This document shows positions 1 through 64,000 of a stretch of 64,000 nt of DNA, piece after piece (positions within the stretch are counted from its first letter, which is position 1; each line of letters begins with the position of its first letter). The notes below the pieces were generated by a model. It searched no databases, had not been told where the DNA came from, and saw only the letters and a program-made list of their open reading frames with translations. The stretch is taken from positions 32,001 through 96,000 of the IMG/VR virus record IMGVR_UViG_3300036790_000219. One strand, given 5' to 3'. The position numbers and the translations under genes are program-made. This DNA comes from a virus.

Positions 1-226
1 AGAACGTAACTGGGTACGCCTGGGTAAAAGGAACTCAAGATAGTCATCTGCAATTTCTTTGTGATCAATTCTATAGTTATAGTATAGGTGACTTTTTGAT
101 TTTTGCTGGTTTGGCTTCGATATTTGTTTACCGTGTGTTCCTCAAGCGGTGTTAAACAACCCCCTATACTTTTGAAAACAAACGCGCTATAACGTCAGTT
201 GCTCTTTCCACGGAGGGCATTCGGTT

Positions 227-754
227 GTGGTTGATTCCCAAGGCACAGTTAACGATCATTGGTTCATAGTCCGAACGCAGTCTCACCGGGAACGTTGGGC
301 TGCGGAAAACGTTGCCCGTGCCGGTGCGCTCTATTACCTACCTGAGATACTTGAGACAGTTCGAATTGTTGTGCGTGGTGTACGCAAGCGTGAGTTCCGC
401 CGCCGCCCATTATTTCCCTGCTACCTCTTCGTCAAGACCGAAGGGCAATGGCACTTCCTGCTTACGGCATTTGGCGTAGCAGCAGTCATCACAGGAACAA
501 ACGGCTCGCCGGGGACCATCCCCGGTAGAATTATATCAGACCTCCGTGATCGAGAAGAGAACGGACTGGTTAGACTCCCTACCCGCTCCCGCTTCAAAGC
601 AGGAGATCCGGTGCGTATAACCAAAGGCTCCTTTTCTGGGTATGTTGGTATCTACCAGGGGGCATCAGCAACCGACCGTGTACGCGTGTTGCTAGACTTC
701 CTAAGTCGCAAGACATCGACAATCGTTGCTGAGAATACCTTAGAGGCGGCTTGA
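227..754 (+). CDS. NusG/RfaH-family transcription antiterminator
   Basis: NGN-like N-terminus (WFIVRTQSHRE...PLFPCYLFV) and C-terminal KOW motif (FKAGDPVRITKGSFSGYVG). Confidence 0.88.
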   Translation: MVDSQGTVNDHWFIVRTQSHRERWAAENVARAGALYYLPEILETVRIVVRGVRKREFRRRPLFPCYLFVKTEGQWHFLLTAFGVAAVITGTNGSPGTIPGRIISDLRDREENGLVRLPTRSRFKAGDPVRITKGSFSGYVGIYQGASATDRVRVLLDFLSRKTSTIVAENTLEAA

Positions 755-872
755 AGCGCCGCAACCCGCGCCAAGGCCAAAACCTCTAGTGTGAGTAACT
801 GTGATAACGGGAGCGGGTTCGCTCAACGGCAGAGCTTTCCCGCTATTTCTGGTAAGTAAATGAGGGTTTGGA

Positions 873-1097
873 ATGAACGGCAACGGTAATTTTCTACCTG
901 GGCGCGTCAAGTTCTATGATTCACGCAAGGGTTTTGGTTTTATTAAGCCGGACGATGGTTCTCGTGACGTATTCCTGTCGATCAAGGTGTTGCCGAAAGG
1001 CTGTTTGGTACTCACGCCGGATCAAGCAGTGAAGTATGTTCTTGGTGAGGGCAAGAATGGCAAAGGCCCAGCTGCCGAGGAGCTCGTATTGCTGTGA
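873..1097 (+). CDS. Cold-shock domain protein
   Basis: GRVKFYDSRKGFGFIKPDDGSRDVF contains the RNP1/RNP2-like CSD signature. Confidence 0.9.
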   Translation: MNGNGNFLPGRVKFYDSRKGFGFIKPDDGSRDVFLSIKVLPKGCLVLTPDQAVKYVLGEGKNGKGPAAEELVLL

Positions 1098-1417
1098 TCG
1101 ATGTTGGTGGTCAAGTGGTTTGTATTGACGATGATTGGAAGCCTGCCCCCGGACCGTTGGGAATAAGTGCCCCTGTGCGAGGTCAAGTTTATACTGTTCG
1201 TGAGATTGGAAAAGGTGTTACGACTGCTGACGGTTCCCACCACCCAGATTTTGTAGGTATTAAGCTGGAAGAGATTCACAACCCCCCAGATATTCCAACA
1301 CCGGGAAGGGGTGAAGTGGTTTTCAACATTATTGCCTTCCGTCCGGTTAAGAAGACCTCAATCGAGGAGTTTACCAAGATCCTTGATAATGCACCTAAGC
1401 GATTAGAGCCTGCCTAA
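1094..1417 (+). CDS. Hypothetical phage protein
   Basis: ORF coupled to the upstream stop by a GTGA overlap; no family recognised. Confidence 0.6.
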   Translation: MIDVGGQVVCIDDDWKPAPGPLGISAPVRGQVYTVREIGKGVTTADGSHHPDFVGIKLEEIHNPPDIPTPGRGEVVFNIIAFRPVKKTSIEEFTKILDNAPKRLEPA

Positions 1418-1507
1418 TGCCCGCACAGTTCGTCGTACTCTTTTGGGCATTATTGGCGGCGCTACCATTCCTTTGGTTTGGTATTGTGGTGGAAGAGGAA
1501 AAGTGAC

Positions 1508-1702
1508 ATGCAAACTTTTGTATGTCCTGATGAAATCCTCGATTTGCTAGACGAACCAGAGACCAGAGAAGTGGGTGAGGAAAGGTTGGGTGAGTGGATC
1601 TGTACCCTCCCTGGCCAACTCGGTGATAAGCTACTGTTGCCGTGTGATTGCTGTGGTGCGCTTCACGCTATGATGGAATATGAACCCATATGGCTGCATT
1701 GA
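1508..1702 (+). CDS. Hypothetical protein with CDCC motif
   Basis: ATG at 1508 within the tracked ORF; overlaps the next gene. Confidence 0.45.
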   Translation: MQTFVCPDEILDLLDEPETREVGEERLGEWICTLPGQLGDKLLLPCDCCGALHAMMEYEPIWLH

Positions 1703-1893
1703 GCACACTTCTGTTGTTGACGGCCATAGGGGTAGTGCCGGTCCCAGCTAAGATTGTACCACCGGTAGTAGTTCACAATTACTTTGTGCCGCTCGTCCCC
1801 CAAGCCAAATGTGTTTACAGCCACTTTGATAATGGTTACGGATATGAGTGGCGGAACTGTGTAGAGACTTATGGCAACACGCTATTTCCCTAA
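1690..1893 (+). CDS. Hypothetical protein with signal-peptide-like N-terminus
   Basis: Hydrophobic N-terminus MAALSTLLLLTAIG. Confidence 0.4.
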   Translation: MAALSTLLLLTAIGVVPVPAKIVPPVVVHNYFVPLVPQAKCVYSHFDNGYGYEWRNCVETYGNTLFP

Positions 1894-2014
1894 GCCCGTC
1901 TTTGTACTTCAGAGCAACGGGGTGATGCGGCATTTTACAGTAGGTGTTCATGAAGTGTCGGAGGACTTGGCAACTCATTGGTGGCTCCGCGCTAATTCAG
2001 TCCGCCCTATGTAG
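1871..2014 (+). CDS. 47-aa protein, paralog of the C-terminal domain of 32651..33118
   Basis: Hand translation MATRYFPKPVFVLQSNGVMRHFTVGVHEVSEDLATHWWLRANSVRPM; shares G(V/I)H.V...HWWLR.N.VR with 32651..33118; below the ORF-track size cutoff. Confidence 0.7.
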   Translation: MATRYFPKPVFVLQSNGVMRHFTVGVHEVSEDLATHWWLRANSVRPM

Positions 2015-2043
2015 GTCCTGGGCCAGTGTCAGTGTCCCCACTC

Positions 2044-2091
2044 CCAGGACGGCCTTGGAAAGGTGAGGCAACGTTACCAGGACGGCCTTGG
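2044..2091 (+). repeat. 15-bp direct repeat ccaggacggccttgg (2044-2058, 2077-2091)
   Basis: Exact duplicate seen; the first copy can also pair with gtcctggg at 2015-2022. Confidence 0.8.
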
Positions 2092-2139
2092 GGCTTAGCA
2101 GAAGAGATCCGACGAACATTACGTCAAAGGAGTATCCCG

Positions 2140-2433
2140 GTGCCTAGTAGTTTTGGTGGTCGTTCAATGGCAGGTGCATTACTTGACGATATTCGTGCTG
2201 ATCTACAAAAGGCATTGGTGAATGCACGGGACGACTCCAAGTTGATTATCTCTGGGGCGATCATAGACCTTGTGAAAGAATTCAAGACCGGTACCAAGTC
2301 GGTGGAAAGGGCTATCCAAGCCGAAGCTATGGCAGTCCGAGACGAGTTTGCCACTATTGTGGGTAATGCTCACGACGCCGCTGAGGATGCAGTGGGGCAG
2401 GCTAAGGACTTGGTTGAGAAGGCCAAGGAGTAG
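2140..2433 (+). CDS. Hypothetical helical protein
   Basis: GTG start after an aaggag RBS; Ala/Asp-rich amphipathic helices. Confidence 0.55.
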   Translation: MPSSFGGRSMAGALLDDIRADLQKALVNARDDSKLIISGAIIDLVKEFKTGTKSVERAIQAEAMAVRDEFATIVGNAHDAAEDAVGQAKDLVEKAKE

Positions 2434-2440
2434 ATTGCCG

Positions 2441-2605
2441 ATGACGATGGAACAGGCACAAGCCAAATGCCGTAAGTGGCGCGAGAAAGGTGATACACGA
2501 TCGCTTGCTGCTGCAAATAGACTTGAAGCAAAGTTCCGGCCACACCCAGAATATCAGAGTGATGTTATGTGGTTATTAGAAAGGCAGTCTGGGGTTGGTA
2601 TGTGA
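2441..2605 (+). CDS. Small hypothetical protein
   Basis: ATG at 2441 just after the upstream stop. Confidence 0.4.
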   Translation: MTMEQAQAKCRKWREKGDTRSLAAANRLEAKFRPHPEYQSDVMWLLERQSGVGM

Positions 2606-2632
2606 CCAGTAAAACTATCGTGTGAGATAATT

Positions 2633-3154
2633 ATGGCCGAGCGATACAAGTCACATCAGTTTACACCGGACAAACAGCCCAAGGTTAGAGGCCGGAAGAA
2701 GGGCAAGCCAAATCGGTTGACTGCTGTCATTAAGGACGCTGTGGAAGGTGCCCTGGACGACATTGGGGAAATGGCACCCATCTATGAGAAGGTCAGGACT
2801 GTGAAGGGTCGTGTACTCAAGGTTGATGGTAAGCCTGTGATGCGGCTGGTAGGGTGGAAGCCAACTGGGAAGGACGGTGCACGGGGGTTCTTCCGCTGGC
2901 TGGGAGTTCATGAGCCAACAACATTTGCGGGTGTGGCCGCTAAGATCATTCCGCAGCAGATCAATGCACAGGTCAAGCATGATCACGAACACACAATCAA
3001 TTCCCGGTTTGAGGGTGTTGATCTTAGCAAGTTGAATTCCGCTGATCTGCAGACCATGATGCGGGAAGCGTTGAATCTGACGAAGCCCTTGCCCCCCAAA
3101 CAATTAGAGTTACAAGCTGAGGAGATAGTGGACGAGCAGGAGGAGGCAGCGTAA
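2633..3154 (+). CDS. Probable terminase small subunit-like DNA-packaging protein
   Basis: N-terminal GRKKGKPNRLTAVIKDA motif typical of TerS-like proteins; upstream of TerL. Confidence 0.55.
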   Translation: MAERYKSHQFTPDKQPKVRGRKKGKPNRLTAVIKDAVEGALDDIGEMAPIYEKVRTVKGRVLKVDGKPVMRLVGWKPTGKDGARGFFRWLGVHEPTTFAGVAAKIIPQQINAQVKHDHEHTINSRFEGVDLSKLNSADLQTMMREALNLTKPLPPKQLELQAEEIVDEQEEAA

Positions 3155-3156
3155 AT

Positions 3157-3396
3157 ATGGATCCGGTGCTCACACTCTTTGTGCTCATAGGGGTTGTATC
3201 CCTTACAGCTGTGCCATGGATAATACTTTACGTTGTCTGTAGAATAGAGGACCGGCTAGATGGTCTTGAGGAAACCTTTGTTGAGGTATTAGGCAGCAGT
3301 GATGGTGAAGGGGGGCCGGACGATGATCCAGGACCAGGTGAGGAAGAACCTAAGTCCCACAGTAATGTGATAGCCTTCAGCAAGAAGGTAACATAA
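3157..3396 (+). CDS. Small membrane protein
   Basis: One N-terminal hydrophobic helix and an acidic tail. Confidence 0.55.
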   Translation: MDPVLTLFVLIGVVSLTAVPWIILYVVCRIEDRLDGLEETFVEVLGSSDGEGGPDDDPGPGEEEPKSHSNVIAFSKKVT

Positions 3397-3608
3397 AGTT
3401 ATGAAAGTATGAGGGGTGGTGGAGGATATAGGCAACTAGAAGGGTACCCCATGACTGTCGCCGAAGCCATTGCGATTATCAACGAAGAGTTGAAAGCACG
3501 AAAAGCATACCCGGACGAGTTTGATAATGATATTACTGAGGCGATTAGTATTATACTAACTATATGCCAACGATTACAAGACACGTTTGGGAAGGGGAAC
3601 GAAGAGTT

Positions 3609-3821
3609 ATGAACGCACTCCTCTTTGGTCTGCCGGTGAAGGACGGGCTGGTTTGTGCTAACCCGATCTGCACAGCCTACGCTGACTATATCATCCACAC
3701 AGGAGCGCCAGAGAAGCCGCTAGAGGTCCTGGCCTGTGCGGAGCACATGCATGGCCTAAGCGCGGGCAAGCGTATCCTGAAGCTGGAGAAGCTTAAGGAA
3801 CCAGGTTCGAGGAATAAGTGA
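3609..3821 (+). CDS. Cys/His-containing hypothetical protein
   Basis: ATG overlaps the upstream stop; CANPIC and CAEH motifs. Confidence 0.5.
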   Translation: MNALLFGLPVKDGLVCANPICTAYADYIIHTGAPEKPLEVLACAEHMHGLSAGKRILKLEKLKEPGSRNK

Positions 3822-4201
3822 CGCGCCCGGCGGTTCCGGGCATAGCAGGAGAAGAAGTATGTTTACATTGAAGCTCTATAGAAACGGCCCGCTGCCTCCG
3901 GCGGGCAAAACCGTGATTCTCGAAACGGTCGGTTTGTGGATCGGACATTGCGACGGGGGCGTAAAGCATATTCGAGCCTTCAAAAAGAAGGTCGGCGTAC
4001 AAGACGAGGACGGCACGCCGGAGTTTTACGTCGGCGGCCAGCCAAAGAGCGACGACGATCTTCCTAAAGGGGGCGACAATCTCCGCGACGGTATCTATGC
4101 TGGCGATGATGACTACTACTCCTGGGGCGTTCTCGAAAATGCCATGGGTAAGACGACAGAAATGTTCCGATAGCCACCCAGGTTCGAGGAATAAGTGACG
4201 C
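3801..4201 (+). repeat. 24-bp exact direct repeat ccaggttcgaggaataagtgacgc (3801-3824, 4178-4201) flanking one gene
   Basis: Exact duplicate read from the sequence. Confidence 0.9.
3859..4173 (+). CDS. Hypothetical protein in a repeat-flanked cassette
   Basis: Strong RBS (aggagaag) and ATG; lies between the 24-bp repeats. Confidence 0.7.
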   Translation: MFTLKLYRNGPLPPAGKTVILETVGLWIGHCDGGVKHIRAFKKKVGVQDEDGTPEFYVGGQPKSDDDLPKGGDNLRDGIYAGDDDYYSWGVLENAMGKTTEMFR

Positions 4202-4521
4202 CCTTACGAAGCGACCAAGACTACGTAGAATGGGAACCAACACCTGAAGATGAGCGAGTAAAGGCACACCGCCTATCCTCAACTGGGTGGGAAGAAGATG
4301 TGGAGGTTTCTAGTTTACGCAAGGGCGACGTCTTCAAGATGGTATTCGACGGTGAGGCTATACACCCCATTACTAGGGAAGCCGATGACCAGGTTGTTGC
4401 CCTTGCTGTAGCAGATGCTTTTCGTATGGACCCGTACGGAAGTACAGGACAAACTCGGGGGTACGGTGTTCTTATTGAAGTCTTCGATTATTTGGATCAA
4501 ATCAAAACATCATTGTCCTAA
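4195..4521 (+). CDS. Hypothetical protein
   Basis: GTG start inside the second 24-bp repeat. Confidence 0.55.
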   Translation: MTPLRSDQDYVEWEPTPEDERVKAHRLSSTGWEEDVEVSSLRKGDVFKMVFDGEAIHPITREADDQVVALAVADAFRMDPYGSTGQTRGYGVLIEVFDYLDQIKTSLS

Positions 4522-4549
4522 CTCCTCATGCCGCCAGGTTCTTAGGGAA

Positions 4550-4741
4550 ATGAAGCAACATCGTTGGTCTGGATGGCCTGGTGCATACTGTCTTGATTGT
4601 GGCTGTGAAAATCCTATCGAAATAGCATTGGCTGACGGAAATTATATTGAGGTTGAGGACTCAGCCGCTCCCCTGGGATTTCGTTACGAGTTTCCCAATG
4701 TGGTTGTGCCTCCATGCGTCAGTCTCAGACGATGGTGGTAA
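4550..4741 (+). CDS. Small CxxC protein
   Basis: HRWSGWPGAYCLDCG. Confidence 0.5.
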   Translation: MKQHRWSGWPGAYCLDCGCENPIEIALADGNYIEVEDSAAPLGFRYEFPNVVVPPCVSLRRWW

Positions 4742-5037
4742 TATCAAAAGCTCGTTTGGGTGAGCTACAAAAGATGCAAGTTCATCCTTCTGGTTTTCCT
4801 ATGAGTGAGGTTTCGTGTAGTTGTTGTTTCTACTTTGTGCGAGTGACTGGCCCAGAAGCAGGTCCGTTGGTTTATCAAGAGTGCTGGCGCTACCCGGCGC
4901 GCCAACGCAGACGTCCAACTGAGTGGTGTGGTGAGTTCTCAAGATGCGTCCCGCCTCCAAGTCACGAACACAGCGAACCAAGTGGTCCCCTGAGCGGTGG
5001 CAACAGCACTGGTTCTCCCACTGTGGACAAGCTTTAG
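4732..5037 (+). CDS. Cys-rich phage protein
   Basis: CSCC...C.RYP...EWCGEF pattern seen in small phage Cys-rich proteins. Confidence 0.5.
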   Translation: MVVISKARLGELQKMQVHPSGFPMSEVSCSCCFYFVRVTGPEAGPLVYQECWRYPARQRRRPTEWCGEFSRCVPPPSHEHSEPSGPLSGGNSTGSPTVDKL

Positions 5038-5259
5038 CCAAAGCGGTAGAGGCTAAGCGTAATAACGATCACAAGATGCATGGAGCCTGGCTTCGCAGAG
5101 CAGCTAGCTGTGCGCGAATGGCTGCGAGCTTAGAGAGGATAGTTTGATGCACCACGTAATCACCGTAGCAGACGTTCTGAAGGTTAGCGGAATTACTTTG
5201 ATCATCCTCTCGGTGATCGGTGGTTTCTGCTGGTTCGTCTCAAAGATAGACTTCTCCAA

Positions 5260-5496
5260 ATGACCCACATCATTGTTCACAACCATCTGCCGAAGCGGAG
5301 AACGGTTGACCAGCCAACACTGGGCAGGCTGTCTCCTGGCATGCCTCCTCAGAACAGGGATACTGAGGACGTACCTGGTTCTGGTCCATATACATTCGAA
5401 TCCAAGACCAAGCAAGAGGGTTGGGGCAAGTCTCACCATGCGTCACAAGAAGTAGTGAAAGACGCAAAGAAAAAGAAGAAGCGGCGAATCAAGTGA
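5260..5496 (+). CDS. Small protein with shared HNHLP...TxD leader
   Basis: MTHIIVHNHLPKRRTVD; stop overlaps the TerL start. Confidence 0.75.
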   Translation: MTHIIVHNHLPKRRTVDQPTLGRLSPGMPPQNRDTEDVPGSGPYTFESKTKQEGWGKSHHASQEVVKDAKKKKKRRIK

Positions 5497-7214
5497 CAGT
5501 CCTTGAACTGCCGTCAGTTCAGCTTCCTTCTCCACTCAATCAACCTAATGTCCCCGACGACCTTCTGGTTGAGATTGAGGCGTCACAACGTAGACGCCTA
5601 GAACACTTTCTGGCGGTAGAGCGTAACGGCCTTATTGAGCCAGAACTTGAGTCTTGTCGTAGAGACATTTTCTACTGGTTCACGAATTATGCGTGGACCT
5701 ATGATCCTAGGAATGCGGACGTAGAGGAGTCAGTCACCGGACAGAGACTACCAACGTGGTTACCGTTCGATTTGTGGCCTCGTCAGATAGAACTCATTCG
5801 CTGGTTTGACTTCCTGCTCAAGTCTAAGAGTGACGGTGCGCTGAAGAAGTCGCGCGATATTGGTTTCACGTGGCTAGCTGCTGCTTATGCTTGGCATAAG
5901 TTCCGTTTTGTTGAAGGCTTTGCTACTACATTTGGTTCGCGCGTTGCCATGCTGGTTGATCAGCTGGGTGACCCCACCACAATATTTGAGAAGATCCGTC
6001 TTATCTACAAGTCAGTTCCGAAGTGGATGTTGCCGCAGGGCTTCGACCCTCGTGAACATGACAAGTTCATGTTGATGATTAACCCCGCCAATGGTGCAAC
6101 AATCCGGGGTGAGGGTGGCGACGAGATGGGGCGTGGTGGTCGCTCGTCTCTGTACTTTATTGACGAAGCGGCCAAGTTAGAGCGTGCTGACCGAGTGGAT
6201 GCGGCCACGTCAGCTAATACTGACGTTCGTATCTGGGGTTCGTCGATCAATCCTCAGAACGAGAACAATCTCTTTCAACGCAAGTATACGTCCTTCCCAG
6301 CAGACCGTGTGTTTCGCTTTCACTACTCTGACGACCCTCGCAAGACCACAGAGTGGGCAGCGAAGAAGCGCGGTTCGCTGTCCCCGGAGATTTGGGCGGC
6401 TGAGTATGAGATTGATGATAGTTATTCGGTTGAGGATATCTGTATACCAGCCAGCTGGGTAGAATCTTCCCGCAAATTGAAAAAGCTATTAAAGGAAAAG
6501 CGGGGTACCACTCTTGAGCCTAAACGTGAGGGTATAGCGGGCGGTGACGTCGGTGGTGGTAAAGCGCAATCCGTCGTCATCGCCCGGTTTGGTGTCGTGG
6601 TTACAGAGCCTTCTGCCTGGCAAAATCCTGATACGATCGATACTGCCTTCAAGATGCTTGATTACTGCCAAGACCTCAAACTCCCGCCAAGAGCCGATCA
6701 GTACATCCCAAGAATTAAGTCGCTACGGTTTGATTCTATTGGCATTGGCCAGGGTGTGTCCGCTGCTCTAAAGCGCAACCCTCGGCCCGGTTTGATCGTT
6801 ACTGGTGTCAATGTTGGTGAGCCGGCAAGCGATGAGCGGTGGCCTGATGGCGAAGAAGCTACTGAGAAATTCGTCAATTGCAAGGCGGAAGCCTGGTGGA
6901 AGGCAAGAGAGTGCTTCAAGCGTACTCATGAAATGGTTTGCTTCCTGGAAGGTACTGGGGGCTTCGAACGGCCGATAGATGAGTTGATTTCTCTCCCAGA
7001 TGACTACCACAATCAACTTGTCACTATCCTTTGTCAGCAGCTTAGCCAGGTCAAGTGGCTACGGAATGAGAAAGGCAAGATCCTGATTGAGTCCAAGGCT
7101 TCGCTGTCTAAGCGGGGCGTTGGTTCACCGGACTTTGCCGATGCTTTGATTCTGACTTTCGCTGGCTACAATAAAGCAGAGAAGTGGGCCGCATTCGCCC
7201 GTGTGAGAGTATGA
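5493..7214 (+). CDS. terL: Terminase large subunit
   Basis: Walker A-like KSRDIGFTW, Walker B YFIDEAA, nuclease GGDVGGG and SPDFADAL; GTG at 5493 overlaps the upstream TGA. Confidence 0.92.
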   Translation: MTVLELPSVQLPSPLNQPNVPDDLLVEIEASQRRRLEHFLAVERNGLIEPELESCRRDIFYWFTNYAWTYDPRNADVEESVTGQRLPTWLPFDLWPRQIELIRWFDFLLKSKSDGALKKSRDIGFTWLAAAYAWHKFRFVEGFATTFGSRVAMLVDQLGDPTTIFEKIRLIYKSVPKWMLPQGFDPREHDKFMLMINPANGATIRGEGGDEMGRGGRSSLYFIDEAAKLERADRVDAATSANTDVRIWGSSINPQNENNLFQRKYTSFPADRVFRFHYSDDPRKTTEWAAKKRGSLSPEIWAAEYEIDDSYSVEDICIPASWVESSRKLKKLLKEKRGTTLEPKREGIAGGDVGGGKAQSVVIARFGVVVTEPSAWQNPDTIDTAFKMLDYCQDLKLPPRADQYIPRIKSLRFDSIGIGQGVSAALKRNPRPGLIVTGVNVGEPASDERWPDGEEATEKFVNCKAEAWWKARECFKRTHEMVCFLEGTGGFERPIDELISLPDDYHNQLVTILCQQLSQVKWLRNEKGKILIESKASLSKRGVGSPDFADALILTFAGYNKAEKWAAFARVRV

Positions 7215-7221
7215 TTAAGCT

Positions 7222-7530
7222 ATGCTTTATTTGATAGGGGAAAAGGTCCGATGCATGCTTGCGGACTACCACCCCGGCAAGTCAATTCTGATTCTGACCG
7301 CTACGGCGGATAGCCTCTCCTTGGCTGAGGACTTTGACACAGCCTTCAATGATGTTGGAATAAAGTCAACAATTGATCGGCCAATGGACACGGTGTCCGG
7401 TTTGCATGTGACGGATCCGGTGCTCGCCGAATTGATTACTGCGGCCACACACATCAGGTGTATTATTGATCCCGTAACTTCTGCACCGGATGGCGTGATC
7501 GTAATTAACTTCGGTCGGAAGGCACACTAG
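7222..7530 (+). CDS. Hypothetical protein
   Basis: ORF in operon context. Confidence 0.5.
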   Translation: MLYLIGEKVRCMLADYHPGKSILILTATADSLSLAEDFDTAFNDVGIKSTIDRPMDTVSGLHVTDPVLAELITAATHIRCIIDPVTSAPDGVIVINFGRKAH

Positions 7531-7787
7531 TGCTCACCTTTGATTCGCGTCACGCTCCACCGGATGAGCTCAAAGAGCTCCTGAAGAAGCCCTCTTCCCC
7601 AGACCGTGTTGAGTGTGGTGAATCTAATGACTATTGGATTTATGTTAAACGGTCCACGAAGCAAGTTGAGTTAGTCTCAAAACAGACCGGCCGGATTGTA
7701 GCAAACTGCACAGTTGAGCTTGCGCGGGATTTTGGCCTGAGAGAGCTCCAGATTTTGGCAGTCAAGAAAGCTCTCCTCCGTATGTAG
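7530..7787 (+). CDS. Hypothetical protein
   Basis: ORF coupled to its neighbours. Confidence 0.5.
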   Translation: MLTFDSRHAPPDELKELLKKPSSPDRVECGESNDYWIYVKRSTKQVELVSKQTGRIVANCTVELARDFGLRELQILAVKKALLRM

Positions 7788-8266
7788 TGGGCATGGGAAT
7801 CCCCAACGATGAATTTGGTAAGCGGTACTTCGAGGTTATTGAAGCCTTGCGCCAAACTTACGGCACACTAGAGCTTCTGCTTAGATCCGAATTTGGTCCT
7901 ACCATCACACCACCCCAGGTTATGGTGATTTACTATATTGGTGATCAGACGATTACGGTTTCTGAGCTCCGCCGTCGTGGCTATTACTTGGGCAGTAATG
8001 CTACTCACAATCTAGCGAAGCTGATATCTGACGGTTTTATTGAGAATACAAAAAGCAACACCGACCGGCGCGTCACCAACATTAAGTTGACTGTTAAAGG
8101 GAAGAAGCTTTGTATAGTGGTGGCTCAATTCTTTGCCAATACCAGTGCGAGACTTGAGGCAACGAACTCTGTTCATTTTAGTGCGTTTGTTACAGCACAG
8201 GAAGTTCTCTTGGCGATGAATCGCAACTGGGCGGAGAGCAGCCTCTATCATCGGCTAGGGAACTAA
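7787..8266 (+). CDS. MarR-family regulator, LdtR-like
   Basis: ELRRRGYYLGSNATHNLAKL...DRRVTNIKLTVKG resembles the rhizobial LdtR wHTH signature as I recall it. Confidence 0.75.
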   Translation: MGMGIPNDEFGKRYFEVIEALRQTYGTLELLLRSEFGPTITPPQVMVIYYIGDQTITVSELRRRGYYLGSNATHNLAKLISDGFIENTKSNTDRRVTNIKLTVKGKKLCIVVAQFFANTSARLEATNSVHFSAFVTAQEVLLAMNRNWAESSLYHRLGN

Positions 8267-8316
8267 TCCTTCAAAAACTCCTTTTCCTTCAAAAACTTGT
8301 CTGAAAGGGTAGCGTC

Positions 8317-8742
8317 ATGACGAGACGCCGTAAATCAACACGTGCCGGGGACATCAATCCCGACAGCCACGTGACTATGAGTTTACAGCAAGTGCTCGTG
8401 GTGGCTAGCATTCTGTTGGCATGTGGTTCTGGCTATGCTTATCTGGTCTGGAACCAGTCTGATGCTAAGACTGCAATTGCTGACGTTAACACCAAGCTTT
8501 CTACGGTGACAGTTAACAACGGCAAGGCTCTGGCGGATGAGGACAGTAAGCGCGAGCAAATGGGCAAGGACTTCCTAGCATCCACCGAGAAGATTGCTGA
8601 CAAGGTGTCGGATTTGAATACTGCCTTGGCCGTTCAACAGACTACATCTAAGCAGATGGCAGATACGTTACAGACGATCTCCAACCAACTCGGTGAGCTC
8701 GCTAAGGTTGCGGCTCCCACTCCAGTAGGAGCGCATAAATGA
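8317..8742 (+). CDS. Membrane-anchored coiled-coil protein
   Basis: TM helix followed by heptad-rich helices. Confidence 0.6.
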   Translation: MTRRRKSTRAGDINPDSHVTMSLQQVLVVASILLACGSGYAYLVWNQSDAKTAIADVNTKLSTVTVNNGKALADEDSKREQMGKDFLASTEKIADKVSDLNTALAVQQTTSKQMADTLQTISNQLGELAKVAAPTPVGAHK

Positions 8743-8957
8743 GCCGCGTAATTATTCACAACCATTTACCAAAGCGTAAGACACGGGATGCTGACTGGTG
8801 GGTGGAATATGATTATAAACACCCCAATGGTTATAAAGGTCATGACATACGAATAGTTAAAGCTGGGACGAGGGCTGAGGCCATGGAAAAGGTAACGCGT
8901 TCGTCTGGTTTGGGAACACAAATCAAAGTTACTAGTGTTGAGAAAGATAGAGACTAG
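8739..8957 (+). CDS. Small protein with shared HNHLP...TxD leader
   Basis: MSRVIIHNHLPKRKTRDA. Confidence 0.8.
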   Translation: MSRVIIHNHLPKRKTRDADWWVEYDYKHPNGYKGHDIRIVKAGTRAEAMEKVTRSSGLGTQIKVTSVEKDRD

Positions 8958-11056
8958 TGGCTCCTCGTTACCGTCCTACATCGTCTGTGCCTACTTTGGA
9001 TTCGGCAACGTTTATGCCGAAGCAGCCTAGGCATGCTTATGTGCGGCCCGGTAAGGTTATTGGTCGGGCTTCGATTAAGCAATCCACCATTAAGAAGGTC
9101 GCACAGGAAGGTAAGCAACTTCGTAAGTCTGCCACTGGTGACTCCTTCCAGAACTTCGCCCTCAATTTAGGCATTGGTACCAACAATGCACTGAGCCAAA
9201 GTCTCTACGGCTTCTACCCAATCACGCGGGTTAGAACACTTTTAGATTGGATCCATCGCGGTAGCTGGATCGGGGGAATTGCCGTAGACTTGCTGGCAAA
9301 TGATATGACGCGCGGTGGGGTGGAGATCCTAACCATAGAAGATCCTCAGAAGGTTGAGAAGCTGCAGCAAGGCATCACCCGTCTCCAGATCTGGAAGAAG
9401 CTGTGCTCAACAGTAAAGTGGTCCCAGTTGTACGGGGGTTGTCTGGCGGTCTTGCTGATTGATGGTCAGGATCCCAAGACGCCGCTACGTATTGATACCG
9501 TCACCAAGAATCAGTTCAAGGGATTGATGGTCCTCGACCGGTGGATGGTTGACCCTGACTTACAGCGGTTAGTTGCTGACTTCGGCCCCCACCTCGGTGA
9601 ACCAGAATGGTATCGTGTGGTAGCAGATGCTCCCGCCATGCGTAACCAGTCCATTCACTACACTCGCTGTATCCGGTTGCTTGGAATTGAGTTGCCATAC
9701 TGGCAGTGTATTATGGAGAATCTCTGGGGCTTGTCGGTCTTTGAGCGCATCTACGATCGCATGGTGGCGTTTGATTCCGCCACGACCGGTGCGGCGCAGC
9801 TGGTGTATAAGTCCTATCTGCGCACGTATAAGATGGACGGCTTGCATGAGGCGGCCACTGCAGCCGGTGACGCACTCGTCGGTATCTCTCAGCGCGTTGA
9901 GTTGATGCGTAAGTACCAGTCTATTGAAGGCATAACCCTACTCGACAGCAAGGATGAGTTTGCTGATACTGGTGGTGCGTCGTCGAGCTTCTCTGGTATT
10001 GCTGACTTGATGCTGCACTTCGCGGAGCAGTTGTCGGGTTCGCTCCAAGTGCCGTTAGTGCGGTTATTGGGTCAATCCCCTGCTGGTTTGAACTCCACGG
10101 GGGAAGCAGACCTGCGGACGTACTACGACAACATTCTACAACGTCAGGAGCACGATCTGCGTGAGGGTATGAACACGGTTCTCCGTGTTCTGGCTAATTC
10201 CCTTGCTATCAAGCTGCCGGAGGAATTCAATTTTAACTTCGTACCGTTGTGGCAACTCGATGAAACTGAAAAAGCTGATGTCGCCGATAAAACCACACGG
10301 ATGGTGTTGGAAACCGAAGCCGGTGGGTTGGTCTCTCAAAAGACGGCACTCCAAGAATTGCGGCAACTCGCCCGCGTCACGGGGCGGTGGACGAACATTG
10401 ACGACAAGATGATTAATGAGGCTAACGACGTCGCCGAACCGCCTGAAGCTGAAATGGGGGCCGCTGCTGAAGGCGGCGAGGGAGGCGAGGAAGAGGCCAA
10501 AGGCGGTGAGGGAGGCAAACCCCCTGGCGGAGAGAAAGGCTCCTCTGCAGCCGAGCTAAAGGGTTTAGAGGGCTTCAAACAGATCCGGCGGGCGGTGGGT
10601 GGCGGGAGCGACCGGGCTTTTGATTCTTACCAGCTTCCGGTCAGCGAAATAGCAGGTTTGCAGATTGTTATAGAAAACCAGGCCGGAACTATTCGTTCAG
10701 GGGAAGGGTGGAGCGTAGTAATGCCTTGTGCGTATGGTTATATAAGAAGGGTAGGGTCTGCGGAAGGGGCTGACGAATATTTGGATTGCTTTGTAGGACC
10801 AAATACGAGTTCTCGTGATGTTTGGGTTGTTGATGCAGTAAATCCGGAAACTGGGAAGTTCGATGAGCATAAAGTCATTCTTGGGGCAAAGACCTCTCAC
10901 GAGGCGCTTGATTATTTTCGCAAGGCTTACGACGATGGCGCAGCCAGACGTATAGGGGCAGTTACGCACTTTGACATGTCGGAGTTGCGATACAAAAACT
11001 GGATTGCTAGGGGCGATAAGCGACGACCACTTGCGATGGATCGAGTTGCGGCATGA
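8957..11056 (+). CDS. Portal protein (DUF1073/HI1409 type) with C-terminal inorganic-pyrophosphatase-like domain
   Basis: Portal motifs (LDRWMV, PLVRLLGQSPAGLNSTGEADLRTYYD), a Gly/Glu linker, then YGYI...DEYLDCFVGP...FDEHKVILG. Confidence 0.88.
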   Translation: MAPRYRPTSSVPTLDSATFMPKQPRHAYVRPGKVIGRASIKQSTIKKVAQEGKQLRKSATGDSFQNFALNLGIGTNNALSQSLYGFYPITRVRTLLDWIHRGSWIGGIAVDLLANDMTRGGVEILTIEDPQKVEKLQQGITRLQIWKKLCSTVKWSQLYGGCLAVLLIDGQDPKTPLRIDTVTKNQFKGLMVLDRWMVDPDLQRLVADFGPHLGEPEWYRVVADAPAMRNQSIHYTRCIRLLGIELPYWQCIMENLWGLSVFERIYDRMVAFDSATTGAAQLVYKSYLRTYKMDGLHEAATAAGDALVGISQRVELMRKYQSIEGITLLDSKDEFADTGGASSSFSGIADLMLHFAEQLSGSLQVPLVRLLGQSPAGLNSTGEADLRTYYDNILQRQEHDLREGMNTVLRVLANSLAIKLPEEFNFNFVPLWQLDETEKADVADKTTRMVLETEAGGLVSQKTALQELRQLARVTGRWTNIDDKMINEANDVAEPPEAEMGAAAEGGEGGEEEAKGGEGGKPPGGEKGSSAAELKGLEGFKQIRRAVGGGSDRAFDSYQLPVSEIAGLQIVIENQAGTIRSGEGWSVVMPCAYGYIRRVGSAEGADEYLDCFVGPNTSSRDVWVVDAVNPETGKFDEHKVILGAKTSHEALDYFRKAYDDGAARRIGAVTHFDMSELRYKNWIARGDKRRPLAMDRVAA

Positions 11057-11793
11057 ACTATTGTAGAATTTATCGACAACTTATGCAGCGAGCTAAAACC
11101 CGGCAACCGCTGTTTGGTTGTTACTACGAGAGACACCATGTCAAACCTCGGTGTCTTGGTGGTTTGGATTTGAACCGGAATCTGGTTTTACTCACGGCTG
11201 AGGAGCATTATGTAGCACATCAATTATTGGTAAAGCTTTATCCAAACAATCGGAAGATTATTTGGGCAGCTTTGGCGATGACACGGGGTGCAAAAGGAAA
11301 TCGAGTATCTAACAAATGTTACGGTTGGTTGCGAAGAAAATGGTCAGAAGTCCAAACCAAAAATAATACCGCCAAATCGATCGAAGCCCGGCGAAAGATC
11401 AGCGCCCACGCTAAATTACGTACTGGTTCAGCTAATCCAATGTTTGGAAAGAGGCACCGGCAAGAGTCTTGTGCCTTAATAAGTAAGAATTTGACGGGGA
11501 AGAATACTGGTTCAAAACCTCCGCGTACTCCTGAGCATTGCACAAATCTTAGTGCTTCAATAAAGCAGGGATTCGTTGATGGGAGAAAAGTTAATTTTAA
11601 GGGGGATAGTCACAAGCCAGAGACTATCGAGGTTCTTAGAGTAAAAGCCCTTGAACTGTGGGAACGACAAAAGGCTGCGGGTTTTACGGTATCCAAGGCA
11701 ATGCGAAACAAGCAGCGAGAGGCCCTTCTTAAGTTCTGGGCAGATAGAAAAGCACGGGGATTAACTGGGCGACTTGGATCAGAATGCGCCTAG
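11053..11793 (+). CDS. HNH homing endonuclease with NUMOD3-like repeats
   Basis: ERHHVKPRCLGG...NLVLLTAEEHYVAH; NPMFGKRH; AT-richer than flanks. Confidence 0.9.
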   Translation: MNYCRIYRQLMQRAKTRQPLFGCYYERHHVKPRCLGGLDLNRNLVLLTAEEHYVAHQLLVKLYPNNRKIIWAALAMTRGAKGNRVSNKCYGWLRRKWSEVQTKNNTAKSIEARRKISAHAKLRTGSANPMFGKRHRQESCALISKNLTGKNTGSKPPRTPEHCTNLSASIKQGFVDGRKVNFKGDSHKPETIEVLRVKALELWERQKAAGFTVSKAMRNKQREALLKFWADRKARGLTGRLGSECA

Positions 11794-12275
11794 TAATTAG
11801 TAATCACACGGCGCGTACTTGTGACGCTGAAAATGGGAGCGCCGTGATACGGGCGATCAAGCAGGCACAGCGTACAGACCCGCTCCAATATATGAAGGGT
11901 TTGAAGAAGATCCGACTCGTCCCAGACCGAGATGACTGGAATGCTAAGTACGACGCCGACGACGATGAGGTTCTACTCGAAGGCAAGTTCCTTGACAAGC
12001 CACTTAATGATATGGTCCAGGTTCTGCTACACGAGGCAGGCCACCGGGGCCAGTCTAAGGATTCTAAGACGTACGAGGCATTCAAGCGTCGTGGGCTGAA
12101 CTTGCTGTCGTTCTTCTTGGCGATGGCGAACAAGGCCCACCGTGAAGACTATGCTCGCAAGGGTGAGATCCCAAATATTGCTGAGGAAGTGTTTGCTGAG
12201 TCCTACTCCCGGTTTGCCTTAAAGCTGGACATGCCGGAAACACTCCGCAAATTTTGGCAGGAGAGAATACAATGA
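11784..12275 (+). CDS. HExxH metallopeptidase-like protein with NH...TxD leader
   Basis: LLHEAGH and EEVFAESY motifs; N-terminus MRLVISNHTARTCDA. Confidence 0.7.
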   Translation: MRLVISNHTARTCDAENGSAVIRAIKQAQRTDPLQYMKGLKKIRLVPDRDDWNAKYDADDDEVLLEGKFLDKPLNDMVQVLLHEAGHRGQSKDSKTYEAFKRRGLNLLSFFLAMANKAHREDYARKGEIPNIAEEVFAESYSRFALKLDMPETLRKFWQERIQ

Positions 12276-12796
12276 CTCATATCGTTGTTCACAACTATCT
12301 GCCGAAACGCCGGACGAAAGACGCTCGTCCTTTAGCCCGTCAAGCAGTTGAGTTGACTTATGAAGAGGACGGAAAGCAATATAAGAGAAACTTTTCTACA
12401 GCAGAAGAGCAGGAGGCTTGGGTACGGTCTAAAGGTAATACAGTAAAGGTTATTTCACGTGAGAAAATTGTAAAGGACCGCCACACCCGTGGGGATGCAA
12501 GAGCGGGCGTCCACCCCTTCCGAAAAGGCGCTGATGTTGAAGTAAAGAATACTGGGAAAATTGGCTCAGTTATTGAGTCCGACGAGGACCGTACACTTGT
12601 CGATTGGCGGAATGGAAAGACCTCTCGGATTGACACCGATCGGTTGGTTTACTTCACCAGTTCTAGAGGCAAAGACCGCCACACACGCGGTGACCAAGGC
12701 GCTGCTACAATAGTTCGTCCGGACTCCAAGATCGGCAAGTACGGCGATGCTGTGAGTGGTGTGACTGGCTTGCCGAAGAAGGCTAACGGGCGTTAA
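12272..12796 (+). CDS. Leader-bearing modular protein with two internal KDRHTRGD repeats
   Basis: MTHIVVHNYLPKRRTKDA; the second module is KOW/SH3-like (KGADVEVKNTGKIGSV). Confidence 0.75.
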   Translation: MTHIVVHNYLPKRRTKDARPLARQAVELTYEEDGKQYKRNFSTAEEQEAWVRSKGNTVKVISREKIVKDRHTRGDARAGVHPFRKGADVEVKNTGKIGSVIESDEDRTLVDWRNGKTSRIDTDRLVYFTSSRGKDRHTRGDQGAATIVRPDSKIGKYGDAVSGVTGLPKKANGR

Positions 12797-12800
12797 AGCC

Positions 12801-13271
12801 GTGCACGTCGTCGTTCACAACCACCTTCCGCGTCGCCGAGCTCTCGATGCTCCTGGGGGAACCGCACTTTCCCAGTTGAAAGCATTCCTTGGTTCGCCAC
12901 GGGTGTCTAAGGAAGTGGCTAAGGAAGCCGTGCGGGTTTTAGGCAAGCATACGTACAAACACGGTGTCGGGCTCTCGGGCCACACGGCCGTTCATGCTGC
13001 GGTGCTTTTTGGCGTTTCCCAACTTGGCGGCGGTTCGGCTACCGAAGCAGTAGCAGCAGCGGTGGCAGGTTATGCCGTCACAGAAGTAATGAAGAAACTC
13101 GGTCTCACCTCAGAGAAGGCTGCTCAGCTTTTAAGTGTGTTGAGCCGTAAGCTTCTTGCTGCGTACCGAGAATGGCGAAAGGACCACGAGCTCTTCCGGT
13201 TAACCCCAGTTCATGATGCTCAGGATCCAATTGAGGTTGGTCTTGAGCGGTTTGCCCAAGCGTTGGCATGA
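12801..13271 (+). CDS. Leader-bearing protein with a hydrophobic Ala/Gly-rich central region
   Basis: MHVVVHNHLPRRRALDA. Confidence 0.75.
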   Translation: MHVVVHNHLPRRRALDAPGGTALSQLKAFLGSPRVSKEVAKEAVRVLGKHTYKHGVGLSGHTAVHAAVLFGVSQLGGGSATEAVAAAVAGYAVTEVMKKLGLTSEKAAQLLSVLSRKLLAAYREWRKDHELFRLTPVHDAQDPIEVGLERFAQALA

Positions 13272-13417
13272 TCCAACACCTTCTCTTCCTCCTATTCGCG
13301 GTCTTTGCTGGGGCGGTCGTCTACCACTGGACTTCTGGAGTGGCTTTGATTGTGCTTGAATTTCTAATTGGTGGCGCGGTGGCCTGGTCCATCCCCAGTA
13401 TGGTTAGACATGATTGA
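13268..13417 (+). CDS. 49-aa membrane protein
   Basis: Hand translation MIQHLLFLLFAVFAGAVVYHWTSGVALIVLEFLIGG...; ATGA overlap with upstream. Confidence 0.55.
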   Translation: MIQHLLFLLFAVFAGAVVYHWTSGVALIVLEFLIGGAVAWSIPSMVRHD

Positions 13418-13622
13418 TGGAATTCTTCTGATAAGATTAGAGGATTGCGCCGCGTCCTCACGTCTCGGAATGGCCGACAAGGCTTTTCCACAAGATCTTG
13501 CACGGTTAGCGGCCCGTGGCCTCGTTGCTGCTGCCGATGGTGGTGGCTACAAAGTCACAGTTGACGGGTTGGCGTTCCTCCGCGTAGCGAAGCAGAGTTA
13601 TGAGCGACAAGAGCAAGTTTGA
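13410..13622 (+). CDS. Small winged-helix-like protein
   Basis: LARLAARGLV...YKVTVDGLAFL. Confidence 0.5.
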   Translation: MIDGILLIRLEDCAASSRLGMADKAFPQDLARLAARGLVAAADGGGYKVTVDGLAFLRVAKQSYERQEQV

Positions 13623-13854
13623 GATTTCCAATATCCCGGACGATAAGGCGGATGTTCGGTTTGCCCAACACCTTGTGGGCTTGAACGCCAAGCCCTCGGG
13701 ACGTATGCGTGTTGTGGTAGAAACCGGCCGTATTGAAATTGAATGGGTGGGGGCTATGGGTGCTATCTTCCTGCCTATTCCTGGGGTGTCAAAGAAGACA
13801 GCTGAGAACCTTGGCCCCCATGACCAAGTAGGCCGCGTCCGGCTTGATGGCTAG
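13600..13854 (+). CDS. Hypothetical protein
   Basis: ORF in operon context. Confidence 0.5.
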   Translation: MSDKSKFEISNIPDDKADVRFAQHLVGLNAKPSGRMRVVVETGRIEIEWVGAMGAIFLPIPGVSKKTAENLGPHDQVGRVRLDG

Positions 13855-13857
13855 AAA

Positions 13858-14340
13858 ATGCAAGTTCATCCCCTCTTTGATCTTGAGCAACAAGTCTGGG
13901 TGGCAGAATCTGGCGTCGTTGCTAAAACACTTCGAGAGCTTCAGCAGAAGCTTCCTGGAGCAGAAATAATTGGGTACTACCCAAACGGCTATCAAGAGAC
14001 GGGACGTCAGACCTGGCCTCTTGTTGAAGGGCGCTTCTTTCTCCGGTCTAACTACCGGTCATCAAAGAAAGTTCAGAAGCGTCGTATCCTTCATGAAAAG
14101 CGATTAACCCAAGAGAAAGCTGAGTTGGAGCGTATTGAGGGTGAGCTCGCCCAAGAATCCAAACAGGTAGCCCCGCTCCATACCAATGGTCACACAGGGG
14201 GATGGTTACCAGAGCAAGATTCCCTCATTCGCAGAGGGGCAGCACAGGGTTGGTCGGCCGCTCAGGTGGCTGGTTTGACAAACAGGACACGTGCTGCGGT
14301 CCTCGGGCGTGCTCACAGATTAGGCATAAGCTTTCGTTAG
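13858..14340 (+). CDS. Protein with C-terminal GcrA-like HTH
   Basis: WLPEQDSLIRRGAAQGWSAAQVAGLTNRTRAAVLGRAHRLGI matches the GcrA N-terminal domain pattern. Confidence 0.75.
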   Translation: MQVHPLFDLEQQVWVAESGVVAKTLRELQQKLPGAEIIGYYPNGYQETGRQTWPLVEGRFFLRSNYRSSKKVQKRRILHEKRLTQEKAELERIEGELAQESKQVAPLHTNGHTGGWLPEQDSLIRRGAAQGWSAAQVAGLTNRTRAAVLGRAHRLGISFR

Positions 14341-14477
14341 TATGTTGGTTTTGGGAAGGAGTGAGTTGATTCCTTTCGGACTCGCTTCTTCTACGGCCCT
14401 GCTCAGGTTAACGGTACCCCCGTCCCCCGACACCCCAACCGTCCCTGAGCAGGGCCACTTTTAAGAGAGTTAATTAG

Positions 14478-14939
14478 ATGAAAGAATTCAACTCTGTTTC
14501 GTTCTTTGCTGTGGAGAAGATGTCTGACGAACAGCTTCGTGCGCATGTTCGAAGTCTCCAAGACCGGGTAGAGCAACTTGAGTACCTGTTGCTGGAGATA
14601 CCGAAGCACGACGTCAAGTTCAAGTTCTGCCACCTCACGCCGACAGAAGAACGTTACTTGGGGATGGTTTACACCCAATCTTTTGTCTGTACCAAAGAGG
14701 CTATTCTGATAGGGGTTTACGGTGGTCTTCCGGAATGTGACGTCCCAGAAATGAAGATCATTGATGTTATATTCTGCAAGATTAGAAAGAAGCTCAAGCC
14801 CTTCGGTGTACAGATTGAAACCATATGGGGGCGTGGCTACTTTCTCGACCCAGAAAACCGTGCTAAGATGCGGGCCTTGATTGTGGCGTCACAAGACATC
14901 GTCGCCCCACTCGCGGGTGTTCTTAGAAAAGCTGGTTGA
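14478..14939 (+). CDS. CtrA-like winged-helix DNA-binding protein lacking a receiver domain
   Basis: HLTPTE...TKEAIL..VYGG...PEMKIIDVIFCKIRKKL...IETIWGRGY parallels the CtrA C-terminal domain. Confidence 0.82.
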   Translation: MKEFNSVSFFAVEKMSDEQLRAHVRSLQDRVEQLEYLLLEIPKHDVKFKFCHLTPTEERYLGMVYTQSFVCTKEAILIGVYGGLPECDVPEMKIIDVIFCKIRKKLKPFGVQIETIWGRGYFLDPENRAKMRALIVASQDIVAPLAGVLRKAG

Positions 14940-15316
14940 TGAGCGTGCTCACACGTAGGCAACTTGCTCTTGGTCTGGCTGTGACTGGTGCAGCTGCTGG
15001 CTTCCCAGCGCCCAACAGTTTTGCACACGGAATGATTGTAAATGGGCAGGTCGAAGTTGGGGATATCTCCTGGGCTTCGCTCTACCAAGATCTTCGCAGT
15101 ATCTATGAAGAGTATTACGATACTACCCTCGTCCCAGGATCTGCCTGGGATGTGCTTTTGCAGTTGTATGCTGAGCATGTTTACCGGGTTCAGTCTTTGA
15201 CTATTAATGTCAACTTGGCGGATTTCAATTCTGGGGAAGAGTCGTTCCGTGATCTTCTTGGTGATGACCCAACGCTTCCCAACAAGAAGAAAAAGGGACT
15301 TGTGAACGTTGCATGA
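14936..15316 (+). CDS. Hypothetical protein with Tat-like N-terminus
   Basis: LTRRQLALGLAVTGAAA twin-arginine-like motif. Confidence 0.5.
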   Translation: MMSVLTRRQLALGLAVTGAAAGFPAPNSFAHGMIVNGQVEVGDISWASLYQDLRSIYEEYYDTTLVPGSAWDVLLQLYAEHVYRVQSLTINVNLADFNSGEESFRDLLGDDPTLPNKKKKGLVNVA

Positions 15317-15507
15317 GGGTTATCGTCCACAACTACATGCCGGGAACGGTACGGGACGCTGCCACAGCAAGCCGAAAGCCGAAGGCCCACAAACACAAAC
15401 ATTCTCACGACCACACTCAGGAGTGTGGGGATACTTGTGCGTGTGATGACTGTCGTGAGGACAGAGGCTTCTTACCCTTCCGTGATTCGAAGCCCCGTAA
15501 GAGCTAA
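15313..15507 (+). CDS. Leader-bearing His/Cys-rich small protein
   Basis: MRVIVHNYMPGTVRDA; HKHKHSHDH and CGDTCACDDC. Confidence 0.7.
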   Translation: MRVIVHNYMPGTVRDAATASRKPKAHKHKHSHDHTQECGDTCACDDCREDRGFLPFRDSKPRKS

Positions 15508-16323
15508 ATGCCTCGTAGACCGCCTAGAAGAGACACCGCAGAAATGCGGAAGACGTGGCTGCGTGCCCGACGCGCGGAGCATCAGTTCGGGCGGGGTCTC
15601 CGTTCTCTAGCGCGACGCTGTGGTGAGCTTACCCAGCAGATGTACGACCGGCGAGACCCACTGGGTTCTTCGGCGCGGCTTCGTACCCTACTTAGGAACT
15701 ATGCCCAGGCACTCCGACCTTGGGCCCAAGAGACTGCCAAACGGATGGTACTGGATGTGTCGCGGCGTGATGAGGTCTTCTGGGCTGAGCGATCTAAGGA
15801 GATGGCTCGCAATCTGATTGAGGAACTCAAGACCGCGCCAACTGGCGTAGCGTTACGCGAACGAACTCAGGAAGCAGCGGCGTTAATTATGTCGTTACCA
15901 CTCGAGGCGGCTCAGCGGATTGAGAAGTTCACGGTCCAAGCTTTGACTGACTCGTCCCGTGCTGACGAGGTTGCTAAGGAGATTATGCGGACCGGGCACG
16001 TGGCTAAGGGACGAGCGAATTTGATTGCCCGTACCGAGGTCTCTCGAACGGCTTCGCTCCTCGTCCAGGTTCGTTCTGAACACGTTGGTGCAGAAGGTTA
16101 TATCTGGCGCACTTCCAACGATATCGACGTTCGTAAAGAACACAAGCGATTGGCTGGTAAATTCGTTCGTTGGGATGCACCTCCCGTAGCTGGTCCAAAG
16201 GGAATGCGTTATCACGCAGGACAAGGTCCGAATTGCCGGTGTTACGCAGAAATAATTCTGCCGGAGTATGCACCTAATGGTTGGCGTGCTCCAAGATTTC
16301 GTGCTGAGGCTGTGAATGTGTGA
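15508..16323 (+). CDS. MuF/SPP1 gp7-like minor head protein
   Basis: ARTEVSR...YIWRTSNDIDVRKEH...HAGQGPNCRC. Confidence 0.9.
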   Translation: MPRRPPRRDTAEMRKTWLRARRAEHQFGRGLRSLARRCGELTQQMYDRRDPLGSSARLRTLLRNYAQALRPWAQETAKRMVLDVSRRDEVFWAERSKEMARNLIEELKTAPTGVALRERTQEAAALIMSLPLEAAQRIEKFTVQALTDSSRADEVAKEIMRTGHVAKGRANLIARTEVSRTASLLVQVRSEHVGAEGYIWRTSNDIDVRKEHKRLAGKFVRWDAPPVAGPKGMRYHAGQGPNCRCYAEIILPEYAPNGWRAPRFRAEAVNV

Positions 16324-17110
16324 GTTGTACAAAATCATTTTTCCAAATGGTAAGCTTTATTTTGGGATGTCAATTAATGCCCTTCGGCGCTTTAAAGGGC
16401 ATATTAAATCAACCACAAACAAATCAAAATTACCTGTTCATAATGCAATGCGAAAATACGGTGTAAATAATTGTAAGGTTATGATTATTTGTGTAGGTTC
16501 TACTTCCTATATTGCGAAATTAGAGCAATGGGTCATTGCAAAGTATCAAACCCAAAGTAGAAAATTTGGCTACAATGTTTGTATTGGGGGTGAAGTTGGC
16601 CCAATGACTGGAAGAGGGCATTCACAAAAGTCTCGACGTAAAATGAGCATGAGCCAGCGAGTACGTATACGTACTGAAGAAGAATTAGCTCGCCTTGCTA
16701 CGTATGGGCGTTATGAACGGTCACCAGAAACACGTGCAAAGAATGGTGCTAGTATGGTGGCCCGCCATGCACGTGGTGAGATTCCGTTAGATACTCCGGC
16801 GCAATTAGCTGCATTTGAGAAAGGTAGATTGCCCAGGCCTTGTAAGGAAAAAACAAAGATCAAACTAAGCAAAATAATGTCTGGACGCCCTGGCAAATAT
16901 TATTACCATAGTCCGGAAGCGATACAACGTGCTTCTGCTTCGCGAAAAAAGTGTTGGAAACAAAAACGGGCGGAGTCAATCCAGTGTGGTGTTCCGTTGC
17001 TTTCAGCAACACAAGAAAAGGCTCTTGCTCGCGCACGTGCGGTGCGTTGGCATAAACCGCGCACGCGGTCTGCCCCCCGGTTCCGTGCGGAAGCTGTAGA
17101 GGCCCTCTGA
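16316..17110 (+). CDS. GIY-YIG homing endonuclease
   Basis: ELYKIIFPNGKLYFGMS...R...LEQ...GYNVCIGG; basic C-terminal repeats. Confidence 0.85.
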   Translation: MCELYKIIFPNGKLYFGMSINALRRFKGHIKSTTNKSKLPVHNAMRKYGVNNCKVMIICVGSTSYIAKLEQWVIAKYQTQSRKFGYNVCIGGEVGPMTGRGHSQKSRRKMSMSQRVRIRTEEELARLATYGRYERSPETRAKNGASMVARHARGEIPLDTPAQLAAFEKGRLPRPCKEKTKIKLSKIMSGRPGKYYYHSPEAIQRASASRKKCWKQKRAESIQCGVPLLSATQEKALARARAVRWHKPRTRSAPRFRAEAVEAL

Positions 17111-17394
17111 TGCACATCACTGTTCACAACCACCTTCCGAAGCGGAAGACACGTGATGGTGGGGAGTCAAACGCAACCGAGCAAGTCAACAAGTTTGGTT
17201 CGTTGGACTACCTCTCAAATATGTACCAGTTCTCTGGTTTGGCCGAGTGGCCTGACGGCAAGAAGACAGGCATGTACTTCATGGCAAAGACGCTGGAAGA
17301 AGCCAAGCAGCGATTTAAGTCACAGGTTAATTCTGGTGGCTGGCCAAAGATCACGAATGTGAAGCTTGCTAAAACCCGGCCTGAGCCACGGTAA
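17110..17394 (+). CDS. Small protein with shared HNHLP...TxD leader
   Basis: MHITVHNHLPKRKTRDG. Confidence 0.8.
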   Translation: MHITVHNHLPKRKTRDGGESNATEQVNKFGSLDYLSNMYQFSGLAEWPDGKKTGMYFMAKTLEEAKQRFKSQVNSGGWPKITNVKLAKTRPEPR

Positions 17395-17675
17395 TGTCTA
17401 GTCTCTCGCCGTTCGATTATCTGAAGCTTCGAACGCGAATCGACCAGCTGGTTGAGGATGGCTTCCTCATTCAAGGGGAGCACCCAAATAGCCTAAAGGT
17501 AACTCGTAAAGGAATAGACGCTCTGATGGCGTGTGCTGAGCGTCCTGTTCCGAAGCCCGCTCACATCCACTTGACTGTGGATGAGCGTGAGGCTCTCATA
17601 AAGAACCGCCATGGGCGGACACGTCGTAAACACAATCCCGACAATCTTGAAGGAAAGGGACTCGAAGATGCGTAA
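17394..17675 (+). CDS. Small winged-helix-like protein
   Basis: IDQLVEDGFL...LKVTRKGIDAL. Confidence 0.5.
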   Translation: MSSLSPFDYLKLRTRIDQLVEDGFLIQGEHPNSLKVTRKGIDALMACAERPVPKPAHIHLTVDEREALIKNRHGRTRRKHNPDNLEGKGLEDA

Positions 17676-18231
17676 ACTGACTTCGTTGTTGAAGGGACTG
17701 ACGCTTGCGGCGGCAGTTCTCCTGGTTGCTGCGGTTCTGATTGCTCAGCCTTGGCGGGCTTCGGCCCAAGTGCCTTCGCTGACGGGGCCGTACAATATTG
17801 ACCTTGGTAAGGTGTTGGCGTTCACGAATCTGTTGAACACGGCATCTGCGCAGAGTCCGGCCGGCTCAACCTACTCGACTACTCCAGTCAACTACAGCAG
17901 CAAGGGCCTCATTTGCTCTCTGACGATTACTGGCAATTCAGCTTCGGGTTCGCCCTCGCTTGCCTGGAGCATTCAACAGTACGACGCCGCTTCCAACTCC
18001 TGGTTCACTCTCGTGACCCAAACGATTGTGGGGCCAACAGGTAGTGGTATTTACCCCGCACCAGCGGTATTGGAAGTTGCACCGGGCATTGCTGTTTCCA
18101 GCTTGCCCACGAACCTGGCAGCTGCCAATCTAGTGATACCGCGTATTTGGCGCGTCAATGTTGCGCCTTCTGGTAGTGTAGGAGGTACCTACGTTAGCGG
18201 TTACGTTGGCTGCAACCTGGTCAATGGCTAA
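17668..18231 (+). CDS. Signal-peptide-bearing beta-rich protein
   Basis: MRKLTSLLKGLTLAAAVLLVAA...ASA-Q; Ser/Thr-rich beta strands. Confidence 0.7.
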   Translation: MRKLTSLLKGLTLAAAVLLVAAVLIAQPWRASAQVPSLTGPYNIDLGKVLAFTNLLNTASAQSPAGSTYSTTPVNYSSKGLICSLTITGNSASGSPSLAWSIQQYDAASNSWFTLVTQTIVGPTGSGIYPAPAVLEVAPGIAVSSLPTNLAAANLVIPRIWRVNVAPSGSVGGTYVSGYVGCNLVNG

Positions 18232-18233
18232 CA

Positions 18234-19364
18234 GTGCGGTTGGCTTTACTCACCTTCGTAGTCTCGGTTGCTTACCTGCCTCTGCCGTCATACTCGACGG
18301 CGGGCAGGTGGGCCGCGTGCGCGTTACTTGTCGGGATGCTTTGGCAGTCCAGGCCTAAGATGGGTCCAGCGCACTGGATGGGTCTGGTATTTGTAGTGTG
18401 GTGTTTCCTCAACTTCTTTTGGTCGATGGGGAAGCTCGACACTATTAATCAGCTTTACCACATACTACTTCTGGCAGGTGTCTTCTTTGTTGCAAGTGCA
18501 GAGACAGACTTAAAGCCTACGGCAATTGCCTTGGGCTGTGGAGTTGCGGTTTCCGCAGTAATCGCACTTTTGCAACTGTCTGGTTATCATCCTGTGGCTG
18601 CAGTTACGCAAGGCAGTTTTGGTTGGGGCGGTGCGGGGCTGTTCTTGAACAAGGACTTTTTCGCACAAGTTGCCTCACCTTCGTTGCTGCTCTCAGCAGG
18701 ACTCGGTCTCTGGGCTATGGTACCAGCGGCGTTATTTGCTGTTGTAGCCACCACATCACGAGAAGCCTGGATTGCTACGGTGGTAGGCGGTATGGTTCTG
18801 CTCTGGTGGAAGCTGCCTTCTTTGCAGTGGCGAATTTTCTGCGCCTTTGTCCTTCTGGTCGTGGGGGCAGTTCTACTACGCTTTGATCTAAACTTTTTGC
18901 ACGGCGGGCGGTTAACTAGCCTCAATGACCGGCTGGCTTTCTGGCAGTACACCTTGCCAAATATCACCTGGTTGGGATATGGGTTAGGAACGTATCCGCT
19001 TCTGTGGCCCGGTTGGCAGCATGCGCATAATGAGTTTTTGGAACTTGCTTTTGAAATTGGTGGGGGTGTGGTGCCTCTTATCGGAGTATTTGTTTATGCA
19101 CTCGGTGGTTCCGTTTCCCTCCCGGCGCGAGCCGCTCTGGTCTCTCTTCTGGTCTCAGCTTGCACGTACTTCCCCTTCCACCAGCCCACCACTGCATTTC
19201 TGGCAGCACTTCTGGCGGGCCATTTATGTGGTGGTCGTGATCGGCTTCGCTATGCTCAATCTGAAGGCCGAGTATATCGCCGGGAAGGCGCTCGGAACCC
19301 CGAACCTGCTAGCACAGGCGCGCTATGCGGGGCTAATCTCGGCCGCGCAGATTTACCCCTTTGA
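18234..19364 (+). CDS. O-antigen ligase / O-oligosaccharyltransferase-like membrane protein (Wzy_C)
   Basis: About 11-12 hydrophobic segments; SREAW, DRLAFW, LGYGLGTY, HAHNEFLELAFEIG. Confidence 0.82.
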   Translation: MRLALLTFVVSVAYLPLPSYSTAGRWAACALLVGMLWQSRPKMGPAHWMGLVFVVWCFLNFFWSMGKLDTINQLYHILLLAGVFFVASAETDLKPTAIALGCGVAVSAVIALLQLSGYHPVAAVTQGSFGWGGAGLFLNKDFFAQVASPSLLLSAGLGLWAMVPAALFAVVATTSREAWIATVVGGMVLLWWKLPSLQWRIFCAFVLLVVGAVLLRFDLNFLHGGRLTSLNDRLAFWQYTLPNITWLGYGLGTYPLLWPGWQHAHNEFLELAFEIGGGVVPLIGVFVYALGGSVSLPARAALVSLLVSACTYFPFHQPTTAFLAALLAGHLCGGRDRLRYAQSEGRVYRREGARNPEPASTGALCGANLGRADLPL

Positions 19365-19443
19365 TCGGAATTTACGGAACGCTCCTGAGAGCTTTCGTAA
19401 GGACTATAACCGCATCGTCCGTTCTGGAGGCACTCACCCATGA
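19228..19443 (+). CDS. Overlapping small membrane-anchored ORF
   Basis: Alternate frame VVVVIGFAMLNLKAEY...AQIYPFDRNLR ends in an ATGA overlap with the next gene. Confidence 0.45.
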   Translation: MVVVIGFAMLNLKAEYIAGKALGTPNLLAQARYAGLISAAQIYPFDRNLRNAPESFRKDYNRIVRSGGTHP

Positions 19444-19844
19444 CTCGTTTGATAAAACTGTGTCTTATTGCGACGCTGCTTCTGCCGCTGCAACTTTTTG
19501 CCCAGAGTTACTTTGACGTTCGGGTTTTCTTTCCAGCATTAACGGCTGGGGCTACCACGGTTAAGAGTACTCCGGGGACATTGCTCTCAGCAGCCTGCTA
19601 CAATCCAAATGCGGTTGGGGTGTGGCTACAATTCTTTGATACGGCTTCGTCAATTACATTAGGAACTACGATTCCAATATTTCAGTGGTATATCGCACCG
19701 TCACAAGTTACGGGGCCGATGCCACCACCAACGGCGTCCCATATTTATTCAGCAGCAAATAGTATGCGAGTTGCTGTTACAACAACGGCGGGCGGTTCTA
19801 CCGCTCCAAGCTCGGCTGTTCCTTGCGAATTTGATATCCGCTAG
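19440..19844 (+). CDS. Signal-peptide-bearing small beta-sandwich protein
   Basis: MTRLIKLCLIATLLLPLQLFA-Q; Thr/Ser-rich. Confidence 0.7.
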   Translation: MTRLIKLCLIATLLLPLQLFAQSYFDVRVFFPALTAGATTVKSTPGTLLSAACYNPNAVGVWLQFFDTASSITLGTTIPIFQWYIAPSQVTGPMPPPTASHIYSAANSMRVAVTTTAGGSTAPSSAVPCEFDIR

Positions 19845-19845
19845 T

Positions 19846-20045
19846 AGGGCCGAACTCCAGCTGTTGGCGGGTGGCAGACGCCCAGCGAATACACGGCTTC
19901 GATCAGTAGGTCCTGCGATGGACTATGGCATACCGGTTGTCACAGTCCAAGAGACATAGTCTGAAATCGGAGCAAACGACGGAATCTGAGGTTTCAAACC
20001 TGGAATCCGCCAGGAAGTTTCAACAGGCCGTCCTGCCACACCATT
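19846..20045 (+). ncRNA. Candidate structured non-coding RNA
   Basis: Intergenic 200 nt with several complementary segments including a possible pseudoknot; strand not established. Confidence 0.4.
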
Positions 20046-20066
20046 TTCATTAGATGAGGTTCCACG

Positions 20067-20495
20067 ATGCCTAGCACTGCTGTGGCTTCTAAGCCCGTTA
20101 TCGAAGTGAAGAACAGTGCGGTTCGTCAACCGAATGGCCATCTTCTGATTGGTTGTGAAGCTTGTGGGTCAATAGGTATAAATCACACAATCAGCAAGAC
20201 GCGGGTTTCCACATCGCAAAACGATGCCGCGCTAAAGACACATAAGCAGCGTATTGAAGCCCGCTGGCTAGCTTTTGAAGCACAATACAACGTGCTCGCT
20301 AAGGCTTCGAAGAGGAACCCTGGTGCTAAGGAAGAACTGGATACTTTGAAAGCCTCCTTCGAGAAAGAGATGGAAGAACTCCTGAAAGCAGCACCAAAAG
20401 ATACTTCCTTCACTCGGGTGAATACCTGCCCGTGGTGTAAGAAGCCTTTGAATGTGCAAGTGCAGGAGTTGGTTGCTGAGGAGAAGCTTCTGTGA
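20067..20495 (+). CDS. Hypothetical protein with two CxxC motifs
   Basis: CEACG and CPWCK flank a helical insert. Confidence 0.6.
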   Translation: MPSTAVASKPVIEVKNSAVRQPNGHLLIGCEACGSIGINHTISKTRVSTSQNDAALKTHKQRIEARWLAFEAQYNVLAKASKRNPGAKEELDTLKASFEKEMEELLKAAPKDTSFTRVNTCPWCKKPLNVQVQELVAEEKLL

Positions 20496-23400
20496 GAAAG
20501 CTACTCTCTGTAATCTTGGTACTCGCAGCGTTTGTACTGCCGACGTCAGCTTGGGCTGCTGCCACCAAGGTTTCGTTGGTGTGGCAGAGTACTGGTCGTC
20601 TGCCTAGTGCTACAAGTGTTACCGCAACGCCAGCGACCACACAACTACCTACTGGCAACGGTAATGTGGTTTGGGTTTGTAACGTTGGTGTGCAGGATGC
20701 CTATATTGCCGTCGGCGGAAGTTCGATCACGGTGTCTGCTACCACGGGCACGTGGCTGAAAGCTGGAACCTGTGGAACTTACGATTTGCAACCGCTGTCT
20801 GCTAGTCAACCAATTTATGGCTATATTGCAGCTGTAACTGCAACCAGTACAACAAATTTGGAAATTGAAACAGGCCTCGGCACCCCACCAACTTCGAGTG
20901 GTGGGGGCGGCGGTGGCGGTGGCTCGGTTACGCAGGGAACGGTCCCGTGGTCTGACAACGTCACAACCTGGGCCAACGGCACATTAGGGGCCATGGCTGA
21001 TTATGGTACCTCACCGGGCGCGGTTTTGGTACCGGGGGTCAACGCATTTATTACCAACACCCCCTCGGTTGCTCAGTCTGGAGCCTGGACGGTTGGTGGT
21101 ACCGGAAACTTTACGGTCGTTCAGCCGACCGGCACAAATTTACACGTAGTTTGCGACAGTGGCTGTAGTGGTAGTGGTGGTAGCGCCACCTTTGGTTCGA
21201 CCTTCCCGACGACAGGTACTGCCGTTGGCATGTCCCAAGGCGGCAATATGGTCGCTTTCACAGGGACGTCTGACAGTCTCAACACTAATGTTACCAATAC
21301 ATCGCTTACCGTAGCCCAAGCCACGGCTGCGAGCCTCAATGCTACCGTTGTGGGGACCGGTACGTTTGCGGTGCAATTGAGCGGGTCAACAAACAATATC
21401 AACAACATTGGAGGTACGATCTCGTTGCCAACGGGGGCTGCGACGTCGGCCAACCAGTCTACCGAGATTACTTCTCTTGGGACTATCGCTACTAACACCA
21501 GCACGCTCGCGGGAGCAGTTTCTGCATCAGTACTACAAAATAATGTTAAGCAGTGGGACGGAACAGCCCTTGGCGCTCCGTCAAATTATGGCACCGCTCC
21601 GGGGGCTGTGGCAGTTATTGGGGTAAATGCTTTTGTCACCAACACCCCTGCAGTTTCGCAGTCGGGTTCGTGGACGGTAGCGGGAACTGGTAGTTTCACT
21701 GTAGCCCAGGCCACCGGCACAAACTTGCATATGGTGTGTGATAGCGGATGCTCGTCGAGCTCGGCACCGGCTGATGAGTCGGCGTTTACGGCTGGTACTA
21801 CCTCTCAAACTCCTGTCGGTGGCTTCTATCAAACGACGGCAACGAGCAACCCATTGACTACCGGGCAGATGGGCGCTTTCCAAGTCACGGCAAATCGTGC
21901 GTTATTCACAAACTTACGCAACTCTTCGGGTGTTGAGATCGGGACGTCGTCCACTCCTGTGCAAGTCTCCCTCGCAAATACAGCCGCGAATGCGACCGCG
22001 TTGTTAGTTACGGCCAACGCGGGCACCGGGACCTTTGGGATGAACTTATCCCAACTCGATGGTTCCGCGCTTGGGGCACCTTCCAATTATGGGACGTCGC
22101 CGGGTGCGGTCGCGGTTCAGGGTGTTAACGCATACGTTACAAATACTCCTGCAGTGACCCAGTCCGGAACCTGGACTAGTACGGTTACTCAGCCGACGGC
22201 CGCTAATCTTAACGCTACCGTTGTGGGCACTGGAACCTTTGCGGTACAAGATTCGACGACCGAGACTAATACCGGCACGATTGCTGGAGCCGTGACCGCC
22301 TCGGTTTTGCAGGGTAACGTAAAACAGATTAACGGTATCACCACTCTGGCTGGTGCTGGTGCGGTCGGGACCGGATCGCTTCGAGTGGCTGTAGGCCAGG
22401 ATACGGCGACCATCGCCGGTTCGGCACCGGGCACGGCGGGGTCCGCTTCCGCGAACGTCATTACAGTTCAGGGCGTCACCTCGATGACTCCGGTACAGGT
22501 CAGTCAGGCCACCGCTGCGAATCTGAATGCGACGGTAGTTGGTACCGGTACCTTCGCGACGCAGCTGACCGGTTCGACGAACAATATTAATAACATCTCT
22601 GGGACAATAACTCTTCCGACCGGAGCGGCGACCTCAGCGAACCAGACAACTGAGATAACAAGTCTCGGAACTATCGCTGGTGCCGTGTCGTCGTCGGTCG
22701 TTCAGAGCAATGTGAAACAAGTCGCTGGAATCGCTCTCGGTTCACCCTCCAACTATGGCACCGCTCCTGGGGCTGTCGAGGTTCAGGGTGTTAATGCGAA
22801 TGTTACCAACACGGTCGCTATCTCGGCAACTTCGCTGCCGCTGCCGACCGGGGCGGCAACTTCCGCGCTTCAAACCACCATCAACTCGACTCTTGGGTCG
22901 CCATTCCAGGCCGGGGGTTCTATCGGTAACTCTACGTTCGGGGCGACGCTGAATACGACGCCCTCGCTCGCCAATGGCAACGGTGTGGTACCGACGCAAG
23001 GCGGCGCGGTTCTCAGTGCGACTAACGGCTGGTACGGTAATCTGCTACAGGGCAATGCTGTACTTTCCGCCACCAACCCAGTCTTTGCGTCGATCACAGA
23101 CGGCACGAATAAAGCAGCCGTAAAAGCAGCCTCGACAGCGCCCGTTTCAACTGATCCTTCGCTCGTCGTCGGCATCAACCCGAACAGCATCAACGCCAAC
23201 GGTCAGGCGACGATGGCGAACTCGGCACCAGCCGCCATTGCCAGTAATCAGAGCTACGTTGACCCCTGTGCCAGCCCCGGCATTGCCAAGTCGAGCGTTC
23301 AAATAGCCATCAGCTCGGCTACCACAACTCAACTGGTGGCGATTTCAGGGACGACGGCAATCTATGTCTGCCATTTCGACTTTACGCTGAATGATTCGGT

Positions 23401-23629
23401 TACCACGGCTAACACGGTGCAGTTTGAGTATGGGACATCGACCAATTGCACGGGGACCAATAAGTTAACGGGCACTTACGGAACCGGGAGCGTGACTGCC
23501 GGTATCCCGGTTCACATCGCCGCCGGCTACGGCGGGACGCTCTTTACTGCTCCAGCCTCGAACGGGCTTTGTATTTTAAGCGCGGGCTCCCCCGACATTG
23601 AGGGCGTCTTGACCTACGTGCAACAATAG
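20492..23629 (+). CDS. 1045-aa Ser/Thr/Ala/Gly-rich repetitive fibre-like protein with signal peptide
   Basis: MRKLLSVILVLAAFVLPTSAWA; four YGT(S/A)PGAVxVxGVNA repeats; repeated ATAAxLNATVVGTGTFA and LPTGAATSA. Confidence 0.8.
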   Translation: MRKLLSVILVLAAFVLPTSAWAAATKVSLVWQSTGRLPSATSVTATPATTQLPTGNGNVVWVCNVGVQDAYIAVGGSSITVSATTGTWLKAGTCGTYDLQPLSASQPIYGYIAAVTATSTTNLEIETGLGTPPTSSGGGGGGGGSVTQGTVPWSDNVTTWANGTLGAMADYGTSPGAVLVPGVNAFITNTPSVAQSGAWTVGGTGNFTVVQPTGTNLHVVCDSGCSGSGGSATFGSTFPTTGTAVGMSQGGNMVAFTGTSDSLNTNVTNTSLTVAQATAASLNATVVGTGTFAVQLSGSTNNINNIGGTISLPTGAATSANQSTEITSLGTIATNTSTLAGAVSASVLQNNVKQWDGTALGAPSNYGTAPGAVAVIGVNAFVTNTPAVSQSGSWTVAGTGSFTVAQATGTNLHMVCDSGCSSSSAPADESAFTAGTTSQTPVGGFYQTTATSNPLTTGQMGAFQVTANRALFTNLRNSSGVEIGTSSTPVQVSLANTAANATALLVTANAGTGTFGMNLSQLDGSALGAPSNYGTSPGAVAVQGVNAYVTNTPAVTQSGTWTSTVTQPTAANLNATVVGTGTFAVQDSTTETNTGTIAGAVTASVLQGNVKQINGITTLAGAGAVGTGSLRVAVGQDTATIAGSAPGTAGSASANVITVQGVTSMTPVQVSQATAANLNATVVGTGTFATQLTGSTNNINNISGTITLPTGAATSANQTTEITSLGTIAGAVSSSVVQSNVKQVAGIALGSPSNYGTAPGAVEVQGVNANVTNTVAISATSLPLPTGAATSALQTTINSTLGSPFQAGGSIGNSTFGATLNTTPSLANGNGVVPTQGGAVLSATNGWYGNLLQGNAVLSATNPVFASITDGTNKAAVKAASTAPVSTDPSLVVGINPNSINANGQATMANSAPAAIASNQSYVDPCASPGIAKSSVQIAISSATTTQLVAISGTTAIYVCHFDFTLNDSVTTANTVQFEYGTSTNCTGTNKLTGTYGTGSVTAGIPVHIAAGYGGTLFTAPASNGLCILSAGSPDIEGVLTYVQQ

Positions 23630-23630
23630 C

Positions 23631-26060
23631 ATGCGTCGCCTGTCCACTGCGCTATTGCTGCTCCTGATCTGGAGCCCGGTCTGGGCGGCTGGGTTGTTGC
23701 AGTTCGGTGCCGCACCCTGGCAAACCTATTACTACGTCAATGCCGCGACCGGCTCCGACAGCAATGCCGGGACCTCGCCCGCACTAGCCTGGGCGACACT
23801 GCATAAGGTCAACAATTCGGTTTTCGCTGCGAACAGTGTCGTGTTTCTGCAAGGCAGTTTCTCCGGCGGCGACAACGGCCTTATCATCACCACGACGGTT
23901 GCGCCGAGCGGCAAGCTGACCATCACGACTTACGGTGCTGGTGCGACGATTAATTCCGGCAACTCGACGGCGTGTGTAACGGCGACAGACGTCCCGAGTT
24001 TCAAGTTCACGGGTGTTGCATGCGTAGGCGGCGGCAACCTAACAAATACGACGGCCGGAATTTCTGTCGTCAATGACCAGTCCGGCAACACATCACTCGC
24101 GGGGCCGACGATCTCCGGCATCACCGTTTCAGGCTACGGCAGCAATTGTATCGAGATTAAAGGCACCAGTGGCACGTCCGGTTTTAACGGCGTCGATATC
24201 ACCAGGACTACCGCGCACGACTGCACCGGGAATGTCTTACCTGAAACAGTCCTGAACGGATCGTCCTGCATCACCGGCTTTTCAGGGCCGGCGAGCGGGA
24301 CGACAAGTGCGTTCTCGAACGTCTCTATTACCTACACCACCGTCTATAATTGCACTGGGATCGCTACCGCTACCGCGACCAACGGCAACGGCGTCACTTT
24401 CTTTCAGGTCAATGGCCTGACGATGAAATACAACGTCGCCCGCGACATCGGGACGGCAGTTACCTCGTGCGGCGGCGCTGGCGCATTCTGGACTCAAGAT
24501 GCCACTAATGCCGACGTCGAATATAACGAAGCCTACCACATCCATCATGGCTCGGGCGGCTGTGACGGCGACGGTTTCGATCTGGACGTCTGTGTCACCA
24601 ATTCGATTGTGGCGCACAATTACGCTCACGACAACGACAGCTACGATTACCTGACCGATCCCGGTTCCGACGGCTTTGGCTGCTCGGCGTGGGGCAACAA
24701 TACGATCGCCTGGAACATCGGCCAGCTCGCTGGCTTGGGCGAACTGGCGCTGGCCATGACCGGCAACGCGACCGGAGCGCTTTACGCGTACAACAATACT
24801 TTCTACTGCGTTGGCTCCGGAACGTGTTTTCTCGAAGCCGATAGCGGCACGCAGAGCGCAACGATTGCCAACAATATTTTCATCGGTCTCGGCGGCGCTG
24901 ACATTCTCAAACTGACAACGACCAGTTCTATCGATTTCTTGGGCAATGACTACGTTACGACCACCGGCGTTCCCAGTTTTAATTGGGGCGGTACGACCTA
25001 CTCCACCTTCGCGGCATGGCAGAGCGCCTCGGGACAGGAAAAAATCAACGGCAGCAATGTCGGGCTGACTGTCAATCCGCAAATCTACGTGCCGGGCGGC
25101 GGCTGGGCCAATGGCGGCTATGTGCCCGCCAATTTGTACGCTTACAATCTGCAGGCCGCGTCGCCGATGATCGGCGCCGGTCAGACCTACGCAACGCTCG
25201 GCATTCCGTCTCCGATCCTGACGGATTACTACGGCGTCGCTGTCAGCGCAGGTAGCCCACCCGTCGGTGCAGCGAATGGAGACTTCGGCACCTTCGTGGC
25301 ATCGTGTACCCCGACGAGCAATTACCTCGCGCGAGTGTCGAGCTTCACCAAGCTTGACGAGGTCAACTACAATTCGCTGCTGTGCGGCGAGAATTCCGAC
25401 GGCGATCTGCCTCTGATTGATGTTGAAAATATCTGGGCGGCACCAAATCACGCTGCGGCACTGCTCAATCTTGTTAGCAACAACCATAATTCCACCGAGA
25501 ACGGCACGGTGACATTCAGCGCGCGCGTGGGCATCACGGGTGACGCATCGACCGGCTATGAGGACCCGGCTTTCACACCATCGACGGCGGCCGGCAACTA
25601 TACTCAAAACATCGCAACTGTTGGCGGGTATCTCACCAATAGCCGAACGACGGTGGAAAACTGGAACATCCTGGGCGCGACTGACACGACCAATACCTAT
25701 GAAACTAACATTTCGCCCTATACTACCGGGCCGGACGTATTTGCCGACGTTAACAGTGAAATCGGAACGGAAGCCGGGAGCACGAACGCACAGGGTCAGT
25801 GGCTCGCGCAGCGGCTCTCTACTACGTCCGAGGCAATCTACAAAAACGGGGCCAGCGTCAAACTTTCAACTACCGATACGACTACCAGTCTGCTGAACAA
25901 CAAGCTGCTAATCGCGGCGGAGACTGCGCCAAATGGCACGGCGGAGAATTTCTCTGGCGATACGTTTGCGGCTAGCGTCATTGGCGGAGCAATTTCACCT
26001 TTGAATGTGTCCAATCGCATCAACTCATTCATGCAAGCCTATGGTATCAATGTGTATTGA
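23631..26060 (+). CDS. Signal-peptide-bearing right-handed beta-helix (pectin-lyase-like) protein
   Basis: YYVNAATGSDSNAGTS...WATLHKVN; CDGDGFDLD; PbH-like repeats; many Cys. Confidence 0.78.
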   Translation: MRRLSTALLLLLIWSPVWAAGLLQFGAAPWQTYYYVNAATGSDSNAGTSPALAWATLHKVNNSVFAANSVVFLQGSFSGGDNGLIITTTVAPSGKLTITTYGAGATINSGNSTACVTATDVPSFKFTGVACVGGGNLTNTTAGISVVNDQSGNTSLAGPTISGITVSGYGSNCIEIKGTSGTSGFNGVDITRTTAHDCTGNVLPETVLNGSSCITGFSGPASGTTSAFSNVSITYTTVYNCTGIATATATNGNGVTFFQVNGLTMKYNVARDIGTAVTSCGGAGAFWTQDATNADVEYNEAYHIHHGSGGCDGDGFDLDVCVTNSIVAHNYAHDNDSYDYLTDPGSDGFGCSAWGNNTIAWNIGQLAGLGELALAMTGNATGALYAYNNTFYCVGSGTCFLEADSGTQSATIANNIFIGLGGADILKLTTTSSIDFLGNDYVTTTGVPSFNWGGTTYSTFAAWQSASGQEKINGSNVGLTVNPQIYVPGGGWANGGYVPANLYAYNLQAASPMIGAGQTYATLGIPSPILTDYYGVAVSAGSPPVGAANGDFGTFVASCTPTSNYLARVSSFTKLDEVNYNSLLCGENSDGDLPLIDVENIWAAPNHAAALLNLVSNNHNSTENGTVTFSARVGITGDASTGYEDPAFTPSTAAGNYTQNIATVGGYLTNSRTTVENWNILGATDTTNTYETNISPYTTGPDVFADVNSEIGTEAGSTNAQGQWLAQRLSTTSEAIYKNGASVKLSTTDTTTSLLNNKLLIAAETAPNGTAENFSGDTFAASVIGGAISPLNVSNRINSFMQAYGINVY

Positions 26061-26237
26061 GAGTGGGGGAGATCTCTTCGGCCACGGTCCACAGGCCGAT
26101 GGTCCCGGACAATCCCATCTTGCCAAAGCCCCGCGAATCATGCGCCCTGACCATCCTTGTCCGCGCGCTACAGGAGCCGACATGACACGTCTGGCAGGCA
26201 CCGTGAAATCACCGTTCAATGATTGGAGGACAAAACA

Positions 26238-26456
26238 GTGAATGATAATGTTACCCATTTGCAGACCACGGTTAAGACTGATATTGAAAAGGCAAGAGAG
26301 TATCGGGAACGTATGCTTGTGCCACTTCAGGAAATCTGCAAGGTTGTTAGCGAGGCCAAGCGCGATGGTATTATTATAAGTTACCAAACAGCTGCTGACG
26401 GTCTTGGCAATCAGTTCATAGCGAACCTTTCTACGCTGAAAGAACTGAAGGATTAG
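26238..26456 (+). CDS. Hypothetical protein
   Basis: GTG start after a ggagg RBS. Confidence 0.6.
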   Translation: MNDNVTHLQTTVKTDIEKAREYRERMLVPLQEICKVVSEAKRDGIIISYQTAADGLGNQFIANLSTLKELKD

Positions 26457-26459
26457 GCT

Positions 26460-27764
26460 GTGCTCCTCGACGCCGACTTCAAGGAAGGGGAACACCCGCG
26501 CGGCCAGCCGAAGAACTCTGGACAGTTCGCGTCTAAGCCTGGCGGAAAAGGTTCGGAGAAAGGCAGCGGTGAAGGCGGTAAAGAAGCTCAGGCCGGTGAA
26601 CAGGGTGAGAAGAAGTCTGTTGGCAAGGTTGCCCCGCGTGAAAAACAGATAGAGGGTACGGTTGAACTCTCTGCATACTTGCGCAAGATCGCCAATATCA
26701 ACAGGATGCCGAAAGGAATGAAGTCTCAGTCTCAGTTTATTCTAGATAACGGCCAGAACTATGTCGCTAACGCCAAGACGTACGAGGGTCCTAGGGATCC
26801 AATGCATGAGTGTTATAAAAATGCAACCCTCGCTGCTCTAAGCAATAAGGACCGCACTTATGTTGAAGGCTATATGACTGTCCATGGTGTTCCAATTGAA
26901 CACGCTTGGACTGTAGATAAGACTGGCCAGGTTTACGATTCGACCGTTACCCCAGATTTGGGGATATCAGGTTATTTTGGCGTACCGTTCAAAACTGATT
27001 ACGTTCTGGCATCAGGATTGCTGAATAAGGTTTATGGCTTGCTTGGGCACAATAGTCGAAAGACGCTTGATCCCTTATTGAAAGGTCAAGTTAAGGACTT
27101 CCGGGGCGAGGTAGATCCGGATTCGCTCTCGCCTCAGGTGATTGCTGATCGGATAGCATACGCAGACGCCGTGGTGCGGTCTATTCCTCCTACGGATAAG
27201 ATTAATACTCCTGAGCGTAAGCAGATGCGCAAGGAGATTGCGGACAAGCTCTACAACAAGGATATTGACAAGCGCAAGCGTAATCGTGAAGCAACAATTG
27301 TCTTAGGCTTACCCGGTGCTGGTAAAAGCACATTCATGGACCCGTTGCTCAAGGATGGCTACTTGAATATGGGTGGTGATGAAGTCAAATATGAGATACC
27401 AGAATTTGCTGGCGGCGCGGGCGCTTTTGCCGTACACGAGGAAGGTTCTGGGATCATGCGGGATGTTCTGCAGCGTGCCGTTACAAATGGCGACAACCTG
27501 GCTTGGGAACGTGTGGATTCCCCGGATAAGATTGTAAGTGACCTCGAAAGTCTAAAGAAGGCTGGATATAAGGTCAACGTCAAGTTGGTGGATGCTTCGC
27601 CTGAAATCGCGATGAAGTCAGCGGTGAAACGTTTCTTGAAGACGGGGCGCTACGTCTCCCTTGAGAATATAAAAGGTTATGGGGGCGCACCGCGTGATGC
27701 GTACGAAGCGGCCAAGAAGACTGGCTTGCTAGAATCAAGTGAGGAGCTTAAACGTGGATCTTGA
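26460..27764 (+). CDS. Multidomain protein: HPR..GQF leader, papain/transglutaminase-like domain, zeta-toxin-like P-loop kinase
   Basis: LLDADFKEGEHPRG...SGQF; ECYKNA...PIEHAW...VYDST; GLPGAGKST with GDEVK and VKRFLKTGRYV. Confidence 0.78.
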   Translation: MLLDADFKEGEHPRGQPKNSGQFASKPGGKGSEKGSGEGGKEAQAGEQGEKKSVGKVAPREKQIEGTVELSAYLRKIANINRMPKGMKSQSQFILDNGQNYVANAKTYEGPRDPMHECYKNATLAALSNKDRTYVEGYMTVHGVPIEHAWTVDKTGQVYDSTVTPDLGISGYFGVPFKTDYVLASGLLNKVYGLLGHNSRKTLDPLLKGQVKDFRGEVDPDSLSPQVIADRIAYADAVVRSIPPTDKINTPERKQMRKEIADKLYNKDIDKRKRNREATIVLGLPGAGKSTFMDPLLKDGYLNMGGDEVKYEIPEFAGGAGAFAVHEEGSGIMRDVLQRAVTNGDNLAWERVDSPDKIVSDLESLKKAGYKVNVKLVDASPEIAMKSAVKRFLKTGRYVSLENIKGYGGAPRDAYEAAKKTGLLESSEELKRGS

Positions 27765-28659
27765 GGCAGTTCTAAAGGAACTCCAGGGCGATCCGAACGC
27801 GGCGGCGAACGCCAAGTTCTATGCTGAGCTTTTGGCTGGCAGCGAAGACGAGGACACGCGCTCTCTGCGCGACTTCGTGGATAAGCTAGCCAAGCAGAAC
27901 GGTGAGAGCGGAGAGGAGGAGGACAAAGGTAAGGAGGAAACGTCTACTGCTAAGGACCGCCGCACAATTACTCTCGACCGCGATGCCCGTGATATTGAGT
28001 ATTATACCACGGAAGAGCTTGGTCCCCAACGGGAACGGACTCCTGAAGGCTTCTTGATTTGTTACGACGTGCCGGTGGCACGTACTGGCGAGATGACTTA
28101 TGGTCCTGGTGAAACCCCCGTTCCTACTGGTCGGGATGGGCGGGTCAAGATCCACCGCCGTGAAGGTGAAGTCTTCGCTGCCAAGAGCATGCGTTCGCTG
28201 AACGGTAAGCCGGTGACGGACGATCATCCGCCTGTGGACGTGGACCCCAAGAACTGGCGGTTCTACACGCGGGGGATGGTTGTTAACCCCCGGCGCGGTG
28301 AGGGGGAACACAAGAGCTTTCTGGTTGCTGACCTAATCATTCTTGATCATGATTTAATTGAGGACATCGAATCGGGCAAGCGCGAGGTGTCCTGTGGTTA
28401 CAACCCAGACTACCTCCAGATGTTAGATGATCGTGGAGAGCCAGTCGCAGGTGAAGGTGAGCAGGTAAACATTATTTACAATCACCTGGCTCTGGTTGAT
28501 CGTGGACGGTGTGGGGCACGGTGCTCCATTGGCGATCGTAAAACAGTTGATGCTCTGGCACAAGAGTTTGTGCGGGCAACGGAATATCGTGCTATCCGTA
28601 AAAAGAAGCACAAAGCAAAAACTCGTCCTCGGGTGGTTATCTTTAACCACACACGCTAG
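27739..28659 (+). CDS. DUF2213 prohead protease
   Basis: TPEGFLICYDVPVARTG, SLNGKPVTDDHP, KREVSCGY, NHLALVDRGRCG. Confidence 0.88.
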   Translation: MRSLNVDLEAVLKELQGDPNAAANAKFYAELLAGSEDEDTRSLRDFVDKLAKQNGESGEEEDKGKEETSTAKDRRTITLDRDARDIEYYTTEELGPQRERTPEGFLICYDVPVARTGEMTYGPGETPVPTGRDGRVKIHRREGEVFAAKSMRSLNGKPVTDDHPPVDVDPKNWRFYTRGMVVNPRRGEGEHKSFLVADLIILDHDLIEDIESGKREVSCGYNPDYLQMLDDRGEPVAGEGEQVNIIYNHLALVDRGRCGARCSIGDRKTVDALAQEFVRATEYRAIRKKKHKAKTRPRVVIFNHTR

Positions 28660-28673
28660 TTTCTTTCAAAATT

Positions 28674-28734
28674 CATCTTGGCGCTGGTCGATCCTTGCGG
28701 TCGCTGTGGCCTGCGCTGTTCCATACGCGACCGT
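28674..28734 (+). pseudogene. Degenerate duplicate of the protease 3' end
   Basis: Encodes (H)LALVDPCGRCGLRCSIRDR versus HLALVDRGRCGARCSIGDR at 28483-28539. Confidence 0.7.
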
Positions 28735-28770
28735 AATTGTCGGAACCTCATGGGAAAGGAGAAAGACCCC

Positions 28771-29706
28771 ATGTCTACCAAATCTGTACTTCGTAGGCTT
28801 CAGAAGGCATTCTCGGCGAAGGATGAGCGCGCATTTGATGATGCGATGGAAGAGCTCGAAGAGAAGGAAGACGAAGCCCACGACGAAGAAGACCCGGACA
28901 CCGTCGAAATCCACAATCACATTCCTGGTGAGGATGGTCTCGGCGAAATGCCGCCAAAGGATCCAAAAATGCCCGGTGCACGTGACGACGAAATGCCGGA
29001 GTGGTTCAAGAAGCACCAGCAGGATTGTGTGGACCGCTTCAAGTCCCTCGACGAAGGCGTGGCTGGCCTGAAGAAGTGGGCTGAGGAAGAGGGTAAGGAA
29101 CCTCAACATCAGGACGACGAGGAAGATCCGAACCTCGAAATGGGAATGGAAGATCGTCGGAGCGATGATCGTCGGTCTGACGATCGCCGTCATGGTAAGG
29201 ATGCCAAGGATGACGAAGCCAACAAAGCCATTCTTGGCGAGTTGGAATTCGAATCTCCTCCTGGCACTGGTGATAAGGCGAGCAAGGCACGGGATAGTGA
29301 GTATTTGGAAGAGTCCTTCCAAGACACGATCTCGAAGGCCGAGATCCTTGCACCAGGTATACGCGTGCCAACTTTCGATCGTGCTGTTGACCCCCGTAAG
29401 TCATTCCGCACCATCCATGGTCTGCGTTGTACGGCACTGGATCTGGCCTACACCAAGCCGGAAACCCGTGGCGTTCTTGATGTGGCCCTTGGCGGGCGAG
29501 CACTCGATACCAAGGGTCTTGGTTACGGTGCGGCGCGCGTTCTGTTCAATTCCGCAGCTGCGGTAGTTGCCACAAACAACAACTCTCGTGCCACGGACCG
29601 CAGTACTACAACGACACCAACTGGCGGCACACAGAAGGGTCGGCTGAACTCGATTGCCGACATCAACCAGCGTAACGCAGAACGTTACGGCCGTAAGTCG
29701 GCCTAA
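28771..29706 (+). CDS. Capsid scaffold protein
   Basis: ATG after an aaggag RBS; highly acidic; resembles the C-terminal half of fused DUF2213 proteins; EIHNHIPG motif. Confidence 0.75.
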   Translation: MSTKSVLRRLQKAFSAKDERAFDDAMEELEEKEDEAHDEEDPDTVEIHNHIPGEDGLGEMPPKDPKMPGARDDEMPEWFKKHQQDCVDRFKSLDEGVAGLKKWAEEEGKEPQHQDDEEDPNLEMGMEDRRSDDRRSDDRRHGKDAKDDEANKAILGELEFESPPGTGDKASKARDSEYLEESFQDTISKAEILAPGIRVPTFDRAVDPRKSFRTIHGLRCTALDLAYTKPETRGVLDVALGGRALDTKGLGYGAARVLFNSAAAVVATNNNSRATDRSTTTTPTGGTQKGRLNSIADINQRNAERYGRKSA

Positions 29707-29732
29707 CGCTGCCAGGAAAGGAGAATCATTCC

Positions 29733-30311
29733 ATGAAAGATAACATCCTCGTTCCCGAGCGCAAATTCCGCGTTCTTGGACGGCACCGTACTTGTGATAC
29801 GTCGTACACGTTCCGTATGACGGCAGGTGCGGCAGGCGACATCTCTCGTGCCCACCCGGCGTCTATTCAGCCATGTTTGGGTGATCCTACGAACTTCCCG
29901 ACTGCATATGGTCAACCAGTTGTTGTTGATTCGGTCTCAGAAGGCGTGCGACCGATTGGTGCGGGGGACAGTGCTCTCACCCAGATTTGGGGTGTGACGT
30001 GTCGTCCATACCCAATTCAGCAGTCCACGACTTCCAACAACTACGGTGAGGTCAATTACGGATCGATTGCTCCGCCGTTGTTACAGCCCATCGACGTCAT
30101 GACGGTAGGATACATGATGGTGCCGGTGGTTGGTGCCCCAATAAAGGGCGGTTCCGTGTGGATTTGGTACGCGGCCTCAGGTGGTGGCCACACGCAAGGC
30201 GGTTTCGAAGCTGCCAACACGGGTGGCAGTACACTGGCGCTGAACGGTAACTATGCCTGGAATTCGCCACCCGATACCAACGGTATCGCCGAACTCAAGA
30301 TTGTCGTGTAA
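29733..30311 (+). CDS. Capsid decoration/cement protein
   Basis: YTFRMTAGAAGDISR; position between scaffold and major capsid gene. Confidence 0.7.
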   Translation: MKDNILVPERKFRVLGRHRTCDTSYTFRMTAGAAGDISRAHPASIQPCLGDPTNFPTAYGQPVVVDSVSEGVRPIGAGDSALTQIWGVTCRPYPIQQSTTSNNYGEVNYGSIAPPLLQPIDVMTVGYMMVPVVGAPIKGGSVWIWYAASGGGHTQGGFEAANTGGSTLALNGNYAWNSPPDTNGIAELKIVV

Positions 30312-30344
30312 TCGGCGGCGATCAGGAAAAGGACAAAGCAAACC

Positions 30345-31535
30345 ATGAAACACGAACGTGACTTCCGCTCGGCTAGCGCATTCACGCCGCCCGAGCAGGT
30401 CCTGAACCGCCGTCGTTCTCTTGGACGGTTCCGGACCGTTGACATGTTGACTTTCGACAAGGGTTACACCTTTGACGAAGGGGGTAACATGCGCGGTAAG
30501 TCTCTGGGTCAGGCGTTCAAGACCCACGACGGCCGTACGATTGACTCCACGGGAGCTTTCCTTGTGGGCGAACTTGAGCGTCTCGATCTGACACTCCACG
30601 AGCCATTGGCTGCGGTCAGTTGGGGTCGCGACATTCAACTTCGTGAAGACGTTACGACGGCGGACGAGGTCTCCTCGTTCACGGTCTCGACGTACTACTC
30701 ACCAGGTTCGCTTGGTACTGGTCAGGGTGTTGGCAACGCCAAGTCCTGGATCGGTAAAGACACCAACCAAGTGACTCGTGTGTCGGTTGACATCGCAAAG
30801 GTCACTCAACCTCTCATCCCGTGGGGCAAGGAACTTGCCTATACGGTTCTTGAGCTTGAGTCCGCTGCGAAGCTCGGCCGTCCGGTGGACGAGCAGAAGT
30901 ACCGTGCACTCCAACTCGCCCATCAGATGGAAGTGGACGAAATGGTGTACTATGGTGACACCCCTGGTGCCTTCTACGGTCTGGTCAATTCGAACAACCG
31001 TACGTTCATCGACCAGGTCACGAACGTTTCCAACGTCGCCAACGGTGCGCAAGGTTCGCCACTTTGGACGCAGAAGACGCCTGCTGAGATTCTTCAGGAC
31101 TTCAATGAGGAACTGACCTCGGCATGGGCGGCTACGGGTTGGGCTATCCTGCCTGATTCCATTCTGCTGCCACCAGCGGATTTTGGTTACATTTCAACCC
31201 AGACCGTGTCTACGGCTGGTAACGTATCCATTCTGAACTACGTGCTTGAAAACAATATCACGGCACGGCAGGGTGGCGCAACGCTGGACATCAAGCCGGT
31301 CAAGTGGTGTTTGGGAACTGGCATAGGTGGTACGGTAGGGGTTGGTGCTGCGGGCCATGATCGTATGGTGGTGTACACCAACGATAAGGAGCGCGTTCGC
31401 TACCCGATGACTATGTTAAGCAAGACGCCTCTCCAATATGACTCGATTTGGCATCGCTCAACTTATTATGGCCGTCTTGGCGTTTTGGAGATCGTCTACC
31501 CCGAATGTATATGTTATAGGGATGGAATCAGCTAG
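30345..31535 (+). CDS. Major capsid protein (DUF2184 family)
   Basis: GAFLVGELERLD...WGRDIQLRED...RMVVYTNDKERVRYPM...EIVYP. Confidence 0.88.
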   Translation: MKHERDFRSASAFTPPEQVLNRRRSLGRFRTVDMLTFDKGYTFDEGGNMRGKSLGQAFKTHDGRTIDSTGAFLVGELERLDLTLHEPLAAVSWGRDIQLREDVTTADEVSSFTVSTYYSPGSLGTGQGVGNAKSWIGKDTNQVTRVSVDIAKVTQPLIPWGKELAYTVLELESAAKLGRPVDEQKYRALQLAHQMEVDEMVYYGDTPGAFYGLVNSNNRTFIDQVTNVSNVANGAQGSPLWTQKTPAEILQDFNEELTSAWAATGWAILPDSILLPPADFGYISTQTVSTAGNVSILNYVLENNITARQGGATLDIKPVKWCLGTGIGGTVGVGAAGHDRMVVYTNDKERVRYPMTMLSKTPLQYDSIWHRSTYYGRLGVLEIVYPECICYRDGIS

Positions 31536-31555
31536 GAGACGGCTTATCCTAATCC

Positions 31556-31606
31556 TTGACCGTGTGCTTCTGTGAGGTTATACTCCGGTAAATTCTAACC
31601 GGAGTA
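31556..31606 (+). promoter_or_regulatory. Sigma70-type promoter plus RBS-sequestering hairpin for the downstream endonuclease
   Basis: TTGACC(31556-61)-N17-TATACT(31579-84); hairpin tactccggt/accggagta covers GGAG. Confidence 0.75.
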
Positions 31607-31610
31607 CTCT

Positions 31611-32612
31611 ATGCCTAAGCACACGATCTACGGCCTCTACGATCCGAGCGATCGGAAAAAGGAGGTTCGCTATGTTGGAGCAACTAAGTTCACGCCTGAG
31701 CAACGTTTAACTGATCACATCTCCGGTGCAGAAGCCGCAGACACTTATAAGAAGAAGTGGATCAGAAAACTGCTCAGGCAGAACTTGGTTCCTGCCATCC
31801 TAGTTCTTGAAGTCACAACGACGAGACACTGGAAGAAGCGGGAGAAGTATTGGATCGCCTACCTTCGTTCTAAAGGTAGCCGCCTAACGAACTCAACGGA
31901 AGGCGGGGAGGGCCTGGTCAACCCAACGAAAAATGTTCGGGCCAGGATTGCCAAGAAGGTTTCTGAGCTTCTTATTGGAAACCAACGCGCTACAGGAATG
32001 AGTCACACAAAAGAAGCCTGTCTGGCTATTTCGAAGGGATTACGGGAATCCAAGAAGTTTCAGCGGTCCCAGCGAAAATGGCGAGGGAAGGCGCGTTATA
32101 CTCCAACCGAGGAATCTAAGCTCAAAATCTCCTTGGCTAACTTGGGAAGACCCCGTCCGGATGTACGAGCTCTTGCTCTTCGCTTAAACAAACGCCGGAA
32201 AGGTTCGGTCTGGGTAACAGATGGAAAGAGCAATAAGCAGATTCTAAAGGGAACCCCAATTCCTAAGGGATTTGTTTGTGGTCGGCTTATGACTTGGCAA
32301 GAACCTGGTAAGGGGCCGACGAAAGGGCGACGGTACATAACTAATGGAGTTGAAAACCAGATGATCGAAATTTCGGCTCCAATCCCCGAGGGCTTTAAGT
32401 TTGGACAAACACGTCATAATCCGCGTCGGGATACAAAGGTAGGTTTAAGAAAATTGAGTGAAACAGTACGGCAACTTAAACTAGGTTTTCGTTTAATCAC
32501 TGATGGTGCGGTTCGCCGTCAGCTTCCAAGGGATCAGGTACTTCCAGCGGGTTGGGTGTTTGTTAAAAAGAACACTCTAAAGTCGCTTACAACCTCGGTC
32601 TCGTTAGATTGA
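31611..32612 (+). CDS. GIY-YIG homing endonuclease with repeated (W/Y/L)(I/V)T(N/D)G modules
   Basis: TIYGLYDP...VRYVGAT...R...REKYWI...LTNSTEGGEG. Confidence 0.88.
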   Translation: MPKHTIYGLYDPSDRKKEVRYVGATKFTPEQRLTDHISGAEAADTYKKKWIRKLLRQNLVPAILVLEVTTTRHWKKREKYWIAYLRSKGSRLTNSTEGGEGLVNPTKNVRARIAKKVSELLIGNQRATGMSHTKEACLAISKGLRESKKFQRSQRKWRGKARYTPTEESKLKISLANLGRPRPDVRALALRLNKRRKGSVWVTDGKSNKQILKGTPIPKGFVCGRLMTWQEPGKGPTKGRRYITNGVENQMIEISAPIPEGFKFGQTRHNPRRDTKVGLRKLSETVRQLKLGFRLITDGAVRRQLPRDQVLPAGWVFVKKNTLKSLTTSVSLD

Positions 32613-32650
32613 CAGAGTCATATCGTTAACCCCTAAAGGAGTAGAGTGAA

Positions 32651-33118
32651 ATGGCTGAACGTGTAATCCCAAAGACCGGCAGAGATATGTCGGGAGTTGC
32701 TCCGGCAAAACAGGAGCTCTTGAACCAGGACGACGACAAGGAACTTGAGTCGAAGGCTAAGAAGGTTGCCGACGACGAGGAAGACGAAGTTGACGAAGCC
32801 GAATCTCCGGAGTATTCCCGCGAGACTATTGGCCCACGCGTCGGTGAGGAGGTGGGTAAGGCCAACTCCGCGGAAGGCGCTGCCGCGCTCGAACAGAAGC
32901 TCGACACTGAAGATGTCGTTCCTCTGATTTTCTCAAGGGCGGTCAACCTTCAGGACAAGGGGTTGATGCATCATTGGGCACCTGGTATTCATATGGTCCC
33001 AATTTCCCTTGCCGGCACCGACAAGAAGACCATGCATTGGTGGTTGCGCCACAATGGTGTCCGCCGCGCGGGCAAACCGTTGCCCAATCCGAATGCTGAG
33101 GAAAAGGTGCAGGAGTAA
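32651..33118 (+). CDS. Acidic protein with C-terminal HWWLR domain
   Basis: Follows the capsid gene; paralogous to 1871..2014. Confidence 0.7.
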   Translation: MAERVIPKTGRDMSGVAPAKQELLNQDDDKELESKAKKVADDEEDEVDEAESPEYSRETIGPRVGEEVGKANSAEGAAALEQKLDTEDVVPLIFSRAVNLQDKGLMHHWAPGIHMVPISLAGTDKKTMHWWLRHNGVRRAGKPLPNPNAEEKVQE

Positions 33119-33121
33119 AGA

Positions 33122-33304
33122 ATGTCCGAGCGTACGCCAAGCTTCTTGATTCCGTGCGCGCTCGAAGTCGATGAGGACGGGGTCATTGTGAAAGTACTGC
33201 CCGACGTGGTCTGGCTTTCACAAACCCGTGTCCGTCTTGAAACTCACGGTGACACAACGGACTTCCGGCTAGAACCTAAAGGAAAGGAAATGTCCAATGG
33301 TTGA
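33122..33304 (+). CDS. Small hypothetical protein
   Basis: ORF with RBS; overlaps the next start. Confidence 0.5.
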   Translation: MSERTPSFLIPCALEVDEDGVIVKVLPDVVWLSQTRVRLETHGDTTDFRLEPKGKEMSNG

Positions 33305-33620
33305 TTCTAACGACGCTCCTGTATCCGAGGCCCAGCGCAAAGCAATGGGCGCAGCGATGGGTGGCCACTCTACCCTAGGGATCCCCAAGGCTGCAGGGAA
33401 AGAATTTATCGACAAGGACCCCGGTGGGAAGCTGCCGGAGAAGTCCAAGGATGCTACCTCACCGAAGCCGGGCTCGGGACCGATGTCACCAAATGGTCCG
33501 CAAGGAAGTGAGGAGGGTCTGCCAAAAACTACCCGTTCCTTCGGAGCAGGAGATGGGGTTGGGAAAGCGATGAGTCTCGATGAAATAAAAAGCCAGGCCA
33601 AAAGAATCGGCCGTTATTAA
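33297..33620 (+). CDS. Small head-associated-type protein
   Basis: DAPVSEAQRKAMGAAMGGHSTLGIPKAAGKEF motif, which I recall from N-termini of some DUF2213-family head proteins; ends SLDEIKSQAKRIGRY. Confidence 0.7.
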   Translation: MVDSNDAPVSEAQRKAMGAAMGGHSTLGIPKAAGKEFIDKDPGGKLPEKSKDATSPKPGSGPMSPNGPQGSEEGLPKTTRSFGAGDGVGKAMSLDEIKSQAKRIGRY

Positions 33621-33685
33621 ACCATACCGAACCGAACCGGACGCTACCCCAACAAACCACAACGTACCAAACCCCAACTTACCGC
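33621..33685 (-). ncRNA. Array B: 13 phased 5-nt GGY-NN units (candidate guide RNA)
   Basis: + strand accAT accGA accGA accGG acgCT accCC aacAA accAC aacGT accAA accCC aacTT accGC. Confidence 0.85.
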
Positions 33686-33714
33686 ACAAAAAGTAGGAAA
33701 TTTTCAAAACTAAA

Positions 33715-33784
33715 GCCACACCTCACCGCACCGCAACTAAACATTCCTGACCGTACCCGATCCGACCAGAACCCACCACACCTA
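33715..33784 (-). ncRNA. Array A: 14 phased 5-nt GGY-NN units (candidate guide RNA)
   Basis: + strand gccAC accTC accGC accGC aacTA aacAT tccTG accGT accCG atcCG accAG aacCC accAC accTA. Confidence 0.85.
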
Positions 33785-34414
33785 AGTTTTGAATTTAGTT
33801 GTCTGAAATCGTCCATATGTAGGGCGGAAGTCTCCTAGAGCACAGAAACGTCCAGCATTGGTTAGAGCGGAATTCAGGATATCCGGTGAGATATACTCGG
33901 GAAGAAGTACTTGGATATCAAAATCCAATTCCCAGCCAGTTTTGAGCGCTGGGCGGACGCGAGTAATAGCGTTTCGCTGAATGACAGCACGACAGCGGTG
34001 TTCGTAGTGCCAATTTTTGGTTCCAACACTTGCGAGATCAGTTAATACCACAATGCCAGCTTTGAAAAGATCCATGGCTGATTTACGGGGTGATCGTGGA
34101 TCTTGTAGGAACTTTGCTGCGTAGACGAGTGCCATACGTAGCTGCGTTCCTGGTACACAAAGAAAACCTGCGTCGTTTCGATAGACGTAGGACTCAAGGT
34201 CATCGGTCTTTTTTTTTTTTTTTTTTGCTTTCGAGCCTTTTGCGGCATTCGCACTTTCAGCGACCGATTCACAGTTATATCGATGATATAGGTAATCGGC
34301 AACGCCACTGATAGTAACAGAAGCGACGTAAGGTTCAATAAGTTTGTTGGCCGCACCGTTGGTAGGAACTCCCCCACCAATAGATATGACTTCTGCAGTT
34401 ACTCTTTTAGCCAT
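33782..34414 (-). CDS. Stand-alone Cas7/RAMP-like protein (Vipr-like)
   Basis: N-terminal strand VTISGVADYLYH, LCVPGTQLRMALVYAAK, C-terminal Gly loop AGRFCALGDFRPTYGRF; the only clear antisense gene in the late operon. Confidence 0.75.
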   Translation of the reverse strand: MAKRVTAEVISIGGGVPTNGAANKLIEPYVASVTISGVADYLYHRYNCESVAESANAAKGSKAKKKKKKTDDLESYVYRNDAGFLCVPGTQLRMALVYAAKFLQDPRSPRKSAMDLFKAGIVVLTDLASVGTKNWHYEHRCRAVIQRNAITRVRPALKTGWELDFDIQVLLPEYISPDILNSALTNAGRFCALGDFRPTYGRFQTTKFKT

Positions 34415-34575
34415 AGTAAGGTCTCCTTCGCGCCCAGCCAGTAAAGCCCGGAACGCGGTTCAGGGGTCACATTTCTGCGACACCAGACGCGAAGGAGGTT
34501 CGTGTAGGGTGCCGCGTTCTAAAGCCGGTTTACTGCCCAGCTACTAAGAACATACTGGGCATTGAATTTTATCAA
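34415..34575 (-). promoter_or_regulatory. Extended -10 promoter and structured 5' leader with anti-SD
   Basis: TGaTAAAAT on - at 34575-34567; leader helices, and 10-bp complementarity between 34497-34488 and the RBS region 34432-34423. Confidence 0.6.
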
Positions 34576-34592
34576 AATGGAGAAAGATCAAC

Positions 34593-34859
34593 ATGGTCGA
34601 AAAACCCAACTCCCAACCAGGTATCCCGCCGACGTCTGAACCGTCCAGCATGCGGCTACAACAGCCAGGTGAGCCAGCGACGGTCGTGTCGGGAATGCCA
34701 GGTATTGGACAGCCCATCAAGCAGGGACCGTTGTATCGTGATGGCGCTCCGCCTAGCAAGTTCAAGTTGCCGGAATCGGTTACTCCGGCTGAGATCAAGG
34801 ATCAGAGCTACCGTTATGGGGGTGGTAGATCAGCAGGGCGAAAGAGCACCGAACCATGA
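34593..34859 (+). CDS. Pro-rich small protein ending in a scaffold-like helix
   Basis: VTPAEIKDQSYRYGGG resembles the ends of 33297..33620 and of the scaffold. Confidence 0.6.
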   Translation: MVEKPNSQPGIPPTSEPSSMRLQQPGEPATVVSGMPGIGQPIKQGPLYRDGAPPSKFKLPESVTPAEIKDQSYRYGGGRSAGRKSTEP

Positions 34860-35065
34860 AACCTCGTGTCAAGATTATCAATCACGTTGGCCGTAGACGA
34901 ACTGGCGACGCAGAAAATGAACAAGAAGCAGTTATTCTTATGGGGCGCGCAGCGTTTTGCGTGCGTGAAATTACGAGTCGAGCAAAAGCTAACGCTCAAA
35001 TAACTGGAAGGGAGCTTGCACAACTTAAGCAAGCTGTAAAACTGTTGGAGAGCGTTGCTTACTAA
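34856..35065 (+). CDS. Small protein with NH...TxD leader
   Basis: MKPRVKIINHVGRRRTGDA. Confidence 0.7.
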   Translation: MKPRVKIINHVGRRRTGDAENEQEAVILMGRAAFCVREITSRAKANAQITGRELAQLKQAVKLLESVAY

Positions 35066-35592
35066 TGATCACTCCTGGTACTTTTCGAGCGGATTGGCCT
35101 GAGTTTGGGAGCCTTTCGGTTTACCCAAACAACGTCGTTGCGTATTGGATCGCGATAGCTGGGATGCTTCTGAATACTGTGTATTGGGGCATTGGCTCAA
35201 CGGTGGCTGTTGCTCCCCCCACAACGAAGTTGGATTTTGCCACTGAACTCTTCGTTGCCCACAATTTGGTCCTTGAGCAACAAGCCTTTGCTGCGGCGCA
35301 GAGTGGTGGTACGCCTGGTACACAACAAGGTGTTGTCACTAGCAAGTCCGTGGGTTCTGTCAGTCTCGGCTATTCGGTAGCAGAAGTTCTAAATCTTGAC
35401 GGGAGTTTCTGGAACGCTACGAATTATGGCGTTCGGTTTCTCTGGTTAGCACGTTTGGTGGGTTCTGGCCCAATCCAAATTGGGATCGGCAAAGTACCAC
35501 TGCCGTTTCTGACATTTGTGGGTTGGGGTGAGAGCGCGTGGGCCGGACCTTATCCATATCCTCAACAAGGTGATTCTGGTTTCTCAAGCTAA
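35065..35592 (+). CDS. DUF4054 head-tail adaptor-type protein
   Basis: FRADWPEF...LFVAHNL...SKSVGSVS...WNATNYG. Confidence 0.82.
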   Translation: MITPGTFRADWPEFGSLSVYPNNVVAYWIAIAGMLLNTVYWGIGSTVAVAPPTTKLDFATELFVAHNLVLEQQAFAAAQSGGTPGTQQGVVTSKSVGSVSLGYSVAEVLNLDGSFWNATNYGVRFLWLARLVGSGPIQIGIGKVPLPFLTFVGWGESAWAGPYPYPQQGDSGFSS

Positions 35593-36032
35593 TGCACCGC
35601 AAATACGTCGTTCATAATACCCGTGATATCAGCTGGGTTGAGGAAGCTCGCGGGCGGGGCTTTACTGCTGGCTGGCGGAACGACCGTTGGCAGGACAATC
35701 CGTTTGATGATCCTAAGATGAACTTGGCTTGGCAGGCAGGATACAGACAGGGGCGCAACAAGGCGCAGATGCGGTCAAATTATCATAAGGGTGAGCTCCG
35801 CAACAAGAAGTTCGAAGCTCCTAGTCGAGATTTCAAAAGTGAGAGAGGATTTCAGGCAAAAGTATTCTCAAGCACTGGCGGTGTGGTAGCAACGTCTCCA
35901 CCATTCTTGAAAGAGCTCCCGGCCCAGCAGTGGGCTAGCAAGAAGATTGAAGAAGCCTTGAAGAAAGGCTTTCGTGTTTCTAGCAAGGTGTTTGCCGGTT
36001 TCTTTGATCCTTTCCAACTCAAGGAAGCTTAG
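35592..36032 (+). CDS. Protein with shortened HN-TRD leader
   Basis: MHRKYVVHNTRDI; AWQAGYRQG motif. Confidence 0.65.
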   Translation: MHRKYVVHNTRDISWVEEARGRGFTAGWRNDRWQDNPFDDPKMNLAWQAGYRQGRNKAQMRSNYHKGELRNKKFEAPSRDFKSERGFQAKVFSSTGGVVATSPPFLKELPAQQWASKKIEEALKKGFRVSSKVFAGFFDPFQLKEA

Positions 36033-36036
36033 TCCT

Positions 36037-36609
36037 GTGGCTGCTAAATCTGGCGTGGTTAAGACTGTAAGCAACCTTGCCAAAGTTATGGCTGGCATAA
36101 ACTTGTTAGCCGGGACCGATGTAATGGTTGGTGTACCGAGCACTAAGGCCGGACGTAGAGAAGGACCCATCAACAACGCGGCACTTGCTTACATCCACGA
36201 TAAAGGCGCACCGGCTGCTCACATTCCCGCCCGTCCGTTTATGGAGCCTGGTATCAAATCCGTTCAGGCTAAGATTGCTGCTGAGCTTGAGAAAGCTGGA
36301 CCGCTCGCTCTCCAAGGCAAGGTCTCCGGGGTCCAGACTACCCTCAACCGGGTAGGGATCATCGCGAGTCAGGCGATAAAGGCCAAGATCTCAGAGGGTA
36401 TCCCGCCGCCGCTGGCTCCTTCTACCATAAAGGGTAGAATTAGAAGAATCAAAGGCAAGAAACGGCGACAAAAAATTGCTGTTGCTTTAGCTTCGGGAGT
36501 AGCACCAAGTGTTCAGGGTGGCCAACCTGGGCTATTTGTGCCGTTAATTGTTACGGGAGCCCTTAGAAATTCAATAACGTATGTGCTTAGGAAGGCGCAG
36601 GGGAAGTAG
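36037..36609 (+). CDS. Neck / virion morphogenesis protein
   Basis: IHDKGAP...IPARPFM...PLAPSTI...PLIVTGALRNSITY. Confidence 0.8.
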   Translation: MAAKSGVVKTVSNLAKVMAGINLLAGTDVMVGVPSTKAGRREGPINNAALAYIHDKGAPAAHIPARPFMEPGIKSVQAKIAAELEKAGPLALQGKVSGVQTTLNRVGIIASQAIKAKISEGIPPPLAPSTIKGRIRRIKGKKRRQKIAVALASGVAPSVQGGQPGLFVPLIVTGALRNSITYVLRKAQGK

Positions 36610-36618
36610 GATAAACTT

Positions 36619-37371
36619 TTGAGACATTATTTATACGTATTTACTTTTCCGAATGAAAAGCAATACTTTGGACACGCACGTGATGTGAAACGGCGATGGG
36701 TAGAGCATAAGAAAGCTGCCAAGCGCAATCGACAAACACCAATTTACCGTGCAATTCGTAAATACGGTTGGGGCGCCATTAAAAAGCAAGTCGTGGTTGT
36801 TGGCCCAGAAGACTATATTGTTGGAATGGAGGCTACCGCAATAGAAAAATTTAATACCCTAGTTCCTCAGGGGTACAATCTCTCACCTGGGGGGTTTTCT
36901 GCACCAACTTCAAACCCCGAAGTAGCTGCCAAACTTAGCCGTTATATGATTGAGCGCTGGAAAGACCCCAAATACCGAGCGTATATTGAGGAGTGCTCTA
37001 GAAATCGAGAACCCACCAACGAAAGCCGTGACAAAATTTCTGTGGCTGCGCGTTTAAGATGGCAGAATCCAAATTACCGAGACAACTTTATCAAAAACCG
37101 AACTGGTAAGGGGCGTGGGCGAGTTTGGATAACTAATGGCAAGGCACGACGGTTAGTTCTTCCGGATGCGGAGCTACCTTTTGGTTGGGTTGTTGGAATG
37201 GGCCGAATTTATACGGCCCAGGAACTAAGAGCACGAAGTAACTCTATGCTTGGGCACTTACGGATTACTAATGGGGCAGAAGAGCGGTGTATATCCCCAG
37301 AGACGCCTCTTCCTATAGGTTGGCATTACGGTCGTAAGTTGGGTATAGATTATAGTGGGAAATTCAAATGA
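36619..37371 (+). CDS. GIY-YIG homing endonuclease
   Basis: YLYVFTFPNEKQYFGHA...RRW..H...GYNLSPGG; two ITNG modules. Confidence 0.85.
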   Translation: MRHYLYVFTFPNEKQYFGHARDVKRRWVEHKKAAKRNRQTPIYRAIRKYGWGAIKKQVVVVGPEDYIVGMEATAIEKFNTLVPQGYNLSPGGFSAPTSNPEVAAKLSRYMIERWKDPKYRAYIEECSRNREPTNESRDKISVAARLRWQNPNYRDNFIKNRTGKGRGRVWITNGKARRLVLPDAELPFGWVVGMGRIYTAQELRARSNSMLGHLRITNGAEERCISPETPLPIGWHYGRKLGIDYSGKFK

Positions 37372-38030
37372 GTGCTCTTATTATCAAGACGGGTATGTCG
37401 GTCGAAAACTCGATTGCCGAGGCCTACGCCGCCAAAGATATCTTAAAGTTGACCGGGGCATTCACCGTTGATACGCTCGACGCTGCGGTACCGGTAGATG
37501 CTAAAGCAATCATTAGCTTCGGTGTTTGTGGTGGGTTATCACCTGATGCTCAGATTGGCCAGGCTTTTATCTACAGTGCATGTGTCACCCCGAACGGAAC
37601 CTTCTACGTAGATACAGCTTGGCGCATGCGGCTATTTGCCGCTACGAAGTACTACGAGCGCAAGTGCTGGTCATCGGGGGAGTTCAACACCGCCAACACC
37701 GTTGAAGAACGCGCCAAGCTTTTTGCTCAGACCGAATGCTCGGTTATTGACGATGAGACCTTCGCGGTGGCTGAGTTGGCTCACAAGCGAGGAATTGCCT
37801 GGATTGGGTTGCGCACAGTGAGTGACGGTGCCGAGGACAACTTACCTCCGGCCGTAGTCAATGCCCTCAATCCAGATGGGGATGTCGATATTGAAGCCGT
37901 TCTAGCTTCTGTAGTTGAGGACCCGCTTCAGATTCCGGCTCTGCTAGAGACCGCTGAGGAAGCGCAGACATCCTTCGACGAGTTGCGCACTGCTGCGATA
38001 GCAATCGGCCCTAACTTCCAGTGGTTGTAG
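37368..38030 (+). CDS. Nucleoside phosphorylase-fold protein, HpnG-like
   Basis: IISFGVCGGLSP...VIDDET...LRTVSD...LPPAV...DGDVD...P.QIPALL. Confidence 0.72.
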   Translation: MSALIIKTGMSVENSIAEAYAAKDILKLTGAFTVDTLDAAVPVDAKAIISFGVCGGLSPDAQIGQAFIYSACVTPNGTFYVDTAWRMRLFAATKYYERKCWSSGEFNTANTVEERAKLFAQTECSVIDDETFAVAELAHKRGIAWIGLRTVSDGAEDNLPPAVVNALNPDGDVDIEAVLASVVEDPLQIPALLETAEEAQTSFDELRTAAIAIGPNFQWL

Positions 38031-38507
38031 ATGCCTTCTATTGATGTCACTGAGGCTCTGGTTAGTCCTGATATTGCTGCAGAGCAATTTACGGTCATTC
38101 GCAGACAAGAGGTCGTTAATGACTTTGGCGAATCAACTGTCCTAGTAGAGACTTCTATTCAAATAGGAGCCGTTCAACCGGGGGGTGAGCAAAGTCTGTT
38201 GCGGGAAGAAGGCCAGGATGCCCAGACTAAAACCCTAAACATAGTGACCAAATTTCGGTTGCGTGGTGTTAGTAAAAGCACTAGCGGAAGCCGCTATAAG
38301 CCCGATCAAATAAATTGGAATGGTAATATTTACGAGGTCAAGGACGTTACTTCGTATAGCCGCTTCGGCGCGGGTTTTGTTGAAGCCACCGCCGCATCTA
38401 TTGACTACGTCGATTACCCACCTGCTGAATTGCCTGGTTACATCGGTCGGTTGGACTTTAGTCGGATCCAAAATACTGTCCTGGCTCGTGGAGGCAGACC
38501 GTGCTGA
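38031..38507 (+). CDS. Head-tail joining/closure protein
   Basis: MPSIDVTEAL.SPD...FTVIRR; position in the neck module. Confidence 0.65.
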   Translation: MPSIDVTEALVSPDIAAEQFTVIRRQEVVNDFGESTVLVETSIQIGAVQPGGEQSLLREEGQDAQTKTLNIVTKFRLRGVSKSTSGSRYKPDQINWNGNIYEVKDVTSYSRFGAGFVEATAASIDYVDYPPAELPGYIGRLDFSRIQNTVLARGGRPC

Positions 38508-38875
38508 TTCAAGTTCTAGATGCTGGCGGTACGCCACACTGGGTTGTGTTTCAAGGCCAGGACCAGATCAATGATGCTTCTGGAATACTGGGGGCTGGGG
38601 CGGTTGGAGAAAATCCGGAACCACAACAAATTCTAGCAGCTAACGACGAGCGTGCCGGGTGGTTGTTCCAGAACACATCACCGAACCCCATGTTCTTACT
38701 AGAAATAGTTGCGGAAGAGCCTGCGATCTCTTCATGGCTTGTTAACCCCGGCGAGTGCTTTCCGCCTTGCGGCTATCCTATTCCTGTAGGCGCTATTTCG
38801 GTGTTTGGATCAGGCACGTCAGTAGAGAACGACCCATTTACGGCGCGCGAGTGGGTTAACGCGGCGGGCGAGTGA
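38501..38875 (+). CDS. Hypothetical small beta protein
   Basis: QILAANDERAGWLFQNTS. Confidence 0.55.
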   Translation: MLIQVLDAGGTPHWVVFQGQDQINDASGILGAGAVGENPEPQQILAANDERAGWLFQNTSPNPMFLLEIVAEEPAISSWLVNPGECFPPCGYPIPVGAISVFGSGTSVENDPFTAREWVNAAGE

Positions 38876-38876
38876 T

Positions 38877-39647
38877 TTGTTGGGGCTAGCATTGCAAAAC
38901 AACAAGTACCGTCGTTGGTATAATGAGCTCATAGCGAGAGCAAAGAACCGCCACTTAAGTTGTTATTTTGAAAGACACCATATAAAGCCTAAAGCTCTCG
39001 GCGGTGGAAATGAGAAGTCCAATATTGTAAAGTTGACTTACAGAGAGCACTTTCTAGCACATTGGCTGTTGACTAAGTGTACGCTTGGGGTGGCCCAACA
39101 AAAGATGTTCGCTGCATTAGCATATATGACTAGGGCAACGAGTGGCCGCACAGTTTCGAGTTGGCAGTTTTCTTTGGCACGCACTGCACGAGTGTTAGTA
39201 ATAGAGGCAATTTTAAAGGAGTGTTGGAAGAACCCTTCCTACCGTGAACTTCAGTTTACACAGCAAAGTTTGTCAATGAAGAATCGATGGAAGGACGATG
39301 ATTGGCGTGTGTATATGGAGAGACTTATTTCAGCGAAAAACCGGGCGTTATGGCAGGATCCTAGTTACCGGGAGAAGCAAACTAAAACTCGGCGTAGTAC
39401 TGCCTTTCGGGAAGGTCAACGTAAAAAGGCAAAAGCAGCGTGGGCTAAAGCTGAATGTCGCAAGAAGTATTTAGCTACGAATAGTTTACGTACTCTATTG
39501 AAGGACCCTATGTTTGTCAGAAAAAGGATAAGAAAGTTTAGAGCAGCGATAAAAGTTTTGTGGCAGGATCCTATTTGGCGGGCTAACACTTTGGCGGCGC
39601 AGGCTGCTGGGCGACTAAAGAAAAAAGCTCTCCAAAATGGTCAATAA
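38877..39647 (+). CDS. HNH homing endonuclease
   Basis: ERHHIKPKALGGGNEKSNIVKLTYREHFLAH; repeated W..P.YR helices. Confidence 0.88.
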   Translation: MLGLALQNNKYRRWYNELIARAKNRHLSCYFERHHIKPKALGGGNEKSNIVKLTYREHFLAHWLLTKCTLGVAQQKMFAALAYMTRATSGRTVSSWQFSLARTARVLVIEAILKECWKNPSYRELQFTQQSLSMKNRWKDDDWRVYMERLISAKNRALWQDPSYREKQTKTRRSTAFREGQRKKAKAAWAKAECRKKYLATNSLRTLLKDPMFVRKRIRKFRAAIKVLWQDPIWRANTLAAQAAGRLKKKALQNGQ

Positions 39648-40272
39648 TTCAGCAACTGGTGGTTACTTACTGCCGGCTTCTTCTCCTGCTCCGTTGGAAG
39701 ATCAAGCACTACTTCGATTCTTTCAAACCCTCATAGTTGGAATTACAGGGTTGCCTGGCTCTTTGGTGAGACCCTACTGGCAGGAACGCCCACCGGACGT
39801 TCCTGATGCAGGGGTGGCTTGGGCTGCGTTCAAGATAACAAAGCGCCCCTCGGATGAGTATCCTTATGTGGGCCGCAACCCTTACGGCGCGGAGGACGGT
39901 GCTGATCACCTGCAACGTCACGAGTTGCTGGAGATTCTAACCAGCTTCTACGACACAGGCGTCACTGGATTAGCCAATACTGGGGGAAGTGCTGATGCGA
40001 ACGCAGCACTCTTACGAGACGGCTTAATGATCGGGCAGAACCGTGAGCCGTTGTTCAAAATTGGCTACGGTTTGGTTCGAATTGGAGAAGTTGTAACGCT
40101 TCCCAACCTCTTCAAGCAGCGTTGGCAGAACCGCGTTGACTTTGAATGGGCGGTCCGCCGTCAGATTGACCGCTCCTACCCTGTGGAAACTTTGGTTGCC
40201 GCCACAGGCGATTTGTATACGGACACCGGGCTTCCGCCTGAGCCGTTTAACGTTCCTAGTCCCTCAGAATAA
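39637..40272 (+). CDS. Tail terminator/completion protein
   Basis: GITGLPGSLVRPYWQ..PP; directly upstream of the sheath module. Confidence 0.7.
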   Translation: MVNNSATGGYLLPASSPAPLEDQALLRFFQTLIVGITGLPGSLVRPYWQERPPDVPDAGVAWAAFKITKRPSDEYPYVGRNPYGAEDGADHLQRHELLEILTSFYDTGVTGLANTGGSADANAALLRDGLMIGQNREPLFKIGYGLVRIGEVVTLPNLFKQRWQNRVDFEWAVRRQIDRSYPVETLVAATGDLYTDTGLPPEPFNVPSPSE

Positions 40273-40638
40273 TTGGAGGCCCTTATGGCCGATAAATACG
40301 ATACGGAACCTCAGGCGGTTCCGGTGATGGAGGCTGCGCCTCCGGCCAAGCTGGAAGGCGACGCAGAAAGAAGTGTTCGGCGGAAGGTGGATCTCGATGC
40401 TCTCTTCGCTGCGCATATGAACGCGGTAAGGCTTGCCCACAAGCTTTTCCCTACCCCTGCGATACCTTTTGCGCGGATGAAGAAGTCTGACAAGATCAAG
40501 GCACGGGAAAAGCAGAAACTTATCATCGTGGCCAACAAGAAGTATCACGTAGCGGTGCGTGAGACTTGTCGTCGGCACAGAGACGAAGAGAGCGTACGGC
40601 TTCGCAAGATAGCCCAAGCCAAGAAGGAGGCTGCGTAA
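40273..40638 (+). CDS. Basic hypothetical protein
   Basis: Lys/Arg-rich ORF with RBS. Confidence 0.55.
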   Translation: MEALMADKYDTEPQAVPVMEAAPPAKLEGDAERSVRRKVDLDALFAAHMNAVRLAHKLFPTPAIPFARMKKSDKIKAREKQKLIIVANKKYHVAVRETCRRHRDEESVRLRKIAQAKKEAA

Positions 40639-42156
40639 ATGAACGCAACTGTGAACCTTCCAATCTCACTTCTCGTTGATGTTACGGTGGACCTGACCCC
40701 CGTTGGGGCGCAGGCACCGTCGCTCAACACGGGGTTGTTGCTCGGTACTAGCGCAGTCATTGACGTGGTAACCCGTATGCGTGTTTACGCTACGTTGGCT
40801 GCTGTAGCAACCGACTTTGGTAACGACGCCGAAGAATATCTGGCTGCGGAACTCTGGTTTGGGCAGAGCCCACAGCCAACGTCGTTGAACATCGGCCGGT
40901 GGGCAAAGACTGCTAGTGCGGGCCAGTTGTACTGCGGTGAGTTGAGTGAAGCTGACACTCTCATTTCGGCTTGGACTGGTATTACCACCGGTAGTTTTAA
41001 GGTCGCTGTGGATGGTGGTGCGGTAACGAACGTTCCCGACCTTGACTTCGCTGCTGCAGGTAACCTCAACGCTGTTGCGGTAATCATTCAAACTGCTCTT
41101 CAAGGCATAGGTGGTGCCTTCGCAACTGTGACTTGCGTGTACAATGCGACGTACAACCGCTTTGTTATTACGAGTGGCACCACAGGTACGAGTTCTGAGA
41201 TCTCCTTCCTGACCGCAGGCAGCACGGGTATAGATATCTCTGCAATGCTGCAAGGACTTTCCACAAGCGACGGTGCTTACATTGCTAATGGTATCGCTGC
41301 TGAGACTGCTTTGTCTTGTGTTGAGTTGTTTGACAATCAGTTTGCGGGTCAGTGGTACAATCTGTTCATCCCAGAAGCAAGTGACAGTGATGATACGGCC
41401 ATCGCACCGTATATTGATGGCGACGGGACACCACACTTCTACTGGATCAATACCCAAGAGGAAGCCCTGCTCTCTCTGGGGGACACAACGCATATCGGCT
41501 ACTTGCTACAACAGTTGCAGTCCCAACACACAGCGTGGCAGTATTCGAGTACGTCGCTGTATGCGGTGTGGAGTATGGCGGCCCGGATTGCTACGGTGAA
41601 CTGGCAAGGCTCGCTAACGGCGCTCTCGCTGATGTACAAGACTGAGCCAAGTGTTGATGCAGAAGCGTTGACGGTGGATCAACGAGATGCTCTGCTCAGT
41701 TATAATGGTAACGTTTATGACACGTACTCCAATCCGAGTGGGGTACCACTTATTGAGCCGGGCATTTGTCCTTCCGGACAGTTCATTGATACCATTATCG
41801 GAGTGGACTGGCTGCGAACTCAAATCCAGACGAATATCTTCAACATTCTTCTGGGTTCAACAACGAAGATCCCGCAGACTGATCCTGGTGTAAATCAGTT
41901 GGTCAACGGTGCTTCTACTGCCTGTGGTCAGGGGGTAGTCAATGGTCTTCTGGCACCGGGGACTTGGAACTCTGGTGGCTTCGGGCAGCTGACCGAAGGC
42001 CAGTGGCTAGATAAGGGCTACTACATTTACGCCCAGCCCATTGCCAGTCAGCCAGAGGACCAACGGCAGGCACGTATCTCACCCCCGATCCAAGTGGCCG
42101 CGAAGCTTGCTGGGGCAATTGACACGGTCTCCGTGACCGTAGTTGTAAATCAATAA
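40639..42156 (+). CDS. Tail sheath protein (DUF3383)
   Basis: LPISLLVDVTV, YLAAELWFGQSPQP, LMYKTEP, KIPQTDPG. Confidence 0.88.
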   Translation: MNATVNLPISLLVDVTVDLTPVGAQAPSLNTGLLLGTSAVIDVVTRMRVYATLAAVATDFGNDAEEYLAAELWFGQSPQPTSLNIGRWAKTASAGQLYCGELSEADTLISAWTGITTGSFKVAVDGGAVTNVPDLDFAAAGNLNAVAVIIQTALQGIGGAFATVTCVYNATYNRFVITSGTTGTSSEISFLTAGSTGIDISAMLQGLSTSDGAYIANGIAAETALSCVELFDNQFAGQWYNLFIPEASDSDDTAIAPYIDGDGTPHFYWINTQEEALLSLGDTTHIGYLLQQLQSQHTAWQYSSTSLYAVWSMAARIATVNWQGSLTALSLMYKTEPSVDAEALTVDQRDALLSYNGNVYDTYSNPSGVPLIEPGICPSGQFIDTIIGVDWLRTQIQTNIFNILLGSTTKIPQTDPGVNQLVNGASTACGQGVVNGLLAPGTWNSGGFGQLTEGQWLDKGYYIYAQPIASQPEDQRQARISPPIQVAAKLAGAIDTVSVTVVVNQ

Positions 42157-42169
42157 TTGAGGCACAGAC

Positions 42170-42628
42170 ATGAGCGCATATAGCTTTCTAAACGTAGCTG
42201 CTGCCATTGCTGGGCCGGGTCTTGTGGCTCAGATTGGTTCCTCAGCGGGCGCGGCGAAAGAAGGTATTTCGACGGGCTTCGATGAAGACAAGACGACAAT
42301 CACGACCGGTGCTGATGGGTCAATCATGACCTCGCTTCGTGCGACCATGACGGGCCGCATAACCGTACGGTTGTTGAAGGTATCACCCATCAACGCCATC
42401 CTAAGTCAAGCGTACAACTTCCAGCGGGTAAACGTTCTCAATTGGGGGCAGAATTCCATTACTGTTACCGACACGGCACGGGGGGATGTTGTGACGGGGC
42501 GACAGATGGCCTTCATCAAGTTCCCAGACAATGGTTGGGCCGAGGATGGTAATACTCTGGACTGGGTCTTTCAGGGCATCATCAACGAAATCCTCGGTGT
42601 TGGAATTCCTGACGTCAATACTCCGTAA
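42170..42628 (+). CDS. Tail tube protein (DUF3277)
   Basis: YSFLNVAAAIAGPG...AKEGI...GADGS.M.SL. Confidence 0.85.
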   Translation: MSAYSFLNVAAAIAGPGLVAQIGSSAGAAKEGISTGFDEDKTTITTGADGSIMTSLRATMTGRITVRLLKVSPINAILSQAYNFQRVNVLNWGQNSITVTDTARGDVVTGRQMAFIKFPDNGWAEDGNTLDWVFQGIINEILGVGIPDVNTP

Positions 42629-42650
42629 CCCCCTCTAACGCGAGTTCTCT

Positions 42651-43127
42651 ATGGTCCCCGAACTAGAGTTTACCGTAAACAGTCACAAGTACCGCGCTAC
42701 TCGGTTAAGTGTCTTTCAACAGTTCAATCTTGCTGCTGACTTTCGTGATGTGTTAGTCGGTCTGGCTGTCTTGAAGAAAGACCGACCAAAGGAGTTGGAT
42801 GAGAAGGCTTTTACCAAAGCTATTGAGTTCATCGTAACTGGTGGCTCAAAAGCTCTCAGTCCTGAAATCCGCGAACGGACGATGCATTTGTGTCTCTCCG
42901 TTATAGCTAGACAGGTGGCGTCTCCTGGTGTGGGTTGGACAGCTATTCAGACAGCTGACGGCGTACTAACCCACCAAGATATTCAGCTTCCGGAAATGAT
43001 TGCGATCATGTACCACGTGATCGATCACAACGGGCTGCTGGATTTTTTCTTCGAAGGCCCGTCAACTTCGGACGGGCCGGAGACGGAAAAGTCTGGGCCA
43101 CACTCCCTGACGGCGAAGACTGGTTAA
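42651..43127 (+). CDS. Tail assembly chaperone
   Basis: Between tube and tape measure; YRATRLSVFQQF. Confidence 0.75.
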   Translation: MVPELEFTVNSHKYRATRLSVFQQFNLAADFRDVLVGLAVLKKDRPKELDEKAFTKAIEFIVTGGSKALSPEIRERTMHLCLSVIARQVASPGVGWTAIQTADGVLTHQDIQLPEMIAIMYHVIDHNGLLDFFFEGPSTSDGPETEKSGPHSLTAKTG

Positions 43128-43264
43128 TGGGACCAATTCCTGAAGGCTTCTATACCCTTCCCGACTTGAACGAAGGTACTATAACGCTCTGTGATGTCGC
43201 TCGCGCCAACGACATGTTGGCGGTCAGAGCCGAGAACCGTCGGCGCGCTGAAAGTAAGCCATGA
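43043..43264 (+). CDS. -1 frameshift extension of the tail chaperone (gpGT-like)
   Basis: Slippery T TTT TTC at 43043-49; the -1 frame stays open to ...WATLPDGEDWL...DVARANDMLAVRAEN, ending at 43264. Confidence 0.75.
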   Translation, partial: FFLRRPVNFGRAGDGKVWATLPDGEDWLMGPIPEGFYTLPDLNEGTITLCDVARANDMLAVRAENRRRAESKP

Positions 43265-44868
43265 CCCTTGAAGAATATCTTATTCGTCTTGGCTGGAATA
43301 TTGACGAGCCAAGCTTCAAGAAGTTTGTCAATGCGGTTTCGGCAACGAGCAAGCTCACTGCCGAAGTTGGCGGCGTGGCTTTGGAGACGGCAGGGGCTAT
43401 TGAGTTGATGGTCACGCGCGTGGCGCGACAGTATGAGACGCTCTACTACGTCAGCCAGCGTACCAATCAGTCAGTACGGTATATCCAGGCTACCCAGTAC
43501 GCCTTCGGTCAGATTGGGTTAAGTGCAGACGATGCCTCCTCAGCAATTGAGAACTTTGGGGCTAAGATGCGTACCCAGCCTTGGTTACGGGCTGTGTTGG
43601 GTGGCGCGACAACTCCTCAACAAGTTGTTCAGAATCTCAGCAAGTCGGGCTTACCATACTTCTTGCAGGCACAATTTGCCGAACAGTTTGCTGGTATTCC
43701 GGAGCAGACTTATTTTCACATGCTCAAGTACCAGGCAGCGCAAGCCCAGGCTGACGCTGAGTTCAGGACGCGTCAAGGTCAAGCTGGAATCGACCCCGAC
43801 GCATTTGCCAAACGCATTTCTGAACCAAAGCCGGGTTCTTTCATTTGGTCACTGAACCGTTTGGAAAGTGACCTTGGTATCTTTGGTCAGCGTATGGCAA
43901 TGGACTTTGTCGATCCGGCTCAGAGAGGCATAGATACTGTTGACCGTCTCGTTCAGTGGCTCAACCGGGCGGATGCCGCGACAAAGGGTTGGTTAGGTAC
44001 GTTAGAGACGCTCGCAGGGACCGTGGCGGGAAGTTGGGTCCTTGAGGGCCTCTTTCGCAAGGTCTTTGGCCTTGGGGGTAAGACACTTGCTGGGCGGGTC
44101 GTAGGGACGGCTGCAAGGGCGGTAGGAATTACAGGGGGGCTTGCAGGGGGCGCTACGGTAGCCCTTGCGGGCGGCGCTCTCCTCGCCTCCACGACGGCTG
44201 CAAACCAGGATGAAGCCTCACGGCCTTGGAACCAGCCCCTCGGTGCCCCCGATACGGGGGGTGCAGGGGCGACGAAGCGGATCAATCAGGCTATCGCATA
44301 CTTTATGGCGCAAGGCTACTCTCAATCAGCCGCACAAGGTATTGCCTCAGCGCTGTTCTTTGAGAGTGGTAAGACCCTTTCGCCTACGGCCTTCAACGGC
44401 GCGGGCGGTGGCGCGGGCGCGCGAGGTATCGGGCAGTGGCGCGGGGAACGGCTGGCGGCTTTCCGTAAGATGTTTGGAAAGGACCCACTCAATGCGACGT
44501 TCGAAGAGCAACTACAGTTTGTGGCTTGGGAACTTGCCCATGGCACAGACAAGGGTGCACTGAGTGCAGGCAAGCTGCTTCGCGGTGGCAAGCTAGGTGC
44601 GGGGCAATCTGCCGGTACCTTTATCGACATGTTTGAACGGCCGGGCGACAATGGGCAGGAAGCCGGACGAGCTTCTCGGTTTGCCGAAGGGCTTTCAGCC
44701 CTTGCTGCGCAACAACACCGGGGCACAACCAATAACGTGACCGTCACAAACAAGACTGATATTCATGTTAGTGGTGTTGGCGCACAAGACGCTGCCAATA
44801 AAGTGGCTACTGCCCAGGATAAGGTTGGTCAAGACACAGCACGTTCCGTGGTTGGAGCCTTGCGTTGA
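43261..44868 (+). CDS. Tape measure protein with phage tail lysozyme domain
   Basis: EEYLIRLGW N-terminus; AQGIASALFFES...GIGQW...QLQFVAWEL...FERP. Confidence 0.85.
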   Translation: MTLEEYLIRLGWNIDEPSFKKFVNAVSATSKLTAEVGGVALETAGAIELMVTRVARQYETLYYVSQRTNQSVRYIQATQYAFGQIGLSADDASSAIENFGAKMRTQPWLRAVLGGATTPQQVVQNLSKSGLPYFLQAQFAEQFAGIPEQTYFHMLKYQAAQAQADAEFRTRQGQAGIDPDAFAKRISEPKPGSFIWSLNRLESDLGIFGQRMAMDFVDPAQRGIDTVDRLVQWLNRADAATKGWLGTLETLAGTVAGSWVLEGLFRKVFGLGGKTLAGRVVGTAARAVGITGGLAGGATVALAGGALLASTTAANQDEASRPWNQPLGAPDTGGAGATKRINQAIAYFMAQGYSQSAAQGIASALFFESGKTLSPTAFNGAGGGAGARGIGQWRGERLAAFRKMFGKDPLNATFEEQLQFVAWELAHGTDKGALSAGKLLRGGKLGAGQSAGTFIDMFERPGDNGQEAGRASRFAEGLSALAAQQHRGTTNNVTVTNKTDIHVSGVGAQDAANKVATAQDKVGQDTARSVVGALR

Positions 44869-45575
44869 GTATCTTCCCTCTGAATGGCACAGTAGGGGTC
44901 ATCGCCAGCATCGGTCTCAGCACCCTTCTTCAAAGCATTGTCTTCCCCCGTGGCTTTGGTGCCGATATAACTGTCGAGGAGAAGCATTCAGACATTTTGA
45001 CTGTTACTGAGAACCCTGTTGAGCAGGGCGCGGCTATTACTGACCATGCGTTTAAGCGCCCTGCCGAACTTACGGTGCGGGTGGGTTACTCCGATAGCAG
45101 TCCCGCTTCGGTCATTGGAACCGGCTTGGCGGTAATGAGTGCGGCTTCTGCTTTAGCCGCCGCATCAGCCCTCTCCTCGGGTGGTAGTCTTTCGAGCGTA
45201 CTCAGTACAACAACGGGACTTTCATTAGTTGAAGCGGCAACCACAGCAGATTACGTGGAAGCCGTTTACAACATGTTTCTCATTTTACAGTCTAGTCGCG
45301 TTCCGTTTGGGTTGATCACGGGCAAACGCATTTACAACACCTTATTGATCACGGCGCTCCACACTTCAACGACAGAGGAGTGGGAGAACTCCATGATCCT
45401 TGAAGTTGAGATGCGGGAGATCATTCTGGTTAACACCCAGACAGTCTCGGTTCCCCCCGCAGCCAATATGGCGAATCCACAAATAAACGGGGCTACACAG
45501 AACCTAGGAGCCAATAATTTGACTCCTGGGAATGGCTACAATGCCGCAGCCGCGCCAGCACCGCTGAGCCAATGA
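44865..45575 (+). CDS. Tail tube initiator / Dit-like baseplate protein
   Basis: EEKHSDILTVTENPVEQGAAITDHA. Confidence 0.75.
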   Translation: MSIFPLNGTVGVIASIGLSTLLQSIVFPRGFGADITVEEKHSDILTVTENPVEQGAAITDHAFKRPAELTVRVGYSDSSPASVIGTGLAVMSAASALAAASALSSGGSLSSVLSTTTGLSLVEAATTADYVEAVYNMFLILQSSRVPFGLITGKRIYNTLLITALHTSTTEEWENSMILEVEMREIILVNTQTVSVPPAANMANPQINGATQNLGANNLTPGNGYNAAAAPAPLSQ

Positions 45576-45898
45576 GTGATGTTACGTATACCCCGTACCT
45601 GGTTCCTCTTCAGCCAACGGCTCAGCAGTTTACGGTATCTCTGGCAGGGGTGACGTATACCGTAAAGTTGCGGTGGAATGCGCAGAATGCATCTTGGGTC
45701 CTGGACTTGATGGACTCAAATCAGAATCCAATATTGACCGGCCTTCCGCTCGTCACGGGGGTAGACCTTCTGGAACAGTACGGCTACCTCGGGATTGGCG
45801 GGTCCCTGGTCGTTCAAAGCACTAACGACCCGAGCCTTGTGCCAAACTATGACACGCTCGGTTCTACGGGAAACCTCTTCTTTGTGGTTGCATCTTGA
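45572..45898 (+). CDS. Small baseplate protein
   Basis: QQFTVSLAG..Y..LRWN...PLVTGVDLLEQY. Confidence 0.72.
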   Translation: MSDVTYTPYLVPLQPTAQQFTVSLAGVTYTVKLRWNAQNASWVLDLMDSNQNPILTGLPLVTGVDLLEQYGYLGIGGSLVVQSTNDPSLVPNYDTLGSTGNLFFVVAS

Positions 45899-47022
45899 AC
45901 AATCAGTTCATCCGCAAGTGCTCCTTGATCGTTTACGGAACACCGCCTACGCCAGCTGGAACTGGATTAGCGGTACCGTCAAGTTCGGGCAGTAGTACAA
46001 CTATAACAGCGAGTGGTGCTACGGCGATTGTTATTCCAAACAGTCAGCTACAATCAGCACAGAACCAGCCTGGCATAGAACTCGGTGCCCTTCGTATCCA
46101 GTTCAACGTCTCGGCAATGGATATTGATTCCCCACCGACGGCGCGTATCAGAGTTATTAATCTTTCTGATACTACTGCGAAGCTTATCCAACAAGAATTC
46201 TCAGGTGTTGTTCTTCAAGCCGGATATGAGAACGGTAACTTTGGTGTGATTTTTCAAGGGACTATTATTCGTGTCCGGAAAGGTCGCCTTAGTAATATTG
46301 ATACGTACGTCGAGATTCTAGCATCGAACTTTGACCTTTTGTACAACTACGGCTTCGTCAACAAAACGGTCGCTAAGGGTAGTAGTGCGCAAGACCGTGC
46401 TAACGCTATAGCGGCGGCGGCTAACCAATCCGCTGCCGTACAATCTGCTGCTGCTCAAGTCCAGCAAGTACAGACAAGCGGCTGGCAATACGGTTACATT
46501 TCTAACAGTTTCGGTACAGGGGGTGTTCTCCCACGTGGCAAGGTGATGTTTGGTCTTGCCCGAAAGTATATGAACCACTTGACTGACACACAAGGGGCCA
46601 CCTGGTCGATTGATCCTTCAGGCAAGGTTCAGATCATCTCCTATAACGACGTTTTACCAGGACAAGCTGTTGTTATCAATGCCCAGACGGGAATGGTTGG
46701 TATCCCGGAAGCGACGCAGCAAGGGGTTGAAGTGGGTTGCTTACTTAATCCCAATATTAAGACCGGACAACAGATCCAACTGGATAACGCTTCAATAAAC
46801 ACAACGACGAACCGCAGTAATATAGGCTTTCCCGCATACTCTGACTTTGAGTTCTTCGCTAGTACTTCGGATGACGGTATTTACCGCGCACTCGTTGTTG
46901 AGCATGAAGGTGACAGTCGTGGTGAAGGAGCGGATTGGCTTACAAAGATAACGGCGTTGGCAGTGGACCAAAGCGTTCCCGCTGGGGCAAGTTCTCAAGT
47001 CAAAGTGGCCTATTCAGGCTAG
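45895..47022 (+). CDS. Baseplate hub protein
   Basis: FIRKCSL, LQAGYENG..IFQG, LVGIPE-like MVGIPE, CLLNP. Confidence 0.78.
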   Translation: MNNQFIRKCSLIVYGTPPTPAGTGLAVPSSSGSSTTITASGATAIVIPNSQLQSAQNQPGIELGALRIQFNVSAMDIDSPPTARIRVINLSDTTAKLIQQEFSGVVLQAGYENGNFGVIFQGTIIRVRKGRLSNIDTYVEILASNFDLLYNYGFVNKTVAKGSSAQDRANAIAAAANQSAAVQSAAAQVQQVQTSGWQYGYISNSFGTGGVLPRGKVMFGLARKYMNHLTDTQGATWSIDPSGKVQIISYNDVLPGQAVVINAQTGMVGIPEATQQGVEVGCLLNPNIKTGQQIQLDNASINTTTNRSNIGFPAYSDFEFFASTSDDGIYRALVVEHEGDSRGEGADWLTKITALAVDQSVPAGASSQVKVAYSG

Positions 47023-47031
47023 GAGTTCTTT

Positions 47032-47640
47032 GTGGATCGGAGGGAACGTCTCAATAGCTTAGCTGTTACCCTACGCATGGCGTTGCAGGACTTCCAGAGC
47101 GGTCTCTGGACCGCGTTACCCGCAGTAGTAGAGAGTTTTGATGCTACAACGTTAACGGTCACAGCCCAGCCGACTATCCAAGGACAGGTTCGCCAACCGG
47201 ATGGTACGTGGTTTAATACCACAATGCCGTTGTGCACAGAGTGTCCTGTTATTTTACCGGGAGGAGGTTCCTTCGTTTTGACGTTTCCTATTACTAAGGG
47301 CGACGAAGGAACAATTATTTTTGCATCGCGGTGTATAGATTCCTGGTGGCAGAGTGGTGGCATCCAAACTCAAGCCGAGTTGCGGATGCACGACTTATCT
47401 GATGGTTTCTTTCTGCCAAAATGCTTTTCGCTACCAAACGTTCCTGGTTCAATCAGCACAACAGCGGTTGAGCTTCGCAGTCTCGATGGCAAAACACTGG
47501 TCCACGTTGAAACCGATAAGATCATTCTTTCACTGAATAACGGTAGAACAGTGCTTACGGTAGATGATAGTGTCCAGAAGGTTGAAATCACGGCTGTTGG
47601 TGGGTTGTGGGTTAACGGCGTTCAGGTGACAGTCCCTTGA
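47032..47640 (+). CDS. Baseplate spike (Gp138-like N-terminal OB fold)
   Basis: WTALPAVV..FD, FPITKGDE...FASRCIDSWW, RMHDLSDG. Confidence 0.85.
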   Translation: MDRRERLNSLAVTLRMALQDFQSGLWTALPAVVESFDATTLTVTAQPTIQGQVRQPDGTWFNTTMPLCTECPVILPGGGSFVLTFPITKGDEGTIIFASRCIDSWWQSGGIQTQAELRMHDLSDGFFLPKCFSLPNVPGSISTTAVELRSLDGKTLVHVETDKIILSLNNGRTVLTVDDSVQKVEITAVGGLWVNGVQVTVP

Positions 47641-48029
47641 GATACCGCGCGCTTTCCGCTACGGGCGACTATACTTTTGGTCAAGGCGAAGCTAACTTTT
47701 TGATCAACAGTCCCGCAGCGGTAGCGCAATCTGTTTTAACAAGGCTCCGGCTGTGGGAAGGGGAGTGGTTTCTTGATCAAACTCTAGGAACTCCCTACAC
47801 GCAACAGATATTGGGCTACAATACGGCGGGGCTTTACGACCTCGCTATTCAACAACAGATTCTTAACACCCCTGGTGTTACATCGATTACACAATACTCC
47901 TCGTCCGTTGATCCGGAAACACGGGCGCTTACGATTAACGCCGCCATCAATACCCAATATGGCCCCACAGCAGTTACAAACACCTTTACTGCTGGTCCCA
48001 CAAGCTTCACCCCGGCGCTCGCTGCATGA
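47637..48029 (+). CDS. Baseplate wedge subunit (gp46/gp25-like)
   Basis: GDYTFG...AVAQSVLTRLRLWEGEWFLD..GTPY. Confidence 0.8.
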   Translation: MRYRALSATGDYTFGQGEANFLINSPAAVAQSVLTRLRLWEGEWFLDQTLGTPYTQQILGYNTAGLYDLAIQQQILNTPGVTSITQYSSSVDPETRALTINAAINTQYGPTAVTNTFTAGPTSFTPALAA

Positions 48030-49204
48030 CAACACTTGCTTGCACTGTTAGCTCAACCGGTATTACTGCGCCGGATTACGCTGATATCTTAGCCGAATTG
48101 CAGAATGCCTACTACAGTATTTACGGTGCGGACTCAGATCTCGATGCAGATTCACAGGACGGGCAGTTCATCGCGATCCTAGCACAGGCCATTTACGACA
48201 CGAATCAGATTGCCATCGCAGTGTACAATGCGTACTCACCGGCGACGTCGCAAGGCACGGCCTTGTCGAGTGTCGTTAAGATAAACGGCATTGAACGGCA
48301 GTCTGCCAGTAACAGTACTGATGTTGTAACACTGATGGGTGTGGCGGGGACTGTTATAACAGGAGGTCAGGTAGGTGACAACCTAAGCCAGGGTACGATC
48401 TGGAACCTGCCGCCGTCTGTTACGATTCCGGATAGCGGTACAATTGATGAGACCGTAACCTGTGCAGAGCAAGGTGATATCCAATTTGCTCCAGGATCGC
48501 TAACGGTCATTCTTACACCTACGCGGAACTGGCAGTCCGTTACAAATATTGGACCAAATTCTCCAGGCAACCCGATTGAAAGCGACGCCACACTTCGTCA
48601 GCGTCAGGCACAATCAACTGCCTTGCCATCCCTTTCCATTATAGAGGGCATTTACGGTGCAGTGGCTGCAATTTCCGGGGTCTCGGAGTTACAGATTTAC
48701 GAGAACCAGACTGATATAACTGATGGTAATGGTATTCCACCACACTCGATTGCCGTGGTCGTTTTGGGTGGGGACATTCAGACTATTGCGGATACAATTG
48801 CGTTGAAGAAGACGCCAGGAACGAACACCTACGGTGATATTTCGGTGTTAACGGTAGACCAGAATGGTGTGCCGTTGACCATCAATTTTACTGAGCTTGA
48901 ACAGGTCCCGCTTTTTGTTACTGTTACACTTAATCCGTTGTCGGGGTACACTTCACTAATTGGCGAGGAAATTCAGACAGCAGTGGCTAGCTTTATTAAT
49001 AGCCTCTTGTCGGGCGAAGACAGTTACCTCGCGCGGTTGTACTCTCCCGCCAACTTGGGAGGAACAGGGGATGGTGCCACTTTTGTTGTTACTGGTATAG
49101 TTCAAGGTACGGTGTCTGGAGATCAGGCAGCTGCAGATATTGATGCCACTTACGAGCAGCAATTCACCTGTACCACAGATAACGTAACCATCACGGTGCT
49201 GTAG
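48026..49204 (+). CDS. Baseplate J-like protein
   Basis: GITAPDYADIL, DSQDGQ, ESDATLRQRQ, GIPPHSIAVVV.GG. Confidence 0.88.
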   Translation: MTTLACTVSSTGITAPDYADILAELQNAYYSIYGADSDLDADSQDGQFIAILAQAIYDTNQIAIAVYNAYSPATSQGTALSSVVKINGIERQSASNSTDVVTLMGVAGTVITGGQVGDNLSQGTIWNLPPSVTIPDSGTIDETVTCAEQGDIQFAPGSLTVILTPTRNWQSVTNIGPNSPGNPIESDATLRQRQAQSTALPSLSIIEGIYGAVAAISGVSELQIYENQTDITDGNGIPPHSIAVVVLGGDIQTIADTIALKKTPGTNTYGDISVLTVDQNGVPLTINFTELEQVPLFVTVTLNPLSGYTSLIGEEIQTAVASFINSLLSGEDSYLARLYSPANLGGTGDGATFVVTGIVQGTVSGDQAAADIDATYEQQFTCTTDNVTITVL

Positions 49205-49205
49205 C

Positions 49206-51257
49206 GTGACTTTTATTGATACCTGGGATTCTGGCCAGCCCAATGGTCTCTGGGATGTGGGGATTCAATGGGACGTGAATTCTCCTTCTCCTGGGGGTGA
49301 CCCCACACCCTACTTAAATCTCGTAACGTCGGAGCACCGGGACCAACCTGATTTTATTGCAACGCTAACAGCAGTTCTGCAGCCCTTTGCTGACCTGCAG
49401 ACTGTGATGTCGTCTTTCCCTACTCTTTTTGACATTGACGTTGCTGTTGGTGTACAAGAAGACGCAGTAGGTAAGTGGGTTGGGGTTTCTAGGAATCTGA
49501 ATGAACCATTAACGGGCGTTTACTTTGAGTTGGACTCTGCTACTCTTGGTCTAGATCAAGGTATTCTTCAAGGCCCATTTGATCCAACATCAGGTATTGT
49601 ACAGCTTCCGGACGATGTCTACCGTCAATTGTTGCAGGCAGAGGTTCTTAACAATTCTTGGGATGGAACTGTTACCGAAGCTTACGCCATCTGGAAAACT
49701 CTCTTTCCAGACACTCTTCCCAGTCTAGTTCCAACCGAGTTAGTTGATTTTACAACCAATTATGTTAACGGGGTAGTATACCCCTCTTCGGAAGCGGTAT
49801 TCAGCCGCGCAGAGTTGACGCTCACCCGTAATGGTCCTGCTACCTATACGGATTCATTCGGGTTATTAGTGACCGCTGCTGCGAATGTACCCAGGTTCAA
49901 CTATGTTGGCGGCGTCGCGGTCGGGATTTTGCTGGAAGGGGCCAGCACCAATAATTTTACCTATTCAAACGACTTTTCCAATGCGGCGTGGACGTTGTCT
50001 GATCCAACGCTATCTCAAAACGCTTTGGGGCCGGATGGCGGATCATCATCAGCGTGGACCGCAACGGCTGCGAGTTTTGCCGCCAACAGAGCCTACCGCA
50101 GCGACAATATAGCGTCGAGCCAAACGATTTCGTTCTATGTGGAGGCCGGCACCTGCGGCTTCGCCTATATATGGGCAATCGAAAGTGGCGGTGGTCAGAT
50201 CGGCACATGGTTCAATCTGTTGGCTGGAGTGAAGGGGACCAACAACTACACGATAACTGGCTCACCCGTTGGCTCGTTTTCCAACGTCACCATCACTCCG
50301 GCCGCAAACGGCTTTTATCGAATTTCAGCTTACTACAATTACGTCTCGGGGACCGTCAGCGCGGGGTGGGGATTTTCCGATAGCGATGCATCCAATGCCG
50401 CAACGATTGGGCATACCGGGATTATTTTCGGAGCACAGATGGAGTCCCTGCAGTACGCCTCTTCGTACATCCCGACCACGACCGCTGCCGCCTCCCGCGT
50501 TGCCGACAGCATCACCCGCACCCGCAGCAGCCCGACGGCGTTCACGCGGCTGGTGTCGGGCATCACGCCTGCGGGATTGCCGTCGGCAGGGAGTGCGTTT
50601 TGGACCCTCGATGACGGCACGACCAGTAACATAATCTTCGCCTACTATACCCCTGCCGGTCATATTGAGGTCCTGGCTAATATCGGCGGCACTACGGTCG
50701 TTGCGCTCGACATGGGCGCAGTCGCATTCAACGCGGCATTCTCCTTGGCCGTCACTGCGTCGGCCGGTAATTTCGCCGCCTCGCTCAACGGTGGCGCGGT
50801 GGTCTCCAGTTCCTACGGCACCATGCCGACCGGCCTCATCAACGATTGGATCGGCGAGGCGTTCTCGGCCGGAAACTATCCGCTCAACTCCAATCTTGGC
50901 GTGTTCGCCGAATGGACCGGCGTGGTGATGACGAATGCACAATTGCAGGCCCTGGCCGCGCCAGGGGGCGCTGCTGCGCTTGAAGCGTCTTGGGTTGTTG
51001 GTCCTGAGCTTCTAATCCAGGACGAAAGCAATATGCACATGATTCTTGCTTTAACTGGAACGCCTCCTTCCCCTCTCGACTTGGCACTTTTTCTAAGTGG
51101 GAGTTTGAACGTACGACCTGACGGTGTACAGATAGATTATTACTTAACTCCTGATACTTCTGGTGACCCGTACTTTGGTCTTGATATTGAGAACGCAAAT
51201 ATTGCGGGGCTGGACGTTGGCGGCTTTGGTTTCTTAAATAACGGCACCGGGTACTGA
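49206..51257 (+). CDS. DUF2612 baseplate wedge protein carrying a large inserted lectin-like domain
   Basis: DUF2612 halves (FDIDVAVGVQEDAVGKWVG...NSWDGT; LIQDESNM...FGLD..N..IAGLD) flank about 430 extra residues (FSRA...GILLEGASTN...ASSYIPTT). Confidence 0.78.
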   Translation: MTFIDTWDSGQPNGLWDVGIQWDVNSPSPGGDPTPYLNLVTSEHRDQPDFIATLTAVLQPFADLQTVMSSFPTLFDIDVAVGVQEDAVGKWVGVSRNLNEPLTGVYFELDSATLGLDQGILQGPFDPTSGIVQLPDDVYRQLLQAEVLNNSWDGTVTEAYAIWKTLFPDTLPSLVPTELVDFTTNYVNGVVYPSSEAVFSRAELTLTRNGPATYTDSFGLLVTAAANVPRFNYVGGVAVGILLEGASTNNFTYSNDFSNAAWTLSDPTLSQNALGPDGGSSSAWTATAASFAANRAYRSDNIASSQTISFYVEAGTCGFAYIWAIESGGGQIGTWFNLLAGVKGTNNYTITGSPVGSFSNVTITPAANGFYRISAYYNYVSGTVSAGWGFSDSDASNAATIGHTGIIFGAQMESLQYASSYIPTTTAAASRVADSITRTRSSPTAFTRLVSGITPAGLPSAGSAFWTLDDGTTSNIIFAYYTPAGHIEVLANIGGTTVVALDMGAVAFNAAFSLAVTASAGNFAASLNGGAVVSSSYGTMPTGLINDWIGEAFSAGNYPLNSNLGVFAEWTGVVMTNAQLQALAAPGGAAALEASWVVGPELLIQDESNMHMILALTGTPPSPLDLALFLSGSLNVRPDGVQIDYYLTPDTSGDPYFGLDIENANIAGLDVGGFGFLNNGTGY

Positions 51258-51267
51258 GGAAAAAGCA

Positions 51268-51852
51268 ATGCCTGTAGAAAATGACTTTCTTTATTTTGCC
51301 ACAGGTGTTGGGGCAAACGTAGTTGACCAGGCGACTTATGCCGCCGCTAGTTATATCTCACCGGGGCTAGGCAGTGGTATTCTCGCCTCGGCAGTGTTCA
51401 ATAAGATAGTTCGCCAGGGTAGTGCTGGCGCGGCGATGCTGGCGCAGTTCATTGTAGATCAACTTGATCAAGCTGTTCTTGATGGTGGTGATGCTGAAAC
51501 TCTGGCTTTACAGCTTACTGCTGCGATCCAACAAAGTTCAACGCAGAAGCCCGCACGAATTGTGACAGCTAGTACTACGTTGACAGTAAGTCTGACTGAC
51601 TGGTATATCGGGATTAACCGTAGCTCAGCGCCTGCTGCCATTAACGTAGACTTACCGACGGGTCCGGCTGTGGGTCAAGAATTCGTCTTTGAGGATCTTT
51701 ATGGTAATGCACAAGCGTATCCAATTACGTTAGTACCACCAGGGGGTACCACCTTCAAAGGCGGCCGCAATTCCTGGATTATAGACGAGGACGGCGGCGC
51801 GGTCTCAGTGGTTTACGCAGGTTCTGATATCTTCGGAGCGAGAATGACATGA
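51268..51852 (+). CDS. Short tail fibre anchor protein
   Basis: NDFLYFATGVGANVV.Q..Y...FNKIVRQ tail-fibre N-terminus; only 194 aa. Confidence 0.72.
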   Translation: MPVENDFLYFATGVGANVVDQATYAAASYISPGLGSGILASAVFNKIVRQGSAGAAMLAQFIVDQLDQAVLDGGDAETLALQLTAAIQQSSTQKPARIVTASTTLTVSLTDWYIGINRSSAPAAINVDLPTGPAVGQEFVFEDLYGNAQAYPITLVPPGGTTFKGGRNSWIIDEDGGAVSVVYAGSDIFGARMT

Positions 51853-53204
51853 TGAAGAAACTCTTTACCGCACTCTTACTCCTTGTTCTCAGCGTCAGCG
51901 TTACGTCTGCGCAGTTTACTGACCAGCGTACGTGGGGTGGAACTGCTGGGGGCAGTGCCAATGCTTTGACGCTGACCATAAGCAACTGGCCAACAACACC
52001 TGCTGTTGGGGTGGCCGTTACGTTCTTTCCCAATGTAGCTAACACAACAACTGCTACGGTTGCAATTTCTGGGCAAGGTGGTAGCTCTGGAACGTACCCA
52101 ATCTACAAGAAGTCTGGAGCGGGACCCGTCGCTCTGATCGGGGGTGAACTCCAGCCCAATCAACCCGTAGTGCTTTTATGGAATGCGTCGCTCAGTGTCT
52201 ACGTCATTCAGAACGGCATTAACGACGCGATAGCCGCTATCACGACACCACCGGAAGGGTATCTGACGCCGTGTAACTATGCTAACAGCCCTTCGGTAAG
52301 TGGTTGCACAGCGAATCAGATGTTGCCTACCAGTGACGTTAGTGGTGTTGCTGCGGTATACTATGGTACATGGTTTGGCAATCAAATTCCGATATACAAT
52401 GGGTCGGCTTTAGTTAACATCAACTTTTCGGAGCTTTCACTCAGTCTACCTTCTAGCTTCGCCAGTGGCACTATTCGTGACGTTTGCGTGTTCCTCAATT
52501 CTGGTGCCCCTACGCTGGTATTGTCCACGGCTTGGACAACGAGCACCGCAGGTTCTGGTAACCGAGGAACAGGGGCCAGCACCGCGCAAATTGCTCTCAT
52601 TGCTGGTGTGTGGACAAATGCGGTTACGATCAACGGTGTCAATGGATCGACTACGTACAGTAACATCCCGGCCAACGAGTGCACAGTGGTCGGTAGTCTA
52701 TTGGCATCCGCTAACGGACAGATCACGTGGAGCGTGGCCTACGGTCAGAGTAGACAGATCGATGTGGCAAATATCTACAACCGGCAGCCCATTGGGGAGA
52801 AGGCTGGTGATTCGACGGCCAGTTGGGCGGACGCCAACAACAGTAGTTTTGGCCCCGTGAATGGTACGGCAAACAATTCGTTGGAGATCCTTCTTTCTCT
52901 GCCAACCAAGATGTCGCTGACCTATAATCAGAACATCAATCAGTTGAATGAGGGGATGCAAACTCTAATTGGGATAGGGGTAGATTCCACGACTACAACT
53001 AGTGGCACTCGTGGGGCGATGTATACTTACTCTAGTCTGTCTGGGGTTGGCAATACTCTCCAGACTAATCCAGTTGCCATGTACGCGGCTCAGGGTACGA
53101 TCGGTGCTCACGTAATTACGGCGTTGTCCAAGTCGGTCACAAATACTGCGACCCTGTACGGGACCGAGACCGATATGCAGTTACGGGCAGAGATACAGCA
53201 GTAA
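51849..53204 (+). CDS. Tail-fibre-like protein with signal peptide
   Basis: MMKKLFTALLLLVLSVSVTSA-Q; GGTAGGSANALTL fibre-type domain. Confidence 0.7.
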   Translation: MMKKLFTALLLLVLSVSVTSAQFTDQRTWGGTAGGSANALTLTISNWPTTPAVGVAVTFFPNVANTTTATVAISGQGGSSGTYPIYKKSGAGPVALIGGELQPNQPVVLLWNASLSVYVIQNGINDAIAAITTPPEGYLTPCNYANSPSVSGCTANQMLPTSDVSGVAAVYYGTWFGNQIPIYNGSALVNINFSELSLSLPSSFASGTIRDVCVFLNSGAPTLVLSTAWTTSTAGSGNRGTGASTAQIALIAGVWTNAVTINGVNGSTTYSNIPANECTVVGSLLASANGQITWSVAYGQSRQIDVANIYNRQPIGEKAGDSTASWADANNSSFGPVNGTANNSLEILLSLPTKMSLTYNQNINQLNEGMQTLIGIGVDSTTTTSGTRGAMYTYSSLSGVGNTLQTNPVAMYAAQGTIGAHVITALSKSVTNTATLYGTETDMQLRAEIQQ

Positions 53205-53220
53205 GAGGCCAGCTAAATCC

Positions 53221-54627
53221 ATGAGAAAGATTCTAGCAGCGTTGATCTACGTTACGCTTGGAACACCACTCGCCCTGGCGCAGAGTACGATCAACCCTAA
53301 TATACCAACACAGAATTCGCCTCTGAATTCCGCACCGGTACGGGGTAACTTCGCCGCCGCCTACAACGACGTCAACGGCCTTCTGCAGATGCATGCCGCG
53401 ACGATTATAGGGAACTGTCCTAGTACACCAACTGTTGGTGAGGACTGTCTTGTCTCCGGTGTTCCCTATACATGGTATAAATGGTCACCAGCTGGGAACT
53501 GGTCAGCCATAGGGACCCTCAATGCAGGGACTGGAGTGTTTAGCCCCACGCTGCCTCTCGGCACAAATACTAGCCTTGGTGCCGTTCGGTGTGATGGTGT
53601 AACTATTAATTGTACGTCTGGTATTATCACTGCAGTCGGAGCGGCGGCGTCCAGCATCGGCGTTGGTACGACAACCATTGCGGCAGGAACGAGCAAGGGG
53701 TTATTGTTTAATAACGGCACGCTCGGCGATACCATGACGTCCCTGAGCGCCTCCTCAGGCATTTATCCAATTCTGAACATGGGATCGTCGGCCACTATTC
53801 CGACTAATCTTGGGTACGGTACACACGCTGATTTTCAGCTTGTCGGGGCGGACAGTGATCAGAACAGCCAGTTTCAGATCAATGGAGTGACGTCGTCTGG
53901 TGATTCTACCCCTGGTATTTTTCTGGCGAGCTACGGTAATACGACCGCTTCGCCATCATCGTTGGCGGCGGGCAATCTTCTAGGCAACGTAAGTTTCTTC
54001 GGGTACGTCGGCGGGACAGGGGGGTATGAGGGAACAGATTATGCCAACGGCGCGACTTTCGACTGCTATGCGACACAGAACTGGTCAACTACCCAAGCTG
54101 GAACAGCGTGTCAGATTTTGACCACGGCGAACGGAGGTCTGACCTACGCGGTCGCCGCGACGTTCGGACAAGATCAGAGCCTCACAGTCGCGGGAATAAT
54201 AAAGACGCCGACGATCTCTTCGCCGACGATCTCTCTTGGCACCGGTGGTGGCGCGACGGCCACGGTCCTGGCCAGTTCCACGGCGACGGGGTTCGAGAAC
54301 GCCTATGAAATCGCCAACTCCGGCGATCATACCAACTCGCAGACGCAGGCCGCGTATGAGGCCACCCTGACCGAGAGCGGATGCACGAACTGCTTTTTGG
54401 TGAACGCTGTGGGCGGCGGGACCAACCCGGCCGCCATCATCGAGACCGGGTCCGGGTTGTCCGGCGGTCTCACGATCACGACTAACGGAGGCGGGACGTT
54501 GTCCGTCGTCGCGCCGACGCTTTCAGGAGCCGTCAACGTCAACGGTGCCAGCGGCGGCGGCGCGGCCAGCAAATACGTCTGCACCGACTCCTCCGGTACC
54601 ATCGTCGTTCAGGCAGGAGCTTGTTGA
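53221..54627 (+). CDS. Fibre-like Gly/Thr/Ser-rich protein with signal peptide
   Basis: MRKILAALIYVTLGTPLALA-Q; NSAPVRGNFAAA; terminal Cys pair. Confidence 0.7.
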   Translation: MRKILAALIYVTLGTPLALAQSTINPNIPTQNSPLNSAPVRGNFAAAYNDVNGLLQMHAATIIGNCPSTPTVGEDCLVSGVPYTWYKWSPAGNWSAIGTLNAGTGVFSPTLPLGTNTSLGAVRCDGVTINCTSGIITAVGAAASSIGVGTTTIAAGTSKGLLFNNGTLGDTMTSLSASSGIYPILNMGSSATIPTNLGYGTHADFQLVGADSDQNSQFQINGVTSSGDSTPGIFLASYGNTTASPSSLAAGNLLGNVSFFGYVGGTGGYEGTDYANGATFDCYATQNWSTTQAGTACQILTTANGGLTYAVAATFGQDQSLTVAGIIKTPTISSPTISLGTGGGATATVLASSTATGFENAYEIANSGDHTNSQTQAAYEATLTESGCTNCFLVNAVGGGTNPAAIIETGSGLSGGLTITTNGGGTLSVVAPTLSGAVNVNGASGGGAASKYVCTDSSGTIVVQAGAC

Positions 54628-54669
54628 TACTGTATGTTAAAAGATCCCAAACGTAAAACGGAGTAGTTT

Positions 54670-55110
54670 ATGATGTTGAAATTGTTGGTGTGTGTTCTTA
54701 CCAGTGTCTTTCTTATTTCGCCTGCTTTTGCGGCAGAAACTCAGATCGACTTTACGGCTACCCTTACGGGGCCGAATGGTGTAGCACAACAAGACTGTGA
54801 TCACGTCAATGAGAATAATCCACAGGCTCCCTTCTGTGACAAGTTTGTTCCCTTAACGCTCGGCCGATTGGCGGCAGCGGCCTTGGACCAGATCGAACCC
54901 AACCTCAAACCCGAAGATATCGTTGTGCGGGGTTCGTTAGCGCGGCGAATTCGTGACAGTATGTCCCCGCTCTCTTCTACCCATGGTAAACTGGGTTTGG
55001 ATCCTAGAGATATTGACCTCATACGGGGTCAACTCGCCAAAATGCGGGAGAACCCTTCGATTATAGACGAGGCATATGACTTGTTGACGCCTTCTCCAGC
55101 GACCAAGTAG
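54670..55110 (+). CDS. Secreted-type hypothetical protein
   Basis: Signal peptide ending PAFA-A; chaperone-like position after the fibres. Confidence 0.6.
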   Translation: MMLKLLVCVLTSVFLISPAFAAETQIDFTATLTGPNGVAQQDCDHVNENNPQAPFCDKFVPLTLGRLAAAALDQIEPNLKPEDIVVRGSLARRIRDSMSPLSSTHGKLGLDPRDIDLIRGQLAKMRENPSIIDEAYDLLTPSPATK

Positions 55111-55148
55111 AATACCGTTCCCTGAAACGGCTGAATGAGGACAGTTTT

Positions 55149-55778
55149 ATGAGGGCTTTCTTTGCACTCGTTTTTCTTCTTGCACTTTCCATTACCCCTG
55201 CAGTCGCTAAGACCCATCACCATCATTATCACTACCATCATCGAGCAGTATATCGCTCATTTGGGTTCGGTGGCAGTAACGTCGCTGCAGCAAGAGCACA
55301 AGGCTTGCCTTGGTGTGGCGCTGAGATGGCGGACGAGTTTGGTTTTCGTGGTGCACAAGGCCGGGATCTTTGGCTAGCCCGTAATTGGGCTAATATTGGC
55401 AGTGCAACATCGGCGCATGTTGGTGCCGTAGTTGTGTGGCGGCACCATGTTGGCCGAATTGTTGGACGAGAAAACGGTCAATGGGTCGTGCATTCTGGTA
55501 ACGACGGAGGGGGTGTTCGCTCCCGTCCCCGTTCCCTAGCAGGAGTCATCGCAATCCGCGACGTCGGTGGGGCTTCATCCTTTGTAAGTGCGTCTGCGTA
55601 CACTCCGCAACGGGTTGCCCGGAGACGCCCCACCTTCACCTTTACTTTCGCTTCAACTTACGTAGGGTCTTTCTTTGACGTTGCAGCGCAACCAGCGTAT
55701 CCGGAGGCTGTGGTGGTGACCAAACGCCGCCACTTCCGACAGCGTTATGCCCGCTCTAATCAAAGGGGCACCACCTAA
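55149..55778 (+). CDS. Secreted CHAP/NlpC-P60-like protein
   Basis: Signal peptide; PWCG...LARNW...VVVWRHHVG...SGND. Confidence 0.68.
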   Translation: MRAFFALVFLLALSITPAVAKTHHHHYHYHHRAVYRSFGFGGSNVAAARAQGLPWCGAEMADEFGFRGAQGRDLWLARNWANIGSATSAHVGAVVVWRHHVGRIVGRENGQWVVHSGNDGGGVRSRPRSLAGVIAIRDVGGASSFVSASAYTPQRVARRRPTFTFTFASTYVGSFFDVAAQPAYPEAVVVTKRRHFRQRYARSNQRGTT

Positions 55779-55975
55779 TGCCACGGCGCTTTAGGGTTAC
55801 CGATCACACCGAAATTGAAACCTTTAACCCTGAAGCGCCGTTTAATACTCCGAACAAGAGTGCGGCCATGAGTTGGCCTGCTTGGATAAAGACTATTTCT
55901 GCCATCGTTCTCGCTTTTCTAGTCGTTCTCTTATTCTTGGCGCTGTTAGTACCAGTCTTTATAGGAACCCCATGA
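55778..55975 (+). CDS. Small membrane protein
   Basis: C-terminal TM helix; ATGA overlap with the lysin. Confidence 0.6.
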   Translation: MPRRFRVTDHTEIETFNPEAPFNTPNKSAAMSWPAWIKTISAIVLAFLVVLLFLALLVPVFIGTP

Positions 55976-56709
55976 TTCTGGACACCGCTGAGATTACTAC
56001 ACCACAGATTGAGCATCTGGTAGCAGACAAATCGGAAGCTGTTCTGCGCTACGTTTCCCCTATTAGTCCCAAGGGTGCAAAATGCATCCAACCAGGGGAG
56101 GCCCTAGCTCTTGCTAAGGCCAACATCCGTCTTGGTCTCGTCTGTGAAGGCTGGGGTGACTTCAAGAACCATGAGGATGACTTCCCCCAGATAAGTGCCC
56201 AAGCAGGTGCTCGTGATGGAAAGTTCTGTGCTAATTACGCAGCTACTGTTGGTGCCCCAGTGGGCGCTTGTATCTATATTGCAATTGATACTGACGCCAT
56301 AGCTACTCAAATCAGCCGGTTTGTGGTTCCACATTTCATTGCAGTAAAAAACGCCTTTACCGCAGCAGGTACTGGTTTCCTACTTGGGGCCTACGGTTCC
56401 GGTGCAGTGTGTTCGGTTCTAGCAAAGGCAGGATTGATTACCCACGCTTGGCTTTCACAGTCAATGGGGTGGAGCGGTTCCAAAGAATATCTAACCGCGA
56501 AGCCTCCGGAACTTGTTTTAGTCCAAGGGGCGTCAATTCGAATTGCAAACCTTAGGTGTGATCCTAATACTGCTTACGGTGACTTTGGCGACTTCCTGCC
56601 ATTTGATATTTCGCCCCCCACACCCACTGTGGTTGAAGCGCCGCGCCCTGTACATCCCGGTGAAGACCGGATTCTGGCGTGGCTCGAGGACCTCCGCAAG
56701 GTTCTTTAG
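55972..56709 (+). CDS. Endolysin, DUF1906/GH25-like glycoside hydrolase
   Basis: VLRY, GARDG, IYIAIDTD, GAYGSG.VC, AWLSQS.GWSGS. Confidence 0.75.
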   Translation: MILDTAEITTPQIEHLVADKSEAVLRYVSPISPKGAKCIQPGEALALAKANIRLGLVCEGWGDFKNHEDDFPQISAQAGARDGKFCANYAATVGAPVGACIYIAIDTDAIATQISRFVVPHFIAVKNAFTAAGTGFLLGAYGSGAVCSVLAKAGLITHAWLSQSMGWSGSKEYLTAKPPELVLVQGASIRIANLRCDPNTAYGDFGDFLPFDISPPTPTVVEAPRPVHPGEDRILAWLEDLRKVL

Positions 56710-56793
56710 GCCCCACCCCTACCCCTTCTATCGTAAAATCGCTCTAGAGCCTCTGCAACGGCTGCAGAAAGGCTTCTAAAAGGAGAGTTAGAT

Positions 56794-57351
56794 ATGGCTA
56801 AAGCCTATGCCTTCTGGATGTATGGCATGTGGGGGCCGGTTACGGACCCCGGTTCCCGTACAATGTCGGAACGGATCGCTGAGCTTCCGGGGGTAGATAT
56901 TGGAGCATCGCCTTACCGGGATTATGATGTCAACACGATAGTCGCGGCTATTCTAGCATTGCCGTTGAGCGTGCCAGTGATTGTTGGTGGTACTTCGTTG
57001 GGGTGTAACAACACCCCGGTGGTAGCCGCCTACGTTTATGCTCAGAACCCGAAGCGAATTATTCAGGGCATTTGGGGCTTTCAAGCGTCAGAGTACGGTG
57101 CCAAAGCTGGTGTGGAAAGCTATTACCCTGGTATCACACCAAATGTTCTCTTTGCCCATCTAGTTTCAAGTGACAATCCAATTCCATTCCCTGGTTTGGG
57201 TTCATACCGTTGGAAAAACGCACCGGGCAATAACGTTACAAGCCTCCACCTTGATACGGTTGATGACCCACATCCGGGTGATACCAACGTAACCGAGCAA
57301 GATAAATTCCTTGCCGAAATGCAGCGTGTCATTGCAAACGCCGAAGGCTAG
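56794..57351 (+). CDS. Alpha/beta-hydrolase-like protein
   Basis: Nucleophile elbow VGGTSLG; C-terminal DDPH. Confidence 0.55.
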   Translation: MAKAYAFWMYGMWGPVTDPGSRTMSERIAELPGVDIGASPYRDYDVNTIVAAILALPLSVPVIVGGTSLGCNNTPVVAAYVYAQNPKRIIQGIWGFQASEYGAKAGVESYYPGITPNVLFAHLVSSDNPIPFPGLGSYRWKNAPGNNVTSLHLDTVDDPHPGDTNVTEQDKFLAEMQRVIANAEG

Positions 57352-57356
57352 CCCAA

Positions 57357-57833
57357 GTGCCGATTACATTACAATTTATCCAAGGGGAGAACGTCTTTGA
57401 TAAGGCAATCATGGCGTACAGTCATGGGTGGGCAACTCATGTGGACGCCGTTATGCCTGATGAACGGCTTCTCGGTTCGCAATCACATGTGATTGGTGGA
57501 ATCCCGGAAGGAGTACAGATCCGGCCCCCGAAGTATGAACCCTTCGCCAAAATTATCCGAGTAACGCTTCCGGCATCACCACAGCAAGAGAAAGTCTTCT
57601 GGAACTTCCTCAATGCCCAGCTTGGGAAGCCCTATGATTATGCTGCCATCTTCGGGATGGCCTTTGGACGTGATTGGCATCGAGACGGCTCCTGGTTCTG
57701 TTCCGAACTTGCCGGTGTTGGTTTAGAAAATTGTGGGGTGTTCCCTAATGGCTTGGCGGAAACCACGAGCACGCTCACTCCTCCTGGCTTGCTACTCGCT
57801 TGTAGTGTGTTAACAAAAGTTGAAGGAGTATAA
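57357..57833 (+). CDS. Permuted papain-like (YiiX/YebB) amidase
   Basis: WATHVDAV...QLGKPYDY...WFCSEL. Confidence 0.8.
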   Translation: MPITLQFIQGENVFDKAIMAYSHGWATHVDAVMPDERLLGSQSHVIGGIPEGVQIRPPKYEPFAKIIRVTLPASPQQEKVFWNFLNAQLGKPYDYAAIFGMAFGRDWHRDGSWFCSELAGVGLENCGVFPNGLAETTSTLTPPGLLLACSVLTKVEGV

Positions 57834-57838
57834 GGGTT

Positions 57839-58150
57839 ATGGCTACCGATGCAGAAATCGCGGCTGGTTTGAGCGCACTTTCAGTTTATCTTGGCACCGC
57901 TCTTGGGTGGGAAGCGTCCTTTATACCGGAGTATGCGGAGCAGGATGCTGTTACGGATGTCATAACTGCGGCAGATGCGGCCGCTGACCAATCTGCCGGC
58001 GGACGGCAGCAAGCCGGAGTGATGGCACTTCGCACTGGCCTCAATAACGCGGGCTACGGCTCGGAAGTAACCGACCAAATGTGCGCCGACGCTGTCCAGA
58101 CAATTCTGGCAGCGATAGCCCAGGTTAGAAACCCAACAACTGGAGCGTAG
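57839..58150 (+). CDS. Hypothetical protein
   Basis: Ala-rich ORF in operon context. Confidence 0.55.
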   Translation: MATDAEIAAGLSALSVYLGTALGWEASFIPEYAEQDAVTDVITAADAAADQSAGGRQQAGVMALRTGLNNAGYGSEVTDQMCADAVQTILAAIAQVRNPTTGA

Positions 58151-58154
58151 AAAG

Positions 58155-58406
58155 ATGTCGTCTCAAGCACCACAGACGGCTGTCGTTACGGTTACGTCAG
58201 CGTGGACCTCAAAAATTAACTGGACGCAAGCTATTGCTGCGTTAGCAATGTTGTTGACCTGGTTGACTGGTGGGCAAATCGATTTGTCTGCTTCCGATCA
58301 AGCCGCGATCATTCTAGTGATCGGGTTGATTAGTCAAGTCGTGACGTGGGTTCTAAAGACCTTCTTCACGAGTACGGTGCACGCTTCTTCCCTTCCATCA
58401 AAGTAA
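58155..58406 (+). CDS. Holin-like two-TM protein
   Basis: SAWTSKINWTQ followed by two hydrophobic helices. Confidence 0.55.
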   Translation: MSSQAPQTAVVTVTSAWTSKINWTQAIAALAMLLTWLTGGQIDLSASDQAAIILVIGLISQVVTWVLKTFFTSTVHASSLPSK

Positions 58407-58419
58407 AGGAGATATTGAA

Positions 58420-58824
58420 ATGAATATGTCACGTCGAAAGCTTCTTACCGGCGTAGCGGTGGGCGCAGTTGCTGCTAGCGTTGCAGCATGCTCAACCACG
58501 CAGATTGCTTCCTTTGAATCCGCCTGGGCTTCCATCGTGGATGAAGTTCAATCAGCGGTAGCAGCGGCTGCGCAGTACATCCCTACTGTGGAGAGTATTG
58601 CTCAGACGGCGGCTTCGTTGTTTGGTCCCGCTTGGCAAGCTGCAGTTGCGGCAGGCACAGTGGTGGTCAATCAAATCATCACGACCCTCACCAGTGTGGT
58701 GAATAGCCTGACGCCTCCAGCGGTGACTTCGTTGCGTGCCAAGTTGCGGGCGAGCTCTGTTGCCGCCCCGGTCGTTATTGGTACGACAACGGGTGGTGTT
58801 GTGGTCCACGGCTACAAGGTCTGA
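58420..58824 (+). CDS. Lipoprotein (possible spanin component)
   Basis: SRRKLL Tat-like motif and lipobox VAAC. Confidence 0.6.
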   Translation: MNMSRRKLLTGVAVGAVAASVAACSTTQIASFESAWASIVDEVQSAVAAAAQYIPTVESIAQTAASLFGPAWQAAVAAGTVVVNQIITTLTSVVNSLTPPAVTSLRAKLRASSVAAPVVIGTTTGGVVVHGYKV

Positions 58825-58831
58825 GGACCAC

Positions 58832-59641
58832 ATGAGCGCCGCTGTCAAAACTATCTTCCATCCGGTAACAGGTCGGAAGTTTCGATTAGGGCGGCGGCGA
58901 CCGCTCTCACGTCCACCATTCAGATTGCGGGCGGCGATGCTGCCCGCATTTCCTCCTCCCCCTCCGAGTGTAAATTATACGGTGAAAGCTGCAACGTGTC
59001 TTAGCCAAGTCTACGCCAACGACGAGTTAGGGGACTGTACCGCAGCGGGGGCTTTTCACATTGGCGGAACTTTCCTCGCCAATGCTGAGGAGAACGTAGC
59101 TTTCACTAAATTGGATGTTATTGCTTTCTACTCAGCATCCTGTGGGTACGTCCCTGGTGATGAGAGTACAGACCAGGGTGGCGACGAGCAGACGGTTCTC
59201 AACTACTGGAAGAAGGCTGGGTTGGTTGGGGGCCTTCACAAAATTACAGCTTGGAGTGGGGTTGACGGCCTTAACGTGACTGAAGTCAAGGCCGCAATCT
59301 GGTTGTTTGAGGCTTGCTATTTTGGTATTGAACTTCCCGACGCTTGGATAAACCCAATGCCTTCTGCACCAGGGTTCATTTGGGACGTAGAAGGGAATGC
59401 CGACCCAGAAAATGGACATGCGTTTTGCGGCTTGGGATACACTGCCCAAGGAGTGATCATTGATACATGGGGAATGTTGGGGATCATCACTTGGGCGGCA
59501 ATAGCAAAATACGCCACGGCGGGTTTGGCGGGCGAACTCTACACCGTATTAGGGGCAGACGCAATAATCAAAGCCACAGCCAAGGCTCCGAATGGCTTCG
59601 ATGTTTCACAATTGACATCGGACTTTGGAAGTTTTGGGTAG
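58832..59641 (+). CDS. Papain-like cysteine peptidase
   Basis: YANDELGDCTAAG...GHAF..LGY...TWG. Confidence 0.72.
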   Translation: MSAAVKTIFHPVTGRKFRLGRRRPLSRPPFRLRAAMLPAFPPPPPSVNYTVKAATCLSQVYANDELGDCTAAGAFHIGGTFLANAEENVAFTKLDVIAFYSASCGYVPGDESTDQGGDEQTVLNYWKKAGLVGGLHKITAWSGVDGLNVTEVKAAIWLFEACYFGIELPDAWINPMPSAPGFIWDVEGNADPENGHAFCGLGYTAQGVIIDTWGMLGIITWAAIAKYATAGLAGELYTVLGADAIIKATAKAPNGFDVSQLTSDFGSFG

Positions 59642-59652
59642 GAGAACTTGAA

Positions 59653-59904
59653 ATGTCAAAAAGACTGCTCGCGTTTGCTTTCGGTTTGATCCTTGGTATA
59701 GGAGGGCTTTCCCTCAGTTTTGCTGCTGGAAGCTTTCCCAGTGTGGAGGATCTTCAAGAGCAACTCCCTTTGCTTCCGGGGTCACCGCTGCCCAAGCAGG
59801 TGATGAACTCCCGAACCGGGCAAATTTTCAACGTCTTCTACGTCCGGGGCCACTACCTTGGGAATGGGCTTTACGAAGCCGAGCTTCGGTTGGCAGTGAG
59901 GTAG
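59653..59904 (+). CDS. Small secreted-type protein
   Basis: ggag RBS; hydrophobic N-terminus. Confidence 0.5.
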   Translation: MSKRLLAFAFGLILGIGGLSLSFAAGSFPSVEDLQEQLPLLPGSPLPKQVMNSRTGQIFNVFYVRGHYLGNGLYEAELRLAVR

Positions 59905-59951
59905 TACCCCAACCCCACCCTGCTCCTTCAAAAGAAGAGGCAGAAACGGAT

Positions 59952-60353
59952 GTGGTTATGAATCAGTGGGAATTCGTTGTGGCGATAGGTGGGTTGGTGG
60001 TTAACTTACTTGCTGCAGTGATTGGGGGGACTTGGGTTCTAAGCAAAAATAATACGAAGCTGCTCGGCAAGTTCTACAAGCAACTAGATCTTGAACGCAG
60101 GGAAATCGATATCAAGATCGAAAATGTTGCACACTACTTTGGGGAAAGTGTAAGCGCTATCCGAACGAAGGTGACCGAAGTGGAACTTTGGAACCGCGAT
60201 AATTTAGCCAGTAAAACAACATTTCAACAGGTAATTGCCGATTTCCGTTCTACCCTCCAACGCTTTGAAGATAAGCTAGACAAGCGGCTTGGTCGTATTG
60301 AAAGCAAACTTGACGACAAGCCAAATAGAGTTTCCCCTGATGATGGGGAATAG
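59952..60353 (+). CDS. Membrane-anchored coiled-coil protein
   Basis: N-terminal TM helix then a coiled coil; last + strand gene. Confidence 0.6.
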   Translation: MVMNQWEFVVAIGGLVVNLLAAVIGGTWVLSKNNTKLLGKFYKQLDLERREIDIKIENVAHYFGESVSAIRTKVTEVELWNRDNLASKTTFQQVIADFRSTLQRFEDKLDKRLGRIESKLDDKPNRVSPDDGE

Positions 60354-60398
60354 AGGTTGCGGCTCCTAAACCGCGACACTGGCGTACTGAGCAAACTT

Positions 60399-60432
60399 GA
60401 CCCCTGGTGCCTCGCGGTGCCGGGGGTCTTTT
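60399..60432 (+). terminator. Probable intrinsic terminator
   Basis: gacccctggtgcc-tcgc-ggtgccgggggtc hairpin (with G-U pairs) followed by tttt, at the strand switch. Confidence 0.7.
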
Positions 60433-60437
60433 CATTT

Positions 60438-60980
60438 CTAACGTGCGTTCGTGACTTCCTTAGCGTTGCGAATCTCGACCAGAGAAGCTTCGGGCGCGGG
60501 AGGATCAAACTCCATCAGTGCACTTGCAGTCTGTTCGGCGCGACCATACCAGTTCTTTGTATCAAGCTCATCACTGATCTTGGTTGTGGGGCTATTAATA
60601 ACCTCCCGCAATAGTCCCGCTGCTTTTACGCAAAGCTTTTTGATCAGGATCATTTCTTCATGTTCTTCCTCACCCGCCGCCGATACGCCACCTTCATCAA
60701 AAGGCTTCTCAATTTTGTCTCGTAGTTGAATCAGTTTGTCCACAGGTAGAAACGTTGCCGCCCAATGGAGACACTTGCGCAAGTTGGAGTTCTCAAGATC
60801 ACAGAGATTGTAGTCCTCCTCTCTGACCGTGGGAGGAAGACGCAAAGCCCAATAGCCATCGGGGCGTTGTATCCACTCACCGTAGTTGATACTCTTGCCG
60901 CTGGCGTCTTCAACCTCAACAAAGCGCCCAGCCACTGGACCAGGCGGTCCGTCGAATACAATATCAATACGTTTGTGCAT
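60438..60980 (-). CDS. Hypothetical early protein
   Basis: Likely start MHKRIDIVFDGPPGP...FVEVED..G.SI..GEW. Confidence 0.6.
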   Translation of the reverse strand: MHKRIDIVFDGPPGPVAGRFVEVEDASGKSINYGEWIQRPDGYWALRLPPTVREEDYNLCDLENSNLRKCLHWAATFLPVDKLIQLRDKIEKPFDEGGVSAAGEEEHEEMILIKKLCVKAAGLLREVINSPTTKISDELDTKNWYGRAEQTASALMEFDPPAPEASLVEIRNAKEVTNAR

Positions 60981-61155
60981 AGTCCTGCCTCCGGGCGGTG
61001 TGGTTCGTGTTGATTCGCTCTGCGCCAGAACATGTGTTCGTCCCCGCGCATAAGCATAAGATGTGCAATGACATCGTCTGTGGGGCACATGGCTCCAGCC
61101 CAGGATCCTTGGTAGTACGCAATTGGGGGAATCTCTCCTTCAGGTCACCAAGGAT

Positions 61156-61299
61156 TTAGCTGTCATTTTTATTATCATCCTCTTCCTCGTAGGCCTCATA
61201 AGCGATGCAGTCACATTCGGTGCAGGCGGTAGAACCAGGATGCTTTGGGTCGCTGCCGTGTTCCTCAATCGAATGGCCACAGTGACAGGGCTTGTCCAT
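61156..61299 (-). CDS. Small Cys/His-rich protein
   Basis: CHCGH...EH...CTECDC. Confidence 0.55.
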   Translation of the reverse strand: MDKPCHCGHSIEEHGSDPKHPGSTACTECDCIAYEAYEEEDDNKNDS

Positions 61300-61303
61300 G
61301 GAC

Positions 61304-61768
61304 TTATTTCTCCAAGAGGGGTTTGAGTTTCTCGATGGTAGACTTTGCAGAGGTGTGGGTAACCCAGATTCCACCGGCCTGTACCCAAAGGTGTTGGTAT
61401 TTTGTCCAATCGTCAACCAGGACGTCACCGTGTTGGGCGTGTAGACACTTCTCTTTTGATAGGCAACACCGCACTTCGACATGCTTGCCTAAGTGCTTGG
61501 CAACCCACTTGCGTTTGTTATTAACGGCTTTATCGACCGAAACCGGAACGCCAGTCAAAACGATTGGTTTGTAGGGGCTGATAAAGTGCCAGAGTTCAAG
61601 CATATCTGCCATTGGGGGAATGTTCAAATGAAAGCCTGGGTACTCGTTCACCCGTGACCAATCCACATTATCTGCCTCTTTACTGGCACGCTCGCCAAAG
61701 ACAGTTTCGTGGTGACGGTCAAAATCTGCGAGCACGCCATCCATATCAACAAATAGTTGCACCTTCAA
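61304..61768 (-). CDS. HAD-family 5'(3')-deoxyribonucleotidase
   Basis: LFVDMDGVLADF, VLTG, NKRKW, LVDD. Confidence 0.85.
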   Translation of the reverse strand: MKVQLFVDMDGVLADFDRHHETVFGERASKEADNVDWSRVNEYPGFHLNIPPMADMLELWHFISPYKPIVLTGVPVSVDKAVNNKRKWVAKHLGKHVEVRCCLSKEKCLHAQHGDVLVDDWTKYQHLWVQAGGIWVTHTSAKSTIEKLKPLLEK

Positions 61769-61798
61769 TTCTCCCTTCCTCAGCTTTATTCTGGTCCA

Positions 61799-62134
61799 TT
61801 ATTCCCCACTCATAATTGCTACGTGAAGCGCCTTGTAGTCAATATCCGCTGGCCCTTCCATCTTGATGAAATGGGTTGGTGTGACTTTGACTTCGTACCA
61901 CTCGTCGTTGGTCATGCTCCACTTGCAGGCAAGCCAGCCGTCGTAGTTTACACCCGGTTCTCGCACCGCGCCGTGTTCGTTACTTGGCACATCACGTTCA
62001 TCTTGGAAGTACCCCATCCCAATACCGAAGGGATTGCAGTTCAAGTCGATGAGCTCCGGCGCACAGAGAAGCAAGTTGGTATCATACTTGTCCTCAGATA
62101 CGAGCTCCAAAATGGGACGCCAAGGAAGTTTCAT
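61799..62134 (-). CDS. Hypothetical early protein (DUF551-like ends)
   Basis: WRPI at the N-terminus and PTHFIKM at the C-terminus. Confidence 0.55.
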   Translation of the reverse strand: MKLPWRPILELVSEDKYDTNLLLCAPELIDLNCNPFGIGMGYFQDERDVPSNEHGAVREPGVNYDGWLACKWSMTNDEWYEVKVTPTHFIKMEGPADIDYKALHVAIMSGE

Positions 62135-62172
62135 TGTTAGTTCTCCACGGCAATAGTTTGCATTGGTCGCTC

Positions 62173-62460
62173 CTACTGTGACTGGCGCTTGTTGTGGTTC
62201 GCGCGCCTAGACGTTGGTAATTTCTGTTCGGCGTCCGACGCGATTAAGAGATTACTTCGCGAGCGACTTCCGAAATAGGTAACGCGCTTGAGCATCCCCA
62301 AGCCGCGCTCGACGATGTAGCGGACGGTCGGATTCTTGGGAGAAAACCGGCCATTGCCGCTATGAGATACCGCGCCGTCAACGCCAACAATCTTCTGGCG
62401 TTGAACTTCGCGCAGCAGCACCATAGCTCTCGCCTTTTTCTTTCCCTTGTCGGCGCTCAC
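62173..62460 (-). CDS. Basic hypothetical protein
   Basis: RBS ggag upstream; GC-rich coding pattern. Confidence 0.55.
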   Translation of the reverse strand: MSADKGKKKARAMVLLREVQRQKIVGVDGAVSHSGNGRFSPKNPTVRYIVERGLGMLKRVTYFGSRSRSNLLIASDAEQKLPTSRRANHNKRQSQ

Positions 62461-62614
62461 AAAAATCTCCTATTTAATTAAGTGTGGGGCTTGACTGGAA
62501 GGTGGCCCCACGGTCACCCAGGAGAAAGCAGAGGCTGCGTACTCGGGGGTAACATCACAGCCTCGGCTAGGTCGCCAGTCTCAACCATTCATACTCCTAA
62601 TGGCTACGCTGGTA

Positions 62615-63715
62615 CTACGCTGCTTCCAGGACTTCAACCCAGTCCTTCTTTGGCAGGTCGATCAGCCGGTCGCCCATGGACTCAAATTCGACTGCTCGGT
62701 CGTAGTTTAGAGCCTTGTGGGCTTGGGCTGTCACAGCGTTGATCACTCCCCACCGTGATAGATCAGCGCCTTCGATCAGCGCCGTCAAGATACCACCGCG
62801 TTCGGCATCGCTAACGCCGATCTTCTGGGCCAAGACTTCCACGGCCTTGGGGACATCGCCGGTGATCTTCCCTTCCGTCATTCCCCGAGCCTTTTCGAGC
62901 CAACCCTTGAATCGGGTCTCATCAACCACCGCCCGAACCATGTCGCGGATCTTCAAGAGAATCGCGGCGTCGTCGGCTGCGCGCGTGTCATCCGCCCAGT
63001 CGATCTCACCGGTCTCCTGAATGGCTCGGCCAGCATGGTACTTGCGGTAAGCTTCCTCACCCTTCATACCGTTGAGGCAGAGCAGCCGCCACCGCAGCGC
63101 CGACACCGCAGCCGACCCACAACCAACCTCGGAGTTGGAGATCACGCCACCAGCCTGGACCACGTCGCCCCGCTTGACTTCGCCTTGAACCGTCGGTACG
63201 ACGAAGTGAATGTACAGCCGCTTCTCCGTGACTTCGGAGGACACGATCTGTACACCGGGAAGGTCAAACAACACCGGCAACGCCACTTCGGCGATCTCGT
63301 TGTTGTCCACGCGCTGATAACGGTTGGAGAGGAAAGCCCGCGCCCGCCCGTGAAGAGTACGAACCATACGCTTGCGATCATCGGCTTGCAACCAGGTGTT
63401 GACGTTTTGCGCAAGCAGAGTAGGCCGTTCGACAAGCATGCGGTCGTAGTACGGCTTTGGGATCTTCAAGAAGGAACCGACTTGTTCGTGGGCGAGGGGT
63501 TGCAATGGGAACGTTCCATTGTCGGGGATGACTAGCGATGTACGAGAAGTACTCTCGCCGTCTACCGGGCGAACTGATTGGACCGTCATTTGCAACCCAC
63601 GCGAATCGGCTACGAAGTCCTGCTTCGCTTTTGCGTTCGCGGTGATCTTCGCGGCAAGTTCATTGAGTGTAATGCCTTTCAACATTTGCTTTCTCCTGTT
63701 ATCGGCCTGTCTCAT
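62615..63715 (-). CDS. DUF932-family protein
   Basis: RAFLSNRYQRVDN, ISNSEVG.GS, RLLCLNGM. Confidence 0.8.
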   Translation of the reverse strand: MRQADNRRKQMLKGITLNELAAKITANAKAKQDFVADSRGLQMTVQSVRPVDGESTSRTSLVIPDNGTFPLQPLAHEQVGSFLKIPKPYYDRMLVERPTLLAQNVNTWLQADDRKRMVRTLHGRARAFLSNRYQRVDNNEIAEVALPVLFDLPGVQIVSSEVTEKRLYIHFVVPTVQGEVKRGDVVQAGGVISNSEVGCGSAAVSALRWRLLCLNGMKGEEAYRKYHAGRAIQETGEIDWADDTRAADDAAILLKIRDMVRAVVDETRFKGWLEKARGMTEGKITGDVPKAVEVLAQKIGVSDAERGGILTALIEGADLSRWGVINAVTAQAHKALNYDRAVEFESMGDRLIDLPKKDWVEVLEAA

Positions 63716-64000
63716 CAGTACAGGTAGGCCATTTCCTGCATACGGCGAACTAGCGCCGTTTCAACTAACTACCCCATCTACCAGTGACAATTCTATAGAG
63801 GAGGGATCCTAAAATTGCAGTTATAATGAGGCTATTTATAGACCAAATTCCAAGAAGCCAGCTGATGTAGATGTTCATTTCTTCATCCCTCCACAATTCT
63901 TTTGGACAGCGGCGCAACCGAATCCGTGGTACAAGTTGCTGCAATCTTGTCGAGCGCCGCCCGGTCTAGCTTGTACCGTTTGGCCACGGCCTCGACAAAT

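What the first reader, a model, noticed from the sequence alone, without database searches (positions are those of the whole stretch)
33507..33685. Array B's variable dinucleotides spell a gapped match to the adjacent gene, skipping every wobble base
Seen: array B NN on + reads AT GA GA GG CT CC AA AC GT AA CC TT GC. The codons of 33297..33620 at 33507-33545 are agt gag gag ggt ctg cca aaa act acc cgt tcc ttc gga. Units 2-8 match codon positions 1-2 of seven consecutive codons (14/14 nt), and 19/26 match overall. My rough estimate is under 1 percent chance anywhere in the window, and far lower within 120 nt of the array. Inference: the guide reads DNA as NN-skip-NN and is insensitive to synonymous change. 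Its full target, about (I/M)(D/E)(D/E)GLP(K/N)TV(K/N)P(F/L)A, would be the homologous allele in a competing relative. The resident copy may have escaped by divergence in its 3' half, or the partial match may autoregulate.
Basis: partly seen in the sequence, partly recalled or inferred. Interest (0 to 1): 0.92.

Follow-up and report, generated by a model that had tools for sequence, protein, structure and literature searches.

The report
VIPR guide RNA beside rival-allele target
The five-base repeat tract is a guide RNA of a VIPR system (a phage-borne, CRISPR-like DNA silencer described in 2026 preprints), and its variable letters spell, two bases per codon, the version of the neighbouring head-module gene seen in a related sequence rather than the phage's own diverged copy, so this is a well-supported new example of a known system and not a new mechanism.

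Summary
Array B is 13 ACCNN units on + (33621-33685). Its NN series matches 33507-33544 under an NN-skip-NN rule: 19/26, with 7 consecutive units, and every skipped base is a wobble base. That is the best run in the whole 120-kb genome.

It is the "1-nt skip" code of VIPR systems (bioRxiv 10.64898/2026.04.26.720920, .720927 and 2026.10.15.759431).

The 210-aa gene next to the arrays is a Vipr:
- It has a Cas7-like fold (Z 8-9.8).
- Profile comparison with the experimentally studied SUSP1 Vipr gives 98% probability.
- The GGY-contacting residues are conserved.
- Homologues in most of 80 IMG/VR loci carry same-strand GGY-NN arrays.

Metagenomic homologue P0132 reads SEEGLPKTVKPFA, which implies 23-25/26 matches whatever the codon choice. 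The resident copy reads SEEGLPKTTRSFG (19/26, below the published 80% cut-off).

A syntenic relative lacks the 972-bp cassette at this junction.

I could not obtain P0132's DNA, and I found no target for array A.

This scan has already noted VIPR on at least 17 other genomes, several with the same "guide beside altered resident gene" pattern.

Verdict: a new member of a known kind, of modest interest.

The parts
33782..34414 (-). vipr gene: 210-aa solo RAMP (Cas7-like) protein
   Evidence: ORF. It has no Pfam family and matches phrog_4652. There are 6208 homologues at E<=0.001. The AF2 model (mean pLDDT 70) gives 16 PDB matches at Z>=8, the top rows being chains of CRISPR effector complexes, mostly Cas7-type. 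hhalign against SUSP1 Vipr gives probability 98.1%, E 9e-14. H44, R154, D195, F196 and R197 align with the GGY-contact residues H17, R138, D177, W178 and R179 of SUSP1 Vipr.
33716..33785 (-). Array A (vrRNA-A repeat tract): 14 YNNGG units starting inside the vipr stop codon. RNA NN series: TA GT GG CT CG CG AC CA AT TA GC GC GA GT.
   Evidence: Parsed. No target was found in the window, the genome, the fetched loci or IMG/VR.
33686..33715 (-). U-rich linker, or 3' tail of vrRNA-A, between the two tracts
   Evidence: Sequence. It has no stable fold.
33621..33685 (-). Array B (vrRNA-B repeat tract): 13 pentamers, ACCNN on + and NNGGU on the RNA. Four units have a degenerate scaffold (GTT x3, CGT).
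33586..33620 (-). 3' tail of vrRNA-B: a 6-bp hairpin (33612-33596) followed by a U run. It looks like a terminator and lies antisense to the last codons of the 107-aa gene.
   Evidence: Terminator-like site. The fold is -9.6 kcal/mol, which is not significant against shuffles.
33507..33544 (+). Resident partial match to vrRNA-B under the NNx rule: 19/26, units 2-8 perfect, skip base = wobble. Codons read SEEGLPKTTRSFG.
33297..33620 (+). 107-aa head-module gene. The C-terminal half of P0132, the family member that the guide spells, aligns with it.
   Evidence: ORF; homologues. It has no Pfam family, only a weak DUF3008-like lead, and a low-confidence model.
34415..34592 (-). Leader and presumed promoter region of the cassette, up to the start of the next head-operon gene (34593)
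   Evidence: The boundary is inferred from synteny. In relative L084 the 107-aa and 88-aa gene homologues abut, with overlapping TGATG. The simple scan found no sigma-70 consensus promoter.

Best explanation
The 972-bp stretch at 33621-34592 is a minimal VIPR cassette (vipr plus two vrRNAs, no accessory gene). It is inserted in reverse orientation into the phage head operon.

By analogy with the characterised SUSP1 system (inferred here, shown there), the cassette is transcribed from the - strand. Vipr protomers coat each vrRNA, one per pentamer, bury the GGY bases and present the NN pairs. The filament binds double-stranded DNA whose sequence is complementary to NN, skips one base, pairs with the next NN, and so on. 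That blocks transcription.

vrRNA-B is aimed at the C-terminal region of the neighbouring 107-aa gene in the allelic form ...EEGLPKTVKPFA..., seen in homologue P0132; P0173 (TEEGLPKATKPFA) is a second, weaker match. Because the skipped base is the wobble base, synonymous changes do not help the rival.

The resident allele (...EEGLPKTTRSFG...) pairs only over units 1-8, the 3' part of the guide. At 73% it falls under the 80% level the authors used to call natural targets, so the phage probably spares itself.

Shown here: the repeat anatomy, the match and its statistics, the Vipr homology, the existence of the matching allele, and the empty site in a relative.

Inferred: expression, RNP formation, silencing, and self-sparing.
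For: - Anatomy: arrays of 14 and 13 pentamers lie directly 3' of the gene on the same strand.
- Protein: Cas7/RAMP fold, Z 8-9.8. Profile match to SUSP1 Vipr at 98.1% probability, E 9e-14. The GGY-contact residues are invariant or nearly invariant in the family.
- Family context: I called 194 non-redundant GGY-NN arrays in the 80 IMG/VR loci of homologues, and almost all are on the vipr strand.
- Published rule: 1-nt skip, skip = wobble, either DNA strand, no PAM, targets in competing phages.
- Self match: 19/26 with a run of 7, the best in the genome. A run this long is rare in shuffles.
- Non-self target: P0132 implies 23-25/26 and P0173 implies 21-22/26. Other homologues reach at most 21.
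- Controls for the non-self target: 0/150 permuted guides exceed 20, 0/300 guides with random units 9-13 reach 25, and only the true order among all 120 permutations of units 9-13 reaches 25.
- Resident versus P0132: 44/56 identical. Four of the 12 differences fall in the last five codons of the footprint.
- Cassette insertion: syntenic relative L084 (capsid 85% identical) has the two flanking genes abutting with no cassette.
Against: - I never saw the DNA of P0132 or P0173. The match is inferred from peptides, although codon positions 1-2 are fixed for 11 of the 13 residues.
- P0132 is known only from short Logan/ENA contigs of unknown context. I do not know that it belongs to a competing phage of the same host or that it lacks the cassette.
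- There is no expression data.
- The two vrRNA tails are not conserved with each other and show no significant structure, unlike the pseudoknot tail of the SUSP1 clade.
- There is no vap gene.
- The vipr gene carries an A18 run that may compromise expression.
- By total identity over 12 units (18/24) the self match is within what 13 of 128 arrays of relatives reach against their own flanks. The run statistic was chosen after the fact.
- The clustering of resident-versus-P0132 differences in the footprint is post hoc, and the upstream flank also varies.
Confidence: 0.8

Rival explanations
1. Autoregulation. The 7-8 matched units let the Vipr-vrRNA-B filament bind the phage's own 107-aa gene weakly. 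This would throttle + strand read-through from the head operon into the convergently oriented cassette, or tune late-gene dosage. The P0132 match would then be a by-product of homology.
For: A contiguous run of 7 perfect units lies next to the guide's 3' tail, 77 nt from the array. The cassette and the head operon are convergent.
Against: The published surveys found no self hits at 80% or more, and the authors treat lower self scores as autoimmunity avoidance. Units 9-13 match a non-self allele perfectly, which autoregulation does not explain. None of 194 arrays of relatives shows a comparable run against its own flanks.
Confidence: 0.1
2. Coincidence. The locus is a VIPR system, but vrRNA-B has some other target and the neighbouring match is chance.
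For: The total of 19/26 is reached by 7.5% of permuted guides somewhere in the window. 18/24 partial self matches are not rare among relatives. No DNA-level target was found in IMG/VR, JGI metagenomes or GTDB genomes.
Against: A run of 7 or more occurs in under 1% of shuffles window-wide and in 0.1% within +-3 kb. Independently, the five non-matching units are all satisfied by a natural homologue at the orthologous position.
Confidence: 0.05
3. Not a guide at all. The periodic GGU triplets would be binding sites for a multimeric RNA-binding protein (as TRAP binds GAG/UAG repeats with 2-3 nt spacers), and the NN spacers would be unconstrained filler.
For: This was my first reading of the anatomy: a constant triplet, a free dinucleotide, and 13-14 units.
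Against: The adjacent protein is a RAMP homologous to an experimentally shown RNA-guided DNA binder. The NN series carries information that matches a homologous coding sequence in codon phase.
Confidence: 0.02

Closest known systems
VIPR (Viral Interference Programmable Repeat) systems: Vipr + vrRNA (+ vap). The type II system of Escherichia phage SUSP1 is the characterised example. bioRxiv 10.64898/2026.04.26.720920 and 10.64898/2026.04.26.720927.
   Same: - A ~20 kDa solo RAMP protein with conserved GGY-contact residues.
- vrRNAs of 13-14 YNNGG units on the vipr strand.
- An NNx target register with skip = wobble.
- A phage-encoded system whose inferred target lies in a related sequence seen in metagenomes.
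- A self match below 80%.
   Different: - Only about 28% identity to SUSP1 Vipr over 151 aligned columns, so it belongs to another clade. I could not assign a type because the supplementary data are not held.
- No vap gene.
- vrRNA-A starts inside the vipr stop codon.
- The tails are short, U-rich, not conserved between the two vrRNAs and without a detectable pseudoknot.
- The cassette sits antisense inside a head operon.
- The vipr gene carries an A18 / extra-Lys4 insertion.
Self versus non-self discrimination by vrRNAs of SUSP1-family phages (bioRxiv 10.64898/2026.10.15.759431, section on solo vrRNAs)
   Same: The guide scores lower on the carrier's own homologous sequence than on the sequence it best matches. 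The authors read this as avoiding autoimmunity while hitting relatives.
   Different: There the targets are vipr genes and vrRNA loci of rivals, and the carriers are often vipr-null. Here the target is a structural-module gene immediately next to a complete cassette, so the guide and the diverged resident allele are about 100 bp apart.
Class 1 CRISPR-Cas backbone proteins (Cas7: Csm3, Cmr4, Csf2, type VII Cas7)
   Same: The fold (best PDB matches, Z 8-9.8), and a filament-on-guide logic in which a thumb periodically interrupts pairing.
   Different: - No CRISPR array and no other cas genes.
- A 5-nt guide period with 2 pairing bases, rather than a 6-nt period with 5 pairing bases.
- No acquisition machinery.

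Membership tests
VIPR system | Vipr protein with RAMP architecture (RRM core, G-loop, thumb) | tested here: met
   The AF2 model (mean pLDDT 70, pTM 0.66) gives 16 PDB matches at Z>=8, the top rows being chains of CRISPR effector complexes, mostly Cas7-type: Z 9.8 to type VII Cas7 8yhd_A, with Cmr4, Csm3 and Csf2 close behind. The C-terminal GDFRPTYGRF is the G-loop. The low-confidence stretch at 139-151 sits where the thumb is expected.
VIPR system | Sequence homology to an experimentally characterised Vipr (SUSP1, NC_028808.2 28474-29061) | tested here: met
   hhalign of the 22-sequence family profile against SUSP1 Vipr: probability 98.1%, E 9.2e-14, 151 columns. Single-sequence tblastn is only marginal (E 0.07).
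VIPR system | Residues that read the GGY scaffold (SUSP1 H17, R138, D177, W178, R179) | tested here: met
   They align to H44, R154, D195, F196 and R197. H44, R154 and R197 are invariant, and D195 and F196 at least 90% conserved, in 22 homologues. Residue roles are taken from the cryo-EM preprint. K33 of SUSP1 aligns to A57, in a poorly aligned region.
VIPR system | vrRNA: 9-16 tandem YNNGG units with conserved GGY and hypervariable NN, on the vipr strand, flanking vipr | tested here: met
   There are 14 and 13 units directly 3' of vipr, and 9 of the 13 units in B have a strict GGT. The same architecture recurs in most of the 80 homologous loci.
VIPR system | Natural target obeying the 1-nt skip rule at >=80% NN match, skip base on the wobble position, outside the carrier genome | tested here: met
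   P0132 at the orthologous position implies 23-25/26 (88-96%) whatever the codon choice, and P0173 implies 21-22/26. Caveat: this is inferred from protein sequence, and I did not see the DNA.
VIPR system | No self target at >=80% NN match | tested here: met
   The best self hit for B is 19/26 = 73%, and for A 19/28 = 68%, in the whole 120-kb genome.
VIPR system | Conserved structured 3' tail capping each vrRNA (a pseudoknot in the SUSP1 clade) | tested here: inconclusive
   The tails of A and B differ. A has no stable fold. B has a 6-bp terminator-like hairpin with z = -0.84. The paper describes the pseudoknot only for the SUSP1 clade.
VIPR system | Accessory vap gene in an operon with vipr (typical but not defining: the discovery paper lists stand-alone vipr genes) | tested here: not met
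   The cassette holds no second gene. The only other - strand ORF (34544-34798) overlaps the conserved + strand 88-aa head gene and has no family. The relative DSL-LC04 does have an overlapping downstream gene.
VIPR system | vrRNAs expressed, co-purifying with Vipr, and directing dsDNA binding or repression | not testable with these tools
This needs wet-lab assays.
CRISPR-Cas (class 1) | CRISPR array of 24-40 nt direct repeats with spacers, plus further cas genes next to the Cas7 | tested here: not met
   There is no such repeat in the window. The neighbours are head-module genes.
TRAP-like triplet-repeat RNA-binding system | A ring-forming small beta-sandwich protein binding (G/U)AG triplets with uninformative spacers | tested here: not met
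   The protein has a RAMP fold. The spacers carry codon-phased information.

The most novel reading that the evidence does not exclude
The cassette behaves as a selfish 'weapon plus antidote' unit. The guide against the common allele of the 107-aa gene sits about 100 bp from the diverged, poorly matched resident allele. Recombination in mixed infections would then rarely separate them, and the pair would spread through a phage population by silencing the head operon of cassette-free relatives. That would be an RNA-guided analogue of the marker exclusion carried out by phage homing endonucleases. Notes from this scan suggest the same layout recurs in several unrelated phages.
Probability: 0.35. 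Interest if true: 0.5.

Novelty: new member of a known kind. Interest (0 to 1): 0.3.

Why it matters
The gapped, wobble-skipping guide code was a real surprise when it was published in 2026. This locus adds nothing to the mechanism.

Its value is as a clean natural example outside the Enterobacteriaceae/Pseudomonas systems studied so far:
- a minimal, vap-less cassette dropped into a head operon;
- a predicted target that is the non-self allele of the gene next door;
- a resident allele changed at just the codons that decide the match.

That supports the view that VIPR mediates competition between close phage relatives. It also suggests tight linkage of guide and immune allele, which could be tested in phage crosses.

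Tried and rejected
**DNA of the target allele**
- Exact NNx pattern scans for array B found nothing. I tried all 13 units, units 2-11, units 2-13 with Y for Leu, and units 3-13, in IMG/VR, JGI metagenome contigs and GTDB genome contigs.
- The search for related loci with the target-gene family returned only three loci, and none carries the P0132-type site.
- tblastn of P0132 against GenBank phages hit only its unrelated N-terminal module.
- No cultured relative of the head module exists in GenBank phages.

**Array A**
- No convincing match in the window, the genome, the 85 fetched loci, the 288 fetched proteins or IMG/VR.

**Other checks**
- Rfam has no family over 33000-34600.
- Pfam and PHROGs say nothing about the 107-aa gene.
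- The atlas gave only a weak DUF3008 lead.
- I tested whether partial self matches next to arrays are general in relatives. There was no run of 7 or more in 194 arrays, and only a marginal excess at 18/24 or better (13 against 6.4 expected). This is inconclusive.

**Readings rejected**
- My first reading, TRAP-like triplet binding sites, was dropped once the fold and the literature were in.
- A G-quadruplex reading of the (GGYNN)n tract was considered but not pursued.
- CRISPR membership was rejected because there is no array and no other cas gene.

Full report
**1. The observation**

The + strand at 33621-33685 is thirteen in-phase pentamers: ACCAT ACCGA ACCGA ACCGG ACGCT ACCCC AACAA ACCAC AACGT ACCAA ACCCC AACTT ACCGC. 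On the - strand these read NNGGU. Nine units have a strict GGT scaffold, three have GTT and one has CGT.

A second tract of 14 units (33716-33785 in YNNGG register) begins inside the stop codon of the - strand ORF 33782-34414. A 30-nt U-rich linker separates it from the first tract.

I laid the NN series of array B as NN-x-NN on both strands of the window. The best placement is + 33507: 19 of 26 bases, with units 2-8 perfect. The next best run anywhere is 4 units. It is also the best placement in the whole 120,057-bp contig, of which the window is 32001-96000. Position 33507 is the first base of a codon of ORF 33297-33620, so every skipped base is a wobble base.

**2. Is it more than chance?**

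- Permuting the order of the 13 dinucleotides gives a run of 7 or more somewhere in the window in 3 of 400 trials. Shuffling single bases gives it in 1 of 400.
- The total score of 19 alone is not special: 30 of 400 permutations reach it.
- Other spacings and unphysical orientations of the real guide reach runs of up to 6.
- As an empirical background I parsed 194 non-redundant arrays from 80 homologous loci and scanned each against its own +-3 kb. None reached a run of 7, and only 2 of 1940 shuffles did.
- By total identity over 12 units, the window's 18/24 lies within what 13 of 128 arrays of relatives reach (6.4 expected).

So the statistic matters, and the run statistic was chosen after the fact. 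The self match alone would therefore leave room for doubt. The decisive evidence is in section 5.

**3. What the locus is**

The 210-aa protein has no Pfam family and matches only PHROG 4652, of unknown function. It has 6208 metagenomic homologues at E<=0.001. The family is strongly conserved, with 54 invariant positions in 22 sequences of 59-82% identity to the window's protein.

An AlphaFold2 model (mean pLDDT 70) was searched against 48,161 PDB representatives. It gave 16 matches at Z>=8, and the top rows are chains of CRISPR effector complexes, mostly Cas7-type RAMPs: type VII Cas7, Cmr4, Csm3, Csf2 and Csc2, at Z up to 9.8.

In the 80 IMG/VR loci that encode homologues, long GGY-NN pentamer tracts flank the gene upstream, downstream or both. 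Of 206 arrays called there, all but two lie on the gene's own strand.

**4. What is already known**

A literature search found three 2026 preprints that describe exactly this kind of system.

- The discovery paper (10.64898/2026.04.26.720920) reports VIPR systems. A ~20 kDa Vipr RAMP protein works with ~100-nt vrRNAs made of 9-16 YNNGG repeats plus a 3' tail. The NN dinucleotides pair with double-stranded DNA while one target base is skipped per unit.
- In that paper the skipped base usually falls on the codon wobble position. Targets lie on either strand without a PAM, and mostly in competing phages and satellites. Natural targets are called at 80% NN match or more, and no self hits reach that level.
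- The structural paper (10.64898/2026.04.26.720927) shows one protomer per repeat and names the residues that hold G1, G2 and Y3.
- The third paper (10.64898/2026.10.15.759431) shows the role of VIPR in phage-satellite competition. It notes that some guides score lower on the carrier's own sequence than on rivals' sequences.

I fetched the SUSP1 locus. Its vipr (195 aa), vap1 and flanking vrRNAs are as described.

Profile comparison of the window's family with SUSP1 Vipr gives 98.1% probability, E 9e-14, over 151 columns. SUSP1's H17, R138, D177, W178 and R179 align with H44, R154, D195, F196 and R197, which are invariant or nearly invariant in the family.

The locus is therefore a VIPR system of a clade distant from SUSP1. 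It has no vap gene, because the only other - strand ORF overlaps a conserved + strand head gene. Its tails differ between the two vrRNAs and show no significant structure. B's tail ends in a terminator-like hairpin at 33612-33596, antisense to the last codons of the 107-aa gene.

**5. The target**

Among 51 homologues of the 107-aa protein, P0132 reads SEEGLPKTVKPFA at the orthologous position. P0132 is 94 aa, from Logan/ENA, and seen on six contigs.

NN positions are codon positions 1-2, so they are fixed by the residue for every amino acid except Leu, Ser and Arg. This peptide therefore implies 23-25 of 26 matches (88-96%) whatever the codon choice.

- A second homologue, P0173 (JGI, TEEGLPKATKPFA), implies 21-22/26.
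- The family consensus, TSEGLPKTVEPF, implies about 19-21/26.
- The resident allele, SEEGLPKTTRSFG, gives 19/26.

Controls on the same set of 168 proteins:
- permuted guides never exceed 20 (150 trials);
- with units 1-8 kept and units 9-13 randomised, 0 of 300 guides reach 25 (maximum 23);
- of all 120 orderings of units 9-13, only the true one reaches 25.

So the part of the guide that does not match the resident gene is fully satisfied by a natural relative. Homology over units 1-8 cannot explain that.

Resident and P0132 are 44/56 identical over the shared C-terminal half. Four of the twelve differences (V>T, K>R, P>S and an inserted Gly) fall in the last five codons of the footprint. This is consistent with escape of the resident allele, or with the guide having settled on a discriminating patch. 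It is a post hoc observation, and the upstream flank also varies.

**6. Context**

Locus L084 is a syntenic relative, with a capsid 85% identical and the same order of the 155-aa, 107-aa, 88-aa, DUF4054, 146-aa and 211-aa genes. There the 107-aa and 88-aa homologues overlap as TGATG, with nothing between them.

In the window 972 bp separate these two genes, and that stretch is the cassette. In L083 a different 327-bp insert occupies the same junction.

None of the 80 loci fetched through Vipr has a homologue of the 107-aa gene within 3 kb. The cassette therefore sits in different places in different phages.

**7. How it most likely works**

Transcription from the - strand yields vipr mRNA and two vrRNAs. 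Vipr coats each vrRNA. The vrRNA-B filament binds the P0132-type site in the DNA of a co-infecting or resident relative and blocks transcription of its head operon. The carrier's own site pairs over only 7-8 units next to the tail and is probably spared.

The mechanistic steps are taken from the SUSP1 work, not shown here. Rivals are autoregulation through the partial self match (about 0.1), coincidence (about 0.05) and a non-guide triplet-binding RNA (about 0.02).

**8. Limits**

- I could not see the DNA of P0132 or P0173, or their genomic context.
- There is no expression evidence.
- I found no target for array A.
- I could not assign a VIPR type, because the supplementary data are not held.

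**9. Verdict**

The mechanism was published months earlier, however.

This scan has also already logged VIPR loci in at least 17 other genomes. Four of those notes describe the same 'guide beside an altered resident gene' layout (these are unchecked notes).

The locus is a new member of a known kind. The only part that may go beyond the preprints is the tight physical linkage of guide and diverged resident allele.

Noticed in passing
window 34209-34226: An A18 run (T18 on +) inside vipr encodes four extra lysines (GSKAKKKKKKTDD). All 21 aligned homologues have GSKA-KKTDD. The insertion is in frame here, but a run of this length is prone to slippage or could be an assembly artefact. It lies in the region aligned with the SKR-KKTD motif of SUSP1 Vipr.
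   Followed up: partly
window 31611-32612: A GIY-YIG domain ORF (Pfam E 2.7e-5) sits between the major capsid gene and the 155-aa gene. In the syntenic relative L084, tblastn found no match to this ORF, and the capsid match ends at 825 with the 155-aa match starting at 1030. It is probably a free-standing homing endonuclease insertion.
   Followed up: partly
L083 839-1164 and L084 1880-1887: The junction between the 107-aa and 88-aa head genes looks like an insertion hotspot. It is empty in L084 (overlapping TGATG), holds a different 327-bp insert in L083, and holds the 972-bp VIPR cassette in the window.
   Followed up: partly
P0132 versus window 33297-33620: The C-terminal module of the 107-aa family (ASGPMS...EGLPKT...MSLDEIK..KRIGRY) is joined to two unrelated N-terminal modules. 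One is SEAQRKAMGAA... (DUF3008-like lead), as in the window. The other is GEKIEKNMEKEYG...FYASKNKG, as in P0132, and that module alone has hundreds of small phage homologues.
   Followed up: partly
window 33716-33785: Array A (14 units, the first overlapping the vipr stop codon) has no detectable target. The best self score is 19/28, and I found nothing in IMG/VR with 10- or 13-unit exact patterns.
   Followed up: yes
L004 3118-3625; L010, L013, L078: Relatives of this Vipr clade carry very long uninterrupted GGC-NN tracts, up to 61 units in one phase. This resembles the 'staggered arrays' mentioned in the discovery preprint, whereas the window has two discrete 13-14 unit guides.
   Followed up: no
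L001-L080 arrays versus their own flanks: There is a marginal excess of partial self matches at 18/24 NN or better within +-3 kb (13 observed against 6.4 expected from shuffles). It is not convincing, but worth a proper test with whole genomes.
   Followed up: partly
L082 (Phage DSL-LC04, OR003939.1 22429-23046): The only GenBank phage with a close homologue (53% identity) annotates its vipr as a 'helix-turn-helix transcriptional regulator'. A 148-aa gene overlaps its stop codon and could be a vap.
   Followed up: no

What the first reader, a model, noticed from the sequence alone, without database searches (positions are those of the whole stretch)
33621..34575. Stand-alone Cas7/RAMP-like gene with two phased GGY-NN pentamer arrays: minimal RNA-guided system
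Seen: an antisense cassette in the head operon with its own extended -10, a 210-aa RAMP-like ORF and, starting within its stop codon, 14 then 13 five-nucleotide units. Three positions per unit are nearly constant (GGT, sometimes GTT/GGC) and two vary freely; a 29-nt AT-rich linker separates the arrays. No cas1/2/5/6, nuclease or classical repeat-spacer array is nearby. Known: Cas7 subunits polymerise along guide RNA with fixed periodicity. I recall a recent report of phage VIPR systems with GGY/NN RNAs but could not verify it here. Inference: one subunit per pentamer forms a filament that binds gapped DNA targets to silence competing phages.
Basis: partly seen in the sequence, partly recalled or inferred. 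Interest (0 to 1): 0.95.

Follow-up and report, generated by a model that had tools for sequence, protein, structure and literature searches.

The report
Phage VIPR system: Vipr plus two guides
A 120-kb soil phage carries a small Cas7-like protein gene followed by two guide-RNA genes built from five-letter GGT-NN repeats; this is a real but ordinary new example of the VIPR RNA-guided gene-silencing systems first described in 2026, and what its guides silence is still unknown.

Summary
On the minus strand, a 210-aa ORF (33782..34414) is followed, from the G of its TAG stop, by 14 pentamers (33782..33713), a 29-nt AT-rich linker and 13 pentamers (33683..33619). A terminator-like hairpin comes next. 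These are the only such arrays in the 120-kb phage genome, and shuffles never exceed 8 units.

The protein is a sequence homologue of the solved SUSP1 Vipr protein (profile E 4.6e-10). It keeps that protein's GG-binding thumb and G-loop residues, and its predicted fold matches Cas7/Csm3. Of its relatives, 72 of 77 viral loci and 67 of 73 loci from the genome and phage collections carry same-strand G[GT]Y-NN arrays beside the gene, with the NN positions at maximal entropy.

It is therefore a VIPR system, published as three 2026 bioRxiv preprints. This copy has no vap accessory gene and no conserved tail. This scan already holds 305 VIPR-type notes from at least 241 genomes. It is a new member of a known kind.

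No target reaching 80% NN match was found for either guide. Guide 2 has a partial match (7 consecutive perfect NN units, wobble bases skipped) to the neighbouring gene. Homologues of that gene in other phages could fit slightly better, which hints at targeting of related phages. Expression and binding were not tested.

The parts
34566..34574 (-). Extended -10-like element TGATAAAAT, a candidate promoter of the cassette. It lies about 20 nt from the divergent start codon of ORF 34593..34859 (+).
   Evidence: Read in the sequence. Not called by the sigma-70 consensus scan. Function is inferred only.
34415..34565 (-). Structured 5' leader of vipr. A long helix pairs CCUCCUUCGCG with the Shine-Dalgarno region CGCGAAGGAG.
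   Evidence: RNA fold of 34412-34570 (-): MFE -59.7 kcal/mol, z = -3.5 against 200 dinucleotide shuffles, 1 of 200 folding as well.
33782..34414 (-). vipr gene, 210 aa (P0001): the RAMP protein of the VIPR system.
   Evidence: PDB sequence hit to the SUSP1 Vipr protein 36pp_D: E 5.5e-5 for the single sequence and E 4.6e-10 for the family profile, covering residues 57-205. AF2 model pLDDT 81, pTM 0.73. Foldseek top hits are type VII Cas7 and Csm3, E 7.5e-7, probability 1.0, TM 0.5-0.57. phrog_4652, E 3e-15. 6208 homologues at E <= 1e-3.
34209..34226 (-). A18 homopolymer inside vipr. It encodes four extra lysines (KAKKKKKKTDD against KAKKTDD in all 44 aligned homologues).
   Evidence: Alignment A1 and the homopolymer scan. 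An independent Logan assembly of the probable source sample covers the stretch with no differences listed; the repeat at 34200-34236 was skipped in the comparison.
33713..33782 (-). vrRNA 1 guide region: 14 pentamers. NN code: GT GG CT CG CG AC CA AT TA GC GC GA GT TT.
33684..33712 (-). 29-nt AT-rich linker, the possible 3' tail of vrRNA 1. No conserved structure was found.
   Evidence: array region no more structured than shuffles, z +0.9. No Rfam family, including hammerhead, matches.
33619..33683 (-). vrRNA 2 guide region: 13 pentamers. NN code: AA GG TT AC GT TT GG AG CC TC TC AT TT.
33586..33612 (-). Terminator-like hairpin GGCCGATTCTTTTGGCC followed by TGGCTTTTTA. Probable end of the cassette transcript.
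   Evidence: Terminator scan.
33504..33541 (-). Partial 1-nt-skip match of vrRNA 2 inside the neighbouring gene 33297..33620 (+) (P0121). It scores 18/26 NN bases, with units 5-11 perfect (14/14). The skipped bases fall at codon position 3.
   Evidence: A run of 7 or more perfect units occurred in 4 of 300 unit-permuted guides scanned over the whole genome. The total score lies within the null distribution.

Best explanation
The cassette at about 33586..34574 (-) is a VIPR (Viral Interference Programmable Repeat) system carried by a complete 120-kb phage genome with direct terminal repeats, recovered from a soil metagenome. It consists of one gene, vipr, and two guide-RNA genes. These are probably transcribed as one unit from a promoter near 34570 through to the hairpin at about 33600. 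By homology with the characterised SUSP1 and P. fulva systems, Vipr protomers would polymerise along each vrRNA, one per pentamer. Each would hold the G-G/U-Y scaffold bases through the thumb arginine (R154) and the G-loop (D195, F196, R197). The two variable bases of each unit would be left free to pair with double-stranded DNA, skipping every third target base. The bound filament would block transcription of a competing mobile element. The system has no vap accessory gene and no conserved pseudoknot tail. It sits antisense in the head module, with lower G+C than its flanks, like an acquired cassette. Shown here: the anatomy, the homology, the fold, and the family-wide linkage of gene and arrays. 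Also shown: guides of this clade fit the 1-nt-skip rule against rival vipr genes. Inferred: transcription, RNA processing, filament formation, DNA binding and silencing in this phage. The targets of its two guides remain unidentified.
For: Sequence homology to the solved SUSP1 Vipr. In those alignments SUSP1 R138, C173, D177, W178 and R179 align with R154, C191, D195, F196 and R197 of P0001. According to the structure paper these residues hold G1, G2 and Y3. R154 and R197 are invariant, and D195 and F196 nearly invariant, in 45 homologues. The fold is RAMP/Cas7. Arrays of 14 and 13 units fall within the published 9-16 range, lie on the gene's strand and start at its stop codon. Family linkage is strong: 72 of 77 IMG/VR loci have same-strand arrays within 1.2 kb of vipr, with 199 arrays in 182 kb near the gene against 8 in 558 kb elsewhere. 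Unit positions 4 and 5 have entropy 1.97 and 2.0 bits. 67 of 73 loci from the genome and phage collections show the same arrangement. Skip-rule test on 365 guides from 135 dereplicated loci: matches of 90% or more number 6 under the 1-nt skip, and 0 under 0-nt skip, 2-nt skip or permuted guides. Hits include the G-loop codons IGIGDFRPTYGRF and the thumb codons VNRTRPALKAGW of other phages' vipr genes, with the skipped base at the wobble position. The array RNA is unstructured, as expected for a protein-bound guide. The carrier is a complete viral genome. Cassette G+C is 47.5% against 51-53% in the flanks.
Against: No RNA data exist for this phage, so transcription, strand and processing are unverified. 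No target with 80% or more NN match was found for either guide. Searched: the phage's own genome, 233 related loci, IMG/VR (exact patterns of 11-14 units), the GTDB genome contigs (one 11-unit pattern of guide 1) and 401 genomes of one bacterial class (guide 1, up to 3 mismatches). Nine of the 27 scaffolds are not GGY (six GTT, plus GAT, GGA and CGT), and the paper reports that perturbing GGY abolishes silencing in SUSP1. The A18 tract inserts four lysines into a conserved basic patch. The alignment of SUSP1 H17 with H44 rests on a non-significant alignment segment.
Confidence: 0.88

Rival explanations
1. Guide 2 has a real target in the gene next to the cassette (P0121 family, 33297..33620 +). 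Either it targets the homologous gene of related, competing phages, with this phage's own copy protected by divergence at three codons. Or it makes a weak self-contact, just beyond the cassette terminator, that acts as a transcriptional roadblock or regulator. This refines the main explanation rather than replacing it.
For: Seven consecutive NN units match perfectly at 33529..33509 (-), about 90 nt from the array, with every skipped base at codon position 3. A run of 7 or more occurred in 4 of 300 permuted guides genome-wide. The guide decodes to [KN][IM][DE][DE]GLP[KN]TV[KN]P[FL]. The gene's own product reads GSEEGLPKTTRSF, while the family consensus of nine homologues is GTSEGLPKTVEPF. The phage's own copy departs from both consensus and guide at T79 and S81, where the consensus has V and P. 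Homologues P0122 and P0128 allow up to 20/26 against 18/26 for self. The third VIPR paper reports self-match scores lower than rival-match scores as a way to avoid autoimmunity.
Against: Overall identity is 69% for self and at most 77% for any sampled homologue, below the authors' 80% threshold. The total score is within the null. The three 3'-most units do not match in any homologue, and in SUSP1 assembly on DNA starts at the 3' end. The homologue scores are upper bounds derived from protein sequence, because their DNA could not be fetched. The gene family was chosen after the self-match was seen.
Confidence: 0.3
2. The cassette is a decaying or inactive VIPR remnant. Degenerate scaffolds and a slippage-expanded lysine tract would have disabled it, and it persists only as a passenger.
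For: One third of the scaffolds deviate from GGY. The A18 tract is unique among 45 homologues. No target was found for either guide.
Against: The ORF is intact and in frame. All alignable RNA-contact residues are kept. Both arrays have canonical lengths. The authors note frequent internal degeneracy in functional vrRNAs. Most uncultured soil phages lack sampled competitors, so a missing target is expected.
Confidence: 0.08
3. It is a reduced CRISPR-Cas effector: a Cas7 of type III, IV or VII that lost its partners and is served by an unrecognised mini-array.
For: The best structural matches are type VII Cas7 and Csm3.
Against: No Cas7 or RAMP model in Pfam, NCBIfam or PADLOC matches. Sequence homology is to Vipr, not to any Cas protein in the PDB. 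There is no repeat-spacer array. The repeats have a 5-nt period, with two variable bases per unit. No conserved cas-like neighbour appears in 77 related loci.
Confidence: 0.02
4. The pentamer tracts are not guide RNAs. They would be coding repeats or structural DNA, such as G-quadruplex-prone GG tracts acting as a terminator or recombination signal.
For: Short minus-strand ORFs overlap the tracts (33679..33816 and 33486..33719). GG every 5 nt could form two-tetrad quadruplexes (general knowledge).
Against: A 5-nt period cannot keep a reading frame. In relatives the arrays vary in number, length and side of the gene but always keep its strand. The two variable positions are at maximal entropy while the scaffold is fixed, which is the published guide signature. 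Relatives' NN codes match rival vipr genes under the skip rule.
Confidence: 0.02

Closest known systems
Type II VIPR of Escherichia phage SUSP1 and a Pseudomonas fulva prophage (bioRxiv 10.64898/2026.04.26.720920; structures in 10.64898/2026.04.26.720927; PDB 36pp)
   Same: A small RAMP protein of about 200 aa, homologous in sequence (profile E 4.6e-10), with the same thumb arginine and G-loop D-aromatic-R triad. Guides of 9-16 pentamers with a fixed three-base scaffold and two free bases, on the gene's strand. Phage-borne. The skip-one-base (wobble) logic is recovered in this clade's guides.
   Different: No vap1 partner gene. No conserved tail or pseudoknot: one guide ends in a 29-nt AT-rich linker, the other in a terminator hairpin. 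The arrays start inside the stop codon. The G-loop aromatic residue is Phe rather than Trp. 22% of units are GUU. Similarity is confined to conserved motifs; the significant phmmer segment for the single sequence covers only residues 149-205.
Other VIPR types (I, III-VII) and 'staggered' vrRNA arrays of the same paper (fig. S17-S19 legends)
   Same: The paper names six vap genes for seven types, so one type should lack a vap, as this locus does. Relatives of this Vipr often carry long arrays with +1-nt register shifts, like the staggered arrays described.
   Different: The type cannot be assigned here. The paper's tree, tables and supplementary data are not held. No hammerhead ribozymes, reported for types I and V, were found in this locus or in 12 relatives. 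This locus has two discrete guides rather than a staggered array.
Phage DSL-LC04 (OR003939.1; host Gammaproteobacteria), gene WJZ48083.1
   Same: The nearest Vipr homologue in a deposited named phage genome (53% identity over 91%). It has GGY-NN arrays on the same strand.
   Different: Its arrays lie upstream of the gene. The gene is annotated as a helix-turn-helix regulator and sits among early genes, not in a head module.
Class 1 CRISPR backbone proteins Cas7/Csm3 (e.g. 8z4l_F, 9ash_F, 6ifl_F)
   Same: RRM core, thumb hairpin and glycine-rich loop. Foldseek probability 1.0 and TM about 0.5-0.57. These proteins polymerise on guide RNA with a fixed period.
   Different: 10-16% sequence identity and no family-model match. 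5-nt rather than 6-nt periodicity. No Cas5, Cas6 or large subunit, no repeat-spacer array, and a non-contiguous guide.

Membership tests
VIPR system (Vipr + vrRNA) | A Vipr protein homologous to characterised Vipr proteins | tested here: met
   PDB 36pp_D 'SUSP1 Vipr protein': phmmer E 5.5e-5. Profile of 45 homologues: E 4.6e-10, query residues 57-205 against chain residues 30-188.
VIPR system (Vipr + vrRNA) | A minimal RAMP fold: a single RRM core, a thumb and a glycine-rich loop | tested here: met
   AF2 model pLDDT 81, with a beta-hairpin at 137-157 and the C-terminal loop GDFRPTYGRF. Foldseek finds Cas7/Csm3 at E 7.5e-7.
VIPR system (Vipr + vrRNA) | Residues that hold the GGY scaffold (SUSP1 H17, R138, D177, W178, R179, C173) | tested here: met
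   R154, D195, F196 (conservative W to F), R197 and C191 align in the significant segments. R154 and R197 are invariant; D195 and F196 are nearly invariant in the family. The pairing of H17 with H44 comes from a non-significant segment and is tentative.
VIPR system (Vipr + vrRNA) | Adjacent same-strand tandem pentamers, 9-16 units, with conserved GGY and hypervariable NN | tested here: met
   14 and 13 units; 18 of 27 are GGY and 24 of 27 are G[GT]Y. Across the family, unit positions 1-3 are conserved and positions 4-5 have 1.97 and 2.0 bits of entropy. The detector itself requires G[GT]Y, so scaffold conservation is partly circular; the NN entropy is not.
VIPR system (Vipr + vrRNA) | Targets obey the 1-nt-skip rule (80% or more NN match to a competing element) | tested here: inconclusive
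   For this phage's two guides, no match of 80% or more was found. For the clade, an excess of matches of 90% or more appears only under the 1-nt skip: 6 against 0, 0 and 0.
VIPR system (Vipr + vrRNA) | vrRNAs are expressed as RNAs of about 100 nt and co-purify with Vipr, and the complex represses transcription | not testable with these tools
   No RNA run holds this sequence. This needs small-RNA sequencing, a pull-down and a reporter assay.
VIPR type II (SUSP1 type) | A vap1 accessory gene in an operon with vipr | tested here: not met
   There is no second same-strand ORF in the cassette. No neighbour gene is conserved across 77 related loci, and none is shared with this locus.
VIPR type II (SUSP1 type) | A conserved structured 3' tail (pseudoknot) after each repeat tract | tested here: not met
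   The two 3' flanks differ (AT-rich linker against terminator hairpin). The array region is no more structured than shuffles. No motif is enriched after 242 array ends in the clade apart from the ribosome-binding site of the downstream vipr.
CRISPR-Cas Cas7 families (Csm3/Cmr4/Csf2/Cas7) | A match to a Cas7 sequence family model, with cas partners and a repeat-spacer array | tested here: not met
   No Pfam, NCBIfam or PADLOC match. There is no CRISPR array and no cas neighbours. The similarity is at fold level only.

The most novel reading that the evidence does not exclude
Guide 2 is a kin-exclusion guide. It would be aimed at the conserved EGLPKTV.PF codons of the small gene that flanks the cassette's insertion site in related phages. 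This phage's own copy would escape through a three-codon divergence (TTRS instead of TVEP). A vap-less two-guide VIPR cassette would then police its own genomic neighbourhood against close relatives.
Probability: 0.25. Interest if true: 0.5.

Novelty: new member of a known kind. Interest (0 to 1): 0.35.

Why it matters
VIPR is a months-old discovery: an RNA-guided DNA binder with a non-contiguous code, proposed as an ancestor of the CRISPR RAMP proteins. This locus adds a clean, very compact natural example. It has one 210-aa protein, two guides and no accessory gene, all in under 1 kb, in a complete 120-kb soil phage. The Vipr clade it belongs to is large: more than 6,000 homologues at E <= 1e-3, found in phages and in genomes assigned to many bacterial phyla. 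The clade-level analysis gives an independent, if small, replication of the skip-one-base rule outside the published SUSP1 and P. fulva (type II) clades. It also shows guides that spell the G-loop and thumb codons of rival vipr genes, the same 'VIPR against VIPR' warfare reported for SUSP1 relatives. It does not change the picture of what VIPR is.

Tried and rejected
1. Hammerhead ribozymes or any Rfam family in the cassette or in 12 multi-array relatives: none found.

2. Exact 1-nt-skip patterns in IMG/VR, as full guides and as 11-unit windows of both guides: no match. One 11-unit window of guide 1 in the GTDB genome contigs: none. Guide 1 with up to 3 mismatches in 5 and then 401 bacterial genomes: none. 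The host is unknown, so these blanks say little.

3. Homologues of the neighbouring gene P0121. None in IMG/VR. None in four large vipr-bearing phage records. None in any fetched locus. Protein homologues do exist, but their DNA could not be fetched.

The closest Vipr relative (P0002, 79-82% identical) could therefore not be compared guide by guide.

5. The search for related loci with the single protein in metagenomes: nothing. The profile run gave only relatives at 64% identity or less.

6. Expression: no RNA holder is listed. One soil-metagenome DNA run, probably the source, gave an identical contig.

7. A vap candidate. RusA plus a ResIII helicase follow vipr in 14-16 of 77 relatives. They are absent here and may simply be those phages' replication genes.

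8. Type assignment (I-VII): the paper's figures and supplementary data are not held.

9. DNA similarity of the cassette to deposited phages: none.

Full report
**What is there**

On the minus strand, ORF 33782..34414 encodes a 210-aa protein, P0001. The G of its TAG stop is the first base of a run of 14 five-base units (33782..33713). A 29-nt linker follows (33712..33684, 72% A+T), then 13 more units (33683..33619). After that comes a terminator-like hairpin with a T-run (33612..33586).

The scaffold triplets are GGT x17, GTT x6, GGC, GAT, GGA and CGT. The two remaining bases of each unit vary freely. A register-aware detector finds these two arrays and nothing else in the window or in the whole 120,057-bp genome. 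In 100 Markov shuffles the longest run is 8 units. The arrays are internally phased but out of phase with each other.

Upstream of the ORF lies a 150-nt leader that folds far better than shuffles (z -3.5) and pairs with the Shine-Dalgarno sequence. An extended -10-like TGATAAAAT sits at 34574..34566; the consensus scan does not call it as a promoter.

The cassette lies antisense between head-module genes: major head protein 30345..31535 and virion protein 35065..35592. Its G+C is 47.5%, against 51-53% in the flanks. The record is a complete IMG/VR viral genome with direct terminal repeats. It occurs in one soil-metagenome run, probably its source.

**What the protein is**

Pfam, NCBIfam and PADLOC give nothing. 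PHROGs gives only an unnamed family, phrog_4652.

Against the sequences of solved structures, the only significant hit is 'SUSP1 Vipr protein' (36pp_D). The single sequence gives E 5.5e-5, and a profile of 45 homologues gives E 4.6e-10 over residues 57-205.

The structure paper (10.64898/2026.04.26.720927) names the residues that hold the GGY scaffold. These are R138 in the thumb, D177, W178 and R179 in the G-loop, and C173. In the significant alignment they correspond to R154, D195, F196, R197 and C191 of P0001. R154 and R197 are invariant, and D195 and F196 nearly invariant, among the homologues. The correspondence of H17 with the invariant H44 rests on a weak alignment segment.

An AlphaFold2 model (pLDDT 81) shows an RRM core, a beta-hairpin thumb and the C-terminal glycine-rich loop. 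Foldseek returns type VII Cas7 and Csm3 chains at E 7.5e-7, probability 1.0.

**Is the gene-array link real across relatives?**

The family is large, with 6208 proteins at E <= 1e-3.

- In 77 IMG/VR loci where the gene could be placed, 72 have same-strand G[GT]Y-NN arrays within 1.2 kb.
- There are 199 arrays in 182 kb near the gene, against 4 on the plus and 4 on the minus strand in the other 558 kb.
- Unit positions 4 and 5 carry 1.97 and 2.0 bits of entropy.
- 67 of 73 loci from the genome and phage collections, spanning many phyla, behave the same way.
- The nearest homologue in a deposited named phage genome, in phage DSL-LC04, has arrays upstream of a gene mis-annotated as an HTH regulator.

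Arrays may lie upstream or downstream of the gene. They often run on with +1-nt register shifts. They have no conserved tail.

No neighbouring gene is conserved across the clade. A RusA nuclease and a ResIII helicase follow vipr in a subset of loci, but not here.

**Comparison with what is known**

VIPR systems were described in April 2026 (10.64898/2026.04.26.720920). They consist of a Vipr RAMP protein plus vrRNAs of 9-16 GGY/NN repeats. The NN bases read double-stranded DNA while skipping one base per unit, usually the wobble base. Binding silences transcription of competing phages and satellites. Seven types and six vap accessory genes are reported.

This locus meets the defining features that can be tested by computation. 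It fails two type II features, the vap1 gene and the conserved pseudoknot tail. A vap-less type is implied by the paper's count of six vap genes for seven types, but the type cannot be assigned without the paper's tree. This scan already holds 305 VIPR-type notes from at least 241 genomes.

**Does this clade use the same code?**

I decoded 365 guides from 135 dereplicated relatives and scanned 1.17 Mb of related loci plus this genome. I tested 0-, 1-, 2- and 3-nt skips and unit-permuted controls.

Matches of 90% or more numbered 6 for the 1-nt skip. They numbered 0 for the 0-nt skip, the 2-nt skip and the permuted guides. The 3-nt-skip hits are arrays matching homologous arrays. One of the six 1-nt-skip hits is low-complexity.

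The real hits include:

- A 13-unit guide in L093 that matches 24/26 on the codons for IGIGDFRPTYGRF, the G-loop of another phage's vipr (L078).
- A guide in L004 that matches 21/24 on VNRTRPALKAGW, the thumb of the vipr in L083.

In both, the skipped base is at codon position 3. The L093 guide also reaches 21/26 (81%) on this phage's own vipr at 33807..33844. It is the only one of the 365 guides to pass 80% inside the cassette, and no permuted guide does. This parallels the 'VIPR against VIPR' targeting in 10.64898/2026.10.15.759431.

**Targets of this phage's guides**

Neither guide has a match of 80% or more anywhere I could search.

I checked this. At 33541..33504 (-), inside ORF 33297..33620 (+), 18 of 26 NN bases match, not the 19 claimed. 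Units 5-11 are perfect (14/14), and every skipped base is at codon position 3. A run of 7 or more occurs in 4 of 300 permuted guides genome-wide. The total score is not above the null.

The gene is real, with nine full-length homologues. The guide spells [KN][IM][DE][DE]GLP[KN]TV[KN]P[FL]. The phage's own product reads GSEEGLPKTTRSF, and the family consensus is GTSEGLPKTVEPF. At T79 and S81 the phage's own copy departs from both the guide and the consensus.

Homologues allow up to 20/26, an upper bound derived from protein sequence. That remains below 80%. The three 3'-most units fit none of them, and in SUSP1 DNA engagement starts at the 3' end. I rate a real relationship at about 0.3. The more specific reading, kin-targeting with self-escape, I rate at about 0.25.

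**Mechanism, with its status**

Shown here:

- the anatomy of the cassette;
- homology to Vipr and the RAMP fold;
- conserved RNA-contact residues;
- family-wide linkage of gene and arrays;
- skip-rule matches in the clade.

Inferred by homology:

- Co-transcription of vipr and both guides, then release of the guides.
- One protomer bound per pentamer.
- Gapped pairing to DNA and transcriptional silencing of a competitor.

Unknown: the targets, the host, and the effect of the GUU units and of the four extra lysines. The major capsid protein's cultured relatives infect Proteobacteria.

**Verdict**

This is a new member of a known, very recently published kind. Interest is moderate to low.

Noticed in passing
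window 34209-34226: There is an A18 homopolymer (on the minus, coding strand) inside vipr. It adds four lysines to the conserved SK.KKTD basic patch; all 44 aligned homologues have KAKKTDD. In the profile alignment the patch aligns with SUSP1 K38-T42, next to R39, which clamps the non-target strand. A run this long is prone to slippage and could switch the gene on and off, or it may be a tolerated expansion. A second assembly of the probable source sample agrees. A21 also occurs at genome position 1520-1540.
   Followed up: partly
window 34415-34565 (-): The vipr leader is strongly structured (z -3.5). A 10-nt anti-SD segment pairs with the ribosome-binding site, so it may act as a translational gate on Vipr synthesis. 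Its conservation in relatives was not examined.
   Followed up: partly
window 33807-33844; L093 around 1399; L078 6553-6590; L083 4442-4476: Guides in other phages' VIPR loci spell the G-loop (GDFRPTYGRF) and thumb (RTRPALKAGW) codons of rival vipr genes, skipping the wobble bases. The L093 guide reaches 81% on this phage's own vipr, so this phage is itself a predicted target.
   Followed up: yes
window 31611-32612 (+): A GIY-YIG homing-endonuclease-like gene (Pfam GIY-YIG E 2.7e-5; phrog_314) sits directly after the major head protein gene, 1.2 kb from the VIPR cassette. This stretch of the head module seems to collect mobile inserts.
   Followed up: no
L023 6629-7117, L028 7132-8838 and about 14 further loci: In a sub-clade of related loci, vipr is followed on the same strand by a RusA endonuclease and a ResIII/DEAD helicase with a zinc ribbon. 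These could be nuclease- or helicase-type vap genes, or just the phages' replication module.
   Followed up: partly
L162 (OR003939.1, phage DSL-LC04) 2465-3082: The Vipr homologue of this deposited phage is annotated as a 'helix-turn-helix transcriptional regulator', and a GGY-NN array lies unannotated upstream at about 2190-2440. This is a database mis-annotation.
   Followed up: partly
window 33297-33620 (+), P0121: This small Gly/Pro/Lys-rich protein has a conserved N-terminal DPPVSEAQRKAMGAA..GIP motif and a C-terminal MSLDEIK..KRIGRY motif. About 50 homologues exist in metagenomes, many of them covering only the N-terminal part. It has no family assignment, and its function in the head module is unknown.
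   Followed up: partly
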